Origin: a bacterium
GTDB lineage: Bacteria; Zhuqueibacterota; Zhuqueibacteria; Residuimicrobiales; Krinioviventaceae
Assembly (NCBI GenBank): GCA_963674595.2
Contig: CAXXFV010000014.1
Location: 1 to 64,000, forward strand
DNA length: 64,000 nucleotides
Direction: 5' to 3'
In this document: positions 1 to 64,000 of the stretch, one piece after another
Layout: each line of letters begins with the position of its first letter
How positions within the stretch are numbered: the first letter of the stretch is position 1
Made by a program: the position numbers and the translations under genes
Notes under the pieces: generated by a model
Seen by the model: the letters and a program-made list of their open reading frames with translations, nothing else
Databases searched by the model: none
Told to the model about the DNA's origin: nothing

Positions 1-26
1 GAATAAAGTGTAAAACCATAGTGTTT

Positions 27-63
27 AAAAATCCCAAAGGTAAAATTGCCTTTGGGATTTTTT
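27..63 (+). terminator. Rho-independent terminator of an upstream gene (possibly bidirectional)
   Basis: AAAAATCCCAAAGG-taaaattg-CCTTTGGGATTTTTT inverted repeat with T-tract. Confidence 0.75.
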
Positions 64-205
64 GTTTAATAAAGCAATACATTTTACTTGATGCGGGGAA
101 CCAATTCAGTCATTGTTCGTTTCAACTCTAATCACCAGGATGAATATTAATTGCGGCAATTAAACAAGCGAATCCACCGACTGGTTTTGTTCGAAAGAGG
201 AAAAT

Positions 206-1018
206 ATGCAGAAAAATTATATCCACGGTTATTCACAAAAGGAAAATACCCGTCTGGAAGACCAGGCGTCTACACTTACAGAGCTATTACACGCGGACAC
301 TCTTTTTTCAAATGGCGGGCATGTTCTGGAAGCCGGTTGCGGTGTCGGTTCGCAAACAGTCACAATTGCTTCCAAGAATCCGCATGCCCGGATTACATCG
401 ATTGATATTTCAGAAACATCCATTAAACAGGCACAGGAAAAAACCAGGGCAGAAGGAATCACAAACGTTCAGTTTCGTCAGGCCGATATCATGGACCTGC
501 CGTTTCCGGATGAAACGTTTGATCATATCTTTGTTTGTTTTGTGCTGGAACATCTGCCTGATCCGGTAAAAGCATTAAATTGTCTGTATAAAAAATTAAA
601 ATCCGGCGGCAGGATAATGGTTATCGAAGGAGACCACGGTTCTACTTATTTTTATCCCCACAGTGAACCGGCTCATAAAGCCATTCAATGCCAGGTAGAA
701 CTTCAGGCCCGTTCCGGAGGCAATGCATTAATCGGTCGTGAACTCTATCCCCTGTTACAAAAATCCGGATGGCAAGATATTCATGTATCGCCGCGTATGG
801 TCTATGTGGATGCCGGACATCCGAAACTGGTGGATGGTTTTACAAAAAAAACATTTACAGCTATGATCGAACAGGTTAGAGATCAGGCCCTGCAGCATAA
901 ACTGATTGAACCGGACGTTTTTGACCAGGGGATCAAAGACCTGTACCGAACGACCCAACCGGATGGTGTATTTTGTTATACGTTTTTCAAGGCCTTTGCC
1001 GTGAAGAAAAATTTATAA
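206..1018 (+). CDS. Class I SAM-dependent methyltransferase
   Basis: VLEAGCGVG motif I, DLPFPDETFD, FVLEHL; GAGG RBS upstream. Confidence 0.9.
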   Translation: MQKNYIHGYSQKENTRLEDQASTLTELLHADTLFSNGGHVLEAGCGVGSQTVTIASKNPHARITSIDISETSIKQAQEKTRAEGITNVQFRQADIMDLPFPDETFDHIFVCFVLEHLPDPVKALNCLYKKLKSGGRIMVIEGDHGSTYFYPHSEPAHKAIQCQVELQARSGGNALIGRELYPLLQKSGWQDIHVSPRMVYVDAGHPKLVDGFTKKTFTAMIEQVRDQALQHKLIEPDVFDQGIKDLYRTTQPDGVFCYTFFKAFAVKKNL

Positions 1019-1055
1019 AATTTTAATTCTTGACAGGTTTTATCACACAAAAACA

Positions 1056-3023
1056 TTAGTTGGGTTGCGGCTGAACTATTTTCTGAAATTCAGCCAATTG
1101 AGAAGCATCACCCAAAACTGCGACCAGATCACCGAGAGCAAAACGTTCATCTACCTCGGGATTTGGGCGTAACAGACCATCGCGAATAACACCAACCACG
1201 GACGCACCGGTATGGGTACGAATAGCCAATTCACCGATGGTCTTGCCGATAAAAGGACTGTCTGCACAAATACCGACCCACGTTAATTCCAAAATATGTT
1301 TAGCACCCTGTAAAGCAGCCAGGGTTTCGTAACGTTTGTGTTGTTCATACAGCGGTGCATACAGCTCTTTACGTATCTTGTCCGTAAACTGCTGTATCTC
1401 ACTCATGGCAATCCCCAGGTGCATCAACACCTGACGGGTAATTTCCAAACCTGCCTCAAATTCCGGCTGAACGACATGATACAAACCATGTTCATGCAGC
1501 GTTTTCAACTGCTGAATACCTTCTGCTCTTGCTACAATATGGACCGTAGGTTTTATCCTTCTTACCTGGTCGACAATTGTTTGGGTAACAACAATAGAGG
1601 GGATTACCACAAGAATAAGACGTGCCTGTTCAATTTTAGCGGCCTTTAAAACAACCTCCTGACCGGCATCGCCATAAATAACGGGAAATTTTTCATTTTT
1701 CGCCTGTTCAACACGATGAGAGTTTAGTTCGATCATGACAAACTCTAAATTCAAACGTTGCAGCACTTGAGCGACATAGGAACCGACTCTGCCGCCTCCT
1801 GCTATAATAACATGATCCTGCAATCCGGACTTGGGAAGATTGATGGTTTGAATGGGCTCATGCCGGAACCATCGTTTTCTTAGCGCATAAATCGGCGTTG
1901 TTAATCCGGAAACCAACGGTGTGAGCACCATTGTAATAATGGCGGTATTGAGTACCAGCGAATATAAATCCTTGCTGATCGATTCAGTAGCCAGCCCGAT
2001 ACGAGCGAGGACAAAAGAAAATTCACCCACCTGAAACAGCCCCAAACCAACAGCCAACGGCACAACATTTCGATAACGAAAAACCGGCGCCAGCACACCA
2101 AAAATTGCAGCCTTGCCAACGGAAATGAGCAGTACAGTCAAAAGGACCGTTTGCCAGTGGGAAAACAAAAATACAGGATCAAATAACATACCGACTGAAA
2201 CGAAAAATAAAAGAGCAAACATATCACGAAGTGGGATAATTTCACTCAGGGCCTGGTGTCCGTACTCTGATTCATTCAACACCAAACCGGCAACAAACGC
2301 TCCAAACGCATACGAAAGACCAACCAGATAAGTGGCATACCCCACACCCAGACCGATTGCCGTTACCGCTAAAAGGAACAGCTCCCGTGAATTCCAGCCG
2401 GCAATATAGGTCATAAGACGAGGAATGACACGTGTTCCTAAAAAAATCATGATAACAAGAAAAACAGCCGCTCGCAGAAAAGCCATTCCCAAAAGCGGCA
2501 AGCCGGTTTGCGGATTATTTAGCTGGGGCAATATCACCATCATCGGCACAATAGCCAGGTCCTGAACAATAAGCATACCGATCATCACCCGGCTGGAAAG
2601 CGTGCCCAATCTGCCCTGGCTCATCAGTGTTTTTAAAAGCACCATCGTGCTGGAGAGCGATACCAGCGCACCAAGCCACAAAGAATGGATCGGACTGAAG
2701 CATAAATATCGACCGATAACATACCCATAAGTAATGGTCAATAAAAGTTGTATCGGTGTGCCGATAAGCGCTATTTTTCGTACCGGTTTTAAATCTTTGA
2801 GAGAAAATTCAAGTCCCAGTGCAAACAATAACAGAGCTACACCTATTTCTGCCAGTAATTCTATATCATGGACTTTGGTTATGGTAATAACACCCGTATA
2901 AGGTCCAACTGCAATGCCGGCCAGAATATAACCTAAAATCAGGGGTTGTTTCAACTGTTGTGCAATCAAACCGCCAATCAATCCGGCAACAACAATAATT
3001 GAAATATCAGCAGCTATGCCCAT
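1056..3023 (-). CDS. CPA2/Kef-type cation:proton antiporter with TrkA-N (KTN) and TrkA-C domains
   Basis: Multi-TM N-terminal part with LLLFALGLE and LIVQD; GGGRVG Rossmann motif, YGDA; C-terminal RCK_C. Confidence 0.92.
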
Positions 3024-3061
3024 AATTTTCTTTCAATCTCTTGACAAAAACCAAAAATATT

Positions 3062-4202
3062 TTATTTAGGAAACCGGCTGACAATATTTCTTAATGAAAC
3101 AGTTGGTGAATGCGAATTGCCGGTAATAAGATCATTTTCCATAAACGTTTGCCATTAAAATCTCCCTGGCATCGGTCCTGGAATGATCATAAATAATATG
3201 AATCTTGCCATCCGGCGTTTGCTGGCCATCCGGATAGGAAACGCCGGTCCGCTCATCTAAAAGCAAGCCATCGGACCAGGTTTGACCATCATCTTTGGAA
3301 ATATAAGCCGTCAAAAAGGAGCGATCTATCCTTTCTGCAATCGGTCCGTGTTTAACCAAAAGTAAATTCCCGGAATTGAGACGCCGGATAAAAAAACGTG
3401 CAGACGGATGTTGAATGGATGAAGAGTCTAACGCACTCCAGGTTTCACCACGGTCCGTTGAAAAACTTGTACCGATACCATAAGCTGTACGCACCAGCAT
3501 CCAAAGAGAATTGTCACTTTTTTCAACAATCATGTGTTCGTCATAATTTCTATCATTTACAGGAATATGGCATGCTCCCCGCAGGATCAGCGTTTTGCCC
3601 TTATCCTCAGATACCATAACTTTAGCGCTGTTGTCTGTCTTTCTCCAGGTAGAGACAGGGAAAATCCACTCGCCTGAAGATAAAACCGTTGGTTTGCACA
3701 TCATAACTCCATCGCACAAACGTCTTGGCTGCGACCAACCGGAGCCGTCCTTGTCCGGTTCATCATTCGTCATGGTCCAAACACCGGCTATTGTACCATC
3801 ATGCCCGATTGATTGTGCCCAAAATGCCCAAAGTGTCCCTTGAGGATCAAGCCACAATTCCGGGTCAAAAGCCCGAACAGGGCCGCCGGCATCGGGATCA
3901 ACAACCAAAGTTTCCTTCCAGGTTTTGCCGTCATCTCCGCTTGTGGATATAACAACATAATTATTTTGGTCTTCTTTTGGTGTAATTCCGGCATACCAGA
4001 TTGCCCATAGGCGCCCTCCCGGACTGACAGCTAAACTGGGAATACCCTGAAATTGCCGGTCTTTTAAAGCATGAGTTGCATCAGCTTTTCCTGCAAACCG
4101 GGGTGGCTTTAAAAAAGCTTTTTCATCTACAGAGCTGCACATAATAAAAGCTAAAGTTAAAAGAGGCATTAAAAACTTGAAACAGCTTATTAATCGAACC
4201 AT
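3062..4202 (-). CDS. Sialidase-like (BNR/Asp-box) secreted beta-propeller; apparent +1 frameshift near 3149
   Basis: FQGIP, repeated SxDxGxTW Asp-boxes, SYPD. Removing one A in GCAAACG restores the C-terminus ATFMENDLITG...RNIVSRFPK* ending at 3062. Start chosen at the ATG after a GGAGAG RBS. Confidence 0.8.
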
Positions 4203-4559
4203 TATTCTCTCCATATTATAAATGCTGTAAACCATAAATATTAAAAATTGTTATACAGACCTTTTTTGAATATTTGTTCATGTTTTCAAAAAAACTTTTC
4301 TTGTATTTAAAACAAAGGATGAGTAATTTCCGCAACGCAAAAATTTATATTATGATTGTTTATCTTTATTAAAATACAAATAAATTAAAATCATTACCAA
4401 TATTTTATACAACACGGAACCAGACAGAAACAAAGTAAAATATCACCAAGATTTCAAGTTATATTTGACACGAATGCGAACACCTCCCCGGCGCTCCCAG
4501 CTTTGTATTAAAAACCAAAAAAGTATCAAATTTTTCCGATAACACACCTGGCAAACAAA

Positions 4560-5672
4560 ATGAAAAGATCACTCATGATTTTCGAATATTTAAAAAATAA
4601 AAATTTGAATAGTATTTCATTTAGTTGGGAACAAACAAGGCAAATTTCGTATATAATATTATTATTAGCAACTATTTTATACAGCCGGCCGCCCTATAAT
4701 CATTACAGGTTTGAACGCATTTCCGAAAAACCTGTACTGGATTTGTCCCCGGCACATGTCCGAATGACCGCCTGTTACCAGGACCGAAAAGGCAATTACC
4801 ATCTTTTCGTGGATTACATCCCAGCCGTGCAAAATACAATACATTCCTGGTCAGCGGAAATTCTCTATTTTGTGAGTTCGGATTTAAAATCCTGGGATTT
4901 GGTTGAAACAGTCGTTAAACGTGGAGATAAAGACAGTTCTTTTTGTGATTCCTATGGAGCCGCCAGTCCCGGCATTTTGGTGACACATAATAAGGTTTTA
5001 TTGTTTTATGCCGGAAGGCAATGCGGGCGCGCTGTAAATCAGGGTAATCCTTTGGTTTGTGAGGATGTCCCGGAAAAAATAAGCAGCCGGATATGCCTGG
5101 CAACAGCAGATACGGATTCCAATGGTGTTCCTGTTTCTTCTTTTCAAAAAAAAGGACAAATTCTATTCTCAGAAGAAAACGATTGGGACGCCTGCCGTCA
5201 GGATGATCCGTCACCCATTATTAAAGGCAATGAAATATGGTTATATTTTAAAGGTTTTAATGTCCGACAGGGTGATTCCATTCGTGTTGGACTTGCCAAA
5301 GCCGATTTGCAGGATATGATATTTCACAAAGCATTACGACCCGTTATTAATATACCGGGTGGAGTGGAGATGCCTCGTGTTTTTTGGACTGAGAACTCTG
5401 AATCTTTTGGCATGTTTATACGATATTTTCAGCCTAAAGAAAATTCCATCTGGCAGTCACTTATTTCCCAGGACGGAACAAGCTGGGTGTCAGACCAAAC
5501 TGATCTTTTTAACACCATAACACCGGGAAAAGGTGCTGCCGATATGGCCCCTGTTTACACAATGGATGGCAAGCTCGCACAACCTTATCGCGCTTTGGCA
5601 ACCGGTGGAGAGAATGGTGTTTTAAAAATATGGGCTTTAAGAATGATTCCGGAAGAATCATTACAGGAGTAG
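4560..5672 (+). CDS. Five-bladed beta-propeller glycoside hydrolase-like protein (GH117/GH43/GH32-like)
   Basis: WDxxRQDDPS...IWLYFKG, SxDLxxW and GLAxA blade motifs; N-terminal hydrophobic segment; start uncertain. Confidence 0.6.
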   Translation: MKRSLMIFEYLKNKNLNSISFSWEQTRQISYIILLLATILYSRPPYNHYRFERISEKPVLDLSPAHVRMTACYQDRKGNYHLFVDYIPAVQNTIHSWSAEILYFVSSDLKSWDLVETVVKRGDKDSSFCDSYGAASPGILVTHNKVLLFYAGRQCGRAVNQGNPLVCEDVPEKISSRICLATADTDSNGVPVSSFQKKGQILFSEENDWDACRQDDPSPIIKGNEIWLYFKGFNVRQGDSIRVGLAKADLQDMIFHKALRPVINIPGGVEMPRVFWTENSESFGMFIRYFQPKENSIWQSLISQDGTSWVSDQTDLFNTITPGKGAADMAPVYTMDGKLAQPYRALATGGENGVLKIWALRMIPEESLQE

Positions 5673-5846
5673 AAAACAGAAAGCTAAAATATATCCCGGT
5701 AATCAAGTTACATAAATAATACCTTTTCAATCCTTTTATATCCTAATTTTTATATCACCGGTGTCACAAATCTAAACAGGTAATAACCAACAGGGATTAT
5801 TATATATATTTAAAATTCATTATCTAACCATAGGAAATTAAAATAC

Positions 5847-6932
5847 TTGAAAAAATACAGCCATCTCTTAACTTATATTATCACTATACTGATTACGTTA
5901 TCAAATAATATTCAAGCGAAAGAAAATTTCTTTTATCACGGATATAATTATGGTAGTGAAGCCATTGTCAATCCAATACGGCTTATATTAAATGGCGGTT
6001 ATGGAATTATGCAAATGGACAACCGGGACAATGATCCGACAAATGTCCATTACAAAACAGGGGTAAAAAATGTATGGCGGAATCTCAGCAATCCTTTTAA
6101 GGCAATTGATCAGGAAGGTTGGGAAGAATTCCTTATGACCCAGGTTGTACCGATCAGCATCAACCGGCATAAAGCCTATTACTGGCCCAACTATACCCAA
6201 CATTTGGTAGGCGGTGGCATGAGCTATCGTATGATGATTGAGTGGTTTGATTATTATAATTTTAGATTTCCAAAAGTCAGAGCGTTTTTTACGTTAACCT
6301 ATTACCATCTTTTAAATGAAGTTGTTGAAAATAGTAATTATGAAGGTTATAATACGGATCCGATTGCGGATATTTACATTTTTAATCCCCTGGGAATGAT
6401 TCTATTCAGCAACGATGCAATAGCCCGATTTTTCAGTCATACGTTAAATATGCGGGACTGGTCCTACCAAATATCTTATGATCCGGAAAACCGGCTTATT
6501 GAAAATAACGGCCAGAATTTTGTTATGAAATATTTTTTTACAAAAAAGAAAAATATTGCTCTTTTTTATCATTACGGTACACACGGCGAATTTGGTTTGT
6601 CCTTTAAACGACCGGACGGGACGTGCTGGTCTTTTGGGGGTGGATTTGTAGCAAAAAAACTGGTTGATATGAGTACGCGTAACGATGTTCGTGAATTAAC
6701 AGCCGATTTGGTACCCACGGCAGGAATTTTTTATGACAAAAATAATTCCTTACTTACATCTTTGATTTACTCAAACACGCAGGATTATCTGTTACGTTTG
6801 AATATATATCCCGGTTTGGTTAACTTTTGGAAATTATCACCGGGATTCTATATGACTTTAAATCAAGAAAAGAAACCAAGCTTTGGTATCAATTTTGTCT
6901 TTTTACCAATCGGATTCGGCAGAGTATTATAA
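5847..6932 (+). CDS. Hypothetical exported protein, probably outer membrane
   Basis: Signal peptide (IQA-KE); helical N-terminal half, amphipathic beta-strand C-terminal half; TTG start with AGGA RBS. Confidence 0.6.
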   Translation: MKKYSHLLTYIITILITLSNNIQAKENFFYHGYNYGSEAIVNPIRLILNGGYGIMQMDNRDNDPTNVHYKTGVKNVWRNLSNPFKAIDQEGWEEFLMTQVVPISINRHKAYYWPNYTQHLVGGGMSYRMMIEWFDYYNFRFPKVRAFFTLTYYHLLNEVVENSNYEGYNTDPIADIYIFNPLGMILFSNDAIARFFSHTLNMRDWSYQISYDPENRLIENNGQNFVMKYFFTKKKNIALFYHYGTHGEFGLSFKRPDGTCWSFGGGFVAKKLVDMSTRNDVRELTADLVPTAGIFYDKNNSLLTSLIYSNTQDYLLRLNIYPGLVNFWKLSPGFYMTLNQEKKPSFGINFVFLPIGFGRVL

Positions 6933-6979
6933 ACCAAACAGACGAGTTTTCTGTAAAAACAACACTTGTCTGTTTGGTT
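6932..6979. terminator. Hairpin between convergent genes
   Basis: AACCAAACAGACGAGT ... ACTTGTCTGTTTGGTT stem starting at the stop codon. Confidence 0.55.
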
Positions 6980-7042
6980 ATGTAAATATAAAATCAAAAT
7001 TACAGACAGATAAAATTCGTTCATCCAATATTATCAGGCGGT

Positions 7043-7474
7043 TTATTCAACACCTGATTTTTTGACCCAAATTTCTTCCAAATAAAGATCATCAACCTTG
7101 GTTTTTATGATCCACTGGTTGCCGTCAAATTCGGATTGGAATTCCAGATTCTGACCAATTTTTGAAGGAATGTTTGATGCCTCATAATGTTCCGTGTAAA
7201 CAGAATCATTTAAACTATAAGTTCCCACAGTCGCAAAAAACAGAGAATCAGGATTTTGTTTACACATTTCAATAACGGCAAAATGGTCCTGACTGATGAG
7301 TTTGTAACAAATTTTATTTTTATCATCACAACGGGTGGAAAAATCCGGACCATTATATAACCCTAATTGCATTTTCCACGTACCACACAATGCCGGCGCC
7401 TTTTCCCTTTGACACTGTACAAAGGTCAATAAAGCCAGACAAATAAGAATAAATATTAATTTTGAAATATTCAT
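7043..7474 (-). CDS. Small lipoprotein, lipocalin-like beta-barrel
   Basis: Signal peptide with Cys (FVQC), LCGTWK, GTY and terminal EEIW motifs; AAGGAG RBS. Confidence 0.7.
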   Translation of the reverse strand: MNISKLIFILICLALLTFVQCQREKAPALCGTWKMQLGLYNGPDFSTRCDDKNKICYKLISQDHFAVIEMCKQNPDSLFFATVGTYSLNDSVYTEHYEASNIPSKIGQNLEFQSEFDGNQWIIKTKVDDLYLEEIWVKKSGVE

Positions 7475-7570
7475 AGCGCTCTCCTTATAAATAGTTCAAT
7501 ATCAGATAAAGCGCCATTCCAAACCGGTGAGGAACATAAATCCAGTAGAGTTCAGAGGAAGGTCTAATAT

Positions 7571-7599
7571 ATTCTATGGAAAATAGTGACAGATGTCAA
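7571..7599 (-). promoter_or_regulatory. Sigma70-type promoter for the lipoprotein gene
   Basis: TTGACA-17 nt-TAGAAT on the minus strand. Confidence 0.7.
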
Positions 7600-7627
7600 G
7601 TACAATTTAATATTTTTAACGGTATAT

Positions 7628-8611
7628 CTATATTTTAAGTAACAACGGAGTAATATCGGTTAAAGAATTTAATAACGGAATGATTTGTTGTGAATTTTTC
7701 CCAAATATCAATGTCATGGCCGGATTTCTGGTATGTCCCTTGACTGAAAGGTCTTCGATATTACCGTGATCGGAAGTAACAAGAACAAGTGTTTTATTCA
7801 AATCAACCGTTTTTAAAACGGATTTTAAAAATCTTTCAAGCTTAATTAATTGTCCGACGGCTCTCTCCATATTACGGGCATGTCCGGCCTTATCAGTTTG
7901 AAAATATTCAAACAAACTAAAGCGATACTGCTGAGATTGTTTTCCAATTATTTCACCTGCTTTTTCAGGGGTAAATAGCGGCGCATCAAAACCTTTTTCC
8001 AGCAGGGCCTGGTTGGTAATATCCTGGTAAACGGCTTTTTCCTCCCAAATATCTTTTACATCAAAAAAAGAGAGTCCCGCATACAAGTTGGAAACTGTTG
8101 TCACAGAGAGATGTCGAATAATTTCAAACGGATCATAGTCAAAAAACGGCGGGCGAAAACTATTTAAAAAAACCGCCTTTTCCCCTTTCTCAACAAACTT
8201 TTTAAAAATCGAGTGTTCAGCTATAATTTCCCGTAGTTTGGCGTTAGGAAACCCGTTTAAATGCCGTCCCAGTTTCTGAGATGCATTTATGCCTGTCAAT
8301 AAAGCAGTCTGGCCGGTCGCACTTTGAGGTAATCCTGCCATCCCAAGACAAGCATCAATTCCCCAGGCCTTGCCGTCAAAAGGGACGGAAACAGGAAAAT
8401 TCTGTTTCAAATCAAGATTAAAAAATTCCAGCTCTGGATGTACACACGGATTTATTTCACAATCCGCATGGCCAATGCCCAAACCATCAATAAATAATAA
8501 CAGGATATGTTTTATCCAGGGTAGTTTATGTTTTGCTGAATTTTGCAATTTCGGGGACAAGGCATTTAAAAGCTGATCATTTTCAATATATAGAGTGGAT
8601 TTTCGCGCCAC
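7628..8611 (-). CDS. Alkaline-phosphatase-superfamily metalloenzyme (phosphoglycerate mutase/phosphopentomutase-like)
   Basis: FIDGLG, PQSATGQT, TDKAGH, TSDHGN and HTRNP metal-site motifs; true start probably downstream (e.g. TTG at 8560). Confidence 0.8.
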   Translation of the reverse strand: MARKSTLYIENDQLLNALSPKLQNSAKHKLPWIKHILLLFIDGLGIGHADCEINPCVHPELEFFNLDLKQNFPVSVPFDGKAWGIDACLGMAGLPQSATGQTALLTGINASQKLGRHLNGFPNAKLREIIAEHSIFKKFVEKGEKAVFLNSFRPPFFDYDPFEIIRHLSVTTVSNLYAGLSFFDVKDIWEEKAVYQDITNQALLEKGFDAPLFTPEKAGEIIGKQSQQYRFSLFEYFQTDKAGHARNMERAVGQLIKLERFLKSVLKTVDLNKTLVLVTSDHGNIEDLSVKGHTRNPAMTLIFGKNSQQIIPLLNSLTDITPLLLKI

Positions 8612-9971
8612 GATAATAATGCTCCAAAATCTCTGTAAAAGATGCTCCCTGCTGAGCCATCATGCCTGCTCCAATCTGGCACATGCCGACGCCATGCCCC
8701 CATCCGGCTCCATAAATAAAATATACATCTCCAAAATCTATGGTGCTCTTTTGTTTTTCGATGAAAAAACAGGCGCTATACAATGTTGACTCGGATAATG
8801 TTTGCCTGATTTTTAATTCTTTTTTAACAGTTATGGCCTGCTGAGTGCCTTTTATTAAAATTTCCTGTAAACGACCGGAGCAGCCCCGCTTTACCGGAAC
8901 AATATCGATTAATTTTCCGATATTTTTTCCGGTCTTTTTTATGATTATATTTTGCAGCTCTTGCTGCGTATATTTTACCTGCCACCGAAAGTATTTTTGA
9001 CTGTATGCGGCAAAGTCGGGTACCGGATTTGAAACATGACAATAAACATTCGGATAACTTTTAATCCAGGCCTTTACATTTTCTTCTCGTGTCAGGTCAT
9101 AAGCCTCTGAAGTAATATCAAATTTTGTATCAAAAACACCTTTTAAATAGGACTCTGGTACGCCATCCCAGACGTTTTCAACATTCTCAGTATGTCCTCC
9201 GCAAACAGCGGAATATGGTGTGGAACAGAGGGTTCCCTCCGCAGACATGAGTACAAGTCCATCAGTTTCATTAACAGCTTTTTTTATCTTATCCGTCACA
9301 TTGGCAACACCCTTAAAAACCTGACAATGAACATCATCACAAACATCAAAGGGATCCTTTTTGTGAACAGATTCGATTTTCGACAACAAAAAAGTCCTGG
9401 CCGCCACAGCCTGGGCTTTAAGGGCTTCGAGGGGAAACGATGACGACATTTCACCGGGCAGCACGCCCTGTAAATATTCATTTATAGTAATTTCATTAAC
9501 AACAATCAATCCATTATTGGATGAAAGCAAAAATTCCAGTTCACCGGAATAGGAACGGTTTTCCTGTCGGGAATAATGAAATCCCTGCCCAACCTGAATA
9601 CCCTTAACATGAACAACAGAACCGGCCAGACGAAATCCATCAGCAATGACATATTCTTTTCCGGATTCCGATTTAAGAAGCATCATTTTTTGAACTTTTG
9701 TACCACTGCCATAGCGGGAAATTTCATTCTGATCAGGTACCTTTGGAGAAACATGGTACAATTGTCCTCCTTTAATCTGAAAAGAACGGCCCTTGTTCGG
9801 ATAAACCCGAACATCATTCTCTATGGAAAATTTAAGCGCTGATTCGCCGTTGACAATGCCGACACGTACAAAAAAACCTTTTTTCTCCGGCGCTCTATGA
9901 GGAACTCCGGCACAGGACATAAAAAGCACCAACAAAACAACCGATAAACCGGCACGTGTAAACCGACACAT
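8583..9971 (-). CDS. SpoIID/LytB-domain lytic transglycosylase (lipoprotein)
   Basis: YLQGVLPGEM, EALKAQAVAART, CQVF, GWGHGVGMCQ; lipobox FMSC. Confidence 0.9.
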   Translation of the reverse strand: MCRFTRAGLSVVLLVLFMSCAGVPHRAPEKKGFFVRVGIVNGESALKFSIENDVRVYPNKGRSFQIKGGQLYHVSPKVPDQNEISRYGSGTKVQKMMLLKSESGKEYVIADGFRLAGSVVHVKGIQVGQGFHYSRQENRSYSGELEFLLSSNNGLIVVNEITINEYLQGVLPGEMSSSFPLEALKAQAVAARTFLLSKIESVHKKDPFDVCDDVHCQVFKGVANVTDKIKKAVNETDGLVLMSAEGTLCSTPYSAVCGGHTENVENVWDGVPESYLKGVFDTKFDITSEAYDLTREENVKAWIKSYPNVYCHVSNPVPDFAAYSQKYFRWQVKYTQQELQNIIIKKTGKNIGKLIDIVPVKRGCSGRLQEILIKGTQQAITVKKELKIRQTLSESTLYSACFFIEKQKSTIDFGDVYFIYGAGWGHGVGMCQIGAGMMAQQGASFTEILEHYYRGAKIHSIY

Positions 9972-10029
9972 TTTGATATAAAAAAACGCGAATAATTTCG
10001 CGTTAGTATTTTCATGTTGAATTTGCATT

Positions 10030-10926
10030 TTACTCGTAACCAAACTCTTTTAAAAAAATGTCCTTTTTTCGCCATTTATCCCTTACAGCAACCCACAATT
10101 CCAGAAAAACGGGCCGATCCAGAAAATTTTCAATATCCTGACGGGCCAGTTGTCCGATATTTTTCAGGGCCTTACCTCCCTTGCCGATGATAATTCCTTT
10201 TTGGGACTGGCGTTCTACAACGATTCGGGCCTTAATAACGTCCTTGCGCCCTTTTTTTTCAATAAACTCGTCTATAACAACCGCAGTTGAATAGGGTATT
10301 TCATCACCATAATTTTGAAATATTTTTTCCCGAATGATTTCACTGACAAAAAACCGTTCCGGGTGCTCGGTAACCAGGTCATGCGGATAAAAAGGCATGC
10401 CAGCCGGCAACGTATTTACAATTACTTTTTTCAGTTCCTGTACATTTTCGCCGTCAAGTGCTGAGACAGGTATAATGTCAACAAAATTATAACTTTTATG
10501 GTACAAATCAATAAGAGGTAACAGCTTTTCTTTTGATAGCAGATCAATCTTGTTAAGAACAAGTATGACAGGTTTATTAATTTGTTCTAAAATTTTCAAT
10601 ATTTCATAATCTTTATCGCCCGGCTTTTTAGTAGCATCGACAAGAAAAAGATTAACATCCGCATCATTACCTGCTGAAACAGCGGTTTTAACCATTATTT
10701 GCTGAAGTTTATAGGCCGGGTCCATTATTCCCGGGGTGTCCAGAAAAATTATTTGAAAATTTTCTTCCGAAAGGATGCCCAAAATTCGGTGCCGTGTTGT
10801 TTGTGGTTTTGGCGTGGTAATGGACAGTTGGAAATCCAACATGTTATTAGTCAGGGTTGATTTTCCGACATTTGGCTGTCCGATAACCGCGACGTATCCT
10901 GCTTTATAAACTGCGGGATTTGTCAT
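10030..10926 (-). CDS. era: GTPase Era
   Basis: GQPNVGKS, DTPG, NKID, VSA and a C-terminal KH domain. Confidence 0.97.
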   Translation of the reverse strand: MTNPAVYKAGYVAVIGQPNVGKSTLTNNMLDFQLSITTPKPQTTRHRILGILSEENFQIIFLDTPGIMDPAYKLQQIMVKTAVSAGNDADVNLFLVDATKKPGDKDYEILKILEQINKPVILVLNKIDLLSKEKLLPLIDLYHKSYNFVDIIPVSALDGENVQELKKVIVNTLPAGMPFYPHDLVTEHPERFFVSEIIREKIFQNYGDEIPYSTAVVIDEFIEKKGRKDVIKARIVVERQSQKGIIIGKGGKALKNIGQLARQDIENFLDRPVFLELWVAVRDKWRKKDIFLKEFGYE

Positions 10927-10940
10927 ATATAAATAATCTC

Positions 10941-11396
10941 CTAAAGAAAAGCGTCAAGCGAATGATCGTCGTAAAGACGTTTCAACAGCTCTTCACCGTC
11001 AACAAATTTTAAATTATGAAACTGGCATCCGTCCCGCAAACAGCCTTCCACAATACCACCATGAGGCAAATATATAGCGAACATGGGGGCTGAACAGACA
11101 TTGCACGTCTGCCCTTCATCTGTAAGAGAAACATGGCAATGAGGGCAAAAAAACTGAACCACAACACCGTTCGGCAATTGAATTTCCGGATGGTTTTTAT
11201 AACTTCCGTAAATCGGGTCCAGGTGGATGGGTCCCTCATAATCTTCATATTTTGCCAAAACAGTAATAGAGGGGTATCCGTTGATTTTATTTTCCGGGTC
11301 CATCAAACTGTGGCCGTTTGGGCAGTTTGCATGTTGAATTCGGAGGGCCTTGCTGGGCACTTCAATCTCAACAACCTCTTTCTTTTTGTTTTTCAT
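10941..11396 (-). CDS. Hypothetical Cys/His-rich putative metal-binding protein
   Basis: CPNGH, CPHC, CNVC, CLRDGC-xx-H; GAGGTG RBS before MKNKKK. Confidence 0.7.
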   Translation of the reverse strand: MKNKKKEVVEIEVPSKALRIQHANCPNGHSLMDPENKINGYPSITVLAKYEDYEGPIHLDPIYGSYKNHPEIQLPNGVVVQFFCPHCHVSLTDEGQTCNVCSAPMFAIYLPHGGIVEGCLRDGCQFHNLKFVDGEELLKRLYDDHSLDAFL

Positions 11397-11400
11397 ATTC

Positions 11401-12759
11401 TCACCTCTTTTGAAAATATTTATTCGTTTCAAAAACAACAATACTGCTTAATGCCAAAAGTCCGATTAAATTCGGTATAGCCATTAACCCATTCATAATA
11501 TCGGCAAAAGTCCACACTAAATCAACTTCACTAATCACAGCACCAACAAAAACCATAACACAAAAAACAAAACGATAAGGCTTAACAGAACGTTCACCGA
11601 TTAAATATTCAATGGATTTTTCACCATAGTAACTCCACCCTAAAAGGGTTGAATAGGCAAAAAACACAAGACTAATCGCAACGATAATTCCACCCCATTG
11701 CCCGGGCAGGGCCATACTAAAGGCTTTTGCCGTCAGTTCAGCGCCGTTTAATCCACTTTGCCAGGAACCGGTTACAAGAATAGCAAAACCCGTCAATGAA
11801 CAAACAACAATCGTATCGATAAATGTTTGAGTCATTGAAACAAGCGCCTGGCTGACAGGAGTTTTGGTTTGAGCGGCGGCTGCTGCGATAGGTGCGCTTC
11901 CCAGACCGGATTCGTTGGAAAAAACGCCCCTGGCAACGCCATAGCGTACCGCGTCTTTAATCAAAGCACCGGCAAATCCACCGGCTGCGGCTGTTGGTGA
12001 AAAGGCCTGTGTTATAACCAACATAAAAACATGGGGAATTGTTTCAAAATTTAAAATAACGACAAATAAAGCTGCCGACATATAAAAAACTATCATAATA
12101 GGAACAAGAACCGAGGTTGTCTTTCCGATGCTTTTAATACCGCCCAAAAGAACCAGGGCTGTTGCAGAGAACAACACCAGACCAACCATCCACGGCTTTA
12201 TAACGGGAAAATTGGCAGAAACAGCATCAGCCACAGAGTTGGACTGTACAATGTTGCCGATTCCAAAAGCAGATATGGATGCAAAAACAGCAAACAGCAC
12301 ACCCAGCCATTTCCAACCGAGTCCGTTGGCAATATAATACATGGGACCACCGCTCATCGTACCATCGGAATCGACCTTACGAAAACGGACAGCCAAAACA
12401 GCTTCGGAATATTTTGTTGCCATTCCAAAAAGTCCGGTGATCCACATCCAAAACAAGGCGCCCGGTCCACCGGCAGCAATGGCCGTAGCAACACCGGCAA
12501 TATTACCGGTCCCTACCGTTGCAGCCAGGGCCGTCATTAAAGCCTGAAAATGACTGATATCACCTTCTACATCACCGTCTTCTTTACGTTTAATCAACGC
12601 CAGGTACAAAGAATGCCCCAACGCTCGAAACTGCAAACCTTTTAACCTTATGGTATAAAACACACCGGTCCCAACCAATAATATCAACATGGGCGGGCCC
12701 CATACAAGATTGTTTACGCTTTTTAAGGCGTCTAAAATATGTGCCTGCAGTTGTTCCAT
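11401..12759 (-). CDS. Sodium:alanine/glycine symporter (AGCS family)
   Basis: [40 protein letters not shown]. Confidence 0.95.
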
Positions 12760-12780
12760 TTAAATTATTCTTTCAAATTT

Positions 12781-14211
12781 TTAATAAGATTTGGCAACCA
12801 ACACACGTTGTTTTGATGTTGCGCCACAAACGATACACTTTCCGTCTTCCATCTTGTCTTTAAATGGAATCAGACGGATGGTCGCTTTTGATTTTTCCTG
12901 AAACTGCGCTTCGCACGCTTCCTGACCACACCAATGGACCCAGTAAAAACCACCCGGTTCTTCGATTTTTTTCTGAAAGGCGTCAAAATCATCTTCTTCG
13001 TACGTGTTTTCATCGCGAAATGCTTTAGCGCGGTTATACATATCTGTTTGTATTTGTTCCAAAAGAGTTTCAATTCGTTCCAGCAAACCGTCATGGGGGA
13101 CAAATGTTTTTTCGCCGGTGTCACGACGGACCATTACAACCTGATTTTTTTCCAGGTCCTTGGGACCGATCTCAATTCGCAGCGGCACACCTCTTTTTTC
13201 CCATTCGTTAAACTTGTATCCGGGACGGTATTGATCACGGTCATCGATCTTAAAATCAATTCGACCTTTCCACGTGGCGGTTAACTCGGCAACTTTATTT
13301 TTAAGCAATTCCATTTCTTCATCAGATCGCCAGATAGGAATTACAACAACTTTAATCGGGGCCAAGCGCGGCGGGACGACCAGTCCGTTGTCATCACTAT
13401 GCGTCATAATAAGCGCACCGATCAACCGTGTGGATACCCCCCAACTGGTGGCCCATACATGCTGCAATTCACTGTTTTCATCCTGAAAAGTAACATCAAA
13501 AGCTTTGGCAAAATTTTGACCAAGGTTATGAGACGTTCCGGCCTGCAGGGCTTTTTTATCCTGCATCATAGCTTCGATACAATAGGTGCGAACCGCGCCT
13601 GCAAATTTTTCACTTTCGGTTTTAATACCGGTAAATACAGGAGCAGCCAAATAGTCTTCGGCGAATTGCCGGTAAACATCCAGCATTTTCAATGTTTCTT
13701 CTTCAGCCTGTTCTGCGGTAGCATGGGCGGTATGACCTTCCTGCCATAAAAATTCCGTTGTGCGCAAAAACAACCGGGTGCGCATTTCCCAGCGTACCAC
13801 GTTTGCCCATTGATTAATCAGAATAGGTAAATCACGATAGGACTGGATCCATTTTTTATAGGTTGACCAAATAATGGTTTCAGAAGTCGGTCTTACAACA
13901 AGAGGTTCTTCAAGTTTTTTGCCGCCGCCATGTGTAACAACAGCCGTTTCCGGCGCAAATCCTTCAACATGTTCTGCTTCTTTTTTCAGAAAACTTTCCG
14001 GTATAAACAATGGAAAATATGCATTAACGTGCCCTGTTTCCTTGAACATTTTATCCAGTTGTGCCTGGATTTTTTCCCAAATAGCATAACCGTTGGGCTT
14101 TATAACCATACATCCCTTAACGGATGAATGCTCCGCCAATTGAGCTGTTTCAACGACGTCCAAATACCAACGTGAATAATCTTCTGATCTTTTCGTAATT
14201 CCTTTAGCCAT
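12781..14211 (-). CDS. proS: Proline--tRNA ligase (archaeal/eukaryotic type)
   Basis: [35 protein letters not shown]; C-terminal Zn domain ending AKSY. Confidence 0.97.
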
Positions 14212-14246
14212 ATAATTTTCCTATTCTTTTCCTTTTCCTTAATTTT

Positions 14247-15101
14247 TCAGGAACACATATTAATTCTATCCAAAGCAGAAATATAACAATTTTCCGGTGT
14301 TTCCATGCCTTTCAGGCAATACAGTTCTCTTTTTTTGTTTATATGATTATTTTGATTCATAACAACGTCCACCAAAGCACCATGCGGACAATGAATACAA
14401 TGTTCAGGTTGATTTGGAAATTGCGTAGCGTTCAACCGTGTTACCAGTGCTTCAGAGTTTGTCCATGTTTGTGCTTTGGAACGATATTCAAATTCCATAG
14501 CCCGAACTTTTTCCACAACAAGCCTGCCACGATGCATATAAAGGTAGCCTCGGGCTTCAAATTGATCTCCGGCACTTAATTTCAAACGATCTTGTTGATG
14601 AGGAGAAATCATTACATAAAACCGGTCTTCAAATGTTTCGTAACCAATAAATCCGTTTTTAACGATCAACAAATACCCGTTTAAACGTAACTGTCCTTTC
14701 TTTCCGAAAACCTTTTTTTCAAAACCAGGTTTCACAGAATCGACGGTTCCACCAAAAACGACTTCTCTTTGCCGTTTTTCCTCAAACCAATCGTCAAAAT
14801 CTTCCAATTCCTGTAAAAAATGCTCATATTCCATCTCAGAAACAAGGAGCTCAGGCTGGTATTGGATTTTTTCATCATGATAATAAGTGCATCCTTCGCA
14901 GAGCCGCCCGACGTATTTAAGCTTTCGTATACAACGTTTGCCTTTGTTCTTTAAGCGGCAATCCCATTTGAATATAATACAACCCTGGGGATAGCACTCT
15001 TTTTCCTTTAAAACATGATAAGCAGAAACACGATTGGAAAATTTCTGGTGTCCTTCAAATCGACATTGAAAAACATCGGTTCTTTTATAAGGATTTCTCA
15101 T
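14247..15101 (-). CDS. Hypothetical Cys-rich protein
   Basis: Long ORF with Cys clusters at both ends; first gene of the proS-directed run. Confidence 0.75.
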   Translation of the reverse strand: MRNPYKRTDVFQCRFEGHQKFSNRVSAYHVLKEKECYPQGCIIFKWDCRLKNKGKRCIRKLKYVGRLCEGCTYYHDEKIQYQPELLVSEMEYEHFLQELEDFDDWFEEKRQREVVFGGTVDSVKPGFEKKVFGKKGQLRLNGYLLIVKNGFIGYETFEDRFYVMISPHQQDRLKLSAGDQFEARGYLYMHRGRLVVEKVRAMEFEYRSKAQTWTNSEALVTRLNATQFPNQPEHCIHCPHGALVDVVMNQNNHINKKRELYCLKGMETPENCYISALDRINMCS

Positions 15102-15128
15102 ATAGATACAATTATTAAAATAAACATA

Positions 15129-15157
15129 AATATAACCACATTGAAGTATACAATCAA
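15129..15157 (-). promoter_or_regulatory. Putative sigma70 promoter of the Cys-rich/proS run
   Basis: TTGATT-17 nt-TATATT about 28 nt upstream of the ATG. Confidence 0.5.
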
Positions 15158-15252
15158 GCAGTTTCTTGTTATATAAAAATAACAACTTAGTTCTGTTTGG
15201 AAATTTCTGGATTTTTTTCTACCTTTCTCTAACTAAAATTTCGGAAATTGCA

Positions 15253-16839
15253 ATGACTGGAATAGACCTTTTTATCCTGATAGTCTTTCTATCTATCTCC
15301 ATACTGTTTGGAATTTTTGCAGGTCGGCACACTAAATCAGAAAAAGATTTTTTTTGCGGTGGACGGCAATTACCCTGGGGAGCTGTTAGTCTTTCCATTG
15401 TGGCAACTGAAACCAGTACATTGACTTTTATAAGTATACCGGGGATCGCCTATGTCGGCAATCTAAACTTTTTACAATTGGCCTTTGGCTATGTCATCGG
15501 ACGTATTATTGTATCCTTTTTTCTGCTGCCGGCATATTTTGAAGGAAATTTTATAACAGTTTATGAATTTTTAAATAAAAGATTTGGTATACTATCACAG
15601 CGATTTGTGGCAATTGTTTTTCAATTAACCCGGTTACTGGCCGATGGTGTTCGTTTATTTGCCACGGCTATTCCCCTTTCATTAATAACCGGCTGGAGTT
15701 ACACGACCAGCATTAGTATAATAGCAGTTTGCACCATCATTTATACCTATAGCGGAGGTATCCGTGCCGTCGTTTGGATGGATGTTTTTCAGGGAATGGT
15801 ATATTTTTCAGGAGCAATAATTACCATTTTTATTATTATAAACAAACTGGGAACAGGATCATCAGCCTCTTTATCAAGTCTAGTACCTGCTGAAAAATGG
15901 CAGATATTTTACAGCGGTTTTGATAAATCCATACCCGATTTTTTTAAACTCAACTATACGTTTTTAACCAGCATCATCGGCGGTGCGTTTTTATCACTGG
16001 CTTCACACGGAACAGACCAGCTTATTGTTCAACGGTTACTGTCCTGCAAAACACTCAAAGACAGCCAAAAAGCCCTGATCACCAGCGGATTTTTGGTAGT
16101 GCTTCAATTTGCTTTATTTTTGTTTCTGGGACTTTTGTTATATGCCTTTTATCAGGGCGCAGAAATAAAGCCGGATACAATTTTTCCGATATTTATAATT
16201 AATGAATTACCGGCTGGTTTATCCGGAATTATCATTGCCGCGATATTTGCAGCGGCAATGTCAACACTGAGCAGTTCTTTAAATTCATTGGCCTCCTCTA
16301 CAGTATTTGATATTTTAAATTTTTCAAAACGAAATTTATCCGCATCAAACAAGATAATGTGGTCCCGCCTTATAACATTGATTTGGGGCGTTATCTTTAT
16401 AGGGGCAGCGCTGATATTTAAAGGCAAGAACAATCCGGTTGTGGAACTTGGCTTAACCATCGCTTCTTTTACCTACGGTGGAATGCTGGGAATATTTTTG
16501 CTGGGAAGGATTAATAAAAACATCCGGGAGATAAATGCATTATCTTCACTCTGGTGTACGTTAATATTTATGACATGGTTAATAGGACTGGGTGGGTTTG
16601 GTCAGTGGTTAATGGTTGTTATACTTTTTGGGGTAGGAATTTGGTTGTTTTACAAATCAGAAAACATTCATTGTAAAATATTTTTGTTATTATGGGGTTT
16701 ATTTCTTTTCACCTTGTTCATAAAGGTTCCGACACCCGATGTTGCCTGGCCTTTGTTTGTGCCGATTGGAACCTTTATTACACTATTATGTGGAAAGATA
16801 TTAACATTGATTGGGGAAACCAGTCATCAATCCTCATAA
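15253..16839 (+). CDS. Sodium:solute symporter (SSS family)
   Basis: SIVATETS, GGIRAVVWMD, GTDQLIVQR, AAAMSTLSS. Confidence 0.92.
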   Translation: MTGIDLFILIVFLSISILFGIFAGRHTKSEKDFFCGGRQLPWGAVSLSIVATETSTLTFISIPGIAYVGNLNFLQLAFGYVIGRIIVSFFLLPAYFEGNFITVYEFLNKRFGILSQRFVAIVFQLTRLLADGVRLFATAIPLSLITGWSYTTSISIIAVCTIIYTYSGGIRAVVWMDVFQGMVYFSGAIITIFIIINKLGTGSSASLSSLVPAEKWQIFYSGFDKSIPDFFKLNYTFLTSIIGGAFLSLASHGTDQLIVQRLLSCKTLKDSQKALITSGFLVVLQFALFLFLGLLLYAFYQGAEIKPDTIFPIFIINELPAGLSGIIIAAIFAAAMSTLSSSLNSLASSTVFDILNFSKRNLSASNKIMWSRLITLIWGVIFIGAALIFKGKNNPVVELGLTIASFTYGGMLGIFLLGRINKNIREINALSSLWCTLIFMTWLIGLGGFGQWLMVVILFGVGIWLFYKSENIHCKIFLLLWGLFLFTLFIKVPTPDVAWPLFVPIGTFITLLCGKILTLIGETSHQSS

Positions 16840-17315
16840 AAATTTAAAACTTTGGCAATGTCGACAGGGGTACGTGTCGGCACATCCCGTCCTTCAAGTT
16901 CAATTCCTTTTTCGTAAAGAATTCGGAATTGGTCGATATCATCCTGATCAACAAAAATAAATAACGATATTTGATTTTTGCCGGGTCGAAAATGCATTCC
17001 GCCGACATTGACCTGATTGATGCCAACCCCGTTTTCAACCAACTGAACAATTGTTTTAGGAGTATCGACAAGAAGCAATATCCGTTCCTGACCGAACTTT
17101 TTTTGCAATAAAGCCTCAACAGTATCTTCCAGCGTTAAAACAGAAGCCTGGATTTCTTCCGGAACCGCTGACAGATATATAGTCCGCTGCCAGTCAGAGT
17201 TGGCAACTTCATCACTGCATAACAATATACGTTCCGGTTTAAGCACGCTTCTCCACCCGACAACTACCTGGCCATGAATTAAACGATCATCAATTCGGAC
17301 CTGAACCAAAGGCAT
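16827..17315 (-). CDS. PTS mannose/sorbose-family IIB component
   Basis: RIDDRLIHGQV phospho-His motif, VNVGGM. Confidence 0.93.
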   Translation of the reverse strand: MPLVQVRIDDRLIHGQVVVGWRSVLKPERILLCSDEVANSDWQRTIYLSAVPEEIQASVLTLEDTVEALLQKKFGQERILLLVDTPKTIVQLVENGVGINQVNVGGMHFRPGKNQISLFIFVDQDDIDQFRILYEKGIELEGRDVPTRTPVDIAKVLNFYED

Positions 17316-17342
17316 ATTAGTATTTCTCCATAAATTTAATAA

Positions 17343-17735
17343 TTATTTTTTCATGAATTGTGTTACACCGGCTTTAGCTTCTGTTTCTAAAATATCTACC
17401 AATTCATCAATGGAATAATCTTCCCTCTTGGTAACAAAAGAAAGAACCATTGGCAAATTCAATCCTGACAACACACGGACACAAGGATAGTCTTTTGCAA
17501 TTGCAGCAGCAACGTTCCAGCAACTGCCTCCCTTTAAACTTGCCATAATAATAAGACCATCTGATTCACAATCCGGTGCATCGACAATAGATAAAAGTCG
17601 TTGAGTTATTTCCGTAACAGACATATTTGTAACAGTTAGGGCAAATAAATTATCAACCATTCCGATAATATTATCAACGGCTTCAATCATTGCATCACCA
17701 ATCGGTCCATGAGTTATTAGAATGGCTTTTTTCAT
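17343..17735 (-). CDS. PTS mannose-family IIA component
   Basis: LITHG phospho-His motif, GGS, GLNLPM. Confidence 0.9.
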   Translation of the reverse strand: MKKAILITHGPIGDAMIEAVDNIIGMVDNLFALTVTNMSVTEITQRLLSIVDAPDCESDGLIIMASLKGGSCWNVAAAIAKDYPCVRVLSGLNLPMVLSFVTKREDYSIDELVDILETEAKAGVTQFMKK

Positions 17736-17752
17736 AAAAAACTCCGTTTTGT

Positions 17753-18739
17753 TCAGGTTTTTGGGTTGTTCATTTTGTTTTGCATGCTGGCAATAAGTTG
17801 ATCATTAAACTCTTTTGCCGGATTCTCCCCCTGCTGTTTCAGCTTGTGGTTCATGGCAATGACTTCAGCAATAACGGTTATGTTTTTTCCTCCAAATATG
17901 GGCAATTCAACCAACGGAACATTAACTCCCAGAATATTTGTTGTTTTATCGTCAACACCGATTCGTTCATACTCTCTTTGATCGTCCCACAGCTCCAGAT
18001 TTACAACAACATCAATTTTCTTTTTGCCCCGAACTCCTCTTACTCCAAACATTCGGCGAACGTCAATAATTCCAACTCCCCGAATTTCCATATGATAGGA
18101 AAGAATGTTATTAGAAGCACCTTCTAATTCATTCGTACCAATTTTTGTTATACACACAGCATCGTCTGCCACCATTTGATGGCCACGTTCAATCAAATCA
18201 AGCGTTAATTCACTTTTTCCGATAGCACTTGGCCCGGTAATTAACATGCCGACACTGTAAATATCAACCAATGAACCGTGGACAATTGTATAGGGGGCAA
18301 ATATGGTGTCAAGATATTCACTCAAATGCTGAACAGCACTTGTTGTACTCATTGGAGTAGATAGAATGGTAATGGCATTTTTGTTGGCAATATCAATCAA
18401 CTCCTGGGTCGGTAGATTATCGTTCGTAATAATCATGCAGGGTAAATCAAATCCCAATACAATAGATATGGCGTTAATTCGGTCTTGTCCGTGCAGCGTA
18501 TTTAAAAAGCCTATTTCCGTATTTCCCAATATCTGCACACGCCAATAGGTAAATACTTCAATAAATCCACTCAAAGCCAATCCCGGACGATGAATTTCTT
18601 TTTCTTTAATTTTTCTGCCAAAACTAATATCACTGTTGACAATTTTTAATTCGAGTCTTTCGAGATTATCTTCATATAATTGTTTAACAGTAATAAACGG
18701 TCTGACTTTGGGATTATTGGCCTGGTTTAACTCCATCAA
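17753..18739 (-). CDS. hprK: HPr kinase/phosphorylase
   Basis: HRPGLAL, GPSAIGKSE P-loop, VADD, MEIRGVGII; AGGAG RBS before TTG-ATG. Confidence 0.95.
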   Translation of the reverse strand: MMELNQANNPKVRPFITVKQLYEDNLERLELKIVNSDISFGRKIKEKEIHRPGLALSGFIEVFTYWRVQILGNTEIGFLNTLHGQDRINAISIVLGFDLPCMIITNDNLPTQELIDIANKNAITILSTPMSTTSAVQHLSEYLDTIFAPYTIVHGSLVDIYSVGMLITGPSAIGKSELTLDLIERGHQMVADDAVCITKIGTNELEGASNNILSYHMEIRGVGIIDVRRMFGVRGVRGKKKIDVVVNLELWDDQREYERIGVDDKTTNILGVNVPLVELPIFGGKNITVIAEVIAMNHKLKQQGENPAKEFNDQLIASMQNKMNNPKT

Positions 18740-18785
18740 CCATATCTCCTTTGAGTTAAGCGGGGAAAATTTGAACGCCCATAAC

Positions 18786-18813
18786 AAAAAAGGGGCTCAA
18801 AATTTGAGCCCCT
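18786..18813 (-). terminator. Rho-independent terminator after hpf
   Basis: GAGGGGCTCAAA-TTTTGAGCCCC-TTTTTT on the minus strand. Confidence 0.8.
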
Positions 18814-18852
18814 CAATATCGTTAAAATTGAAAATTAATTCAAGGTATATTT

Positions 18853-19170
18853 TTATTCAATATTTTCAACAATACGCTCTTTTTCAAAATGACGACTTTT
18901 TTCTTTATGTTTAATTATCTTTCTTTCCAATTTGTCCACAGCCAGGACAATCGATTTATACATATCTTCACTTTTTTCAACAACAGCAAATTTTGTCCCA
19001 AATACTTTGGTAACTATTTCAGCAACCTGCTGTTGTTTTACATAATCCAAAATTATTTCAACTTCAAAAATCCCATCATAATATTTTTCAAGTCTTTGCA
19101 CCTCATTTTCTGCATGATCACGAAGCCTGTCAGATGTTTTAAAATGTCTTGCCGTGAATGTTACTCTCAT
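18853..19170 (-). CDS. hpf: Ribosome hibernation promoting factor (HPF/RaiA)
   Basis: TARHF start, SEDMYKSIVLAVDKLERKI; AGGAGG RBS. Confidence 0.92.
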   Translation of the reverse strand: MRVTFTARHFKTSDRLRDHAENEVQRLEKYYDGIFEVEIILDYVKQQQVAEIVTKVFGTKFAVVEKSEDMYKSIVLAVDKLERKIIKHKEKSRHFEKERIVENIE

Positions 19171-19243
19171 CGGAACCTCCTTTTAATACAAAGTAGGTTA
19201 ATGGTTCAAGTTAATTAAATATAATATAAAAGTAAAAAATTCA

Positions 19244-20191
19244 TCATCCTCTTTTGTCCGATGCTTTATCATCAGCACGAGGATGCGCCTGTTTATAGAC
19301 ACGTTTTAAATGTTCTGCAGATACATGTGTATAAATTTGTGTTGTAGTTAAATTCGAATGCCCCAACAGCTCTTTTACAGACATCAAATCTGCGCCTTCG
19401 TCCAACAAATGAGTAGCAAACGTATGTCTTAGCGTATGAGGATGGGCTTTTTCTTTTCCGGCAATCTTTTCTATATATTGTTTAACTAAAACGGCTATCT
19501 GCTGTCGTGTAAACGGCCTGTTATCTTTTTTAACAAATAAAAAATCGTCTTGTTCCGTTTTTTTTCGTTCAGCAATTTGTTTGGCAATAATATACTTTTT
19601 TAAATCATTTAGTACTCTAGTCCCGACAGGCACAATACGCTGCTTATTCCCCTTTCCCAAAATGCGTAACGTTCCTGCCTCAAAATTAATATTTTTGAGA
19701 CGTATACCGGACAATTCCGAAACACGAATCCCGGTTGCATAGAATAACTCTAGTATAATCAAATCGCGTAAACCTTCATATTTTTCTATATCAGGAAGCA
19801 GCAAAATATGTTCCACTTGTTCCTTGGCTAAAAAGTGTGGTAATTTACGCTCCAGCCTGGGACTGGCTATATTTAATACAGGATTATTATCAATAACCTG
19901 CTCACGTAATAAAAAACGGGAAAAGGAACGCAGGCTTGCCAATTTCCGTGCAATACTTTTGGAGGATACTTTATTCTTAACCAAAAGCGCCAGCCAGCCT
20001 CTGACGGTTGGTTTGTTGAAAAGATCAAATCCCGGTGATTCCAGTTTAAAACGTTCGGCAAGATAATCAGCAAACTGCATCAGGTCATTCTCATAGGCAG
20101 CAACAGTGTGAGTTGAACTTTTTTTAATCACCTGCAAATATCGTATAAACCTGGGGATCCAGGAATGAATATTATTTTCCGATCTATCCAT
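19244..20191 (-). CDS. xerC: Tyrosine recombinase XerC
   Basis: ARKLASLRSF, TGIRVSEL, GKGNKQR, HPHTLRHTFATHLL, LGH, TTQIYTH; position between topA-like gene and hpf. Confidence 0.92.
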   Translation of the reverse strand: MDRSENNIHSWIPRFIRYLQVIKKSSTHTVAAYENDLMQFADYLAERFKLESPGFDLFNKPTVRGWLALLVKNKVSSKSIARKLASLRSFSRFLLREQVIDNNPVLNIASPRLERKLPHFLAKEQVEHILLLPDIEKYEGLRDLIILELFYATGIRVSELSGIRLKNINFEAGTLRILGKGNKQRIVPVGTRVLNDLKKYIIAKQIAERKKTEQDDFLFVKKDNRPFTRQQIAVLVKQYIEKIAGKEKAHPHTLRHTFATHLLDEGADLMSVKELLGHSNLTTTQIYTHVSAEHLKRVYKQAHPRADDKASDKRG

Positions 20192-20198
20192 ATTCTCC

Positions 20199-22388
20199 TT
20201 AAAAGTGATGTTTATACTTGAGCGCCTGCAAATTCTCATCAAATTTAATATGACATTTATCACACAAAAATCCGTCGCGCATATCAGGCAAGGTAATTCG
20301 CAATAAATAAGAATTATCACATTTTGGGCAGGTAATATTTACAGGCCTTTTCCAAACAGAAAAATCACATTGCGGATAGGCGCTGCACCCGTAAAAAACC
20401 TTACCCTTTTTGGAAATTCTTTCTATAACCTGTCCGGAACAGTTGTCTCTCGGGCATTTCATTCCAATACTCAACGGCATTGAAAAACGGCAGGAGGGAT
20501 ACCCGGAACAGGCCCAAAATCGACCATACGGTCCTTTACGTACAATCATCGGCCTGTTACACTTGGGGCATGTTTGTTCCTGTTCCTTGAAATTATCTTC
20601 GGCTGAAAGGGTAAAAGAACAGGAAGCAGGATAATTTTCACAAGCCCAATATTGACCGTTAGGACCGCTCTTTAACACCATCTTACCCTGGCATAAAACA
20701 CAAATACGTGGTCTGCCTGCGGCATCGCCAAAGGTCTCCGGGCTATCCCAAAATTCTAAAAACCTGGTCCATACATTTGAAAAGCGTTTTTCAGTTGTGC
20801 ATTTTTCAAACAACTCTTCAAACTCGACAAACTTTTCAAAATTGAAAAAACGGGGAAAATTTTTCTGTAAATGATTATATGTTTTTCGTGCCAAATCCGT
20901 AGGTAATACTTTATTATCAATAAACTCGAAAAAATCTGTTTGATGACACATAACTGAAACAGAATAAGGATCCAACATGGAATTTAACGGACTTGCAGCG
21001 AGTTCGCCAAAAAGTTTTTCACAGGAATAATAAGAATCCTTGTCAACTTGTTCACTATGGGTATCGATGTTACTAATTTTAAAAACCTGGCCTTCTCTCA
21101 CGGTTTCCGGTATTGCGGCATTTTTCCTTTTCTTTTTTATTAGAGTATCGTAAACCTGGCAGAATCCTCTAAATAATTCCTTTTCTTCAAATGCTGAAAA
21201 AGTATATTTTTCGTCTTCACTTTGTAATTCTATTTCAATTTGTTCCTTAACAGCATCCTTCATTTGTGAAGCGATTGTGCGGTTCCAGATGAGTGTATAG
21301 ATACAATGCTGTTCCGGTGTTAAATGTTTACGTAATTTCTTTGGTGTAAGTTTGATATTGGCAGGATAAATAAACAACTGTAAACTTTTTTCACCATATT
21401 CTCTTTTTTGTTTTGGCAGATAGTCATTACCATAATCCTGAAAAATCAATTCCCGAATTTTCACGGCAATATCTTCAGAATCAAAAGTACCTGACACAAT
21501 GTTCAAAAGACTCTGTTTGCGCCCGGAAATGTCCACTCCGTCAAGTTCATGAACAAGGCATATAATTCTTGCCGGAGAAAACTTGTAAAGACGGCAGGCG
21601 TCAGAAACAAGTGATACCATCGTATAGGGAGGAAACGGGTGTGTGATCAGTTTTTTATTTTTAATTTTTGCTACTTTAAATTCCTGTTGTTTTAGGTCAA
21701 TTACCACCGCTTTTATATAATTAACATCAAAAATATTGGGCTTTCTTCCCTTTATTTTTGATAATCCCGCAAAAATTTTAGTTTTTTGTTGTGTTTTCAA
21801 ATCCCCGGTTAACTGCCATTTTTTACTATTCTTAACGGAATTGTTTTGTTCAAATTCACACAACTTGTACAAAACATGACTACATAATCTGTTCCACGAA
21901 TAATTCTTTGTAATATTATCTTTTAAAACTTTATTAAATGTTTCGGACAAATAATAATCAACAGCTCCGCTTATTATCGCCGCATTAAAAGGTTTTATCT
22001 TTATGGCTCTTTCAACGGATTGGGAAAATCCTTCACGAGTTACGGCATTCAAATATAACCGCTTTATTCTGCTGGATGGGCAGTTCTGTTCAATCAACTG
22101 ATGATATAAAGATAAAGTCAACAGTTCGCCCTGAAATGTATGCGGAAACGCAAGATAGATTTGTTTGTATAATTTTGGGACCAGATCGGGGTATGTATCT
22201 GATAAATTAAAACTAACTTTCAGCTTTGGCAGAAAATGATCAGACGACCGAACAAAATCATAGTTCTCCCCCAAATTATGACAAGAGATAACAGTGTACA
22301 ATTCGCCAAAAAAAGTTTCGAGATTCATTTTCTCAGCATCATTGTTAATGAAAATAAGAATTTGTCTTTTTTGCAATAGGCGACCCAA
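20199..22388 (-). CDS. Highly diverged DNA topoisomerase IA (TopA) homologue with four C-terminal Zn ribbons; catalytic motifs absent
   Basis: PFPPYT, DYGNDYLP, YTLIWNRTIASQM, FRGF, LPTDL and GPYGRFWACSGYPSC are colinear with TopA; smg-topA-xerC synteny. Confidence 0.8.
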   Translation of the reverse strand: MGRLLQKRQILIFINNDAEKMNLETFFGELYTVISCHNLGENYDFVRSSDHFLPKLKVSFNLSDTYPDLVPKLYKQIYLAFPHTFQGELLTLSLYHQLIEQNCPSSRIKRLYLNAVTREGFSQSVERAIKIKPFNAAIISGAVDYYLSETFNKVLKDNITKNYSWNRLCSHVLYKLCEFEQNNSVKNSKKWQLTGDLKTQQKTKIFAGLSKIKGRKPNIFDVNYIKAVVIDLKQQEFKVAKIKNKKLITHPFPPYTMVSLVSDACRLYKFSPARIICLVHELDGVDISGRKQSLLNIVSGTFDSEDIAVKIRELIFQDYGNDYLPKQKREYGEKSLQLFIYPANIKLTPKKLRKHLTPEQHCIYTLIWNRTIASQMKDAVKEQIEIELQSEDEKYTFSAFEEKELFRGFCQVYDTLIKKKRKNAAIPETVREGQVFKISNIDTHSEQVDKDSYYSCEKLFGELAASPLNSMLDPYSVSVMCHQTDFFEFIDNKVLPTDLARKTYNHLQKNFPRFFNFEKFVEFEELFEKCTTEKRFSNVWTRFLEFWDSPETFGDAAGRPRICVLCQGKMVLKSGPNGQYWACENYPASCSFTLSAEDNFKEQEQTCPKCNRPMIVRKGPYGRFWACSGYPSCRFSMPLSIGMKCPRDNCSGQVIERISKKGKVFYGCSAYPQCDFSVWKRPVNITCPKCDNSYLLRITLPDMRDGFLCDKCHIKFDENLQALKYKHHF

Positions 22389-22397
22389 ACGAAAAAA

Positions 22398-22868
22398 TTA
22401 ATGTTGGAATCGATTCGAGGAAGTAAACTGAAAATAACCGGTAGATGCACTGTCTTCAAACTCTAACATAACTGCAGCAATTAAATCCTGCATTTCTTCA
22501 ACATTCATTTCTTGTATTTGCAGATATTGTGCTCGTTCAATAATCCGCTCCATATCACTATCACTTAAAATCTCAAGTTCTCTCAGGTGAAACAAATAGC
22601 TAAAAGCTGTTGGTGAGATAACAGTTTGTTCTGTTTCATTTAATTGACGCCAAATTGGCTTTGGTATATTACTCAACGGGCTTTGTAATAACCTGTCAAC
22701 ACTTTCGCCATGGTCCATAAGCCATGACATTGCAGTTGATATTTCCTCGTCACTAAAACCTTGTTCACTTAATATATCAAATAATAATTGCAAATCTAAA
22801 TTCTCCAAAGAGCTGTCACGAATTTCACGCATAACATTTGATAAAATTTCTAGAATGCGTTTATTCAT
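22398..22868 (-). CDS. smg: Smg/DUF494 family protein
   Basis: LSEQGFSDEEISTAMSWL, RQLNETE, ERIIER; adjacent to the topA-like gene. Confidence 0.85.
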   Translation of the reverse strand: MNKRILEILSNVMREIRDSSLENLDLQLLFDILSEQGFSDEEISTAMSWLMDHGESVDRLLQSPLSNIPKPIWRQLNETEQTVISPTAFSYLFHLRELEILSDSDMERIIERAQYLQIQEMNVEEMQDLIAAVMLEFEDSASTGYFQFTSSNRFQH

Positions 22869-23002
22869 TTAAATATAATCTCCGTTCAATAGTCGACTCT
22901 TAATTCTTGTCGCTTTTCCAATTTATGAAAATAACAATCAAATGCAAGATAAACTTCCCAATGATTCTCGGAAAGTAATTTTTGATGGAGCGCTTCCCCT
23001 GA

Positions 23003-26000
23003 TCAGTTAGCGCGTCCGCAACAGTTTTTATATTTTTTACCGCTTCCGCAAGGGCAAGGATCGTTTCGTCCGACTTTTTTAGTCTTGACAATAGGAGCTG
23101 TTTTTCGCGGTTGAGTTCCTGCCTGAACCGGCGAAGCTTTACTTTGTTTTGCCCCCATAACCTGTTTAAAAACCTCAACCTGCGAGTGAGTCATATTGTA
23201 TTGTTGCGGTTCAACACGCCTTAATTGCTGCTCTTCTATTTCCCCACCGACATCAAACACTTTAAAGAGGGTACTAACAACATCCCTGTTAATGCTATCA
23301 ATGGTTTTGACAAACATTTTATAGGCTTCACTTTTATATTCAAGCAACGGATCTTTTTGTCCGTAACCTCGTAATCCGATACCTTCACGCAGTTCATCAA
23401 CACCACTCAAATGCTGACGCCAATTTTCATCAATTTTTTCCAGCACATAATAACGTTCATATCGGGTTGCAAGAGCAGAACCTATTTCATTTACCCGGTT
23501 TATATAAAGTTTTTTGGCCCATTCGCTTACCTCATCCAGGACAAGATTTGGGTCCAAGGCCTCATCACTTTCATCTCTGAGACGCGGGGCCTGACGAAAA
23601 ACGAGCCGGCAATCTGTTTCCAGACGATTTGCCATGTCAGGATCTAAAATTTTATCACTGTTCAAAACACTGCTTATAATGTTATAAATCGTTTCGTCAA
23701 TCATCATAAGAACAGAATCTCTAACAATTTCACTGCTTATTCGTTCCTGACGGAACCGTTCAACCCGGTCGGCATATACTTTATATAAATTGAGTCCCCA
23801 GGCTACCATTTGTTCGCGAAAGACAGCATAATCCTCATCTTTAGATCCACTTGGCAGGGCCTTGTCAGGTTTACTCAAAAACATAAAATCAAGCTGCTGG
23901 GAAAATAGTTTCTTTGTCTTTTCATCTGCCTTTGCATCTGTACTTTTGTTAACCAGTGCAATAATCGAAGCTTCTATCAATTCTTCAATTGTTGCATTCG
24001 CCAGCATAATATCGTTATAAACTTGAGAATATTTAGAAAACGTCTCAGAATAGGTCAAGCGGACCTGTTTCATTGTCTGGTTCTTTAAAGAATTTTCTGC
24101 TTCTGCTTCATCAATTGTGATATTAAACGGCTGTCCGAATACTTTTTCAAGGAAATCTTGCTGCTCTTTTATAAGTTGGTTGTTTTCTTGTTCATTAGGA
24201 GATCCCAATTCCTGAAAACAATGGTCAACAATAATATGAGCAAAGTTTATATTTGAAAAATATCCTAAAATCCGGTGCCTTATTTGATTTCCCTGTTCAA
24301 TATTTAAATGATCATTCATCCACTCCAAAACACGTTCACGAATGACCTCCCGTCGAATACTCTTTAATTCATTGCTGCCCAATGAAGGGACATCAAAAAA
24401 TATTCTTTCAATATCCTTTAAAAATTCATCGGTAGTCCAGGTAGCCGGCGAGCCTTTAGCATTCAAATGACGGTCCATTATTCCAGTCAGATAAATCCGG
24501 ATCATCTCTTTTATGTCCAGAGATTCAAATATAATTTTAGCTACAGAGTCAGTGCCATTTTCAACTTTATCAGAATAAACTTTTCTGCCCCAGGAGACAA
24601 TTTTTTCTTCCAAAGCATCAGCATCCGGAAGGTCTGTTTGGTTCATCAACCATTCCGGCCCAACACCTAAAATACGCTCAAATTCAAAAACAATACCTTC
24701 CAAATTCCATTTTGAGGTATCCCGGGAGCCGGCATTATGCAGTTTTATCTTTAATTTAATTAAAACGTCTAAAATATCATCAAGAGAGCAATAACCATAT
24801 ATACGATGCCGTTCCTGCATTTGATGCTGGTCTTTTTCCTGCTCAAGTTTACTTAAAACCCAATCCTGAATTTTTTCTTTAATTTCGCTCTGCTTTAAAG
24901 TTTGTAAATCTTCTAAAGTAAAATCAGGCTCAGCCCCAAAGAACTCTTTTAAATTTTCAATCAGTTCATCAAGTTTCCAATCGGTATGATCGTCCTCTTC
25001 TCCGAAAAATCGTTTTGTTTTTGATTCTACAAAATCTTCGGCCTGTGCGAACCCAAGCAGGTTCTGACGTCGTTTGTAAATAATTTTTCTCTGGTCATTT
25101 AAAACATTGTCATATTCCAGCAGATTTTTACGAATTTCAAAGTTACGTTCTTCAACCTTTTTTTGTGCTCGTTCAATAGACCGGGTAATCAGCGGATGTT
25201 CAATTCTTTCACCTTCTTGCATATCTCCAAGCCGGCTCATAACATTTGTAATACGGTCGGAACCAAACAGTCGCATTAAATCATCTTCTAATGACAAATA
25301 AAAACGTGAAGCACCCGGGTCACCCTGACGTCCGGCACGACCGCGAAGCTGACGGTCAATTCTTCGGGCCTCATGTTTTTCAGAACCTAATATTTGTAAA
25401 CCACCGTGTTTTATCACATCCGGAGTCAGTTTAATATCCGTACCACGACCGGCCATATTTGTAGCAATTGTAATTGAACCCGGCAAACCGGCTTTGGCTA
25501 CAATTTCAGCTTCGCTTTTATGATATTTGGCATTTAACACGGTGTGAAAACGACCGGATTCCAGTTCTTTGGTAACGTCACCTTTTTTCAACCAATTTGC
25601 CACCGGTATACCACGATGCGTAAATAAAGTACTTAGATGCTGAGAAACATCAACGGAAACCGTACCTATTAAAATGGGTAGCCCTTTTTCATGTAATTCC
25701 AATGCCTCATCAATAATAGCATCGTACTTTTCTTTTTTAGTACGATAGATAACATCATTATTGTCCTTACGGATAACAGGTTTGTTCGTTGGAATAACAA
25801 TTACTTCAAGTTCATATGTACTAAAAAACTCCTGCGATTCGGTTTCGGCAGTACCGGTCATACCGGCGAGTTTGTGATAAATTCGGAAAAAATTCTGCAG
25901 GGTAATGGTCGCCAGAGTCTGACTTTCAGACTGAACCTCAACTCCTTCTTTTGCTTCCAAAGCCTCATGTAAACCGTCGCTAAACCGGCGTCCCGGCATT

Positions 26001-29000
26001 AATCGACCGGTAAACTGATCAACAATCATAACGGCTTTGCGTCCGCGTGCCGTACCGGCGCGTCGCATTTCGCCTTCTTCTACTGCTTTAACAACATAAT
26101 CCACGTCGTTTTTATATAATGTATAGGCGCGAAGTAATTGACTTATATTTTGTACACGGTCTTCAACCTGCGAATAATCCTGCCAGAGTTTGTTACGCCG
26201 ACTTTCTAAAATAGCTCTGGGCTTTCTTTCAAAATGAATCCTGAACCAGTGCTCGATTTCTTCAGATGTCATTACAAAATTTTGAGCATGAGCATTGGCC
26301 AAAAGTTCATTCATTTCGCGTTCTTCAAGCATAATCCGTTTTGCACGGAGCTGTGCTTTGTCTTTCGGTAAAAGGGCATCAAGCTCCGAACGTGTGGACA
26401 CCTTTTTACTGGAAAAATGCAAAATATCATCGCGAAACGCTTTTAGTTCTTCATCATAACTGAAAAACGGAAGTCCATCAACCAGATACTGCCTGGCAGA
26501 GCTTAACAAACGTTTGGGAATTTGCTGTTCATCCAGTTCAAAAACAGAATCCGCATCAATATTAATATCATCCAAAAGTTTTACGAGTTGTTCCGTAACC
26601 TGAAAACGTTCATTTGCTGAACTGGTCAAACTTTTTATACCATTATTAGACAGTCCTTTAAATCTCAAATCACTGGAAGATTTCGCAGCCTGTCCGTTGC
26701 TGTCAAAATCTAAATAACGGCGTAAAAATCGTTGTTTCTCCTGGTCTGAAAATTCACTTCTTTTTATAGTTGAGAACAAACTCTTAAATACATTTTGTAA
26801 ACGTTCAACATCTTCAAAACGTCGGGATAAACTTGGTATATTATCATTATTAAAAGATGTTGCCAGATATTCATCCAGTTCGATTCTTAACTGGACTGAA
26901 TTTGCGTTCTCGTCAGCTTTATGGGTTTGCTGCCATTTCAGGATTTTTTCAGCCACACTCTTCAAGTTAAATCCCAAAAGTCTTTCTATTTCAGTATCAG
27001 CCAAACCAAGAATATTACCGTTTTCATCTAAATCAAATATTTGTTCAATTTCATTCGAATAACGTCCAAGGTCTTTATCAAGCAAAAGAACAATATCATT
27101 TACCTGCTGAGCAAAGTCCGACAAGAAATTATAACCCAGCTTTGAAAAGTCGAGCCGGTCTAAAGAGCCAACCTTTTCACGTTTGTAAAACAAAGGTTCC
27201 AGTTTTGATACATCTGTTTGTACATATTGATATATCTGAGAAATCTCTAATTGTAATTTTTCAGCAGCCTGAACACGGGCGGCATAATCAAAAGCAGATT
27301 GATTCAGGGTCCTGTCAAGTATCTGCTTTACTTGCCTATCCTGTTCTTCAACAAGGCTGCGGTCAGGTAAAATATAAATATCCGGATTTCCACCAAGTAA
27401 AGCAATTCTACCTTTTTCAGATATATGTTTTAAAACGGTGCCATTATCTGAAAATTCAAAGTATTCCTGGCGGCGGTCTTCTGTTATACTTTCAGATTGG
27501 GTTGTTTTCTTGTCATCAACAGACGAGCTGCCGGCTGTATCCAGCATGGATGCAATTTTTGAGATATAGGGAACAAGAAAGGGATCGCCCTTGCAAACCA
27601 TTGCAAACAAGGCAAGCTTGCCGCTTTCCGTCAAACCCGTTATAGCGCCTAATTGTTTTTCAACCTGGAAAAAAGTTTGAATAATTTCACGACGACGGTC
27701 CTGTTGCCCACGAGAAATCTGGCCTCCGGCATCAACATCGGCTATATTTTGGATGAGTTTTAATAAATTTTGCAGCTCACCGACAAATTGAGAAAAATCC
27801 TCAGATCCATCACTTTGTAAATATTTAGCACCACTCTCTGTCAGGTTGTTGACCATTCGGTCCATTCGTTTGGAAAAATTAAAATTTTCACGCCAGATTG
27901 AATTTTTATCCGTCCTTTTTTCCTGAACATCCTGAGAGATTTTAGTTTCCAAATTAGCAAAATGCTCAACAAATTTTTCAAGCTTTTCATAATCGTCTTT
28001 ACCCGGGCGTTTAGTAATTTGACAAAGCAGTAATTGCCCTTCAAAGGTAATGCCGTTACATAAACCCGATATGGGGTCAAGAGTAAAATATTGGGCCGGC
28101 TTTTTCTGTTCGCTTAAATCGTACAAGGCCTGATCAAGCTCATCCAGTTTTTGAATTTTTTCTGCAATATCCTGGTCACGTCCGCCTGATAAAAAGATAC
28201 GTCCTTTTTCAGTAATATCTAAAACATGGCTTTTTTCATCAATCGTATAATACAGTTCACCATCAACCTGACCCATGGTTTTATTGATTTCATGCTGCCC
28301 CAGAATTTTTTCAATCAGCTTTTTAACCCAAAACTCTGACGTTTGCAAGTCCAAAAGTTCCTGGTTTTTCGGATCACCACGTTGTGCCCGTAAAAGCATA
28401 AGACCGGCAAGTTCTTCGTCCTTTTCAAGTAAATCCTTACCTTCGCGGACAAATTGTTCCACAAGCTCTTTTTGTTTCGTGTAAAGATTGGAAACAATGG
28501 GTTTAAGTTCATAATAAATATTTCGTGGCGCACCAACAGCACCGGATATGATCAAAGGTGTTCGGGCTTCGTCGATAAGGACACTGTCTACTTCATCAAC
28601 AATTGCATAATGCAAAGGACGCTGAACAACAGACCATACATCTGTTGTCATATTGTCACGAAGATAGTCAAAACCAAACTCATTATTGGTCCCATAGGTA
28701 ATATCAGCCATATAGGCATGTTTTTTTTGTTCAGGGTCCAAATCACCGTAAAGTGCGGCGACTTTTAGGCCCAAAAACTCGTAAATTTTTCCCATCCACT
28801 CACAGTCACGTTGTGCCAAATAGTCATTCACGGTAATAAGGTGAACGCCTTTTCCTTCAAGTGCATTTAAATATAACGGCATTGTAGCGACCAGTGTTTT
28901 TCCTTCACCCGTTGCCATTTCTGCAATTTTTCCCTCATGCAAAACAATACCGCCGATAAGCTGGACATCATAAGGAATCATATTCCATTCAATTTCTTGT

Positions 29001-29272
29001 CCGCGTACCAACCATTTTTTGCCTAAAAGACGACGGCAGGTATCCTTAACAGCCGCAAAAGCCTCAGGTAATATATCGTCAAGCGTTTCGCCCATATTTA
29101 AACGATAGCGAAATTCATGGGTTTTGGCTTTTAATTCATCGTCAGTCAAGGATTTATATTTTTCAGCTATCTGATTAATATCTTCAACGATAGGACGAAT
29201 ACGTTTCAACTCACGTTCTGTGCTTGTCCCACCCATTATTTTGGAAAAAAACTGTTCTACTTTTTCTAACAT
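23003..29272 (-). CDS. secA: Preprotein translocase ATPase SecA, giant form (2089 aa)
   Basis: [65 protein letters not shown]; SEC-C motif [19 protein letters not shown]. Confidence 0.97.
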
Positions 29273-29396
29273 CTATTAAAACCTTTTTTTTGTTCAAATT
29301 CTCATAATTTGCCGTTAACATTGACATAAAAATTAACTTAAACCGTAAAACGGCACACTTACCTTATTTAAAAAGTATAACAAACAAGGTAAAGCT

Positions 29397-29915
29397 TTAT
29401 TCAGGTTCAACTTTGGAATCAGAGCTGTTGCTCTTTAATCCTCTTCCAACTTTAACAATTTGATTAGACTTTTTCAAGTTCAAGAGTACGGCATCAAGCA
29501 CGCCATTTATAAAACCAGCGCTTTTTTCCGTGCTATAGCGTTTGGATAATTCTATAGCTTCGTCAATTGAAACCTTTGGCGGGATATCAAAAAACTCGAG
29601 CATTTCACAAATTGCCAAACATAATATAAGCTTATCCAGTATAGCAATTCTTCCATATTCCCAATTAGCGGAATATTTTGAAATTATTTCATTATACTCT
29701 TCTCGCTTATTATAGGTTCTCTCAACAAGTTCTTTGGCAAAAGCAAGTGCAGGTGTTTCCGATTCGTAACAACCAAAGTGTTCCTGAACTACATAACGTA
29801 AAGATCCCTCTGTAAGTTCCAAAGAATATAAAGCGCGCAAGGCAATTTCTCTGGCTTTTCTTCTTGAAGTCGGCGGGACTGTTGAAGCAAATAATGTATC
29901 GTCGTTATATTTCAT
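29397..29915 (-). CDS. nusB: Transcription antitermination factor NusB
   Basis: RRKARE, IPPKVSIDEAIELSKRY, FINGVLD. Confidence 0.95.
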   Translation of the reverse strand: MKYNDDTLFASTVPPTSRRKAREIALRALYSLELTEGSLRYVVQEHFGCYESETPALAFAKELVERTYNKREEYNEIISKYSANWEYGRIAILDKLILCLAICEMLEFFDIPPKVSIDEAIELSKRYSTEKSAGFINGVLDAVLLNLKKSNQIVKVGRGLKSNSSDSKVEPE

Positions 29916-30183
29916 TTTATCTTAAAAATTGGTGCCATTTATAAATATTATTACATTTATCATTTTTATATTAAAATTTATTTTTTAAACTCTTGTAACA
30001 GGACTCGGAACCGGATCCATATACTGTAACAATTGGTTCCTTAAAAAATTCTGATTCTAAACTGAACAACACAAGTCATGTAGAATTTTTTACATCACTC
30101 TGGTCAACAAACTATTCATTCATCCAAATTTTGCCCTGTTCATCTCCGAATGCCCACAAAAAATCCTTTAAACTAAATTAACA

Positions 30184-31881
30184 TCATCGTAAATCTTTGG
30201 CCCGAAGCTGAATTGTTTTTCGGCCCATATATTCATTTTCATCAATAACATATGCCAGGTCCAAGTGGGTATCACCGGTATTTACACGATAATAATAATC
30301 ACCCATATTAAAGCCGATAACATCAAACACAGCGCCATTTTGCCGGATTTTGAAACGAAGATGATTTTTTCCTACAATCGAAGGAGTTCCAATAACTTGA
30401 ATATTTTTTGAAACAAAAACAGGGCGCATATTATGCGGCCCAAAAGGTGCAAATAATTTTAAAAACTTTAAAAACTGAGAATCGACGTCACCTAAATGCA
30501 ACTCGGCGTCAATTAAAAGTTTTGGAGTTAAAAGGTCCTCTGTTAACTTTTTCTGTGCTATTTCTTCAAAACGAATTCGAAATTCTGGAATATTTCCTTC
30601 TTTAATCGTTAGTCCGGCAGCGTATTTATGACCGCCATAAGCAACCAACAAATCTTCACACTCTCTTAAAGATTCATACAAATCAAAGCCCTGAACACTG
30701 CGAGCAGATCCCTTGCCGATACCGTCCTCAATCGAAAGCAATATTGTGGGGCGGTAATATTTTTCAACAACACGCGAAGCAACAATACCAATAACTCCTG
30801 TATGCCACCCTTCCTGCGCCAAAACAATAGAATGGGTTTTTGTCAATTCATATTGTTTTTCTGCAAGTTGTTGTGCCTGAATAAAGGTTTCTTCATCAAC
30901 ATTTTTCCGATTGCGATTTTCCTGTTCAAGAACAGTGGCAATTTGTTTTGCCTCTAAAGAATCTTCAGTCGTTAAAAGCCTTACGGCACGCTCAGCATTA
31001 CCCATTCGCCCGACAGCATTTATTCGTGGGGCTATGATAAATACAATTTGACCGGTTCCAATTTCTTTTCCGGTCAATCCTGCGGCTTGTATAAGGGCGG
31101 TTAATCCAATATTATCACTGTCATTGAGCCGACGCAATCCGTTTTTAACAAAAATCCTGTTTTCATCTACCAAAGGTACAATATCAGCAGCGGTCCCTAT
31201 GGCAACCAGTTCAATATACTTTTCCAGAATAGACACATCAATATTCATGCGTAAAAGCAAACCCTGGGCTAATTTATAAGCCACTCCAACACCGGCCAGT
31301 TGTTTAAAGGGATATTGGCAATCAGTACGTTTTGGATCGATAACCGCAACAGCCGGCGGCATGTTATCACTTGGCTCATGATGATCACTTACAATAACAT
31401 CAATATTCAAGCTGTTAGCAAGAATAATTTCATTATGGCCTGTAATCCCGCAATCTGTTGTAACAATAAGATTTACGTTGTTTTTCCTTGCTTCTTCAAT
31501 GCCGGCTTCGGATAATCCATAACCCTCAATTTGGCGATCAGGAATATAATAAGTGACGTTGGCACCCAATTCCTTTAACAACAAATACAGAAAAGAAACT
31601 GAAGTAATTCCGTCAACATCATAATCGCCATAAATCAAAATTTTCTCATCACTCAACAGAGCCTTTCGAAGTCTTTCACAGGCTTTAGCCATATCAGCCA
31701 TAAGGAAAGGATCATAAAGCTCATCAATTGAGGCGCGAAAAAATCGTCTGGCTTCTTCGGTTGTGTTTACGCCTCTCCGTAACAAAATTTGAGTAATGAT
31801 AGGGGGTATTTTTAAATTATTTGATAATTCTGTGGCATCACCTTTTGAAAGGTCCTCCAAAAACTCCCACTGCAAATTCAT
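30184..31881 (-). CDS. recJ: ssDNA exonuclease RecJ
   Basis: GDYDVDG, SDHH, PRINAVGR, GSARS, GGH. Confidence 0.97.
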   Translation of the reverse strand: MNLQWEFLEDLSKGDATELSNNLKIPPIITQILLRRGVNTTEEARRFFRASIDELYDPFLMADMAKACERLRKALLSDEKILIYGDYDVDGITSVSFLYLLLKELGANVTYYIPDRQIEGYGLSEAGIEEARKNNVNLIVTTDCGITGHNEIILANSLNIDVIVSDHHEPSDNMPPAVAVIDPKRTDCQYPFKQLAGVGVAYKLAQGLLLRMNIDVSILEKYIELVAIGTAADIVPLVDENRIFVKNGLRRLNDSDNIGLTALIQAAGLTGKEIGTGQIVFIIAPRINAVGRMGNAERAVRLLTTEDSLEAKQIATVLEQENRNRKNVDEETFIQAQQLAEKQYELTKTHSIVLAQEGWHTGVIGIVASRVVEKYYRPTILLSIEDGIGKGSARSVQGFDLYESLRECEDLLVAYGGHKYAAGLTIKEGNIPEFRIRFEEIAQKKLTEDLLTPKLLIDAELHLGDVDSQFLKFLKLFAPFGPHNMRPVFVSKNIQVIGTPSIVGKNHLRFKIRQNGAVFDVIGFNMGDYYYRVNTGDTHLDLAYVIDENEYMGRKTIQLRAKDLR

Positions 31882-31908
31882 ATAAAAAATACTCCAAATT
31901 GCATCAAG

Positions 31909-32274
31909 TCCAAAGTAGTTCGATAAGCCGAATTCTGTAATTCAGGAAACCTGAATTGGTGATTATCTATCTGGGATGCCAGTCGCCTGGCACCTCGAGC
32001 GACCTACCCGAGGGTCAAACAAAGCGGGCCGCTTTTTCCCTCCTATTTGGTCTTGCTCCGGGTGGGGTTTACCATGCCCTTAATGTCACCATTAAGGCGG
32101 TGAGCTCTTACCTCACCCTTTCACCCTTACCTCAGGAAAACCTGAGGCGGTTTACTTTCTGTGGCACTTTCCTCGCTTCACAACGAGTTCCCGTTAGGAA
32201 CCACCCTGCCCTACGGAGTTCGGACTTTCCTCATCTCATAAATAATGAAACGCAATCACCTAAACTACTTTGGA
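31909..32274 (-). ncRNA. rnpB: RNase P RNA (bacterial type A)
   Basis: GAGGAAAGTCCG, AGTGCCACAGAAA, GGGTGAAAGGGTGAGGTAAGAGC and ACAGAATTCGGCTTA; P1 formed by TCCAAAGTAGTT with AACTACTTTGGA. Confidence 0.96.
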
Positions 32275-32352
32275 TTTATATCAAACGTTAATTATCAACT
32301 CTGATAAAAATATAACAATTTTTTAATAATTTTCAACCAATCATATTTATAA

Positions 32353-33093
32353 TCAAGATACGTCTGCTTCTTTTTGCGTTGGCTGTTTTTCTTCTTTCCA
32401 AACCAAAATTCGGCCGCAAACTTCACACAAATGCAGCGAATCCATCATCCTAATTTCCAGCCCACGCTGCGGGGGAACTCGGGATGAACACGCGCTGCAG
32501 GCGCCGGCCTCTAAAAAGCTTACAGCCAGGCCGCTTCTTCCGTTACGTATTCTTTCATAAGTTGAAAGCATCTGCTTGGTAAGTCCACTCGATACTTTCT
32601 CACGCTCTTTTGTCAAACCGCCTTCTTCTTCTCTGGTTGCCGCTAGTTTTTCATCCAGCTCTTTCTTGAAAACCAATAATTCCTTTTCAAGCTTTTCCAC
32701 TTCTTCCTGTTTCTCTGCAACTTGCTGTTCAATTTTCTTTTCAAGGTCTTCAAGCTCTAAAAACTCTATTTCCAGCTTGTCGATTAATTCCTGTGTATTT
32801 TCAATTTCAACGGTTATAGCATCATATTCTTTATTTGTTTTTACCTGATAAAGTTGTGCCTGGTATTTTTTTAATTTTTCACCAAGCAAAGACAGTTCAT
32901 TATCTACATTAAATTTTCGGGTCTTTTTTTCTTCATACTCTGTTTTTGTATTTTCCAGGTCTTTTTGCATATCACTAACCTGGTTTTCATAGACCTTAAC
33001 CTTCTGAGGAAGATCTCCTTTTTCTTCTTCCAAATGCATTAATTGAGTATCAATTATCTGTAATTGAATTAAAGTTTCCAAAGCCTTGCGCAA
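32353..33093 (-). CDS. Coiled-coil protein with C4 Zn ribbon (DUF164 family)
   Basis: Long coiled coil, VKTNKEYDA, YERIR, CSAC...CEVCGRIL; AAGGAG RBS with TTG start. Confidence 0.9.
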   Translation of the reverse strand: MRKALETLIQLQIIDTQLMHLEEEKGDLPQKVKVYENQVSDMQKDLENTKTEYEEKKTRKFNVDNELSLLGEKLKKYQAQLYQVKTNKEYDAITVEIENTQELIDKLEIEFLELEDLEKKIEQQVAEKQEEVEKLEKELLVFKKELDEKLAATREEEGGLTKEREKVSSGLTKQMLSTYERIRNGRSGLAVSFLEAGACSACSSRVPPQRGLEIRMMDSLHLCEVCGRILVWKEEKQPTQKEADVS

Positions 33094-33141
33094 AACTATT
33101 TCTCCTTATAACTTCAAAATATTCGATCGACTCATATATAC

Positions 33142-33172
33142 AAAAAAAGTGCATCCAAAATGGATGCACTTT
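33142..33172 (-). terminator. Rho-independent terminator between recQ and the Zn-ribbon gene
   Basis: AAAGTGCATCCA-TTT-TGGATGCACTTTTTTT. Confidence 0.8.
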
Positions 33173-33427
33173 ATATTCCAATAAAACTCAAATCACTTGT
33201 TGAAGATTGAGACGATTTATTTATTTTATCACTTTTTATTCGCTTTTTCATAAAGTCAAAAAACCTAAAGAACAAATTAAAAAATTCCAGATCATATTAT
33301 AACAAATTAATTTATCCATTTGAGTATTAAAATGCAAGGGAAAAAATTAAAAACAAATTATCATATATTTACAACATAAAAAAACAATTATTTATCACAA
33401 TTATTCCATAAAAAAAAGTATATAACC

Positions 33428-35548
33428 TTAAATATTAGTTCCACCGTTTTTTAAGGCAATAAACATTTCAATTTCATAGTTTTGAATTTTTCCCGGCAAA
33501 ATATCCCGAATGGAACGAAATTTTAAAGTGCCTGTATAATTCAGTGCTGATTGCATTTGTTTAATGTGTTTCTGTGGTACAAACCTATCTATTTGTAAAT
33601 TACCTTGTCCTATGGCATGAGTAATATCTTTATAAATTTCTGACAATGGTAAATTTGTGTGCGTGGCAACGGCTTCCGGACTTTTTCCTTCCTGAACTAA
33701 TTCCAGAATTGTTTGATAATGGTCGCTCGCAACGGATGCCTTTTTAACAGAATTTTTATTTTGTATGGTCTTAAACACATCCATTCCGTCCGGTGTCAAT
33801 GCGATTACAGGAAAATCGTTCAAATAATCACGTTCCAATAGTCCCAAGGTCATCAGGTCATTAACGGTTTGCTCTATATCAGCCCTGCCGACATCACGCA
33901 AAAGGCCATAATATTCACTTTCATGGTGTCCTGATTTAGTTATAGCAAGGTCTTTTGAGCCGGTTAATACCTGTGCTATTTTTTTCACACCCAATCCACA
34001 CCAGTGATGAGCAACAAAATTTATAATTGCCTGTTCAATCCGGTCTGCCTGGTAATTTGACCTGCTGCTGGTTTTGCGGATTACCGTTTGCTTTTTTCTG
34101 TCACAATTATCACAACAGTTTTCAACCGGTGCATCCAAATCAGCACCAAAATACCCCAACAGCAATTTACGCCTGCACCGAAAACTACCGGCGTACTCTA
34201 TCATTTGTTTCAACTGTTTATACTTGTGGTCGGCATGAATCGTAATTGAACCGGCAACTTTTTTAACTTTATTCAAATCCAGCTTGAACATATTCAACCG
34301 AATATTATTAAAATCGCTGTCTATTATTTTAATAACACCGGCATTTTCCAAATGACGAATTCCCACACGACCTTTTACTTCATTCATATCCGGAGAATCT
34401 AAAGCAAGTGTTTCCAAATTTATAGCTGTAACGCCCTTTTCCGACTTTTTTAAAAAATAATTATACAGAAACAACAATTCCGTATAAGAGACACGGGAAT
34501 TTTCAATAAACCATTCCTGCAGATTATAATCGCTGGGGTCATAAAACAGAACACATTTAGCATCTTTACCATCACGACCGGCCCGACCTGTCTCCTGATA
34601 ATAAGCTTCAACAGAGCCGGGGATTTGGTAATGACAAACAAGCCTGATATCCGGTTTATCAACACCCATACCAAATGCATTGGTAGCAACGATAACCTGC
34701 AATTTTGATTTCATAAAATCATTTTGAATAGCTGAACGTTCTTCTGCGGACAAACCGGCGTGGTAAAATCCGGCTTTTATACCCAAAACAGCCGTTAAAA
34801 AATGAGTAATTTCTTCACACTTTTTTCGGGTGCCGGCATAAATCACAATACTGCCGTGGCAAGAAGTAACCTGTTCTTCTAAAAATTGAAATTTTTGCGC
34901 GTCGCCAAAAACTTTGATTACAGAAAACTTTAAATTCGGACGATTGAATCCTGTAACAAAAGACTTTGCACGTTCAATATCTAATCGCTCTAAAATATCT
35001 TTTTGCACCTGCCGTGTAGCTGTTGCGGTCAGGGCAACGACTGAAGGACTATCCAGCTCTTTAATAATTTCATGCAGCAGCATATAATCGGGACGAAAAT
35101 CATGTCCCCAATGCGAGATACAATGGGCCTCATCAACGGCAAAAATTTTTATATTCATTTTCTTTAAAAAAGGACGAAACGAAGCAACACGAAATCGTTC
35201 CGGGGCAATATATAAAATTTTGATTTCACCATTTAAAACCTGTTTCAACCGCAGGTTCTGCTGGTCCGATGAAATGGAACTGTTTATAAAAGTGGCGGGA
35301 ATGCCTTTTTTCTGCAAGTCGTCAACCTGGTCTTTCATCAATGCAATAAGTGGGCTGACGACCATCGTCAATCCCGAAGATAAAAGTGCCGGCAGTTGAT
35401 AACAAAGGGATTTACCGGAGCCTGTGGGCATAACAACAAGAGCGTTCTCCCCCTTGATAATATGGTCTATTATTTCCGACTGGCCGTCTCGAAAGGAAGT
35501 AAAACCGAAATACTGCTCCAGGGCCGGGATATATTGATTCTTTTTCAT
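33428..35548 (-). CDS. recQ: RecQ-family DNA helicase
   Basis: MPTGSGKSLCYQ, DEAHCISHWGHDFRP, QETGRAGRDG, CRR...CCDNC Zn site, RQC-like region; no clear HRDC domain. Confidence 0.93.
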   Translation of the reverse strand: MKKNQYIPALEQYFGFTSFRDGQSEIIDHIIKGENALVVMPTGSGKSLCYQLPALLSSGLTMVVSPLIALMKDQVDDLQKKGIPATFINSSISSDQQNLRLKQVLNGEIKILYIAPERFRVASFRPFLKKMNIKIFAVDEAHCISHWGHDFRPDYMLLHEIIKELDSPSVVALTATATRQVQKDILERLDIERAKSFVTGFNRPNLKFSVIKVFGDAQKFQFLEEQVTSCHGSIVIYAGTRKKCEEITHFLTAVLGIKAGFYHAGLSAEERSAIQNDFMKSKLQVIVATNAFGMGVDKPDIRLVCHYQIPGSVEAYYQETGRAGRDGKDAKCVLFYDPSDYNLQEWFIENSRVSYTELLFLYNYFLKKSEKGVTAINLETLALDSPDMNEVKGRVGIRHLENAGVIKIIDSDFNNIRLNMFKLDLNKVKKVAGSITIHADHKYKQLKQMIEYAGSFRCRRKLLLGYFGADLDAPVENCCDNCDRKKQTVIRKTSSRSNYQADRIEQAIINFVAHHWCGLGVKKIAQVLTGSKDLAITKSGHHESEYYGLLRDVGRADIEQTVNDLMTLGLLERDYLNDFPVIALTPDGMDVFKTIQNKNSVKKASVASDHYQTILELVQEGKSPEAVATHTNLPLSEIYKDITHAIGQGNLQIDRFVPQKHIKQMQSALNYTGTLKFRSIRDILPGKIQNYEIEMFIALKNGGTNI

Positions 35549-35607
35549 TTACTCTCAAATAACCTGAATTGGTGTTATAATTAAAAAGAAAAAATATATC
35601 CATCTTT

Positions 35608-38600
35608 TTAATTGATCACAAGCATTTTTCTGTTTTGAACATACTCTCCGGCTTTAATTCTGTAAAAATAGATACCACTAGGGACATATTGTCCCAAAAA
35701 TGAACGCCCGTCCCAAACAGCCTGATAATAGCCTGCCTGTTTTTTTTCGTTAATAATTGTTTTTACTTTTTGCCCCAATATATTATAAATACTAATGTCA
35801 ACATTTTGAGCAGCAGGTAGTTGATATTTAATGGTGGTTGAAAAACTTGCATTTGATTTCAGTGATAACGGATTTGGATAGTTTTGTGCCAATCCATATT
35901 TCTGAGGAATAATATCAGACAAATTACCATCAACACCGGAAGTTCCAACATTTAATTTAATCAATAATGTTTGAACGGGTTTTTGAGGATCATTACTTTC
36001 AAAAACTAAAAGGTTCTGATACCCTCCCAAACTTAACCAATATGTATCAAAATAAAGGCGCAGAACAGTTGAATCATTTTCACCAATTATACCGGAATAT
36101 GTATCGGATTCATACCATGACGCATTATATGGCGCATAGGTAATATAATACAACCCATCAGAAGGTGTAAATTCTATATATTCCCCATTTGGTGAAAAGG
36201 CCACTAAAAATTTCATTTTACTATCGACAGCAATTTGCGAATGGGTTACGACAGATTCAAAATGATAATTAGCCCTGGTAACAGATACTGGCGATGAATA
36301 GGGTAATACAGGTGTAAATGCTCCTATCCCTTCGTCTTCAAGCCAATACATAACCTGACTTGTTTCCCACGTTAGCCTAATAATTCGGTCAATACCCAAA
36401 TCACGAAAAGGCATTCCGGTTAGTGAATCACAATCCGCATCAATCCAAATATCATAATTCATGTGCTGATAAATAGCAGCATTAACATTAAACTCTTGCC
36501 AAAAAGAAATGGTAGTGGCGTCATGTCGCATTAATACATCACCCAAAAGTTTCTCATCTGAACTTTTTGGGACAGTATAAACTCTCCGCCAATTCATTAC
36601 ACTTGATTCATTACTAATTGGCTCAAAAGCACTTTCTTTTCCGTTATCTTTATTCTTAATGGCTCCATTTAAAGGATATTTGTTTTCAAAAGCTGTAAAA
36701 ACAAGTGACCCGGTGCCGTTATTTTTTAAAATGACAGAGTCGCGGCGTATCCCATTTTGCTGCATAGACACAACAATCGTGTCACATACAATGGACAATT
36801 GAGGTTTATATAAAATACATTCAAATGTCGTATCATTTTGAACAATAACATTTTCATAAATATGTTTAGCATAACCTTGTGCTTTGACGGTTATTTGATA
36901 GGGTTCTTTCGGTAAATGAAACACAAAAGAGCCATCCGCTTGCGTAAAAATTTTTCTTTCATTGTTCACAGCTAAATCGACAGGTAACTTTTCAACGATT
37001 AGCTGGGCACCTGGAATCATGTTAGAAGATCGGGAGTCTGTTACATTGATATTAACCAAACTGGTTTTTCTAACAACCAACGGTATATCAAAATCCCAGG
37101 TAAATCCATGCTGGTCTTTAAAAACAGCATGTAAAGACGCGTCATAATAATCCGGGCAATTATCTGCAATCCTGACAACAAAATTATCTTCTGCTTCTTT
37201 TTGCCCCTTTCCGGGAATCGTTCCCCACACTGCGGTAGAATCTATAACAGTTACATTTTCATCATCAGAATACAATATAGCAGAAACAACAGTTGCCGGA
37301 AATGAACTTGTATTTTTAATAACAGGACAAAATTCTATTAATTCACCAGGATTTACATAGCCATCATTATTACCAATTCCCGGGCCATCATTAATATTAA
37401 TGGGAAAAACAGAAATTTTCGGTCGTTGGTCCAATGCGGCTCCCCTAAACCAATCAAACACATCACCGATAAACTGACTTTTTGATTGCAGGGAAATAAT
37501 GTTTTCAATTCCAAAGACACAATAGACAAGTTTATATGTCCCGTCATCAACAGCTAACGCTGCCGTACCGGAAGACTGGACAATACCTTCTCCGTAGCGT
37601 GGTTTGTATAAAAGTATTGGAAAGGCAGGTTCTATCGGATCAATTTCAACCGGCCAACTATTATTTTCCTCCTCAAGGCTCAGAGTATCCAATGTTACAA
37701 CGCCATTTCCGGGAACGTTTTCAATATGAAAAATTCTTGCAGATTCATTAATAAATTCGGAATGTAAAACCTCAGTATAAAACGGTTTATCATACAAACG
37801 ATATCCGACAAGTGGACCGGACAATAAAAGCCGGCCACCATTTTTTAAAAATCGTTCCAAATTTACCTGGTCATCGTCTGTTAATGTCTCAACCGGTTCT
37901 TTGCCGGTGAACCAGACAACATTTTCATACCCTGAAAGTTTTGAATAAGGAACTGTACCGCTACGATTGACAAAAAATAAATCGACGGACAAACCTATTT
38001 CAGAAAAAGCATAAAGATATGGCCAATAATTCTGCGCATCACCATCATCAATAACCAGTAATGTCTTTGGTTGATTTATCAAAACACATACGAGAAAGTC
38101 ACCCAAAAAAGTGCCGTCCTCTTCATACAATTTTAAACCAAATTCCAAATGATGCGGAGGTGCGTTTTCATCAATTCTAACCTGAAAAGGAGATTGAGTA
38201 TTTCTAAAATCATTTATTATAGTACTTGAAAAAACACTTTCATTTTGCAGTATTTCAACATAAGGATCATTGCTTTCAAGTAATCCTTTCAATCCATTGA
38301 CATTCCGAAATCCTGTGTTTTTTAATAACAGGTAAAGATTACAGGTTTCACCCGCCTCGGGTATTTCATCATCATCACCGTTCGTTTCCTGCGTTGAAAA
38401 ACTGATATACTTCATGTCAGGTTGTCGGACCCGAATAATAAAACTGTTTACCCACGTTTGACCTTCAGAAGATTGTAACATTAAATAAAAATTAACAGGA
38501 TGGTTATTTGGGACATCAGACGAAATTGAAAAAACAAAATTATCAAAACCGAACGATTGTACATTAGAGACCAGGTCACCATATAAAGCACTTGAATCAA

Positions 38601-40107
38601 TAATTGTTATAAAGGGGTCACTGGTAACCAACTCAGCCCGGACATCTGGCGCAGTTGTATTACCAATATTTTCGACTTGTATTGCCAGTTCAACTGTCTC
38701 TCCGGGTTCCAGATAGTTATTACCATTACCCTTACTTGAACCCAGGTTATCATCATCAATAATTTCGGAAACATAGGAAACATAAGCATCGTTAATATCT
38801 GTCGGCGGCCCGGCGACTGTTGCAATTGTCGCAACACCGGCCTTGACGACATCCGAAAAAAAGTCCATGTTTATATTTCCTAAAACATCCTGAACACTAT
38901 GATAATAAGGAGAAAAATCAGTTTCAATAGCAAAAACCGTATGATAACCATGGGAATAAAACGGATAATGATCACTACCGCCTCCCACATAGGGATATTT
39001 CACAGGCTCAATATTCGTGTACTGTGATAACATATCAATAAACAGGTCTGCAAATCCATTAGATGTCTCATCTGCCTCAACATCTAACTGACAAACGGGA
39101 TTATTGCCGCCGCAGTTTCCAATCATGTCAAAATTCAGATAAAAGCCTATATTAAGCCCATTCTGCCAGGCCCTGCTGACCCAATTCTGGCTGCCGATCA
39201 ACCCCTGTTCTTCGGCTGCCCAGCAGGCAAACATTACAGTTGTTTCCAGGTCAATATCTCTCAATACCTTGGCTGTTTCCAAGGCAGCTATGGTGCCGGT
39301 GCCATTATCATCAACACCAGGCGCCAAAATCATTGGATTGCTGCCGTCACCTACAATTGAATCATAATGCCCGCCGATCATAATAATGCTGTCCGGATAA
39401 ACCGTCCCCCTTTTTATTGCTATAACATTTCGTTGAATTTTATGTAAAACAGGAACTGACAATGTGTCAAAATAAACTTCATAGCCCAAGTTCTCAAATT
39501 GTTCATATAACCATTGTCCGGCAGAATAAACAGAGTCTGAACCTGAATAGCGTGTTTTAAAAGCTTCCAGCCGTGACAAACCATTGTATAAACTTGTTTG
39601 CGAAACCCGATTTACGAGAAAAGAAACAACAGAGTTATCCAGAGTAGAATTAAAGGCTCCGGCTTTTATTTTAGCGGGCTCAACAAACGGCAACGACTGC
39701 TTTTGCAATTTGTATAAAGAGTAACCCTGGGCTTTTGATATGGATAATTGTTGATCTGTTTTAGCAAGTTGCAAGTCATCATCTTTATAAATAATATTAT
39801 CCGATTCAATTTCCTGAAAAACTTGGCCGTTCTTTGTCAATACATAATAGGATTGATCCCAGGCTTGTTCGTCAATAATGGTAAAATCATACCCGCGTTC
39901 GGTTAAACTATTCAGTTTTTGTTTTTCAATTGTCCCCAGCAGAAACAAAGGAGAACGATAATTTAAATCCAAAATATCAGCAAGATCGGCAAGTTGGTGA
40001 TGAGGGGAACGTTCGATTTTAACAAGACATGTATTTTGCGGCTCTCCGGCAAAAGCGGATAATACAATAAACAAGCCCAAATAAATTGAAAATAATTTTG
40101 TTCTCAT
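35608..40107 (-). CDS. Large secreted M28 peptidase with Ig-like repeats and a T9SS-like/FlgD-Ig C-terminal domain
   Basis: Signal peptide; GGHYDS, GVDDNGTG, AEEQGLIGS, NFDMIG, SDH, YH; C-terminal QNYPNP...IYNILGQ...WDG...SGIYFY. Confidence 0.88.
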   Translation of the reverse strand: MRTKLFSIYLGLFIVLSAFAGEPQNTCLVKIERSPHHQLADLADILDLNYRSPLFLLGTIEKQKLNSLTERGYDFTIIDEQAWDQSYYVLTKNGQVFQEIESDNIIYKDDDLQLAKTDQQLSISKAQGYSLYKLQKQSLPFVEPAKIKAGAFNSTLDNSVVSFLVNRVSQTSLYNGLSRLEAFKTRYSGSDSVYSAGQWLYEQFENLGYEVYFDTLSVPVLHKIQRNVIAIKRGTVYPDSIIMIGGHYDSIVGDGSNPMILAPGVDDNGTGTIAALETAKVLRDIDLETTVMFACWAAEEQGLIGSQNWVSRAWQNGLNIGFYLNFDMIGNCGGNNPVCQLDVEADETSNGFADLFIDMLSQYTNIEPVKYPYVGGGSDHYPFYSHGYHTVFAIETDFSPYYHSVQDVLGNINMDFFSDVVKAGVATIATVAGPPTDINDAYVSYVSEIIDDDNLGSSKGNGNNYLEPGETVELAIQVENIGNTTAPDVRAELVTSDPFITIIDSSALYGDLVSNVQSFGFDNFVFSISSDVPNNHPVNFYLMLQSSEGQTWVNSFIIRVRQPDMKYISFSTQETNGDDDEIPEAGETCNLYLLLKNTGFRNVNGLKGLLESNDPYVEILQNESVFSSTIINDFRNTQSPFQVRIDENAPPHHLEFGLKLYEEDGTFLGDFLVCVLINQPKTLLVIDDGDAQNYWPYLYAFSEIGLSVDLFFVNRSGTVPYSKLSGYENVVWFTGKEPVETLTDDDQVNLERFLKNGGRLLLSGPLVGYRLYDKPFYTEVLHSEFINESARIFHIENVPGNGVVTLDTLSLEEENNSWPVEIDPIEPAFPILLYKPRYGEGIVQSSGTAALAVDDGTYKLVYCVFGIENIISLQSKSQFIGDVFDWFRGAALDQRPKISVFPININDGPGIGNNDGYVNPGELIEFCPVIKNTSSFPATVVSAILYSDDENVTVIDSTAVWGTIPGKGQKEAEDNFVVRIADNCPDYYDASLHAVFKDQHGFTWDFDIPLVVRKTSLVNINVTDSRSSNMIPGAQLIVEKLPVDLAVNNERKIFTQADGSFVFHLPKEPYQITVKAQGYAKHIYENVIVQNDTTFECILYKPQLSIVCDTIVVSMQQNGIRRDSVILKNNGTGSLVFTAFENKYPLNGAIKNKDNGKESAFEPISNESSVMNWRRVYTVPKSSDEKLLGDVLMRHDATTISFWQEFNVNAAIYQHMNYDIWIDADCDSLTGMPFRDLGIDRIIRLTWETSQVMYWLEDEGIGAFTPVLPYSSPVSVTRANYHFESVVTHSQIAVDSKMKFLVAFSPNGEYIEFTPSDGLYYITYAPYNASWYESDTYSGIIGENDSTVLRLYFDTYWLSLGGYQNLLVFESNDPQKPVQTLLIKLNVGTSGVDGNLSDIIPQKYGLAQNYPNPLSLKSNASFSTTIKYQLPAAQNVDISIYNILGQKVKTIINEKKQAGYYQAVWDGRSFLGQYVPSGIYFYRIKAGEYVQNRKMLVIN

Positions 40108-40233
40108 GTTTTATTCCTTCCCAATAAAGCCTGTTAACAAAATACGAAATTTTTAAACCGAATCAACAGAAAATTATATCAAAAACTTGATTTTATAAAA
40201 TGGTTTGCTTAAAATAAAGCAAAAAGGAAAAAA

Positions 40234-40497
40234 ATGCTGGGATTTATCATTTTACTCATCATTGCTTCTATTTGCGGTTCAATAGGAGCGCGTATAGCCG
40301 GATACTCTTCCACAGGTTGCCTTACCAGTATCATATTGGGTTTTATTGGGGCATTAATCGGCACCTATTTAAGCAGAGAACTGGGCATTAAAGACTTTAT
40401 CTATTTTCATAACATTCCCATATTCTGGTCAATTATCGGCTCGGCAATTTTTATTGCGATAATCGGTTTTTTGAGCGGACATAAAAAACAAAAATAA
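40234..40497 (+). CDS. GlsB/YeaQ/YmgE transglycosylase-associated membrane protein
   Basis: Three TM segments, IILGFIGALIG, SIIGSA. Confidence 0.85.
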   Translation: MLGFIILLIIASICGSIGARIAGYSSTGCLTSIILGFIGALIGTYLSRELGIKDFIYFHNIPIFWSIIGSAIFIAIIGFLSGHKKQK

Positions 40498-41417
40498 TGA
40501 CTATGAACGAAAAGACTTTTTTCTACAAAAAATCTCTTACTGAACTCAATCGTGAAGAATTATTTAAAATAGTTGAAAACAGAAAAAGTGTGCGAAGATT
40601 CAGTAACACAAAAGTAAATCCTCAAATTTTAGATGACATTCTAAATACAGCATCTGAAATAACTCCGTTGCTTAATGATTCAGTCCGTTTCATTCTACTG
40701 GACAAAGATTTAATGAAACTATATGCCGGTCGTCTGTATAACACATTCATCTCTGCCCCGCATCATCTTGTTTGTATTGCTAAAACAGGAAACGATAATT
40801 TTTGTAACGCCGGATATATAAAAGAAGCGCTGGTATTAAAAGCAACTTTACATCAAATAGCAACCTGCTGGGTGGGTGGGTTTGTTGATGAAGATAAATT
40901 AGCCACGTACCTGCAAATCGGAAAAGACGAACGAGTTATCTCACTTTGTCCTCTTGGTTATCCGTCTGAACAATTTTGGAACGGTCAGGTCAACAAAGTC
41001 TTCAATAGTGTAAGCCATTCCAAAGATATTAAAAAACGCCTCCCCTTGAATAAAATTGTTTTTTATAAAAAACCAGGCCGGAATGTTGATGAATTTCTTG
41101 AAACAAATCCGGTTTTAAAAACAGCCTTTGATGCCGCCCGGCTGGCGCCGTCCTGGAGGAATAATCAACCCTGGCGATTTTTAATTCAGGATAAAACAAT
41201 CTGGGCTTACTTGGATGACGACCAAAATGGTGGTTCAGGAGAACGGGACGGAATCAATTATGCTTATGTTGACGTGGGAATTGCCATGTTTCACGTTTTT
41301 ATACTTTTACACTCGCAAAAGATCATGGGAAACTGGAGGTTATGTGATAACAGCGAAAAGCCCCAAAATATTTTTTCAGAAAAACAAAACCCGATAGCTT
41401 TATATAATTTTGCCTGA
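40497..41417 (+). CDS. Nitroreductase-family protein (two tandem domains)
   Basis: RKSVRRF, TCWVGG, ARLAPSWRNNQPWRF, VDVGIAMFH. Confidence 0.88.
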   Translation: MTMNEKTFFYKKSLTELNREELFKIVENRKSVRRFSNTKVNPQILDDILNTASEITPLLNDSVRFILLDKDLMKLYAGRLYNTFISAPHHLVCIAKTGNDNFCNAGYIKEALVLKATLHQIATCWVGGFVDEDKLATYLQIGKDERVISLCPLGYPSEQFWNGQVNKVFNSVSHSKDIKKRLPLNKIVFYKKPGRNVDEFLETNPVLKTAFDAARLAPSWRNNQPWRFLIQDKTIWAYLDDDQNGGSGERDGINYAYVDVGIAMFHVFILLHSQKIMGNWRLCDNSEKPQNIFSEKQNPIALYNFA

Positions 41418-41420
41418 AAT

Positions 41421-41455
41421 AAAAAAGGCCTGCTAAACCAAACAGGCCTTTCTTT
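41421..41455. terminator. Bidirectional terminator
   Basis: AAAAAAGGCCTG...CAGGCCTTTCTTT between convergent genes. Confidence 0.75.
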
Positions 41456-41475
41456 AGGATAGGAGAGGAACCTAA

Positions 41476-42102
41476 TTATGCAATAAGCTTTTTATATCTC
41501 TGGTTTATTCGTTCCCAGTTTAAATTATTAACAAAATTATCGATATAAACCGCACGCCCGGCACCGTCTTTGTGATAATAAGCGTGCTCAAAAACATCAC
41601 AAGTTATAAGAGGAATACCTCCCCAAATAGCTCCATAGTGATGTTCATCTACCAGAACATTAATCAACCGTTTTGAGTATAGTGCATCATAAACCAATAT
41701 TCCCCAACCGCTTAACTTGGCAGAAAAAGCAGTTGCCTTGAAATCTTCTTTCCAGTTTTCAAAAGAGCCAAACTCTTTTTCAATAGCTTCAAAAATTTCA
41801 GGACCTTTTTTAGGGTCGCCGTCTCCACCTAATACGTCCCAATAAACATCATGTAAAAGTGCACCGGAATGATTCCAGGTGAAACGTCGTTTTAACTCGC
41901 CAAACTCACTATAGTTACCATTTGCTTTACTTGAATCAGAATTTACCAAACTATTTTCAATTGTATTTAAAGCTGCGACATAACCTTTATGGTGTTTATT
42001 ATAATGCCAATCGGATGTTTCCGGGCTCATAACGTCTGACAAAACGGTTTTCGCTTCTTCATCACTATAGGGTCTCTTTCCAATTTTCCATTCGTAAGAC
42101 AT
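41476..42102 (-). CDS. sod: Fe/Mn superoxide dismutase
   Basis: HYNKHHKGYV, NHSGALLH, SGWG and DVFEHAYY ligand motifs; AGGAG RBS before MSYEW. Confidence 0.92.
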   Translation of the reverse strand: MSYEWKIGKRPYSDEEAKTVLSDVMSPETSDWHYNKHHKGYVAALNTIENSLVNSDSSKANGNYSEFGELKRRFTWNHSGALLHDVYWDVLGGDGDPKKGPEIFEAIEKEFGSFENWKEDFKATAFSAKLSGWGILVYDALYSKRLINVLVDEHHYGAIWGGIPLITCDVFEHAYYHKDGAGRAVYIDNFVNNLNWERINQRYKKLIA

Positions 42103-42345
42103 ATCTACTCCTGTAAAAACTATATTATTTGTAAATTTGATCATTGTAACATATTGTCATCAAGCATTATTCCCGGTGCAAAAAAATTTTTCTTTCTTGC
42201 AATTTATATGAGAAAATTGTAACGTTGCTTATAAAAATAATAATTTATTAAAGACAATATGGAACCAGAGAGATCATTCTACGTCTTATTTAATATCTAT
42301 TCCTTTCATCTTAAAAAAACGCCTATAAAAGGAAACAGATCAAAA

Positions 42346-45339
42346 ATGAAAATAAAACTAATTATATTGTCATTTATATTAATGCCGCTTTTGGGGTTTT
42401 CAGCCCAAAATTCAAACGAAGAACAGGACTTTTTTATTGCCAAAGGAATGTTCAGCGACCAATTGTATGATCTGGCGGCTACCCAATTCAGTGATTATTT
42501 AAAAAAACACCCGTCAAGTCCTCACGCTGAAGAAGCACATTTTCTATTATCCGAATGCTATTTCCAATCGCAAAACTATGCCAAGGCTGTTTCTTCCTAT
42601 AGAGAACTATTGGTTAATTATCCGGCCGTAGGTTTAAGAGACAAAAGCCAGTTTCGTATCGGAGAAACATTGATACACCTGGGAAAATACCGCGAGGCGG
42701 TGTCTGAATTTGAAACGTTTTTTAAATTATATGATGATAGTCCGTTAAATACAGACGCCCATTATTGGTATGCCGAAGCCCTCTATCACCTGGGTGAGAA
42801 TGATAAAGCGCTTGAGAATTATACACTGGTTTATAAAAACGCACCAAATAGTGCCCTGGCAGACTATGCCTATTATTCATCGGCCTATTTATATGAAAAA
42901 GCAAAAAAGTGGGACAAAGCCCTTTCAATATACAAAGAATTATTAAAAACCAAACCAAACAGTCCGCTTGTTGCACAGGCTTCCTACCGGATTGGTTTTA
43001 CAAGTTTTGGACAAGGAAATTATCAAAAGGCAACTCAATTATTATCAAAAGCAATTCAACAATATCCAAAAAGCGACCTGCGTGGTGAAGCACAATATTT
43101 TATCGGCGAATGTTTTTTTAAAGAAAATAATCTTGATAAAGCTATTCAAGCCTATCAAATTATTGCCAATATGGCCGGGCATGAATATGCTGATGACGCG
43201 CAATACAGCACCGGCTGGGTGTTATACAAACAGCAAAAATATCTTCAAGCCGCTGATGCTTTTAAAAAAGTACTGACACTCAGTTCGGACGAAAATCTAC
43301 TGGCATCATCATGTTTTCAAACCGGACGAAACCTGGTTCTCGCTAATAAAATTGACGAGGCAGCCCGCTATTTTAAAACAGTCATAGAAAAATATCCGGA
43401 TTCTCAGGACACACCAAATGCGTTATTTGAATATGCTTCTTTGCTGTTTCGTTTAAAAAATTATGCAGAATCCCGAACATATTTTATGACAATTGTAGAT
43501 AAATATAATAATGCGGCTGTTGCAGCCGAGGCATCCCTGATGGTGGGTGAATGTTTTTTGGCTGAAAATAATTTAAAAGACGCGGAACTGGCTTTTGAAT
43601 ACACAAAAGAAAATTTTAAAAAACCAAAAATAACAGCAAACAGTGTTTACAAGCTTGGCTGGCTGCAATTCAAAAAAGCAGACTATGGCGTTGCATTAAC
43701 AAATTTTAAAACTGTTATAAATACAACATCGGAACACAATGATGATGCTTTGTTTTGGTCTGCTGAAACATATTACAGAACAGAAAACTATAAAAAAGCG
43801 TATGATCTTTATCTGGAATATACCCAAAAATACCCGGATTCCACACGAATTACCGAAGCCTATTATGGTTTGGGTTATGCCGCGTTAAAAATAAATGATT
43901 TTACACAGTCTGCCCTTGCATTCGGTAAAACGGCTGAACGAACGTCTGATGCCGAAGTTAAGGCCGATGCTGTAATTCGTGAAGGTGATGCCTGGTTTAA
44001 TGCCAAAGAATATACCAAAGCGATTCAGGCATATTCCACGCTTACATCCATAACAAATGACGTTAACTTGCTGGCAGAATCTCACTTTCAGATGGGCCAA
44101 TGTTATTCCCGGACTGGTGAATTGTCAAAAGCACGGTCTTTTTATGAAAAAGTTCTGCTTGATTTTCGAACATCTCCGCTTGCCCCGGAAGCATTATTTC
44201 AAAGCGGACGCACAGCTTTTAAAATGAATGATTACCAGGCCGCTATTGTGGACTTTGACGAATTATTACAACGATTTCCTGAAAATGAATTTGTTGATGA
44301 TGCTATATATGCAACCGGCGACTGCTATTACAATCAGGGAAAATATAATGAGGCGGTTGCCCAATATCAAAAGCTCATAAACGAACATCCAAACAGTGAG
44401 CTTGTAGACGAGGCTGTCACCGGCATGCAATGGGCCATGATGCAGGCAGGAGATTCGGACCAGGCGTTAAATGTTGTCGATTCCTATGTTAGTAAACTGG
44501 ATGATAAAGATAAAGCTGCACAGCTTATTGTCCGCAAAGCAGAATTTGCAAAAAATCTTGAGCAGTATAACCAGGCCATTGAACAATATAATACGGTTCT
44601 TTTAAAATATGCCGGCACAAAAGCCGCTAAAAATGCTTGTTTCGAAATCGGAAATTGTTATACAAGTCTGGGTGATTCAACGGCCGCCATCGGATCCTAT
44701 AACAGGCAATATCAAAATTTCCCAAAAGCAGAACGGACACCGGATGCTTTATTAAAGGCAGGAGATATTTATTTAAATCGTAAAGAGTATGACAAAGCAT
44801 TAGAAACCTTGAAAAAACTCACTAACGAATACCCAACACATGAGCTTGCCGGTACTGCTTTTGTTAAAATCGGACAGATTTATCACATCCAAAAAAATCC
44901 GGAACAAGCCCAATCCAGTTTTCAAAAAGTTATTCATGATTATCCAAAGAGTTTGGATGTCTATTCGGCAAAAATTGGTCTTGCCCGTGTTTATATCGAA
45001 CTGAAACGTTTTCCAAACGCACAGGAAATGCTGGAAAATGTTCTGGATAATGCTCCGAAAGAAACAGCGGCCGAAGCACAATTTCTTATGGGCGAAATGT
45101 ATCAGGGTCAGGATTCCTTGCAGGACGCTGTTGTCGCATATTTAAAAACAAAATATCTTTATAGCGATCAAACAAAATGGGTTGTTAACAGCATTTTTAA
45201 AGCTGCTGAATGTAATGAAAAACAGGGCAGACTCGCCGACGCACGCAGACTGTACCAATCCATATTAAAAGAATACCCGGCAGAAACAACCTTTGTTAAT
45301 CTGTCAAAAAAACGACTTGAAGAACTGGTTGGACAATAA
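42346..45339 (+). CDS. Large exported TPR-repeat protein (about 1000 aa, CpoB/BamD-like repeats)
   Basis: Signal peptide followed by continuous TPRs with recurring YPxS...A-x-Y/F-x-x-G pattern. Confidence 0.9.
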   Translation: MKIKLIILSFILMPLLGFSAQNSNEEQDFFIAKGMFSDQLYDLAATQFSDYLKKHPSSPHAEEAHFLLSECYFQSQNYAKAVSSYRELLVNYPAVGLRDKSQFRIGETLIHLGKYREAVSEFETFFKLYDDSPLNTDAHYWYAEALYHLGENDKALENYTLVYKNAPNSALADYAYYSSAYLYEKAKKWDKALSIYKELLKTKPNSPLVAQASYRIGFTSFGQGNYQKATQLLSKAIQQYPKSDLRGEAQYFIGECFFKENNLDKAIQAYQIIANMAGHEYADDAQYSTGWVLYKQQKYLQAADAFKKVLTLSSDENLLASSCFQTGRNLVLANKIDEAARYFKTVIEKYPDSQDTPNALFEYASLLFRLKNYAESRTYFMTIVDKYNNAAVAAEASLMVGECFLAENNLKDAELAFEYTKENFKKPKITANSVYKLGWLQFKKADYGVALTNFKTVINTTSEHNDDALFWSAETYYRTENYKKAYDLYLEYTQKYPDSTRITEAYYGLGYAALKINDFTQSALAFGKTAERTSDAEVKADAVIREGDAWFNAKEYTKAIQAYSTLTSITNDVNLLAESHFQMGQCYSRTGELSKARSFYEKVLLDFRTSPLAPEALFQSGRTAFKMNDYQAAIVDFDELLQRFPENEFVDDAIYATGDCYYNQGKYNEAVAQYQKLINEHPNSELVDEAVTGMQWAMMQAGDSDQALNVVDSYVSKLDDKDKAAQLIVRKAEFAKNLEQYNQAIEQYNTVLLKYAGTKAAKNACFEIGNCYTSLGDSTAAIGSYNRQYQNFPKAERTPDALLKAGDIYLNRKEYDKALETLKKLTNEYPTHELAGTAFVKIGQIYHIQKNPEQAQSSFQKVIHDYPKSLDVYSAKIGLARVYIELKRFPNAQEMLENVLDNAPKETAAEAQFLMGEMYQGQDSLQDAVVAYLKTKYLYSDQTKWVVNSIFKAAECNEKQGRLADARRLYQSILKEYPAETTFVNLSKKRLEELVGQ

Positions 45340-45370
45340 AAATTAGGTAAAAATGGATATACAGATAAAA

Positions 45371-47074
45371 ATGAAAAATACAATCATTTCCAGCATAATT
45401 TTATTTATGGCCGTATCAAACGTACCGGCCCAACAAAAAGCAACACCGCCGCCGACAAAAATTATTCTGCCATCGGATACGACAAAAGTTGCACCTGTGA
45501 AAAAAAAGCAAGCCAAGCAAGACCCTCAGCTTGAACTTCCTGATGTATTGATTCTTGGTAAAGACAAAACAGCCCGGGTTATCGACAGCAAGGGTGATCT
45601 GAAACCGGATTCACCAACGCTTATAACACCAGGATCACCTTACGAACCCCTGTCACAATGGTTTGACCAGGAAGCTGAAAAACCGGAATTAACACCCAAA
45701 TCTGCTCAAGTATTCAGAACAAGCTGGCTGTCACTTCAGGGTGGAGGTTATTCCACTGTTCTGGCTGATGCCGGTCACTGGCAAAACCTGAAAACCGGTG
45801 ATATTCGTTTCCGGGGCTGGTTTGACCGAAGCAGCGGACAACACACCAATTCTCAATACAGTAAAGGTGGAATGAATTTTAAAGCAAACCAAACCCTAAG
45901 TCCGGATTTGACCGGACGTATTTTTGCCGGTGTTGATTTGTTTTCATACGGATTATATCAAAATTTGAATTTTAAAAAAGCAGAGCGTAACGGTCACTTT
46001 TGGAACGTTGGCGGAGAATTGGAATATGGTGCTGATAAATTATCGAACGGTTTACTAAGTTTTCAACTTGGAAGCACCACCCTTGAAACAGACACCCTGC
46101 AAAACACCATAAAAAGTAATGACTTTTGGTACACGTTTACCGGCAACTATTCATTCTATACATCAGCAATCAAGTGGGACCTTGGCGGGAAATATCTCAG
46201 AGAATCATTCGACATGGAAACAGATTCAACAGAAACCAAAAACGCGTCCGGCGAAATTTCTGTTGAAACACTTTTTCCTTTTTCCCGGTCAATAACAGGT
46301 ATTGTCGGCGTCACCTATCAAAATGTGGACTCGGATTCTATTAATAAAAAATCACGCATTTCACCCAATGCACGGCTGAATTTTGTTTTGGGAAAGAACA
46401 TCGGATTAACGACCTCTTTATTTACCGGATATAAAGTTGAAACATTTTCCCAATATTTACAAAAAAATCCATTTATGGAACACCACATTCCATTTGTTCC
46501 GGATGAGACAAAATTGGGATTAAAATTTGAAACGACGTTTCAAATCAGCCCGGAATTAAAAGTGATCGGCAGTTTATCCAGATCATGGATGGAACAAATA
46601 AATTATTGGCAATACAATTCTCAAACAGGTTTACTGGCATTGAATCAGATCAATGATGTTGTTTTAACAGAGATATTGGTGGGCGGTGTATATAATCTTT
46701 CAAACAAAACAAGACTTGAAGCAAGCTTGATAAATTATACAGACAAACTTACAAATTCCGATTTTATGCCGAATTTTGAACGGCTTCCCTACTATCCGCA
46801 ATATCGCATCCCTGTCAGGGCCTCTATAGAACTTTTACCCGATTTTAATATTTCAGTAGAAGCGGACATAAACGGTGAACGCAAAAGCCGAATTAATTCA
46901 CAGGATACATTACCGGCTTATGCTTTACTGAATATTTCTGTAAGCAAAACATTTGAAAAACGTTTTACGGCCCTTTTTACAGCCCGAAATTTATTTGATG
47001 CTGATTATGTTTTATGGGAAAATTATCCGGAAACAGGAGTTCATGTTTTAGCAGGATTACGAGTAAAATTTTAG
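45371..47074 (+). CDS. TonB-dependent-receptor-like outer-membrane beta-barrel, short
   Basis: Signal peptide, TonB-box-like LPDVLILG, amphipathic strands, ARNLFDADY and terminal GLRVKF. Confidence 0.78.
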   Translation: MKNTIISSIILFMAVSNVPAQQKATPPPTKIILPSDTTKVAPVKKKQAKQDPQLELPDVLILGKDKTARVIDSKGDLKPDSPTLITPGSPYEPLSQWFDQEAEKPELTPKSAQVFRTSWLSLQGGGYSTVLADAGHWQNLKTGDIRFRGWFDRSSGQHTNSQYSKGGMNFKANQTLSPDLTGRIFAGVDLFSYGLYQNLNFKKAERNGHFWNVGGELEYGADKLSNGLLSFQLGSTTLETDTLQNTIKSNDFWYTFTGNYSFYTSAIKWDLGGKYLRESFDMETDSTETKNASGEISVETLFPFSRSITGIVGVTYQNVDSDSINKKSRISPNARLNFVLGKNIGLTTSLFTGYKVETFSQYLQKNPFMEHHIPFVPDETKLGLKFETTFQISPELKVIGSLSRSWMEQINYWQYNSQTGLLALNQINDVVLTEILVGGVYNLSNKTRLEASLINYTDKLTNSDFMPNFERLPYYPQYRIPVRASIELLPDFNISVEADINGERKSRINSQDTLPAYALLNISVSKTFEKRFTALFTARNLFDADYVLWENYPETGVHVLAGLRVKF

Positions 47075-47109
47075 CATAAAAATAATTTAAATTATTCAGG
47101 AGAAAATAC

Positions 47110-47739
47110 ATGTCGCTACCTCAGATTATTGTCAAAGGCGGAATTATGATGATTCCGATTGCTTTATGCTCTATTATCGCTTTGGCTATTCTCATTGAAA
47201 GACTTATTTCATTACGAAAAATTCAAATCAACGCCAGGACATTCGTGCTTCAGGTAAAAAATCTGCTACTGCGTGGAAAAATACAGGAAGCTATTTTATT
47301 ATGTAAAGAAACACCCGGACCCATTGCCGGAATTACAAAGGCAGGTTTATTAAAACACAACCGTTCACGTGAAGAGATTAAAGACGCTATTGAAGGCGCT
47401 GCAAAATCTGAAGTATTTTATCTGGAAAGATACCTCGGTATATTGGGAACAATTGCGGCGATTACCCCGCTGGTCGGATTTTTAGGAACGGTTACAGGAA
47501 TGATAAAGGCTTTTATGCAGGTACAGTCCCTGGGCGGCAATGTTGATGCATCCGTACTTGCCGGAGGTATATGGGAAGCGCTCATCACAACCGCCGCAGG
47601 TTTGAGCGTCGGTATTCCGGCGTTGATTATTTATAACTGGTTGCAGGCAAAGGTCGAACATCATGTTTTCCAAATGCAGGAAAGTTCAAACGATTTAATG
47701 GATATGTTGCTGGAGAAGGAGAGCAGTAATGAAAATTGA
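47110..47739 (+). CDS. exbB: ExbB/TolQ/MotA proton channel
   Basis: PLVGFLGTVTGMI, GIWEALITTAAGL. Confidence 0.93.
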   Translation: MSLPQIIVKGGIMMIPIALCSIIALAILIERLISLRKIQINARTFVLQVKNLLLRGKIQEAILLCKETPGPIAGITKAGLLKHNRSREEIKDAIEGAAKSEVFYLERYLGILGTIAAITPLVGFLGTVTGMIKAFMQVQSLGGNVDASVLAGGIWEALITTAAGLSVGIPALIIYNWLQAKVEHHVFQMQESSNDLMDMLLEKESSNEN

Positions 47740-48130
47740 AACAACCCGTAAACGTATGGTTGCTTTTTCTGCAATATCGCTGACCGATATTGTGCTGCTT
47801 CTTTTGATATTTTTTCTTTTGACATCATCGTTTGTTGTACAACCCGGCATAAAAATTAAGTTACCCAAAGCCGCTTCAGGGCAACAGGATGATTCGGACA
47901 AAATATTTCTGACGGTAAATCAGCATGAACAGATATTTTTAAACCAAAAACGAATCAGCCGGTCAGAGTTGAGCAGTGCTTTACGGCAATTGCTAAAGGA
48001 AAAACCGGATCGCCTGGTTGTGATACGTGCCGATAAAGATTTATCATTAGAATCGACCATACGAATAATCGATACAGCCAAATTGGCAGGTGCAGAACGT
48101 TTCATGATAGCTACCGAGTCCGAAATATAG
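47729..48130 (+). CDS. exbD: ExbD/TolR protein
   Basis: LTDIVLLLLIFF with conserved Asp, LPKA, IRADK. Confidence 0.93.
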   Translation: MKIETTRKRMVAFSAISLTDIVLLLLIFFLLTSSFVVQPGIKIKLPKAASGQQDDSDKIFLTVNQHEQIFLNQKRISRSELSSALRQLLKEKPDRLVVIRADKDLSLESTIRIIDTAKLAGAERFMIATESEI

Positions 48131-48139
48131 GAGAGTATC

Positions 48140-48946
48140 ATGGAAAAATTTTATGACATGTTTTCTGATATTCGGAAAACAATCCTGCTGTCAACAATCA
48201 TTCATATTCTGATATTACTGTTTTTCCTGCTCTTTCATGTTGGAATAAATTTTGAAACGTCGGAATTTTCTGAAATCAGTTTTGTCGCCTCAACATCAAC
48301 CCAGGTAACAGCTTCAAAACCGGAGATAGAAAAAACAAGCGCAGTTCAGCAAGAACCTGTTGCCGCCACACCGGCGCCTGAAAAGCCCGTACATGAATCC
48401 AAAGCAGAACCGGTAAACCTGCCGAAACGCAGGATGCTGGAAGATGATAAACCGGAAATAATCAACAGAACAACCGGTAAACTGACACCACAGGTACAAA
48501 ACGAACGAATACATACTCCGTCACAGGAATATGGTACGGATCGGGTCGTACAGCATCCGGGAGCATCTACCAGCGGAGAAAAATTATCAACAGGACCGTC
48601 AGACACACCACTACCGGGAACATCTTCCGGACCGGTTAGCGACATTGGCACTATTAACCAGGGCCAGCCCTTTACCATTGAAGGTGACGCAGCAAAACGT
48701 TCAATTCTCAAGCAGGTCATTCCCAAATATCCTGTGGGACTGCAAAAAGAAGCTGTCGTTAAAATTCGATTTACCGTATTGCCTGACGGTCGTGTAGGAC
48801 AAATGATTCCGGTACAAAAAGGCGACAGTGTATTGGATGAAATCACCATGAAATCTTTACAACAATGGCGGTTTAATCCCCTGTCCCCTTCTGCCGAACA
48901 AAAGAATGTGCAGGGAATTATTACATTTCGTTATGAGCTGGAATGA
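48140..48946 (+). CDS. tonB: Energy transducer TonB
   Basis: N-terminal TM with S-x3-H, Pro-rich linker, PKYP...F-x-V-x-x-DG-x-V...WRFNP TonB_C domain. Confidence 0.9.
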   Translation: MEKFYDMFSDIRKTILLSTIIHILILLFFLLFHVGINFETSEFSEISFVASTSTQVTASKPEIEKTSAVQQEPVAATPAPEKPVHESKAEPVNLPKRRMLEDDKPEIINRTTGKLTPQVQNERIHTPSQEYGTDRVVQHPGASTSGEKLSTGPSDTPLPGTSSGPVSDIGTINQGQPFTIEGDAAKRSILKQVIPKYPVGLQKEAVVKIRFTVLPDGRVGQMIPVQKGDSVLDEITMKSLQQWRFNPLSPSAEQKNVQGIITFRYELE

Positions 48947-48957
48947 TAGATATATTA

Positions 48958-50238
48958 TTAACGGGGGATTTCTTTTTTGTTTTTCAATGAAAATTTGATA
49001 ACCTGGGGTTTATGATCGGAAGCATCACTGTTTATGATTTGTGCATCGAGCACTTTAAAATCTTCCGAACTAAACACATGATCTATTCTTAAAAAGTCTA
49101 TAACAAAAGGCTTTAAATAACGGTGGACGCTGTTTCTAATATTTTGCTCTCCAAATGTCGTCCCAAGTCCCCAACCGGCCTTCGCATAGGCATTTTGCAT
49201 AAATGATGAAAAAAAATGGTAAACCTCACTGTTCGGAGTATCATTAAAATCACCACACAAAATAACCGGTTCCTTTAAATCATATATATATGCCCGGATT
49301 CTGGCCGCTTCTGCCAGGTGACGTAAATAACTGCGATGTATTTTAGACTTTAAATTTTTATCAGCCACCCCTTTGCGTACAAACTGAATCACATTATAGG
49401 CCCCATGAAAAAGATGGCAGTTTAAAACATGTACTTTTTTACCGTTTAATTCCAGCACAACATGATTAACGTTTGTATGCCCGCGCATATAATCTGTCTT
49501 AATATCAAAATTGTTCTTTTCCACGAATGGAAACCGTGATAAAATCACACCTCCCAGGTAATTTTCATATCGTTCCGACCATAATTGATAGGGATAAATG
49601 TCCGAAAGTTTTTCCCTTAACAGCTTTCGGTCACCGGTGTTTACCTCCTGAATACATACAATATCCGTCAATTGTTGACGCACCAGTTCAACGGCCTTTA
49701 AACGTTCTTCCGTTGACTGATCCACGCGTATATTATAACTCATAACCGTTAAACAATAATCGGTATTTTTGTGAAATTTTGGAAATATCTGAGCTCCATA
49801 ATTTATCGTAAAAAACAATAATGCTCCGGTAAATAACAGCACATGCAGCCGTGCCTTGTGCAGTTGAATAATATGAAAAATTAAAAACGCCAAATATGGA
49901 ATAACCAGATAAAACAGATATTTGAAATAAAAAACTAGATTCATACAACCAAAAACACAAATCAAAGCAGCAAAAAGAAACAGTCCGATTTTCAAAATTA
50001 AATATTTCGTAATGCGGCGTGCTAATCCAGCCAAATAAAAAGGCAGGAAAATACCAATTGGCAGCCAAATTATATCCTGAAATAAATTCGCAAAAATTTC
50101 AACAATCGGTTCTGCCGGAAAAAATATTTGACGAATATCGATATCCCACACCAATACTGCAAACACCAGCCATAACGACCAGCCTACAGAAGCGATGATA
50201 CGAAATATTTTTAAAAATTTTCTATAATAATCCTTCAA
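48958..50238 (-). CDS. Membrane-anchored endonuclease/exonuclease/phosphatase (EEP) family protein
   Basis: N-terminal TMs; MSYN, CIQE, GDFND, RIDH, SDH. Confidence 0.88.
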   Translation of the reverse strand: MKDYYRKFLKIFRIIASVGWSLWLVFAVLVWDIDIRQIFFPAEPIVEIFANLFQDIIWLPIGIFLPFYLAGLARRITKYLILKIGLFLFAALICVFGCMNLVFYFKYLFYLVIPYLAFLIFHIIQLHKARLHVLLFTGALLFFTINYGAQIFPKFHKNTDYCLTVMSYNIRVDQSTEERLKAVELVRQQLTDIVCIQEVNTGDRKLLREKLSDIYPYQLWSERYENYLGGVILSRFPFVEKNNFDIKTDYMRGHTNVNHVVLELNGKKVHVLNCHLFHGAYNVIQFVRKGVADKNLKSKIHRSYLRHLAEAARIRAYIYDLKEPVILCGDFNDTPNSEVYHFFSSFMQNAYAKAGWGLGTTFGEQNIRNSVHRYLKPFVIDFLRIDHVFSSEDFKVLDAQIINSDASDHKPQVIKFSLKNKKEIPR

Positions 50239-50271
50239 TCCGATTCACCAAAATAATTTATCCACATTAAT

Positions 50272-51414
50272 CTAGAGTGTAACAAGCCGTAAAAGTTGTG
50301 AGGCTGTTTGTTCAACCAGACTAAAACTGTTTTTCATTGCCCTGTCCAAATCCATTGGACCGGGACATATTGATAAACAAGCATGCAACCCAATTTTATT
50401 CATTTCATTCAAAGAAATATCCACAGAACCGGCCAAGGCAACAACAGGCACACCCTGTTTTCCGGCCCGTTCACACACACCTGCGATTGTTTTTCCAAAA
50501 ACGGTTTGCGAATCGATCTTTCCTTCTCCGGTGACAATTAAATCACAATCCTTAATTCGCTTATCAAAATGACAGGTATCCAAAACAATTTGAACGCCGG
50601 GTAAAAGTTGTGCGTTAAAAAAGGCCAATAACCCGCCTCCCAGTCCACCGGCAGCACCGGCACCGGGTATATCCTTGACCGGTCGTGTGTTTTGTGCCAG
50701 CTTGTCATGTATATGCTGCATATTTTTTTCCAACGTATCACAAATTTCCGGTGAGGCGCCTTTTTGAGGAGAATAGGTATAAACCGCACCTTTGGGCCCC
50801 AATAACGGATTATCAACATCGCAGGCAACCAGTATTTCACAACCTCGAAGTAATGGATGCACATCATCAAGGGAAACCGAATCAATCCGTCCCATTAATT
50901 CACCATTCATAAAATCTGTAATTTGTTTACCTGACTCGGTAAAAAACCGAACACCCAATGCTTGTGCCAAACCCGTCCCAAAATCGGTAGTAGCAGATCC
51001 GCCGATACCTAAAATTATTTTATTACATCCGCGCTCCAAAGCATCAACTATCAACTGGCCCGTACCATAGGTTGTCGTTTTCAAGGGGTTCCGTTGGCTC
51101 GTTGCAACCAATGCCAATCCGGACGCCTCAGCCATTTCAATAACGGCCGTTTTCCCGGTATCAATAAGGCCATATTCGGCGGTAACGGTTTTTCCCAACG
51201 GTCCGTAAACATCAATAGAAACCAGCTCACCGTTATCCGCAGCCACCATCGCTTTTACTGTCCCTTCTCCTCCATCGGCCAAAGGCAACTTTTCAAAAAT
51301 CAGGTTGTCATTTACCTTTTGCATTCCTTTTTCGATTGCATCACAAACCTGAATGGCGGACAAGCTTTCTTTAAAAGAATCCGGTGCAATTAAAATTTTA
51401 TTCACATTTATCAT
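50272..51414 (-). CDS. glxK: Glycerate kinase (GlxK/GarK family)
   Basis: APDSFKES, ADGGEGT, GIGGSAT, GAGAAGG, TGEG. Confidence 0.93.
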   Translation of the reverse strand: MINVNKILIAPDSFKESLSAIQVCDAIEKGMQKVNDNLIFEKLPLADGGEGTVKAMVAADNGELVSIDVYGPLGKTVTAEYGLIDTGKTAVIEMAEASGLALVATSQRNPLKTTTYGTGQLIVDALERGCNKIILGIGGSATTDFGTGLAQALGVRFFTESGKQITDFMNGELMGRIDSVSLDDVHPLLRGCEILVACDVDNPLLGPKGAVYTYSPQKGASPEICDTLEKNMQHIHDKLAQNTRPVKDIPGAGAAGGLGGGLLAFFNAQLLPGVQIVLDTCHFDKRIKDCDLIVTGEGKIDSQTVFGKTIAGVCERAGKQGVPVVALAGSVDISLNEMNKIGLHACLSICPGPMDLDRAMKNSFSLVEQTASQLLRLVTL

Positions 51415-51549
51415 AAAACCTCAAAAATACGCATAAATCTACAAATTTTTAAAACAATTTAAAAGAAGATAAGTTTATGTTTAATAAATTATTTTTCAAA
51501 TATAATATTACAAACCGACTTTAGGTTTTAAGTAGTTACAAATTTTTAT

Positions 51550-51578
51550 TTGCATGAATTTAAAAAAATATGTATTTT
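51550..51578 (+). promoter_or_regulatory. Putative sigma70 promoter of the polyamine operon
   Basis: TTGCAT-17 nt-TATTTT. Confidence 0.45.
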
Positions 51579-51667
51579 GAGTGCTTTTTTTTATAAATTA
51601 AAAACGACACATAAATTCAATGTGTACGTACTTTCCTTATTCATCATTAATATCTGGAGATAATGTA

Positions 51668-52225
51668 TTGAACAAGTTAGTACCAAAAAGAATGTTCTTT
51701 ACAAAGGGGGTTGGGTATCATCGAAACAAGCTGCAAAGTTTTGAGCTTGCTTTACGAAGTGCCGGAGTAGAAAAATGCAATCTGGTAACCGTGTCAAGTA
51801 TTTTTCCACCGGACTGCAAAATTATTTCCAAAGAACAAGGTTTTGAAGAGCTCAATGCCGGACAAATAACCTTTGTTGTTATGGCAAGAGAGTGTACAAA
51901 TGAACCAAATCGTTTAGCTGTAGCTTCCATCGGTTTGGCCCAACCTAAAAATTCAAAACAGTATGGTTATATCAGTGAACATCATGGTTTTGGTGAAACA
52001 ATGAAAAAAGCCGGTGACTTTGCTGAAGACCTTGCTGCCACCATGCTGGCTTCAACAATGGGTATTGAACTTGATGCTGATGTTGCCTGGGATGAACGTA
52101 AAAAGTTATACCAGGTTGACGCGAAAAACCAGTTCGTCAGCAGAAGTATTACCCAATCAGCAGAAGGACATAAAGACGGTCTTTGGACCACAGTTATTGC
52201 TCTGGCTGTCATGTTATTGGATTAG
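51668..52225 (+). CDS. pdaD: Pyruvoyl-dependent arginine decarboxylase
   Basis: [15 protein letters not shown] (Ser-Ser self-cleavage site), YGYISEH; GGAGA RBS before TTG. Confidence 0.92.
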
Positions 52226-52234
52226 TTAAGAAAG

Positions 52235-53308
52235 TTGTATATGAATTCAGAATCGCTTTTTAATGGCTATCCTGACATAAATCCGCCTCTATTAACAAAG
52301 GGATTAGACATCCCTTCTTTAATAGAGCTGATGAGCAGGACGTGCTTTGAAGCCAGGAATGTAGCCAGAGGCGCATCCTTGTTTAAACAAATGGTCGACG
52401 ATAATGACACCATCTGGCTTGGTATAGCAGGTGCGGGAATAGCCGGAGGAATGGGGGGAATGATTATTTCCCTGTTAGAGGCCGGTTTTATTGACGTCAT
52501 TTGTTCAACAGGCGCTCAGGTTTATCATGACTTGCATTTTGCTTTTAATCTTCCGGTAAAAGCAATTAATCCGAATATGGACGATGATATATTACGTCAA
52601 CACGGTGATACACGAATTTTTGACATTGGAATTCGTGAAAAGGAAACACTCGAAGCTCAAGATGAAATCATCAGAAAGTTTGTTAAGGAACGATTTGATG
52701 TGCTTTCTACCGGTCATTTGGCAAGCTGGGAATTTAATTACCAGCTTGGTCAATGGACGCTTGAAAATGCACCGTATCCGGAAAAAAGTTTTGTGGCAAC
52801 AGCAGCAAAACTTAAAGTACCGATATTCTGGGATTCCCAATCCAATCATTCGATTGCCATGAATTTGGCTCGAACAGAAAAAGAAGGTTATCCCGTTTTT
52901 GTTTCCGGTCAAAAAGACATTATCGATTCAGCAGCAATATCTTTTAATGCCAGGCACACAGGATTTGTTGAACTCGGCGGCGGCGGACCAAAAAATTTCA
53001 TTCAACAAACCGGTCCGACAATCAGCCAGATACTCGGTATAGACTTTGAAGGAGCAGACCGAGGGCTGCAGATAGGTACGGCAGTTGAACGGGAAGGAAG
53101 TCTTTCAAGTTGTACATTCGGAGAAGCCGTTACCTGGGGGAAATACAAATGCGCTGCTCACGAAAAGCTGGTACAAATTTGGGGAGAATATAGCATCATT
53201 TTCCCGTTACTGGCGGCCTATGTTTTTGATAAATGTTCTGAGAGAAAACAAAAATCGGTTATTCAAAAAATGCCTGAATGGTTAAAAAATCTGGACCAGG
53301 CCAAATGA
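52235..53308 (+). CDS. Deoxyhypusine-synthase-like protein (homospermidine pathway)
   Basis: STGA, GGGGPKNF, GSLSSC, EAVTWGK with the catalytic Lys. Confidence 0.9.
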   Translation: MYMNSESLFNGYPDINPPLLTKGLDIPSLIELMSRTCFEARNVARGASLFKQMVDDNDTIWLGIAGAGIAGGMGGMIISLLEAGFIDVICSTGAQVYHDLHFAFNLPVKAINPNMDDDILRQHGDTRIFDIGIREKETLEAQDEIIRKFVKERFDVLSTGHLASWEFNYQLGQWTLENAPYPEKSFVATAAKLKVPIFWDSQSNHSIAMNLARTEKEGYPVFVSGQKDIIDSAAISFNARHTGFVELGGGGPKNFIQQTGPTISQILGIDFEGADRGLQIGTAVEREGSLSSCTFGEAVTWGKYKCAAHEKLVQIWGEYSIIFPLLAAYVFDKCSERKQKSVIQKMPEWLKNLDQAK

Positions 53309-54168
53309 AATTATACAAAAGCCAATTTCTTAATCCGGAACCAGAATACACAAACATTGAAACAGCAAAAGTTGCTATAATCCCCTATCCTTATGAAGGG
53401 GGTGTTTCTTACGGGAAAGGTACGGAACAGGCACCGGATGCTGTTATTGAGGCATCACATTACCTGGAATTATACGATGAAGTACTGGATGCAGAACCAT
53501 ACAAAGTTGGGATTGCCACGATTGATCCTCAGGAAATTCCTGATAAATCGGAAGAAATGATCACTCATCTGTACCGTCTTACAAAAACGTTGATCCAACA
53601 AAATAAATTTATAGCCGTTATCGGAGGTGATCATTCCATCTCCAGCGGCTGTTTTAAAGCTTTCTTTGAAAAACACAAAACGATTTCAGTTATTCAGTTT
53701 GATGCTCATTCTGATTTGCGCGATGCTTATGAGGGCAGCAAGCTCAGCCATGCCAGTGTTATGGCACGTATTCGGGAAATGACACCTCATACGCTTCAAC
53801 TGGGTATTCGCAGTATGAGTATCGAAGAAGCAGAGGTTGTTAAAAAAGAAAATATCCAACTCTATACAATGCACAAGCTGCGTAAGGGTAATATTAACAT
53901 AAAACAGCTTCTCGACAATCTACCGGACCCGGTTTTTATTACATTTGATGTCGATGCCCTGGATTGGAGCATTGTATCAAGTACCGGAACGCCGGAACCG
54001 GGAGGTTTTTATTGGGATGAAGTTTTGGAAATTCTTGAATTAATATTTTCCACAAAAAATGTGATCGGATTTGACATTGTTGAATTGTCAGCCAACGATC
54101 CCAATTCTCCTTTTGCCGTGGCAAAACTATTATATAAAATGCTGGGATTCAAGTTCTCATTAAAATAA
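53305..54168 (+). CDS. speB: Agmatinase-like ureohydrolase
   Basis: GGDHS, DAHSD, DVDALD, TGTPEPGG. Confidence 0.92.
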   Translation: MKLYKSQFLNPEPEYTNIETAKVAIIPYPYEGGVSYGKGTEQAPDAVIEASHYLELYDEVLDAEPYKVGIATIDPQEIPDKSEEMITHLYRLTKTLIQQNKFIAVIGGDHSISSGCFKAFFEKHKTISVIQFDAHSDLRDAYEGSKLSHASVMARIREMTPHTLQLGIRSMSIEEAEVVKKENIQLYTMHKLRKGNINIKQLLDNLPDPVFITFDVDALDWSIVSSTGTPEPGGFYWDEVLEILELIFSTKNVIGFDIVELSANDPNSPFAVAKLLYKMLGFKFSLK

Positions 54169-54184
54169 TCCGATTATTTTTTGC

Positions 54185-54213
54185 TTGCTTAAAACAACTG
54201 GAAATTGTAATAT
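54185..54213 (+). promoter_or_regulatory. Putative sigma70 promoter
   Basis: TTGCTT-17 nt-TAATAT upstream of 54253. Confidence 0.5.
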
Positions 54214-54252
54214 ATTACTTAACAAGTTCTGATCACTAAACTCAAGACGAAT

Positions 54253-55434
54253 ATGAAAAAATCTCTGGACATCAAGATCGAGCGAATTCACGCTGACCAT
54301 AGTTGTAAAGATTTTATGCTGGCAGACGCCAAAGATGCGGATATGGCATTTGGCATTGCGGCTCCGGGTAAAAGCCCCGAACATCATGCACAGGAAGGGA
54401 AATTTCGCACATTAGCAGAATACCGCGATATTATCCGACAGGTTATTAATCAGGCCCAGGTTGATATTGTTCTCATGTCTGCAAGCACAAGTGAAATATT
54501 GACCATTGAAGAAGGTCTGTTTACAAACAGTCCGGTTACACCGGCGGCTCGCGCCAATGATACCACTGACGTTCATGTCATTACCGGCGGTAAATACATC
54601 AGCCAACCAACCCAACCCTTTCGTTCGGCAACCATCGACCACATGCAGTGCGGCAAATACGAATGTACGCCGGAAGAACGTAAACTGGGCGCCAACCTCG
54701 GACTTTATTCGGTAACCTATAACAACAACCTGGAACTCGACCTTTTAACATTAGAAAGATTCCACGAGTTTCGCCTTGAAGCAGAAAAAAAAGGCTTTCG
54801 TTATTTTCTTGAAGTTTTTAACCCAAATGTGCCTGAAGCAGTTGACCCGGAAAAACTGGGACAATTTATAAATGATCATATTGTAAGGGATTTAGCCGGT
54901 GTTACCAAAGCCGGGCGTCCTCTCTTTCTCAAAGTTGTTTACCAGGGACCAAAATTTATGGAACAACTGGCAACCTATGATCCGGATTTGATCCCGGGAA
55001 TCCTGGGCGGTTCCTCAGGAACGACCTATGATGCATTTAAAATGCTTCAAGATGCTAAAAAATACGGAGCGCGTATCGCCCTTTACGGACGCAAGATCAA
55101 CCATTCCGAGCATCAGTTGGCGTTTATTTCATTTTTACGTTTAATAGCAGATGGTGATATAGCAGCCGAAGAAGCGGTGAAAGCCTATCACAGCGTTCTG
55201 GAAAAACTTGGAATCCGTCCCTATCGAACACTGGAAGAGGACATGCAGGTTACAAATCAGGCTGTTTCCTATGGCGGCAGCGGCGGTACGGTTTCCGTTC
55301 CGGCAGCTATCAGCAAAAAGCCAAGCACCAACGGCCTTCCTCAAACACAATCGTCCGAACCTGATTTCAGCAAGATGACCCCAAAAGAAAAAATCGAATA
55401 TAACCGAAAAAAATGGTCAAATATTTTAGGATAG
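54253..55434 (+). CDS. Uncharacterised TIM-barrel protein, class I aldolase-like
   Basis: FLEVF, PLFLK (putative Schiff-base Lys), GILGG, YGRKI pattern. Confidence 0.6.
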   Translation: MKKSLDIKIERIHADHSCKDFMLADAKDADMAFGIAAPGKSPEHHAQEGKFRTLAEYRDIIRQVINQAQVDIVLMSASTSEILTIEEGLFTNSPVTPAARANDTTDVHVITGGKYISQPTQPFRSATIDHMQCGKYECTPEERKLGANLGLYSVTYNNNLELDLLTLERFHEFRLEAEKKGFRYFLEVFNPNVPEAVDPEKLGQFINDHIVRDLAGVTKAGRPLFLKVVYQGPKFMEQLATYDPDLIPGILGGSSGTTYDAFKMLQDAKKYGARIALYGRKINHSEHQLAFISFLRLIADGDIAAEEAVKAYHSVLEKLGIRPYRTLEEDMQVTNQAVSYGGSGGTVSVPAAISKKPSTNGLPQTQSSEPDFSKMTPKEKIEYNRKKWSNILG

Positions 55435-55464
55435 AAAAAAAGGCGTTTTAAAAACGCCTTTTTT
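55435..55464. terminator. Bidirectional terminator
   Basis: AAAAAAAGGCGTTTT-A-AAAACGCCTTTTTT between convergent stop codons. Confidence 0.85.
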
Positions 55465-55465
55465 G

Positions 55466-57892
55466 TTATTCAGCAAATTTTAAATATCCAAACCGCCAGG
55501 GTAAATGAAAAGCAATCCGTTCGGTTTTGTGCCAGGCATAGTGGTCACGTTGTCCTTTAACCGGCGTATCAATTCTGTAAAAATTTGCCCGCCAAACATC
55601 TCCCGGCAATGGCGGCGTATTCGGAGCGCCATATAACTGATCAAAGGGAATTGCATATTCCACAGTATATCCTTTTGCCCCGCCCTTAACATCCGGTTGT
55701 CCGTCAATATATACTTTTGTTTGCAATCCTTCTACCTGATAATCCGTGAGACCGGTAAAGGCATCATTAGGTCTTTCCGGCGTTCGGTTATTCAAAATAG
55801 AAGCCGTAAAACGTACGTTTTTCGGACTGACATTTATCTCATAATATTGATGGGCACAACTTGCCGGGTTCAGGAACACTTCAACACACTCTTCATCCCA
55901 AATCGGCCCGTCTTCTTCTGTTACCGTTCCCCATACATAATCGTCTTCACATTGAAAAGCGACAAATAAATATTTATCATTATACAATGCCTTTACGGAC
56001 GTGTTGAATGTTCCCGGTTTACCGGTGACGGCATCCTCAAGTATCATTGTCTCTGCTTTTTCCCAAAGCGGATCGTCCATTTTCCCGGAAAGAACAACAT
56101 CACGGTCTACTTTTTGACAAATATATTCCGGAATTAATAATGCTTTTTCTTCTGTACTCATATCCAACACCAATCCTTTATCTTTATACTGAATAAATAA
56201 TTTCTGACTGTTTATTTCTGATTTTAAAAAGGGTCCGTTAAACAATTTATAATCTGCAAAATTGATATTTTTGCCATTCAGCTTGCGGACGCCATCCACT
56301 GAAAACACCATCACATTACCGGAAGAAGTCGTATAGGCAACCATACCGGTTTGATCATAGGTATCAATTGCCAGACTGTTTTTACGAACCTGCTTTTTAA
56401 ATGTTTCAAAGGACTGATAGTCGCTTTGGTTCGCGACTTCAACAATACAACCATTACGGCCATCCGAACTTTGAAGACGATAATGATCGTTTTCATCAAT
56501 CCATTGATAGGGTTTTAACGGATAATAGGCAATAAAGATTTTTTCGACCTGACAAAAAATCCAACCCGACTCGTCCACTTGTCTTTTATCCATCTCCTTG
56601 GTAAAAAATCCGTCGATATGCTGAAATTTAACACCTTTAGGAATGTCATAAAGTACGATAATTGCATTTTCATGCTGAAAGGTTTGTTCATAAGGGGAAC
56701 TGGAACTCCATTTTTTCTCACTTCCATAATAGGTATGAAATCGGGCAACCATATTGGTTGAGTATTTCATTTCTTCAGGGAAAAACATTCCCAGGTCTTT
56801 CTCGCCAATAAAAGGATGCACAGTAAACAAAACCGACTGGCTGTCCTTTGTAACCCAACTGACGTCCCATGTATGCTGCTGAATGGGCTGCAAAATACCG
56901 CCGCCCATCATAGAGCCTAATGCGTAATCCTCTGTCATATATGTATACTTGTAAACCGGGGGATTTTTTTCACTTCCAAGTCTGATAACATTTCGTACGC
57001 GTTTGGTTTCAGTGTGAACATAGGGTTTCGATCTGTCTGTGCCGATATAATACAAAATTTCCGGAATGACAAAGTCGCTCAACGCTGCGGATACCAATGT
57101 GGCATTGAACAGGGGTTCTGTCTGTCCGAAAAAGAGCCAACCCCATCCTGACATCAAAGATTCCGGCTCCAGCCGGTTGGTCAAGCGGTCCGGATATTCA
57201 CGGCTATGCGCACCTACATATTGACCCTTGAGGTGCTCCACAGCATAATCGGCAATCAACCAGTGCAGCATTAATCCGGCCTTCTCTTTCATAACCGGGT
57301 CTTTAGCATGTTGATAAAGACCAAACAAGGGTGACAACATAACGGCTGTATAGGTCGGCGAATCAAACTCACCTTGTCCGATGGAGGTTGTTATGTCCAT
57401 CCATTCAAGCAGCCACTGTTCTGCTTCTTTTTGATTTTCAGCAGAAGACTTGCCGGTGTACCATTTTTCAGGACCAAGATCGGGAAAGGTTTGTGCGGCC
57501 AGGTACAATCCAATGTAATACATACAAAAATGGTTTTCAGTATCACCACGGAAAAAATCTGCCCGCGCCATATAGTCCTGTATTTGTTTTTTAAATTTAG
57601 CAGGCAGTTCGTTTTCAACAGCCAGATAGGATGTCATAAGAGAATATATAGTAAACATACCGGCTGGTGCGGTATCATAACGATTAAAAACCCTGGTAAA
57701 ATGCTGCAAGCCCTGTTTTTTATGACCACTTTTAATTTTCGCCGCCGCCATAAAAAAATCCAAACTTGAAGAAGAATCCGCCCAGGCCAAAACCTGTTTT
57801 ACACGGTTTTTATAATCCTGTTCAATGGATTGTGCCGGTAGATTTTGAACAGAAAAAAGCAACAAGCCACAAAATATAATAATCTTTTTCAT
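55466..57892 (-). CDS. Secreted protein: uncharacterised helical/beta catalytic-like region plus C-terminal CBM9-like sugar-binding domain
   Basis: Signal peptide; GDTENH, GEFDSPTY; C-terminal GKMDDPLW, ECVEVFL, YYEINVSP, EYAIPF, WRANFYR. Confidence 0.7.
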   Translation of the reverse strand: MKKIIIFCGLLLFSVQNLPAQSIEQDYKNRVKQVLAWADSSSSLDFFMAAAKIKSGHKKQGLQHFTRVFNRYDTAPAGMFTIYSLMTSYLAVENELPAKFKKQIQDYMARADFFRGDTENHFCMYYIGLYLAAQTFPDLGPEKWYTGKSSAENQKEAEQWLLEWMDITTSIGQGEFDSPTYTAVMLSPLFGLYQHAKDPVMKEKAGLMLHWLIADYAVEHLKGQYVGAHSREYPDRLTNRLEPESLMSGWGWLFFGQTEPLFNATLVSAALSDFVIPEILYYIGTDRSKPYVHTETKRVRNVIRLGSEKNPPVYKYTYMTEDYALGSMMGGGILQPIQQHTWDVSWVTKDSQSVLFTVHPFIGEKDLGMFFPEEMKYSTNMVARFHTYYGSEKKWSSSSPYEQTFQHENAIIVLYDIPKGVKFQHIDGFFTKEMDKRQVDESGWIFCQVEKIFIAYYPLKPYQWIDENDHYRLQSSDGRNGCIVEVANQSDYQSFETFKKQVRKNSLAIDTYDQTGMVAYTTSSGNVMVFSVDGVRKLNGKNINFADYKLFNGPFLKSEINSQKLFIQYKDKGLVLDMSTEEKALLIPEYICQKVDRDVVLSGKMDDPLWEKAETMILEDAVTGKPGTFNTSVKALYNDKYLFVAFQCEDDYVWGTVTEEDGPIWDEECVEVFLNPASCAHQYYEINVSPKNVRFTASILNNRTPERPNDAFTGLTDYQVEGLQTKVYIDGQPDVKGGAKGYTVEYAIPFDQLYGAPNTPPLPGDVWRANFYRIDTPVKGQRDHYAWHKTERIAFHLPWRFGYLKFAE

Positions 57893-57911
57893 TATAATCT
57901 TTCCTTGATAT

Positions 57912-58914
57912 CTATTCATAAACAATGTCCCATACTTCACAGGTCTCAAGCCCGATAAAACGCCAGGATTTTCCGGCATTCTGTGTCATCCAAACTCCAT
58001 CCCCAAGGGTCCCGGCATAGATTGTATTTTTATCGGACGGGTCCACAAGCAATGAATGAATTTCCAAATTAGTCAAACCGTTATTCACAGGCATCCATTC
58101 CTGCCCACAATTCAAACTTGCATAAACTCCGCCTTCATAGGTACCGGCATAGATAATATTTTCATCCTGCGGTGAAAAAGCAAGGGCGTAAACAGTCTTG
58201 TGTTTCAATCCATTATTTCTCTTTTCCCATGTTTTTCCGTGATTTTGAGAAATAAACACGCCATCATCTTCGGTTGCCGCCGCAAATAAATCGGTTTTAA
58301 CAGGATGCTGAATTAAACGACGGATGCCGAGTCCAAGAAGTGCGATGGGTTCCCACAGGTCTCCCCCATTGTTACTTTTATGAATACCGGATTCTGTCGC
58401 GCAGAATAAAACATCTGGATCGGACTTGTCAAAAAAAACAACCGGTGTAAACGTAGATGTCAATCCCTTGTTTTTCTCTTTCCAATCTTTGCCGCCGTTA
58501 ACAGTTTTAAAAATCCCATAAGATATGGCGGCATAAACCGTATTTACATCTCGCGGATCAATGGCCGTGTACAGACACTCGGTCATGTCCGAACCTGTGG
58601 AAATGATCCAATCTTTACCGCTATTTTCAGATTTTAAAATACCGTTCCCGGCAGACAGGTAAAAAATTCGATCAGAATTAACCTTGACTGTAGAGACTGA
58701 AAAACCCTTGGTAAACAACCAGCCGTAATGGTTCCAGTTTTTTCCGCGATCATTCGTGGAAAACAAACCCAACTGTAGAAAATTTATGGTTGCCGATTTT
58801 ATAATTTTTTGAGGCTCTGACAACAGCATATATATTTTTTTCACCGGCATGGCCAGGATGATTCATTATAAAAAGCAACATTATAGGGAAGATTATTTTA
58901 TTAATTCGAAACAC
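57912..58914 (-). CDS. Secreted BNR/VPS10-like beta-propeller; apparent +1 frameshift near 58769
   Basis: About seven SxNxGxxW repeats. An upstream frame (GGGAG RBS, GTG start at 58914) encodes the signal peptide and joins the ORF if one G of GTTGGGTTTG is removed. Confidence 0.75.
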
Positions 58915-58941
58915 ATGAAACTCCCGTTGTTTAAGTTAAGC

Positions 58942-60259
58942 TTAATTATTACTCTCTTTAAAACATATCTGTAATTCTTTTAATTTAGCAAGAACAGGTA
59001 TAAAAATCACATCAAGAATAGGAATGTGTACACCGGTGATGGAGATTGCTTTCTGCGCAATTAAATGAACGGCCGTAGCTGCGGGTAGTCCGACCGTACG
59101 CGCCATGGCCGAGTCTCCTCCTGGTTCACCATATTCAACTAGACAGGAACAAATGTGTTGTTGCCGGTTATTGTCCCATTTTACGGTGAACTCGTGTTGT
59201 AGTACAATCATGTCCTGTTCGTTTGGCTCATACTTCATGATAGATTGCATCTGTTCAACAAGCGCATCCAAAGGTGAAGAAACAGGGGTCTTTTATGGCG
59301 TTATTTGATAAAAGTCCCAGCCATTCCATTCGTTTGATGACATCAGATTCCGGCTCAAGTTTAAGAAAATCCGCCAATAAATCAACATTAAACTTTTCAA
59401 CATCAACATTCATTAATACGGCTGTCAATTCCAAAAATGTTGCCGGGTGTTGATGAGGAAAATTTTCTTTTAAATAACCGAGAGCAGCTAAAGCATCAAT
59501 CGTATCACACCAGCCCGGATAACGAAAGGTACCGCGGAAAAAAGTACGGGTATCTTTTAATCCGTACAAATCACGATATTTGAGGGAATCACGATTGGGA
59601 TAAACCTCCAGATCACCAATGGTGTCAACATTTTTCATCCAATAATGTTTAAACAATTGCTCACCGTGAACATGTTTTTCCCCTCCGTCTTTGAGATATA
59701 CAGCCGGCTGCCGTGCCGCTAACAAGACTCCTCTCGGACTCCAGGAAAATTTATATCCCATCGGATTGTTATTGTCTTTTGGGCTTGGCAGGCCACCGCA
59801 ACTGCTTTCAAATCCGATGATGGTGCCGCCTTTGGCGTGAACATCGGAAATAATTTTCATTGCGGACATGTGGTCCAAACCGGGATCAAGCCCAACTTCA
59901 TTCAAAAACAAAACACCGGCATTTTTGGCCTCAGCATCAAGCGCCTTCATTTCAGGACTCACATAAGAGGTCGTAACAAGATGGACTTTGAATTTTAAAC
60001 ACACCCTGGCAATTACCACATGAAATGATGCCGGCAACAAACTGACGGCTATATCCGCATTTTTTACGGCTGCTTCCAGTTCACTTGTGTTATTCACATT
60101 CAGCCCGGCAGACGAACAATTCTGCAATCCCCGAATAACGGTGTTCGCCTTAACTAAATCCTGATCATATACTAATAGCTCATATTCATTTTGTTGTGCC
60201 AGATATTTCACCAAAGGACGGGAAACAAATCCGGCCCCGAAAACCGCAATTTTTTTCAT
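58942..60259 (-). CDS. Saccharopine dehydrogenase (glutamate-forming type); apparent +1 frameshift near 59287
   Basis: GAGFVS, NEVGLDPGLDHM, YKFSWSPRG and YPNRDS in the first part; SAMARTVGLP in the second part. Confidence 0.88.
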
Positions 60260-60271
60260 AACAAATTCCGA

Positions 60272-61574
60272 TTATTCCAAATATTTTGACATGTATTGAT
60301 AATCCGGTGTTAATTGACCGTTTTTTACAATCATGGCCTTTTTAATTTCCTGTGAAAGTTTTAATTTTTCCATTGGCTGTGAAAAATCCGCTTCCACAAG
60401 TTCAGGAACATACTGCCATAAAGTTTCACTAAAAGTACGCGAGGCGTCGCGCGGCAACTCTGCCGGCAGATTATCGACGGCCATAATCACAACACCTTCT
60501 CCCTGCACACCATCAATAATTTTGTTTTTCAATGCATTGTAAACAAAAGCAGGTTTATCAGGTGTCGTAACTTTTTCCGTACATTCGATGGCGCCGTTAA
60601 TATCACAGCTTATATCACCTATCACCAGCAATTTCAATTTTTCAGCAGACTGTTGTTTTTTTAAAAAAGATTTTGTAACCAATCGGGGATACTTTTCCTC
60701 CCAGTAAATCCCATTTATTAAAATAGTAAGATAAGGAAGAAACTCTGTAAAACGCGGTTGATATGCTTCCGGATAGGTATAATATTCATCTAAATCAAAA
60801 GCATGGCCCCGATGTTTCGGTTTGACCATATGTTCTTCTTTAAAAATAACTTTATAAAAATGGTTTTCATAACTGCTTTCCAAATCAGGTAATTCTTCAG
60901 GGCTGATGTGAATATGCGGTAAAAGATTAAAAATCTCCTGAGAGCCGGTGGAAACACGACCATAACCGGTAAAACCAAAAACATAGGGAGCAAATCGTTT
61001 GGGCAAGCCATACTGCAATACTTTTTTACCCACAGCATGAATGTGTTCCATAGCATCATCAAGACAACGGTATTGATAGGCCGAACGCAGGGCCGATAAC
61101 GAGTGAGTCAAATCCCATAACCTTCATACGCTGCCCCAGTAGCGCCAGCGTATCAATCATTCCGGCCAAACCGGCATATCTTCCAAAAAACACAAGTCTG
61201 GCACCCAAAGAATTTTTTATACACTCATAATCGACAAGCGTACAATTTAAAGCCAGTATCTTTTTCAATAACGGCATGTTATAAGCCTGACCCTTAATTG
61301 TGTGCGAGAAAAATAAATATGTTTTTTGAGGAAATAATAAATCAACTGGTATTTCTTTAACGGCGAGTATTACCGGGCATTCATTTAAATTTTCACTGAT
61401 TTTTGCACCGGCTTCCAGATATTCCTGGTCTGTATAGGCCCTGTTGGGAAACGGCTGCACAATGGTCTCAATTCCGTATTCGGATTTTAAATATTCGACA
61501 TGTTTCGGAATAATGGGGACTCGGCGCTCCCATTCATTTTTATCTTCACGCCGGATACCAATCAACTTTGCCAT
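60272..61574 (-). CDS. Lysine-ketoglutarate reductase-like protein (AlaDH/PNT fold); apparent +1 frameshift near 61102
   Basis: RREDKNEWERR, FSHTIKGQ and FGRYAG, then GYGRVS, DISCD and MAVDNLPAELP. Confidence 0.88.
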
Positions 61575-61705
61575 ATCACTTCCTCGGAATAAACACAGTT
61601 GAATTTCTGGGTTAAAAAACCGGATTGTAACCTAAATAAAAATCGCTATAAAGTCAATTGAAAATTAATTCACACATTATTGTCCCATTAAAAAAATTTT
61701 GACTG

Positions 61706-62197
61706 TCATGGGGTTAAAATTTGCTTAATAATTTTTATACACTCTGCCGGACTGTCGGTATATTTTAGCAGCCCGTTTTCCACATATTCCTGAAATACCG
61801 GTCGAAGATCAAAATTAAGCAGCACAACCGGCTTGTTATTTTTCAAGGCCATGGCGACTTCGGTGATTGTGCCGGCTGATCCGGGACAGGCAATAACAAC
61901 ATCGCTGCTTAAAACATTAACAAGATTCCGGGCGTCTGACAAGTTGGTCACAATGGGTATATCAATAAACGGATTAGTGTCCTTTTTATTGCCTGTTGGT
62001 AAAATCCCAATGGTCAAACCGCCTTTTGATTTAGCGCCTTTTGCCGAGGCCCGCATCACACCGGCGTTTCGTCCGCCGTTTAACAGGGTCCAGCCGTTTT
62101 CAGCAATCAGAGCCCCTAATTCAAAGGCAAGCTGTTCGGTTTCGACAGAAACGTCAGCGCCGCCCATAACCCCGATGATAATTCGACGATTTTCCAT
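61706..62197 (-). CDS. LOG/SLOG-family Rossmann protein (TIGR00725-like)
   Basis: IGVMGG, GG..GVM.A..KGA, TIGILP, ARN, GSAGTITE. Confidence 0.85.
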   Translation of the reverse strand: MENRRIIIGVMGGADVSVETEQLAFELGALIAENGWTLLNGGRNAGVMRASAKGAKSKGGLTIGILPTGNKKDTNPFIDIPIVTNLSDARNLVNVLSSDVVIACPGSAGTITEVAMALKNNKPVVLLNFDLRPVFQEYVENGLLKYTDSPAECIKIIKQILTP

Positions 62198-62200
62198 TAT

Positions 62201-63258
62201 TTACCCCGTAATACTTTTGTTAGCATGTTTTGCGGCCAGTTGCCCGCAGGCAGCATCAATGTCGTCACCTTTGCTCCAGCGCACTGATACCGGCGCTTTT
62301 AATTCGTCACGGATCCATTGGGCAAATCGTTCAACACTTTCGGTATCCGGTCGTTTAAACGCATCTATAGATTCATTATAAGGGATGACATTTATTTTGC
62401 AGGGAATGTTTTTTCATTAAACGAATTATTTCCCGGGCTTCTTTATGGGTATCATTAATTCCGGCCAAAAGTACATATTCAAATGTTGGACGTAATTTTG
62501 ATTTTTGCACATATCGTTTTACTGCCTTTAGTAAAACATCAAGGTCCCACTTTTTCGTTATCGGCATAATTTTGCAGCGCTGTTCCTCAAAGGGAGAATT
62601 CAGTGAAATTGCTAATTTAAATTTGTGCTTCTCATCAGTGTATTGCAGCAGTCTGTCAACAACGCCGGCCGTAGATATAACAATATGCCGCGAACTGATC
62701 GCCAGACCGTCCATGTGGTTTATCAGATATGCCGCTTTTATGACATTATCATAATTCATAAAAGGTTCGCCCATCCCCATAAAGACCACATTTGTCAAAT
62801 CCTGCCCGGTATCTCTTGAAACAGCAGCAACCTGCTCAACAATTTCAGCAGGGCTCAAATTTCGCTTGAATCCCAACCGGGCTGTTGCACAAAAACGGCA
62901 GTTGAGAGCGCAACCCACTTGAGAAGAAATACACAAGGTCCTTCTGTCGTTTTCAGGGATAAATACGCTTTCGATTTTGTGCCCATCAGCCCAGTTCAAA
63001 CAAGTATTTTATGGCCCCTGAAACCGGGGATTCTTTCCGGTCAGCCATGTGTAAACAACTTATTTGTGCTGATTGAACAAGTTTTTCACGAAGCGATTTT
63101 GACAAACTGGTCATTTCTTCGAATGAAGCAGCCTTACGAACATATAACCAGTTAAAAAGCTGTCGGCCCCGAAACGGTTTTTCGCCAATATCCTGAAAAA
63201 AATCTTCCAGTTCCTTGACTGTAAGTCCTGTTAAAATTTTCTTTTCCATAATGGACAA
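62201..63258 (-). CDS. rlmN: 23S rRNA/tRNA m2A methyltransferase RlmN; two apparent +1 frameshifts (about 62991 and 62411)
   Basis: EKPFRGRQ, CISSQVGCALNCRFC, MGMGEP, FEYV; third frame carries INVIPYN and DIDAACGQL. Confidence 0.92.
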
Positions 63259-63533
63259 TGTAGGTATTTTTCACATGTTCGGCAAGCAGGAAAATCTTGA
63301 GCCAATGAAACAATACTTTTTTCACAAAAACAGAAAATATTGATCTAAATCAAAATTTGTGAAAGTAAAAATCCATATACTTAACTTACTGTATTATATT
63401 CAATCTAAAATCAACCAGGCTCTTTTTATTTGATAATTGGCCCAAAATCATTAAATTCTATTAACTTTTGAATCTTGCCAAAATATCAGATATGATATTT
63501 TTATCCATTATATTTACTATGAGAGGCATAACC

Positions 63534-64000
63534 ATGAAAATTATGAAAACAAGCTTTATCATACTGTTTATTGTTTTCGGATACAGTTTGTCATTTGCTG
63601 CTCCTGAAAACAAAAAAACAGAATCTTTTGAAAACCATCAAATATCTTATAAAAAAATAGAGAATATTGTTTCTGCGACAAATCAAAAAATTATGACCCC
63701 CCAAACCATACATATCGTCTTTCCGGACACATCTCTGGAAAAAGTCGTCAGACAGGTCTTAGGAAAGCCAACCGGAGATATTCTTGAAACAGATATGGAA
63801 TCTATCATTTCTTTAAATGCTGAAGGTAAAGGCATTTATGATTTAACAGGGCTGGAGTACGCCGTTAATATGTCCGAGCTGAATCTTTCGAATAACCAAA
63901 TAAGCGACATCTCCTCTTTACAATACATGCCCGGTTTGACACAACTCTATATTTATAACAATAAAATTGCCGATATATCACCTATTGCCAATCTAACAAA
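63534..64000 (+). CDS. Secreted leucine-rich-repeat (internalin-like) protein, truncated by the window end
   Basis: Signal peptide, FPDTSLEKVVR cap, DLTGLEYA, LNLSNNQISDISSL repeats; GAGAGG RBS; not in the supplied ORF track. Confidence 0.85.
   Translation, partial: MKIMKTSFIILFIVFGYSLSFAAPENKKTESFENHQISYKKIENIVSATNQKIMTPQTIHIVFPDTSLEKVVRQVLGKPTGDILETDMESIISLNAEGKGIYDLTGLEYAVNMSELNLSNNQISDISSLQYMPGLTQLYIYNNKIADISPIANLT

Follow-up and report, generated by a model that had tools for sequence, protein, structure and literature searches.

What is a topA homologue doing in the topA slot of a bacterial genome once its catalytic motifs have all been replaced? TopA counts among the essential housekeeping enzymes and is also considered a drug target. 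The open reading frame between smg and xerC in the window (the whole stretch of 64,000 nucleotides analysed here), hereafter the relic, is colinear with intact TopA along its whole length (BLASTP, 25% identity over 736 columns, E 7e-64) and runs without an internal stop over 729 aa, just as the preliminary description of this DNA had stated. A database protein 98% identical to it, P0002, uses the second of two possible TTG starts (22376, giving 725 aa). The core fold is recognised by Pfam, with a match to Topoisom_bac (PF01131) of 80.5 bits against a cut-off of 35.1. The Pfam search gave no match to Toprim (PF01751), a domain expected of a TopA, and at 180.3 bits the relic falls below the 456.4-bit cut-off of the NCBIfam equivalog TIGR01051 (topA_bact), a model that scores 796.6 bits with the TopA on contig C8 of the same genome and 820.7 bits with a native orthologue from outside the order (L030).

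Alignments to intact TopAs agree with the preliminary description that the catalytic motifs are all replaced, and its placement of the former acidic motif (about 22140) and of the former tyrosine loop (about 21500) was correct. The Toprim motif VVVESPAKA reads IFINNDAEK, with N15 in place of the catalytic Glu; AADPDREGE reads AFPHTFQGE (22125-22151), with D/D/E turned into P82/T84/Q86; LSAGRVQ has become YSWNRLC, HEAIRP has become QLFIYP (within LQLFIYP, 21363-21383), and GIGRPSTY has become PLNSMLDPY. GLITYMRTDS is replaced by SLLNIVSGTFDS (residues 293-304; loop at 21477-21512), where the column of the catalytic Tyr is occupied by I297 (phmmer) or S299 (MAFFT) and that of the Arg by S299 or T301, depending on the alignment; inspection of the sequence found no Tyr in residues 269-318. 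The positions lost are those that make up the E. coli TopA active site, D111, D113, Y319 and R321, according to an excerpt of PMC4678816. With its catalytic residues gone, the relic would be unable to cleave or religate DNA, and it is a pseudoenzyme in the sense of an enzyme homologue whose catalytic residues have been lost.

Table 1. Coordinates of the relic, its parts and its neighbours, in positions of the window.
Feature	Position	Strand	Details
Degenerate TopA-like ORF (relic)	20199..22388	-	729 aa from TTG 22388 or 725 aa from TTG 22376; stop TAA 20199-20201
smg (DUF494)	22398..22868	-	156 aa; Pfam PF04361, 50.4 bits
xerC-like tyrosine recombinase	19244..20191	-	Pfam PF00589 and PF02899
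Terminator-like hairpin after hpf	18790..18814	-	11 pairs and T run; consensus scan only
Degenerate Toprim-like domain 1, residues 1-135	21984..22388	-	Alignments; no Pfam Toprim match
Domain 3, residues 251-375	21264..21638	-	Best-kept part of core; former Tyr loop SLLNIVSGTFDS, LQLFIYP, helix YTLIWNRTIASQM
PLNSMLDPY, replacing domain 4 ssDNA-groove motif GIGRPSTY	20964..20990	-	Alignments
Four C4 zinc ribbons	20253..20702	-	Pfam PF01396, 104.6 bits, three stretches; fourth C4 pattern

Judged from gene order, the relic is the positional orthologue of the native topA of its phylum, which we take, on the strength of one named relative, to be candidate division KSB1. The slot secA-smg-X-xerC-hpf was present in 12 of 12 loci from within the order and at 21 loci from outside it (smg was unmatched in 2 of the 21 and secA unreached in 4). 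The orthology rests on this synteny: the branches are long and the topoisomerase IA tree is unrooted, so that no nesting of the degenerate sequences within the native ones could be read from it. All six motifs are intact in each of the 21 orthologues examined from outside the order, and all 13 examined from within it are degenerate, with the frame open in every one. Among these 13, none has the Arg of YMRTDS, the His of HEAIRP or the GRP of GIGRPSTY, and the ssDNA-groove motifs SAGRVQ (domain 1) and GIGRPSTY (domain 4) are lost throughout; remnants are limited to both Asp in 1, the Glu in 6 and the Tyr in 5 members, one of which (L010) retains Glu, both Asp and Tyr together. Across the order, the slot holds a full-length gene, a Toprim-less form of 479-572 aa, or no gene at all. 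The Toprim half of the toroid is absent altogether in relatives from other families, and the slot was empty, with smg and xerC remaining, in four of the four genomes checked from genera without the relic. Since, in addition, 12 of 40 relatives within the order show the E. coli-type enzyme alone, the relic is dispensable. That the whole clade is degenerate, that several sister genera have deleted the gene and that displacement by a horizontally acquired TopA is the probable cause goes beyond what the preliminary description had covered.

The locus itself is compact, with 9 nt between the smg stop and the relic's TTG at 22388, and 7 nt between the relic's stop and the likely ATG of xerC at 20191. 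Because the only strong terminator-like hairpin found downstream of smg in a consensus scan comes after hpf, the arrangement suggests that smg, the relic, xerC and hpf form one transcription unit. In Neisseria, dprA-smg-topA are co-transcribed and smg has no established function, according to PMC5817196. A complex prediction for the relic and Smg, both supplied as alignments, gave a score of 0.00 against a mark of 0.32 and bears neither way on a partnership.

Compared with native TopAs, the rate of evolution of the relic is raised about 10-fold. In the tree, the end branches of the degenerate sequences are 1.2-3.6 changes per column long, where the median is 0.3 (the relic's own measures 3.34), and the gene is 28-33% identical between loci where neighbouring genes are 47-79% identical. 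It is also under purifying selection. As the preliminary description had proposed to look for in sister orthologues, dN/dS (computed by NG86) is below 1, at 0.12-0.26 in five close pairs: 0.115 at dS 0.58 (L016/L018), 0.224 at dS 1.14 (L012/L020), and 0.20-0.26 at dS 0.36-0.42 in three pairs of Toprim-less forms of 479-481 aa; for single domains, the dead Toprim included, it is always 0.06-0.33. These values are 2-10 times above those of the neighbouring genes. A gap-free contig of run X5 differs from the relic at 14 synonymous and 10 non-synonymous positions, without any indel or stop. The resulting pN/pS is about 0.18 and departs from a neutral 0.8 with binomial P = 4e-5, an estimate drawn from 24 differences in low-depth contigs. 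P0002 carries the same 10 amino-acid changes as the X5 population, and half of them sit in former active-site loops, with A80V, H83P and Q86K in the former acidic motif; residues 560-729 hold 3 synonymous and no non-synonymous differences. As 5.6% of single-base changes in the frame create a stop, its probability of staying open would be about 4e-6 after only 0.1 neutral substitutions per site. One contig of run X4 lacks a base at 21404; this was put down to an assembly error at the contig end, which is 21 bases away, and a second X4 contig spans the position without the deletion.

The truly conserved portion of the relic family consists of domain 3 together with zinc ribbons 2-4. Over ribbons 2-4, the degenerate sequences have a mean identity of 0.53 and the natives one of 0.64; in domains 1 and 4 the values are 0.21-0.29 and 0.63-0.86. 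Of 291 columns conserved at 95% or more in the natives, 127 are retained in at most 25% of the degenerate sequences; 97 columns conserved at 75% or more in both groups share the residue, and they lie mostly in domain 3, where the helix YTLIWNRTIASQM is retained (21261-21299), and in the ribbons. In the relic, the four ribbons have their full set of 16 Cys (563/566/583/590, 607/610/627/633, 645/650/668/674 and 687/690/709/712), which bears out the preliminary description, and none of the 16 varies across the 11 family members compared. Residues conserved in the degenerate clade specifically were considered as a sign of new function and set aside, since just 6 such columns were found, which is too few. 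The AF2 model, built from an input alignment that included true TopAs, has a pLDDT of 82.4 and a pTM of 0.67, and in domain 1 it keeps a beta-alpha pattern (pLDDT 57-92). The top Foldseek matches of the model are E. coli TopA (4rul, E 8e-39), with TM 0.76-0.82 on the 67-kDa fragments, which points to a predicted toroid fold.

An intact topA, which the preliminary description had suggested looking for elsewhere in the genome, is found on contig C8. This 867-aa, gammaproteobacterial-type TopA has every motif intact and most likely supplies DNA relaxation in this cell, to go by its sequence. It is matched in 36 of 40 relatives within the order (E<=1e-20), the full-length orthologues among them being 64-71% identical, and it is 61-62% identical to the TopAs of Pseudomonas, Aliagarivorans and Gayadomonas, with which it groups at 100* support in a tree that, being unrooted, does not fix the direction of transfer. 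When 93 genomes from outside the order were searched with the clade profile, 85 gave one match, 3 none and 5 more than one; four of the latter five look like a single gene split over contigs or frames, which leaves a second topoisomerase IA gene in just 1 of 93 (G055). In three relatives (G003, 96% complete; G014, 90%; G007, 73%) the degenerate gene is the only PF01131 topoisomerase IA domain; either their intact TopA went unassembled or this picture is incomplete. A third, intact TopA of 747 aa lies on contig C23, within its last ~250 kb, where GC is 0.43-0.59 against 0.37-0.41 elsewhere on the contig. It has no orthologue in the 40 relatives, its best matches there (46-51%) being of the E. 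coli type, and it groups with a Deltaproteobacteria MAG TopA in the tree. For these reasons it was set aside as a functional partner; a chimeric join, contamination or a recently gained island probably accounts for it.

We therefore ask which history could leave a selected gene with a dead active site, and think it likely that the relic is the native topA, catalytically dead after displacement by a horizontally acquired TopA and retained for some function other than catalysis. The acquired gammaproteobacterial-type TopA would have taken over the job of the native gene in the order's ancestor, and this displacement is probably the cause of the degeneration. Freed from catalytic constraint, the native copy could for that reason have lost the Toprim Glu, the acidic cluster, the Tyr and Arg, the His, Glu and Arg of HEAIRP, and the ssDNA-groove motifs. 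An ancestral sub-function, binding of ssDNA and/or RNA polymerase through the four C4 zinc ribbons with domains 3 and 2 as scaffold, would have been retained, and the pattern of conservation, taken with what is known of the TopA C-terminal domain, makes this the most likely reason for the gene's retention; TopA C-terminal zinc ribbons bind ssDNA and the RNA polymerase beta' subunit, according to the same excerpt of PMC4678816. The relic, smg, xerC and hpf would be expressed together as an operon-like unit, and DNA relaxation would come from the C8 enzyme. Of the preliminary reading, a pseudoenzyme kept by selection as an ssDNA- or protein-binding toroid, the selected pseudoenzyme is thus supported and the binding toroid is not, given that the groove motifs are lost in 13 of 13 members and that other families have dropped the Toprim half. 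A more specific and rather doubtful possibility is that the folded, inert protein acts as a pseudo-topoisomerase that docks on RNA polymerase or unwound DNA by its ribbons and regulates or senses supercoiling and R-loops, in which case it might compete with or position the acquired TopA. If so, the KSB1 order would be a natural experiment that splits the structural from the enzymatic roles of topoisomerase I.

The same displacement could also have left a functionless gene that decays slowly, its frame a remnant or kept open for the expression of xerC and hpf. The roughly 10-fold acceleration, the truncated forms, the clean absence of the gene from the slots checked and the variation of former active-site loops between populations would all fit such a course. 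We regard it as unlikely, in view of the low dN/dS, which holds for five close pairs and for each domain, the excess of synonymous differences between populations, the invariant Cys, a frame open in 13 of 13 members, and a chance below 1e-5 that the relic would be free of stops once 0.1 neutral substitutions per site had accrued; moreover, if polarity or translational coupling were what is selected, both classes of change would be spared equally, synonymous or not. The selected relic might instead have taken on a new task alongside its operon partners, such as Smg (DUF494) or the XerC recombinase, for which one could cite the tight spacing, the phylum-wide synteny and the co-transcription in Neisseria (PMC5817196, as excerpted). 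Yet adjacency to smg and xerC is no mark of a new role, because it is ancestral and holds for intact TopAs too; smg and xerC stay where the relic is deleted, and with so few clade-specific conserved columns we find such a re-use quite improbable.

That the relic is still a working topoisomerase with a non-canonical active site is very improbable, despite the predicted toroid fold, the Tyr kept in 5 of 13 members, the fuller set of residues in L010 and the three relatives with no other topoisomerase IA domain. The relic has neither a Tyr around the former loop nor the acidic residues, the Arg near the Tyr column or the His, Glu and Arg of HEAIRP, the residues lost are the active-site positions of E. 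coli (PMC4678816, excerpt), and its TIGR01051 score is 180 against a cut-off of 456. A chimeric, mis-assembled or foreign gene would be conceivable in an assembly of 37 contigs with 5.06% estimated contamination, one of which (C23) does look chimeric. This explanation was tested and rejected, and we give it almost no credence: the contig of the relic (C14) matches the genome in composition (GC 0.389, tetranucleotide correlation 0.998), contigs of runs X5 (32 differences) and X10 (65 differences), which come from two other studies, carry the stretch gap-free, two further runs have it in fragments, P0002 is nearly identical, and the synteny agrees with the relatives.

Compared with the phylum's native form of bacterial TopA (TIGR01051; PF01751, PF01131 and PF01396; about 750 aa with four ribbons), the relic shares the smg-topA-xerC locus, domain order, length and the C4 ribbons at 25-30% identity, and differs in its replaced catalytic and groove motifs, its missing Toprim match, its sub-threshold equivalog score and its rate of evolution; only in prediction does its fold still match the E. 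coli structures. The C8 enzyme, also of type IA, has intact motifs, another locus, a different C-terminal architecture (PF08272, PF21372) and a MAFFT identity to the relic of 20%. Another non-catalytic TopA relative, YrdD of E. coli, is homologous to the C-terminal zinc ribbons and stands alone as a protein of about 180 aa that is not known to have a topoisomerase core; the relic keeps the whole domain 1-4 core and is more than ribbons, and YrdD is a separate small gene, whereas the relic is the positional orthologue of topA. A full-text literature search turned up no publication about a type IA topoisomerase that is catalytically dead, and none about KSB1 TopA. The case is of interest as a native topA that would have been displaced by a foreign copy, lost its chemistry and is still selected for in many lineages, while the truncated and deleted end states in sister lineages separate the enzymatic role of TopA from possible binding roles of the ribbons and domain 3. 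Because annotation pipelines label genes of this kind "type I DNA topoisomerase", functional TopAs would be miscounted in gene-content surveys. Among the 150 best clusters at 50% identity, the 17 top-ranked are all degenerate, and 28 of the 150 retain at most 5 of 9 catalytic positions.

The TopA-like gene under study (hereafter the relic) follows secA and then smg (DUF494), with a xerC-like recombinase gene and hpf downstream. The arrangement secA-smg-X-xerC-hpf is shared by all 12 loci compared from the window's order (Residuimicrobiales) and recurs elsewhere in the phylum, in loci from other orders and from other classes; among the 21 loci from outside the order that entered the motif comparison, smg was unmatched in two and secA was not reached in four. 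The relic is the phylum's own topA, still at its original locus. The product of secA is over twice the usual length, and its C-terminal 400 residues are 47-71% identical within the order and 34-49% outside it where the loci reach. The relic lies 9 nt after smg and 7 nt before xerC, and the single strong terminator-like hairpin is located only after hpf, which together support co-expression of the relic with smg, xerC and hpf. In Neisseria, dprA-smg-topA are co-transcribed, and the same extract describes smg as without known function (PMC5817196, extract).

Coordinates of the degenerate TopA-like ORF and of secA in the window
Feature	Position	Strand	Remarks
Relic ORF	20199-22388	-	729 uninterrupted codons, TTG start
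secA	23003-29272	-	2089 aa

A database protein 98% identical to the relic (P0002, 725 aa) starts at the next TTG, 22376, a better match to the N-termini of the orthologues than the TTG at 22388. The relic is colinear with intact TopA over residues 11-699 at 25% identity (BLASTP, E 7e-64). In Pfam, its type IA core scored only 80.5 bits, three Zn_ribbon_Top1 stretches were found and the Toprim domain gave no match; the NCBIfam TopA equivalog gave 180 bits, below the cut-off of 456, compared to 797 for an intact TopA on another contig of the same genome (C8) and 821 for one native orthologue from outside the order. The preliminary description had read the ORF by eye as an apparently catalytically dead topoisomerase IA, and every motif substitution that it listed was borne out by the alignments. 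N15 occupies the Toprim Glu column, the DxDxE cluster has become P82/T84/Q86, SAGRVQ is SWNRLC, HEAIRP is QLFIYP and GIGRPSTY is PLNSMLDPY, while the Tyr column holds I297 (phmmer) or S299 (MAFFT), with no Tyr anywhere in residues 269-318. The active site of E. coli TopA is formed by D111, D113, Y319 and R321 (PMC4678816, extract). Since none of the four has an equivalent in the relic, the alignments show that canonical topoisomerase chemistry would be impossible for it. The relic retains YTLIWNRTIASQM as well as the full set of 16 cysteines in its four C4 ribbons. An AF2 model (pLDDT 82.4, pTM 0.67), whose input alignment contained true TopAs, superposes on E. coli TopA 4rul (E 8e-39) and on the 67-kDa fragments of that enzyme (TM 0.76-0.82, rmsd 4-6 A), and the relic is predicted to be a folded TopA-like protein.

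The motif comparison separates the window's order cleanly from the rest of the phylum. Outside the order, 21 of 21 positional orthologues (the natives) carried perfect VIVES.AKT, ATDPDREGE, LSAGRVQS/T, GLITYMRTDS, DAHEA[IV]RPT and [GAD]IGRPSTY[AS]; within it, all 13 were degenerate. The Arg beside the Tyr, the His of HEAIRP and GRP were each kept in 0/13, both Asp in one, the Tyr in five, the Glu in six and the Arg of AIRP in ten, and the window's relic is among the most eroded copies. When a profile of the clade was run against a library comprising 1.84 billion cluster representatives, its top 17 matches were all degenerate, and among the best 150, three short fragments of intact enzymes being excluded, 28 kept at most five of nine catalytic positions and two more kept seven. 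One library representative, P0219, is an otherwise intact-looking TopA (7/9 positions) whose motif is GLITFMRSDS, so that Phe occupies the column of the catalytic Tyr.

The window's genome has three type IA core matches. The C8 TopA (867 aa) has every motif, matches at E<=1e-20 in 36 of 40 relatives within the order, and has full-length orthologues there that are 64-71% identical. Its identity to the TopAs of Pseudomonas, Aliagarivorans and Gayadomonas is 61-62%, and the four sequences form one clade with support of 100 (quick IQ-TREE, 49 rows, unrooted). Among 93 genomes from outside the order, one of them unpublished (G115), the clade profile gave exactly one match in 85, none in three and more than one in five; in four of the five, a single gene seems to have been divided between contigs or frames, leaving G055, of the window's class, as the sole genome in which two TopA-like genes are separate (frames of 774 and 641 aa). 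The simplest history would be that a TopA of the gammaproteobacterial type was acquired at the base of the order and the native gene then released, this direction of transfer being our inference from an unrooted tree. In three relatives, G003, G014 and G007, all multi-contig assemblies (96%, 90% and 73% complete), the degenerate gene carries the only type IA core with PF01131 that was detected, and an intact TopA was not seen; a C8-type gene is present in congeners of G003. One relative is a MAG labelled 'candidate division KSB1 bacterium', as are several C8 TopA orthologues; among matches otherwise named KSB1, P0063 (69% identical to the C8 TopA) is labelled an 'Actinobacteria bacterium' MAG, which may reflect mis-binning of the contig or a further transfer. 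A further intact TopA, on contig C23 (747 aa), was set aside: none of the 40 relatives has an orthologue, no match exceeds 51% identity, and the matches are of the E. coli type. It lies in the last ~250 kb (about 700-950 kb, the L001/L052 region) of a 950-kb contig; the GC of this end is 0.43-0.59, compared with 0.37-0.41 for the remainder. A chimeric join, contamination or a large island is the probable origin of this end, in agreement with the 5% contamination estimate.

The 13 degenerate rows fall on one side of a branch with support of 97 in the 49-row unrooted tree, with end branches of 1.2-3.6 changes per column (3.34 for the window's relic) against a median of 0.3, and the relic is 28-33% identical across loci where neighbouring proteins are 47-79% identical. 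In close pairs the relic is under purifying selection: dN/dS is 0.115 at dS 0.58 between loci L016 and L018 (neighbour genes 0.016-0.078), 0.224 at dS 1.14 between L012 and L020 (neighbour genes 0.040-0.046), and 0.06-0.33 domain by domain, the dead Toprim included. A population check of 19200-23000 drew on contigs of low depth (2-5) from four runs of four other studies; two of these contigs, from runs X5 (32 differences) and X10 (65), span the region without gaps. Of 31 listed X5 differences, 24 lie in the relic gene and none creates a stop; 14 are synonymous and 10 non-synonymous, small counts that give a pN/pS of ~0.18 (438 synonymous and 1749 non-synonymous sites) and a binomial P of 4e-5 against the neutral expectation of 0.8. 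All ten replacements are identical to those of P0002 and five are in former active-site loops (A80V, H83P, Q86K, R290C, I297T), with none in the zinc-ribbon region, where three changes are synonymous. Another 30 variants, mostly from X10, fall outside the differences listed. One X4 contig lacks a base at 21404, 21 bases from the contig end; a second X4 contig spans this position without a gap.

Of the 291 alignment columns that reach 95% conservation or more in the 21 natives, 127 survive in no more than a quarter of the degenerates. A set of 97 columns, at least 75% conserved in both groups with the same residue, lies mainly in domain 3 (residues 251-376) and in the ribbons, and only six columns conserved in the degenerates have a residue rare in the natives. 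Mean pairwise identity in the degenerate clade is 0.21-0.29 in domains 1 and 4, 0.43 in domain 3 and 0.53 in ribbons 2-4, against 0.63-0.86, 0.74 and 0.64 in the natives. This pattern of conservation argues that the relic is a partial retention of the old protein and not a newly invented surface. The property under selection would be one that the ancestor already possessed, and the likeliest candidate is that the C4 ribbons bind ssDNA and/or RNA polymerase, by analogy with those of TopA, which bind ssDNA through aromatic stacking and in E. coli contact RNA polymerase beta', and with the ribbon-only protein YrdD, which binds ssDNA (PMC4678816, extract). Among the papers listed by full-text searches, supplements aside, none described a type IA topoisomerase that is catalytically dead. 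The interest of the degenerate topA lies in the natural dissection that it provides of TopA's non-enzymatic parts.

Decay has gone to different lengths within the order: of the 40 relatives, 27 carry a degenerate homologue, 12 show just the E. coli-type enzyme and one (78% complete) shows neither. The relic is dispensable in several genera; smg directly adjoins xerC in all four genomes checked from genera without it. One genus has forms of 479-485 aa, which start at about residue 170 without the Toprim half or any of the motifs, have 12-15 Cys in the last 170 residues, and in three pairs show dN/dS of 0.20-0.26 at dS 0.36-0.42. Forms of 511, 540 and 572 aa occur in further genera.

Follow-up and report, generated by a model that had tools for sequence, protein, structure and literature searches.

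Ancient tandem amplification of the PPXD hairpin-helix in the giant housekeeping SecA of one bacterial order

The 2089-residue SecA encoded in the window (here, the whole 64,000-nucleotide stretch of contig CAXXFV010000014.1, assembly GCA_963674595.2, that was analysed) carries an ancient tandem amplification within its PPXD, made up of the canonical hairpin-helix (U1) and about eight additional copies of it (U2–U9). The copied module spans about 50–70 residues and comprises the canonical bulb β-hairpin, the short helix after it, and a helical spacer, and in sequence its units follow the pattern aromatic-F-x-hydrophobic-D/E ... G-L-T/S-E-x-G-x-x-x-L. Very likely, the whole is explained by an old amplification of the PPXD in a housekeeping SecA, with the resulting insert predicted to be folded and extending, as we infer, the distal bulb of this domain.

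Few bacterial machines are as thoroughly studied or as conserved as SecA, and here the essential and usually sole SecA of a lineage is 2.3 times the normal size, with about eight copies made of a PPXD sub-element and a parallel multiplication of the wing domain. This giant SecA is a natural experiment on the load that the mobile PPXD can carry while remaining functional, and it bears on the roles of the distal bulb and of the wing domain, about which little is understood even in E. coli. A full-text literature search, with most subscription journals outside its scope, returned no title or abstract on a giant SecA or on PPXD amplification; within the literature searched, a giant SecA with a multiplied PPXD hairpin module was apparently undescribed before.

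Identity of the giant SecA and limits of its insert

On the 2089-residue protein, Pfam recovered SecA_DEAD (5e-123), P-loop_SecA (1.4e-67), SecA_SW (5e-56), SecA_PP_bind, and SEC-C, with the SEC-C zinc motif at aa 2069–2087 (2.3e-9) and SecA_PP_bind matched over profile positions 47–110 only, at aa 1012–1106. The SecA_DEAD match is split around the PPXD, which shows the latter to be inserted within NBD1 as in SecA, and the Walker A motif GEGKT (aa 122–126) is invariant in the family alignment. The protein scored above the NCBIfam cut-offs of PRK12904 (968.2 vs. 814) and TIGR00963 (896.5 vs. 800), and its top match was PRK12901 with 1065.4 bits, yet below the cut-off of 1493. Judged by this domain content, it is a bona fide SecA with a DEAD-like NBD1 and NBD2, a scaffold/wing, and SEC-C, and it is predicted to carry out ATP-driven translocation through SecYEG. 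Its gene is surrounded by housekeeping genes (recJ, nusB, topA), and the same genome encodes an additional canonical SecA of 934 residues.

The insert lies between two helices, the one that follows the canonical hairpin and the long one preceding the second PPXD hairpin (Table 1). In BLAST, the alignment of the giant SecA with the 934-residue copy picks up again at aa 1040, and a helical tail (aa 940–1035) extends after U9.

Table 1. Features of the giant SecA in the window. Each unit starts at the higher of its two window positions; the last column gives the two strands and the helix predicted by AF2.
Feature	Residues (aa)	Window positions	Strand	Basis	AF2 strands; helix
Giant secA gene	2089 aa in total	23003..29272	minus	ORF, Pfam, NCBIfam	
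PPXD-bulb insert vs. canonical SecA (~660 aa)	362–1020	26213..28189	minus	BLAST, region lengths, AF2	
U1, canonical PPXD hairpin-helix	341–366	28175..28252	minus	E. coli and sister-profile matches	
U2	395–416	28025..28090	minus	hhalign U1-U2 E 6.1e-10, U2-U4 1.2e-7	396–398, 405–408; 410–416
U3	464–487	27812..27883	minus	hhalign U1-U3 7.1e-7, U2-U3 1.9e-7, U3-U8 3.4e-7	464–466, 474–477; 479–487
U4	534–559	27596..27673	minus	hhalign U4-U5 1.2e-7, U2-U4 1.2e-7	535–537, 544–547; 549–559
U5 with ancestral NPD..LPD tail	604–640	27353..27463	minus	hhalign U1-U5 2.6e-7; sister profile	
U6	694–717	27122..27193	minus	hhalign U1-U6 2.7e-6, U3-U6 9.4e-6	696–701, 704–709; 711–717
U7, probable copy	745–766	26975..27040	minus	hhalign U7-U9 2.7e-5; other pairs score ≤18.7	746–748, 754–757; 759–766
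U8, longer hairpin loop (second part from aa 873)	853–883	26624..26716	minus	hhalign U3-U8 3.4e-7, U2-U8 4.6e-5	854–857, 870–874; 876–883
U9, probable copy	910–930	26483..26545	minus	hhalign U7-U9 2.7e-5	911–913, 919–922; 924–930
Single-copy C-terminal PPXD half	1021–1140	25853..26212	minus	Pfam, invariant columns, 47% identity to canonical SecA	

Internal repeats and their controls

The initial annotation of this DNA had described about nine degenerate copies of a PPXD motif, and we found the nine motifs where it had put them, at aa 341–930 with a spacing of 51–108 residues; the ten strings that it quoted all lie inside the giant secA frame, and the unit starts fall within about 30 nt of its figures. 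Significant internal self-similarity is present in this region. A profile self-comparison of the family alignment over aa 225–1135 (44 sequences; all alignments used here are shallow, with 29–44 sequences from one order) gave off-diagonal self-alignments with P values of 7e-17, 9e-17, 1.6e-8, and so on, and these begin at unit starts (local positions 117, 171, 239, and 380). With hhalign, the 36 unit pairs reached a median score of 19.4 and a maximum of 46.4, above both sets of controls: when one member of each of these pairs was reversed, the median was 10.3 and the maximum 19.5, and 81 pairings of units with unrelated segments of this protein gave a 95th percentile of 15.4 and a maximum of 26.1. 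That percentile was exceeded by 25 of the 36 unit pairs and that maximum by 11 of them. Moreover, U6–U9 align as a colinear block onto U1–U4 (P 6.9e-8), with U7 falling on U2.

By these sequence comparisons, seven units (U1–U6 and U8) are firmly linked, whereas U7 and U9 are weakly tied to the rest, having a good link to each other only (score 31.5); the U4–U9 score of 24.7 stands above the 95th percentile of the unrelated pairs and below their maximum. The 17-residue motif proposed as the repeat does recur, but the true unit is larger, given that the profile alignments cover 47–62 columns. The absence of a DNA-level repeat was confirmed, with none in tandem in the insert and a chance-like 20-nt two-copy match as the sole family.

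Could the motif instead recur by chance or composition in a helix-rich and biased sequence, with no true repeats at all? The motif is indeed short and degenerate, one unrelated control pair scored as high as 26.1, and a pooled leave-one-out HMM regained only three of the nine left-out units, namely U1, U4 (11.6 bits), and U5. Nevertheless, both control sets remain far under the real scores, the alignments run colinearly over several units and keep their register, and AF2 independently gives the same secondary-structure element at eight motif sites, so that this explanation is largely refuted and, in our opinion, extremely improbable.

Two observations concern the search methods themselves. The Pfam model SecA_PP_bind matched none of the nine isolated units at E values up to 10, and since the canonical U1 fails as well, such a scan of single units has no power. 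Pooling divergent units is also a cruder procedure than profile comparison unit by unit. A further candidate repeat, “unit 0” at aa 262–287, was left out of the count because it aligned to U3 only within a long multi-unit alignment and is predicted to be helical.

Origin from the canonical hairpin

The derivation of the copies from the canonical PPXD hairpin-helix, as originally proposed, is supported by sequence comparison. The U1 region (aa 337–361) aligns with residues 246–270 of E. coli SecA, and U1 has a mean column conservation of 0.97. An independent profile, built from the single hairpin of 15 sister-order SecAs, matched six units, U1 (7.6e-20), U5 (7.5e-9), U3 (2.1e-5), U6 (2.6e-5), and, weakly, U4 (7e-4) and U2 (1.6e-3), and it stayed at control level against U7–U9, which are joined to the array only by way of other units. 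Conservation of the motif glycine is complete in U1, U2, U4, and U5 and almost complete in U3 and U8; G412 of U2 and G551 of U4 are invariant, and G873 and G878 of U8 nearly so.

The ancestral arrangement can still be recognized around U5, whose 11-residue tail matches SPNDPEMFVLPD, the segment that follows the single hairpin of sister-order SecAs, and aa 619–638 of this region are almost invariant. The single unit of the sister-order SecAs has a head resembling U1 and an NPD..LPD tail like that after U5, and therefore the extra material of the giant protein consists of two blocks, one at aa 362–603 (U2–U4) and the other at about aa 660–1020 (U6–U9).

When a profile of the insert (aa 366–1020) was compared with 1.84 billion representative proteins, only seven matches and no other family were obtained: two SecA-family proteins of 2073 and 1575 residues, and five pieces of 91–625 residues that are presumed to be fragments. 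Capture of a foreign domain by SecA, with a convergent likeness to the PPXD hairpin, would be compatible with the isolated units matching no Pfam family, SecA_PP_bind included, and with the lack of a PDB match for the fold. Against such a capture, the two long matches are SecAs of the same family, the units match both U1 and the canonical hairpin of the sister orders, and the ancestral tail is present on U5. We regard this origin as largely refuted too, and as scarcely more credible than chance recurrence of the motif.

Distribution, age, and retention

A giant SecA with the full insert is present in 42 of the 43 genomes of a single order, which belongs to a KSB1-like phylum, and in 39 of these 42 it is the sole SecA, with no other SecA_DEAD match; a second, uninterrupted SecA_DEAD occurs in four of the 43 genomes, and a closed one-contig genome (G085) has the giant SecA only. 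The genome of the window is among the exceptions, through its additional 934-residue SecA. Among the other 124 genomes of the phylum, 103 match the query only from residue 2 to at most residue 66, which corresponds to the U1 region, and the ORFs concerned are about 1010–1180 residues long. The insert of about 660 residues is thus confined to one order, and the sister orders have SecAs of about 1050 residues with a single hairpin.

Each of the 29 aligned loci of the order retains the nine units, with a PPXD region of 891–929 residues, and in these same loci, which represent five families, the insert has a near-constant length and no frame breaks. The amplification is older than the radiation of the order, and the giant protein is the housekeeping SecA of the order. 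The initial suggestion of an old and retained amplification agrees with the units being kept at every locus and with no DNA repeat being left.

Predicted structure of the insert

The AF2 model of aa 225–1142 has a pLDDT mostly of 80–95 over the insert and a strand-strand-helix element at the eight motif sites U2–U9, with U1 and the canonical PPXD core being of low confidence. U2–U4 folded alone reached a pLDDT of 90.3 and a pTM of 0.87, with the hairpin-helix seen again, and these three units are predicted to pack as one compact body and not as a floppy string of beads. The insert as a whole is predicted to be a folded body of constrained length and not a linker.

Searches with these models assigned no fold. 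Foldseek against the PDB gave a best E value of 0.094 for the 918-residue model and of 0.99 for U2–U4, and the best Z from VIA-align of U2–U4 with 48,161 chains was 4.3, short of the 7–8 that chance usually reaches. In the U2–U4 search, the PPXD stretch of a SecA2 (4uaq_A, 240–299) came at rank 26 with a Z of 2.8, within noise, and an ESM Atlas look-up with U2–U4 gave no usable match. Given the confident prediction together with the lack of a PDB match, the U2–U4 body may be a new repeat architecture, keeping in mind that a missing PDB match is no proof of a new fold.

Clamp elements and possible roles of the insert

The mean column conservation is 0.52–0.55 in the insert vs. 0.82–0.89 in the motor. 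The hairpin-helix cores (0.55, with U6 as the least conserved at 0.36) show no higher conservation than the spacers (0.52), and therefore nothing marks the cores as functional sites; the charge and hydropathy of the insert are also unremarkable. Only one stretch of the giant SecA, the invariant G1094–A1104, aligns to the canonical GRRYSDGLH segment, and we take it to be the PP loop. According to PMC9926265, the clamp consists of the PPXD loop (residues 326–331) and two strands joining NBD1 and the PPXD. The known clamp elements are thus single-copy and located elsewhere in the PPXD, so the amplified piece is not the known clamp, and its initial reading as a multiplied substrate-clamp module forming a preprotein-binding arm was not supported as worded.

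Since the clamp elements (stem strands and PP loop) stay single-copy and invariant, the motor probably runs as in other SecAs, and the add-on would rigidly extend the distal PPXD bulb, offering more surface beside the clamp and the signal-peptide groove. Such an insert could serve to hold unfolded preprotein or to dock a partner, and the multiplied HWD-like units described below may act with it. We put this combination of an ordinary motor and a rigid bulb extension forward tentatively.

It is also possible, though not probable, that the insert has no direct substrate-binding role and represents a tolerated and structurally locked-in expansion of a PPXD surface loop by constructive neutral evolution, retained since its folded body became part of protein stability. 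The low conservation of the insert relative to the motor, the similar conservation of cores and spacers, the unremarkable charge and hydropathy, and the single-copy, invariant clamp elements would all fit such an expansion. On the other hand, about 660 residues have been maintained at near-constant length and in an intact frame in all 29 loci of five families, the fold is confidently predicted, and a second domain of the giant SecA has multiplied in parallel, which suggests a coordinated change and not drift. Indeed, the C-terminal region at aa 1400–2010 contains strong internal repeats (P 8e-19) of HWD-like units, and both expansions are found in every full-length family member seen (about 2050–2110 residues).

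These two arrays admit two further proposals, both of which we consider unlikely. In the first, the PPXD and HWD-like arrays would face each other as the walls of a long, built-in cradle situated before the single-copy clamp; if so, unfolded preproteins or long signal/mature regions would be bound in the cradle, which would act as an integrated holdase on a new repeat fold in a SecB-poor lineage. SecB exceeded its cut-off in only 2 of 167 genomes of the phylum, and because this scarcity holds throughout the phylum, lacking SecB does not set the order apart. In the second, the arrays would work together and, instead of being a preprotein holdase, would provide a regulatory or autoinhibitory latch or a larger PPXD–HWD interface. 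The C-terminal repeats and the joint occurrence of both expansions in all full-length members agree with a latch, as does the canonical arrangement, in which, according to the review PMC5963308, the PPXD adjoins the HWD in the closed state with the signal-sequence site between them. However, no sign of contact between the arrays emerged, and their relative position is not fixed by the model; complex prediction of insert aa 366–850 with the C-terminal repeats at aa 1420–1930 gave a score of 0.06 against a mark of 0.32, which speaks neither for nor against contact.

Comparison with known SecAs

Canonical SecAs, such as that of E. coli (PDB 2FSF, 2VDA, and 6GOX) and the 934-residue copy of the same genome, share with the giant SecA the position of the PPXD in NBD1, the hairpin-helix Y/F-x-V/I-D-E-K...L-T-E-x-G, and a conserved, single-copy C-terminal PPXD half. 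In contrast, the segment running from the conserved NBD1 motif that precedes the PPXD as far as the GMTGTA motif that follows it measures 169 residues in the canonical copy vs. 918 in the giant protein, which has about nine hairpins instead of one, and the extra material has no counterpart among the solved structures searched.

SecA2 proteins have the SecA motor architecture in common with the giant SecA and are typically smaller than SecA1, not larger. An accessory SecA2 identity was rejected for the giant protein, which falls below all the SecA2 cut-offs (TIGR03714, 646.8 vs. 930; TIGR04221, 518.5 vs. 725; TIGR04397, 775.3 vs. 1085; NF012136, 577.4 vs. 1100) and is the sole SecA in most genomes of the order, these having no second SecA (see Distribution).

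The sister-order SecAs have one hairpin, a PPXD region of 273–306 residues, and a total length of 1014–1183 residues, vs. 918 and 2089 in the giant protein, and the insert profile reaches neither them nor the SecAs of the Bacteroidota-type model PRK12901 (1118 positions). Both of these groups nevertheless share with the giant SecA the extra helical segment preceding the hairpin (aa 262–336), together with the NPD..LPD tail and the helix after the hairpin.

Repeat structure of the PPXD insert

The PPXD of the giant SecA contains an ancient tandem amplification of a module of about 50-70 aa, fixed in one order of the phylum and carried by its housekeeping SecA. All the motifs quoted in the initial annotation are present in the single ORF that contains the whole repeat region, and they mark nine hairpin-helix units, U1 to U9 from the N- to the C-terminus, at successive spacings of 54, 69, 70, 70, 90, 51, 108, and 57 aa (see the table). 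A search with aa 330-1030, in which 8000 candidates were scored, found 46 further proteins related to the giant SecA at E up to 1e-3, with 36-49% identity over the insert, nearly all of 2049-2111 aa and two of them carrying the NCBI name candidate division KSB1 bacterium; three are shorter and apparently truncated (P0026, P0032, and P0046), and these were excluded from the family alignment of 44 full-length members.

Coordinates of the features described (window positions unless another contig or locus is named; residues of the giant SecA)
Feature	Position	Strand	Residues	Remarks
Giant secA	23003..29272	-		2089 aa
Flanking housekeeping genes	17343-22868 and 29397-31881	-		
Upstream neighbours		-		recJ-like, nusB; housekeeping
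Downstream neighbours		-		DUF494 (Smg-like), topoisomerase I, XerC/D-type tyrosine recombinase, HPr kinase, PTS EIIA
Extra helical segment	28265-28489		262-336	~55-75 aa; between NBD1-PPXD stem and canonical hairpin
U1			from 341	
U2			from 395	strand-strand-short helix 396-416
U3			from 464	strand-strand-short helix 464-487
U4			from 534	strand-strand-short helix 535-559
U5			from 604	strand-strand-short helix 605-625
U6			from 694	strand-strand-short helix 696-717
U7			from 745	strand-strand-short helix 746-766
U8			from 853	strand-strand-short helix 854-883
U9			from 910	strand-strand-short helix 911-930
Linker	27476-27535		580-599	between U4 and U5
Multiplied wing-domain region	23468-25030		~1415-1935	same gene
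Second SecA, window's own genome	C23:840038-841171 (L001)			934 aa
Split giant secA, genome G089	G089:C1:75500-83500 (L049)			frame break ~3267-3409 of L049

Significant internal similarity was found: in a comparison of the family profile of aa 225-1135 with its own renamed duplicate, alternative alignments included, off-diagonal P values of 7.3e-17, 9.4e-17, 1.6e-8, 3.6e-8, 6.9e-8 and further were obtained, with alignments starting at local positions 117, 171, 239-241, and 380 (aa 341, 395, 463-465, and 604), which coincide with the proposed unit starts, and with one of them placing U6-U7-U8-U9 colinearly on U1-U2-U3-U4. The 36 pairwise comparisons of the nine unit profiles gave a median score of 19.4 and a maximum of 46.4, vs. 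10.3 and 19.5 for the same pairs with a reversed partner, and the best alignments covered 47-62 columns, mostly in register. The top pairs were U1-U2 (6e-10), U4-U5 and U2-U4 (both 1.2e-7), U2-U3 (1.9e-7), and U1-U5 (2.6e-7), followed by U3-U8 (3.4e-7), U1-U3 (7e-7), U1-U6 (2.7e-6), and U7-U9 (2.7e-5). In a second control, the units were paired with unrelated stretches of matching length taken from aa 1405-2069 of the family alignment (81 pairs; median 10.7, 95th percentile 15.4, maximum 26.1); 25 of the 36 real pairs exceeded the 95th percentile and 11 the maximum. Two results count against the repeat reading, however, namely that a pooled leave-one-out HMM recovered only three of the nine units (U1, U4, and U5), and that U7 and U9 are firmly tied only to each other. 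At the DNA level, no repeat was found in 26183-28285 and no tandem array in the insert DNA, as had been noted from the sequence alone.

Origin from the canonical hairpin and predicted fold

In a phmmer search of PDB sequences, E. coli SecA 246-270 aligned to aa 337-361, and therefore U1 is the canonical hairpin. For comparison, the PPXD region, delimited by the motifs RTPLIIS and GMTGTA, was measured in 15 SecAs that are encoded by ORFs of 1014-1183 aa in sister orders and classes within the phylum; it spans 273-306 aa in these proteins, vs. 169 aa in the canonical 934-aa SecA of the window's own genome and 891-929 aa across the giant family. The helical segment preceding the hairpin is shared with sister-order SecAs, whereas E. 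coli SecA and the 934-aa SecA do not have it. Sister SecAs have a single hairpin followed by SPNDPEMFVLPD, while in the giant SecA the same tail comes after U5 and not after U1. A profile of the single sister hairpin matched U1 (7.6e-20), U5 (7.5e-9), U3 (2.1e-5), and U6 (2.6e-5), and more weakly U4 (7e-4) and U2 (1.6e-3), with reversed controls scoring at most 13.9; against this profile, U7, U8, and U9 stayed at control level. The Pfam scan of isolated units was uninformative, given that SecA_PP_bind was found in none of the nine and the canonical U1 was also missed.

The AlphaFold2 model of aa 225-1142, made from an alignment of 29 loci (a thirtieth that had been fetched, L020, is cut by a contig end and was left out), had a mean pLDDT of 75.1 and a pTM of 0.53, with most of the insert at pLDDT 80-95; values were below 50 in U1 and the canonical PPXD core, modelled without their NBD1 context, and in the poorly conserved linker residues 580-596. 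DSSP placed a strand-strand-short helix element at each of the U2-U9 motif sites, with two or three longer helices in between, and U2-U4 modelled alone (aa 366-582) reached pLDDT 90.3 and pTM 0.87, so that these three units are predicted to form one compact body. The copies are confidently predicted to form a folded body. Neither Foldseek against the PDB (best E 0.094 for the aa 225-1142 model and 0.99 for U2-U4) nor VIA-align over 48,161 chains (best Z 4.3) gave a significant match. The linker at aa 580-599 is rich in Ser, Asp, Lys, and Thr, and it is the sole part of the insert both poorly conserved (0.16-0.17) and below pLDDT 50; it may be a hinge between the two array halves.

Relation to the clamp and possible function

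The initial annotation took the multiplied piece for a substrate-clamp module. According to PMC9926265, the clamp consists of a PPXD loop (residues 326-331) together with both strands that connect NBD1 to the PPXD. In the giant SecA, the only stretch aligning to the canonical GRRYSDGLH segment, aa 1094-1104, which we take to be the PP loop of the clamp, is single and invariant in the family alignment, and therefore what was multiplied is not the clamp but the hairpin module of the distal bulb. We tentatively suggest that the predicted body might add a binding surface beside the clamp and the signal-peptide groove, for unfolded preprotein or a partner, and that it may act together with the multiplied HWD-like units at aa 1400-2010. 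An equally tentative but serious alternative is a neutral expansion that became structurally locked in. The hairpin cores show no higher conservation than the spacers (means of 0.55 vs. 0.52), with only U1 (0.97) and U5 plus tail (0.77 to 0.95) standing out, and charge and hydropathy are ordinary. SecB (PF02556) exceeded its cut-off in just 2 of the 167 phylum genomes; bacteria of this phylum generally lack this classical SecA-coupled chaperone, and its scarcity is not specific to the window's order. In the full-text literature searched, with most subscription journals outside it, no title or abstract was found that deals with a giant SecA or with amplification of the PPXD.

Multiplication extends to the wing-domain region: aligned to itself, the family profile gave off-diagonal P values of 8e-19 to 5e-16 over aa 1400-2010, at shifts of ~86 and ~180 aa, which corresponds to about five or six HWD-like units of W..L...F type, in contrast to the one of canonical SecA. 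In the closed state of canonical SecA, as described in a review (PMC5963308), the PPXD lies against the HWD with the signal-sequence site between them.

Identity, distribution, and age

Pfam recognizes SecA_DEAD (5e-123), P-loop_SecA, SecA_SW, and SEC-C in the giant SecA; of SecA_PP_bind it finds the C-terminal portion, with profile positions 47-110 matching aa 1012-1106. The NCBIfam equivalog cut-offs of PRK12904 (968 vs. 814) and TIGR00963 (896 vs. 800) are passed, whereas the top score, 1065 with the Bacteroidota-type model PRK12901, falls short of its cut-off of 1493, and every SecA2 model scored under cut-off.

Among 167 genomes of the phylum, the full insert was found in 42 of the 43 that belong to the window's order, the exception being G090, which is 78% complete; this distribution and the absence of a DNA-level repeat agree with the earlier view of an old, retained amplification. 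Of the other 124 phylum genomes, 103 have SecA ORFs of ~1010-1180 aa in which the match covers nothing beyond the U1 region (from query residue 2 to 66 at most), and the remaining 21 gave no match to the insert query. G158 and G162, two unpublished genomes, are counted in these tallies and in that of SecB but contribute to no other result. The insert profile (aa 366-1020) had seven matches among 1.84 billion representative proteins, where neither a donor family nor intermediate forms appeared: two long ones are giant-family SecAs already among the 46 relatives, and five, of 91-625 aa, are taken to be fragments.

In the order's giant genes, the insert divides SecA_DEAD in two. Given that just 4 of the 43 genomes carry an extra, uninterrupted SecA_DEAD (G000, the window's own, G089, G090, and G092), and that the closed one-contig genome G085 has the giant secA alone, the giant protein is the housekeeping SecA of the order. 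The 934-aa second SecA of G000 is of PRK12904 type (1229 bits vs. 814), shares 47-49% identity with the motor of the giant, and carries an insertion in NBD2 that the giant lacks; G000 is rated at 5% contamination, which bears on the origin of this protein. In G089, which also has a canonical SecA of 856 aa, the giant secA appears as two overlapping ORFs of 794 and 1320 aa in different frames, and the break falls within the insert, after U7 and before U8, reflecting either an assembly error or real decay.
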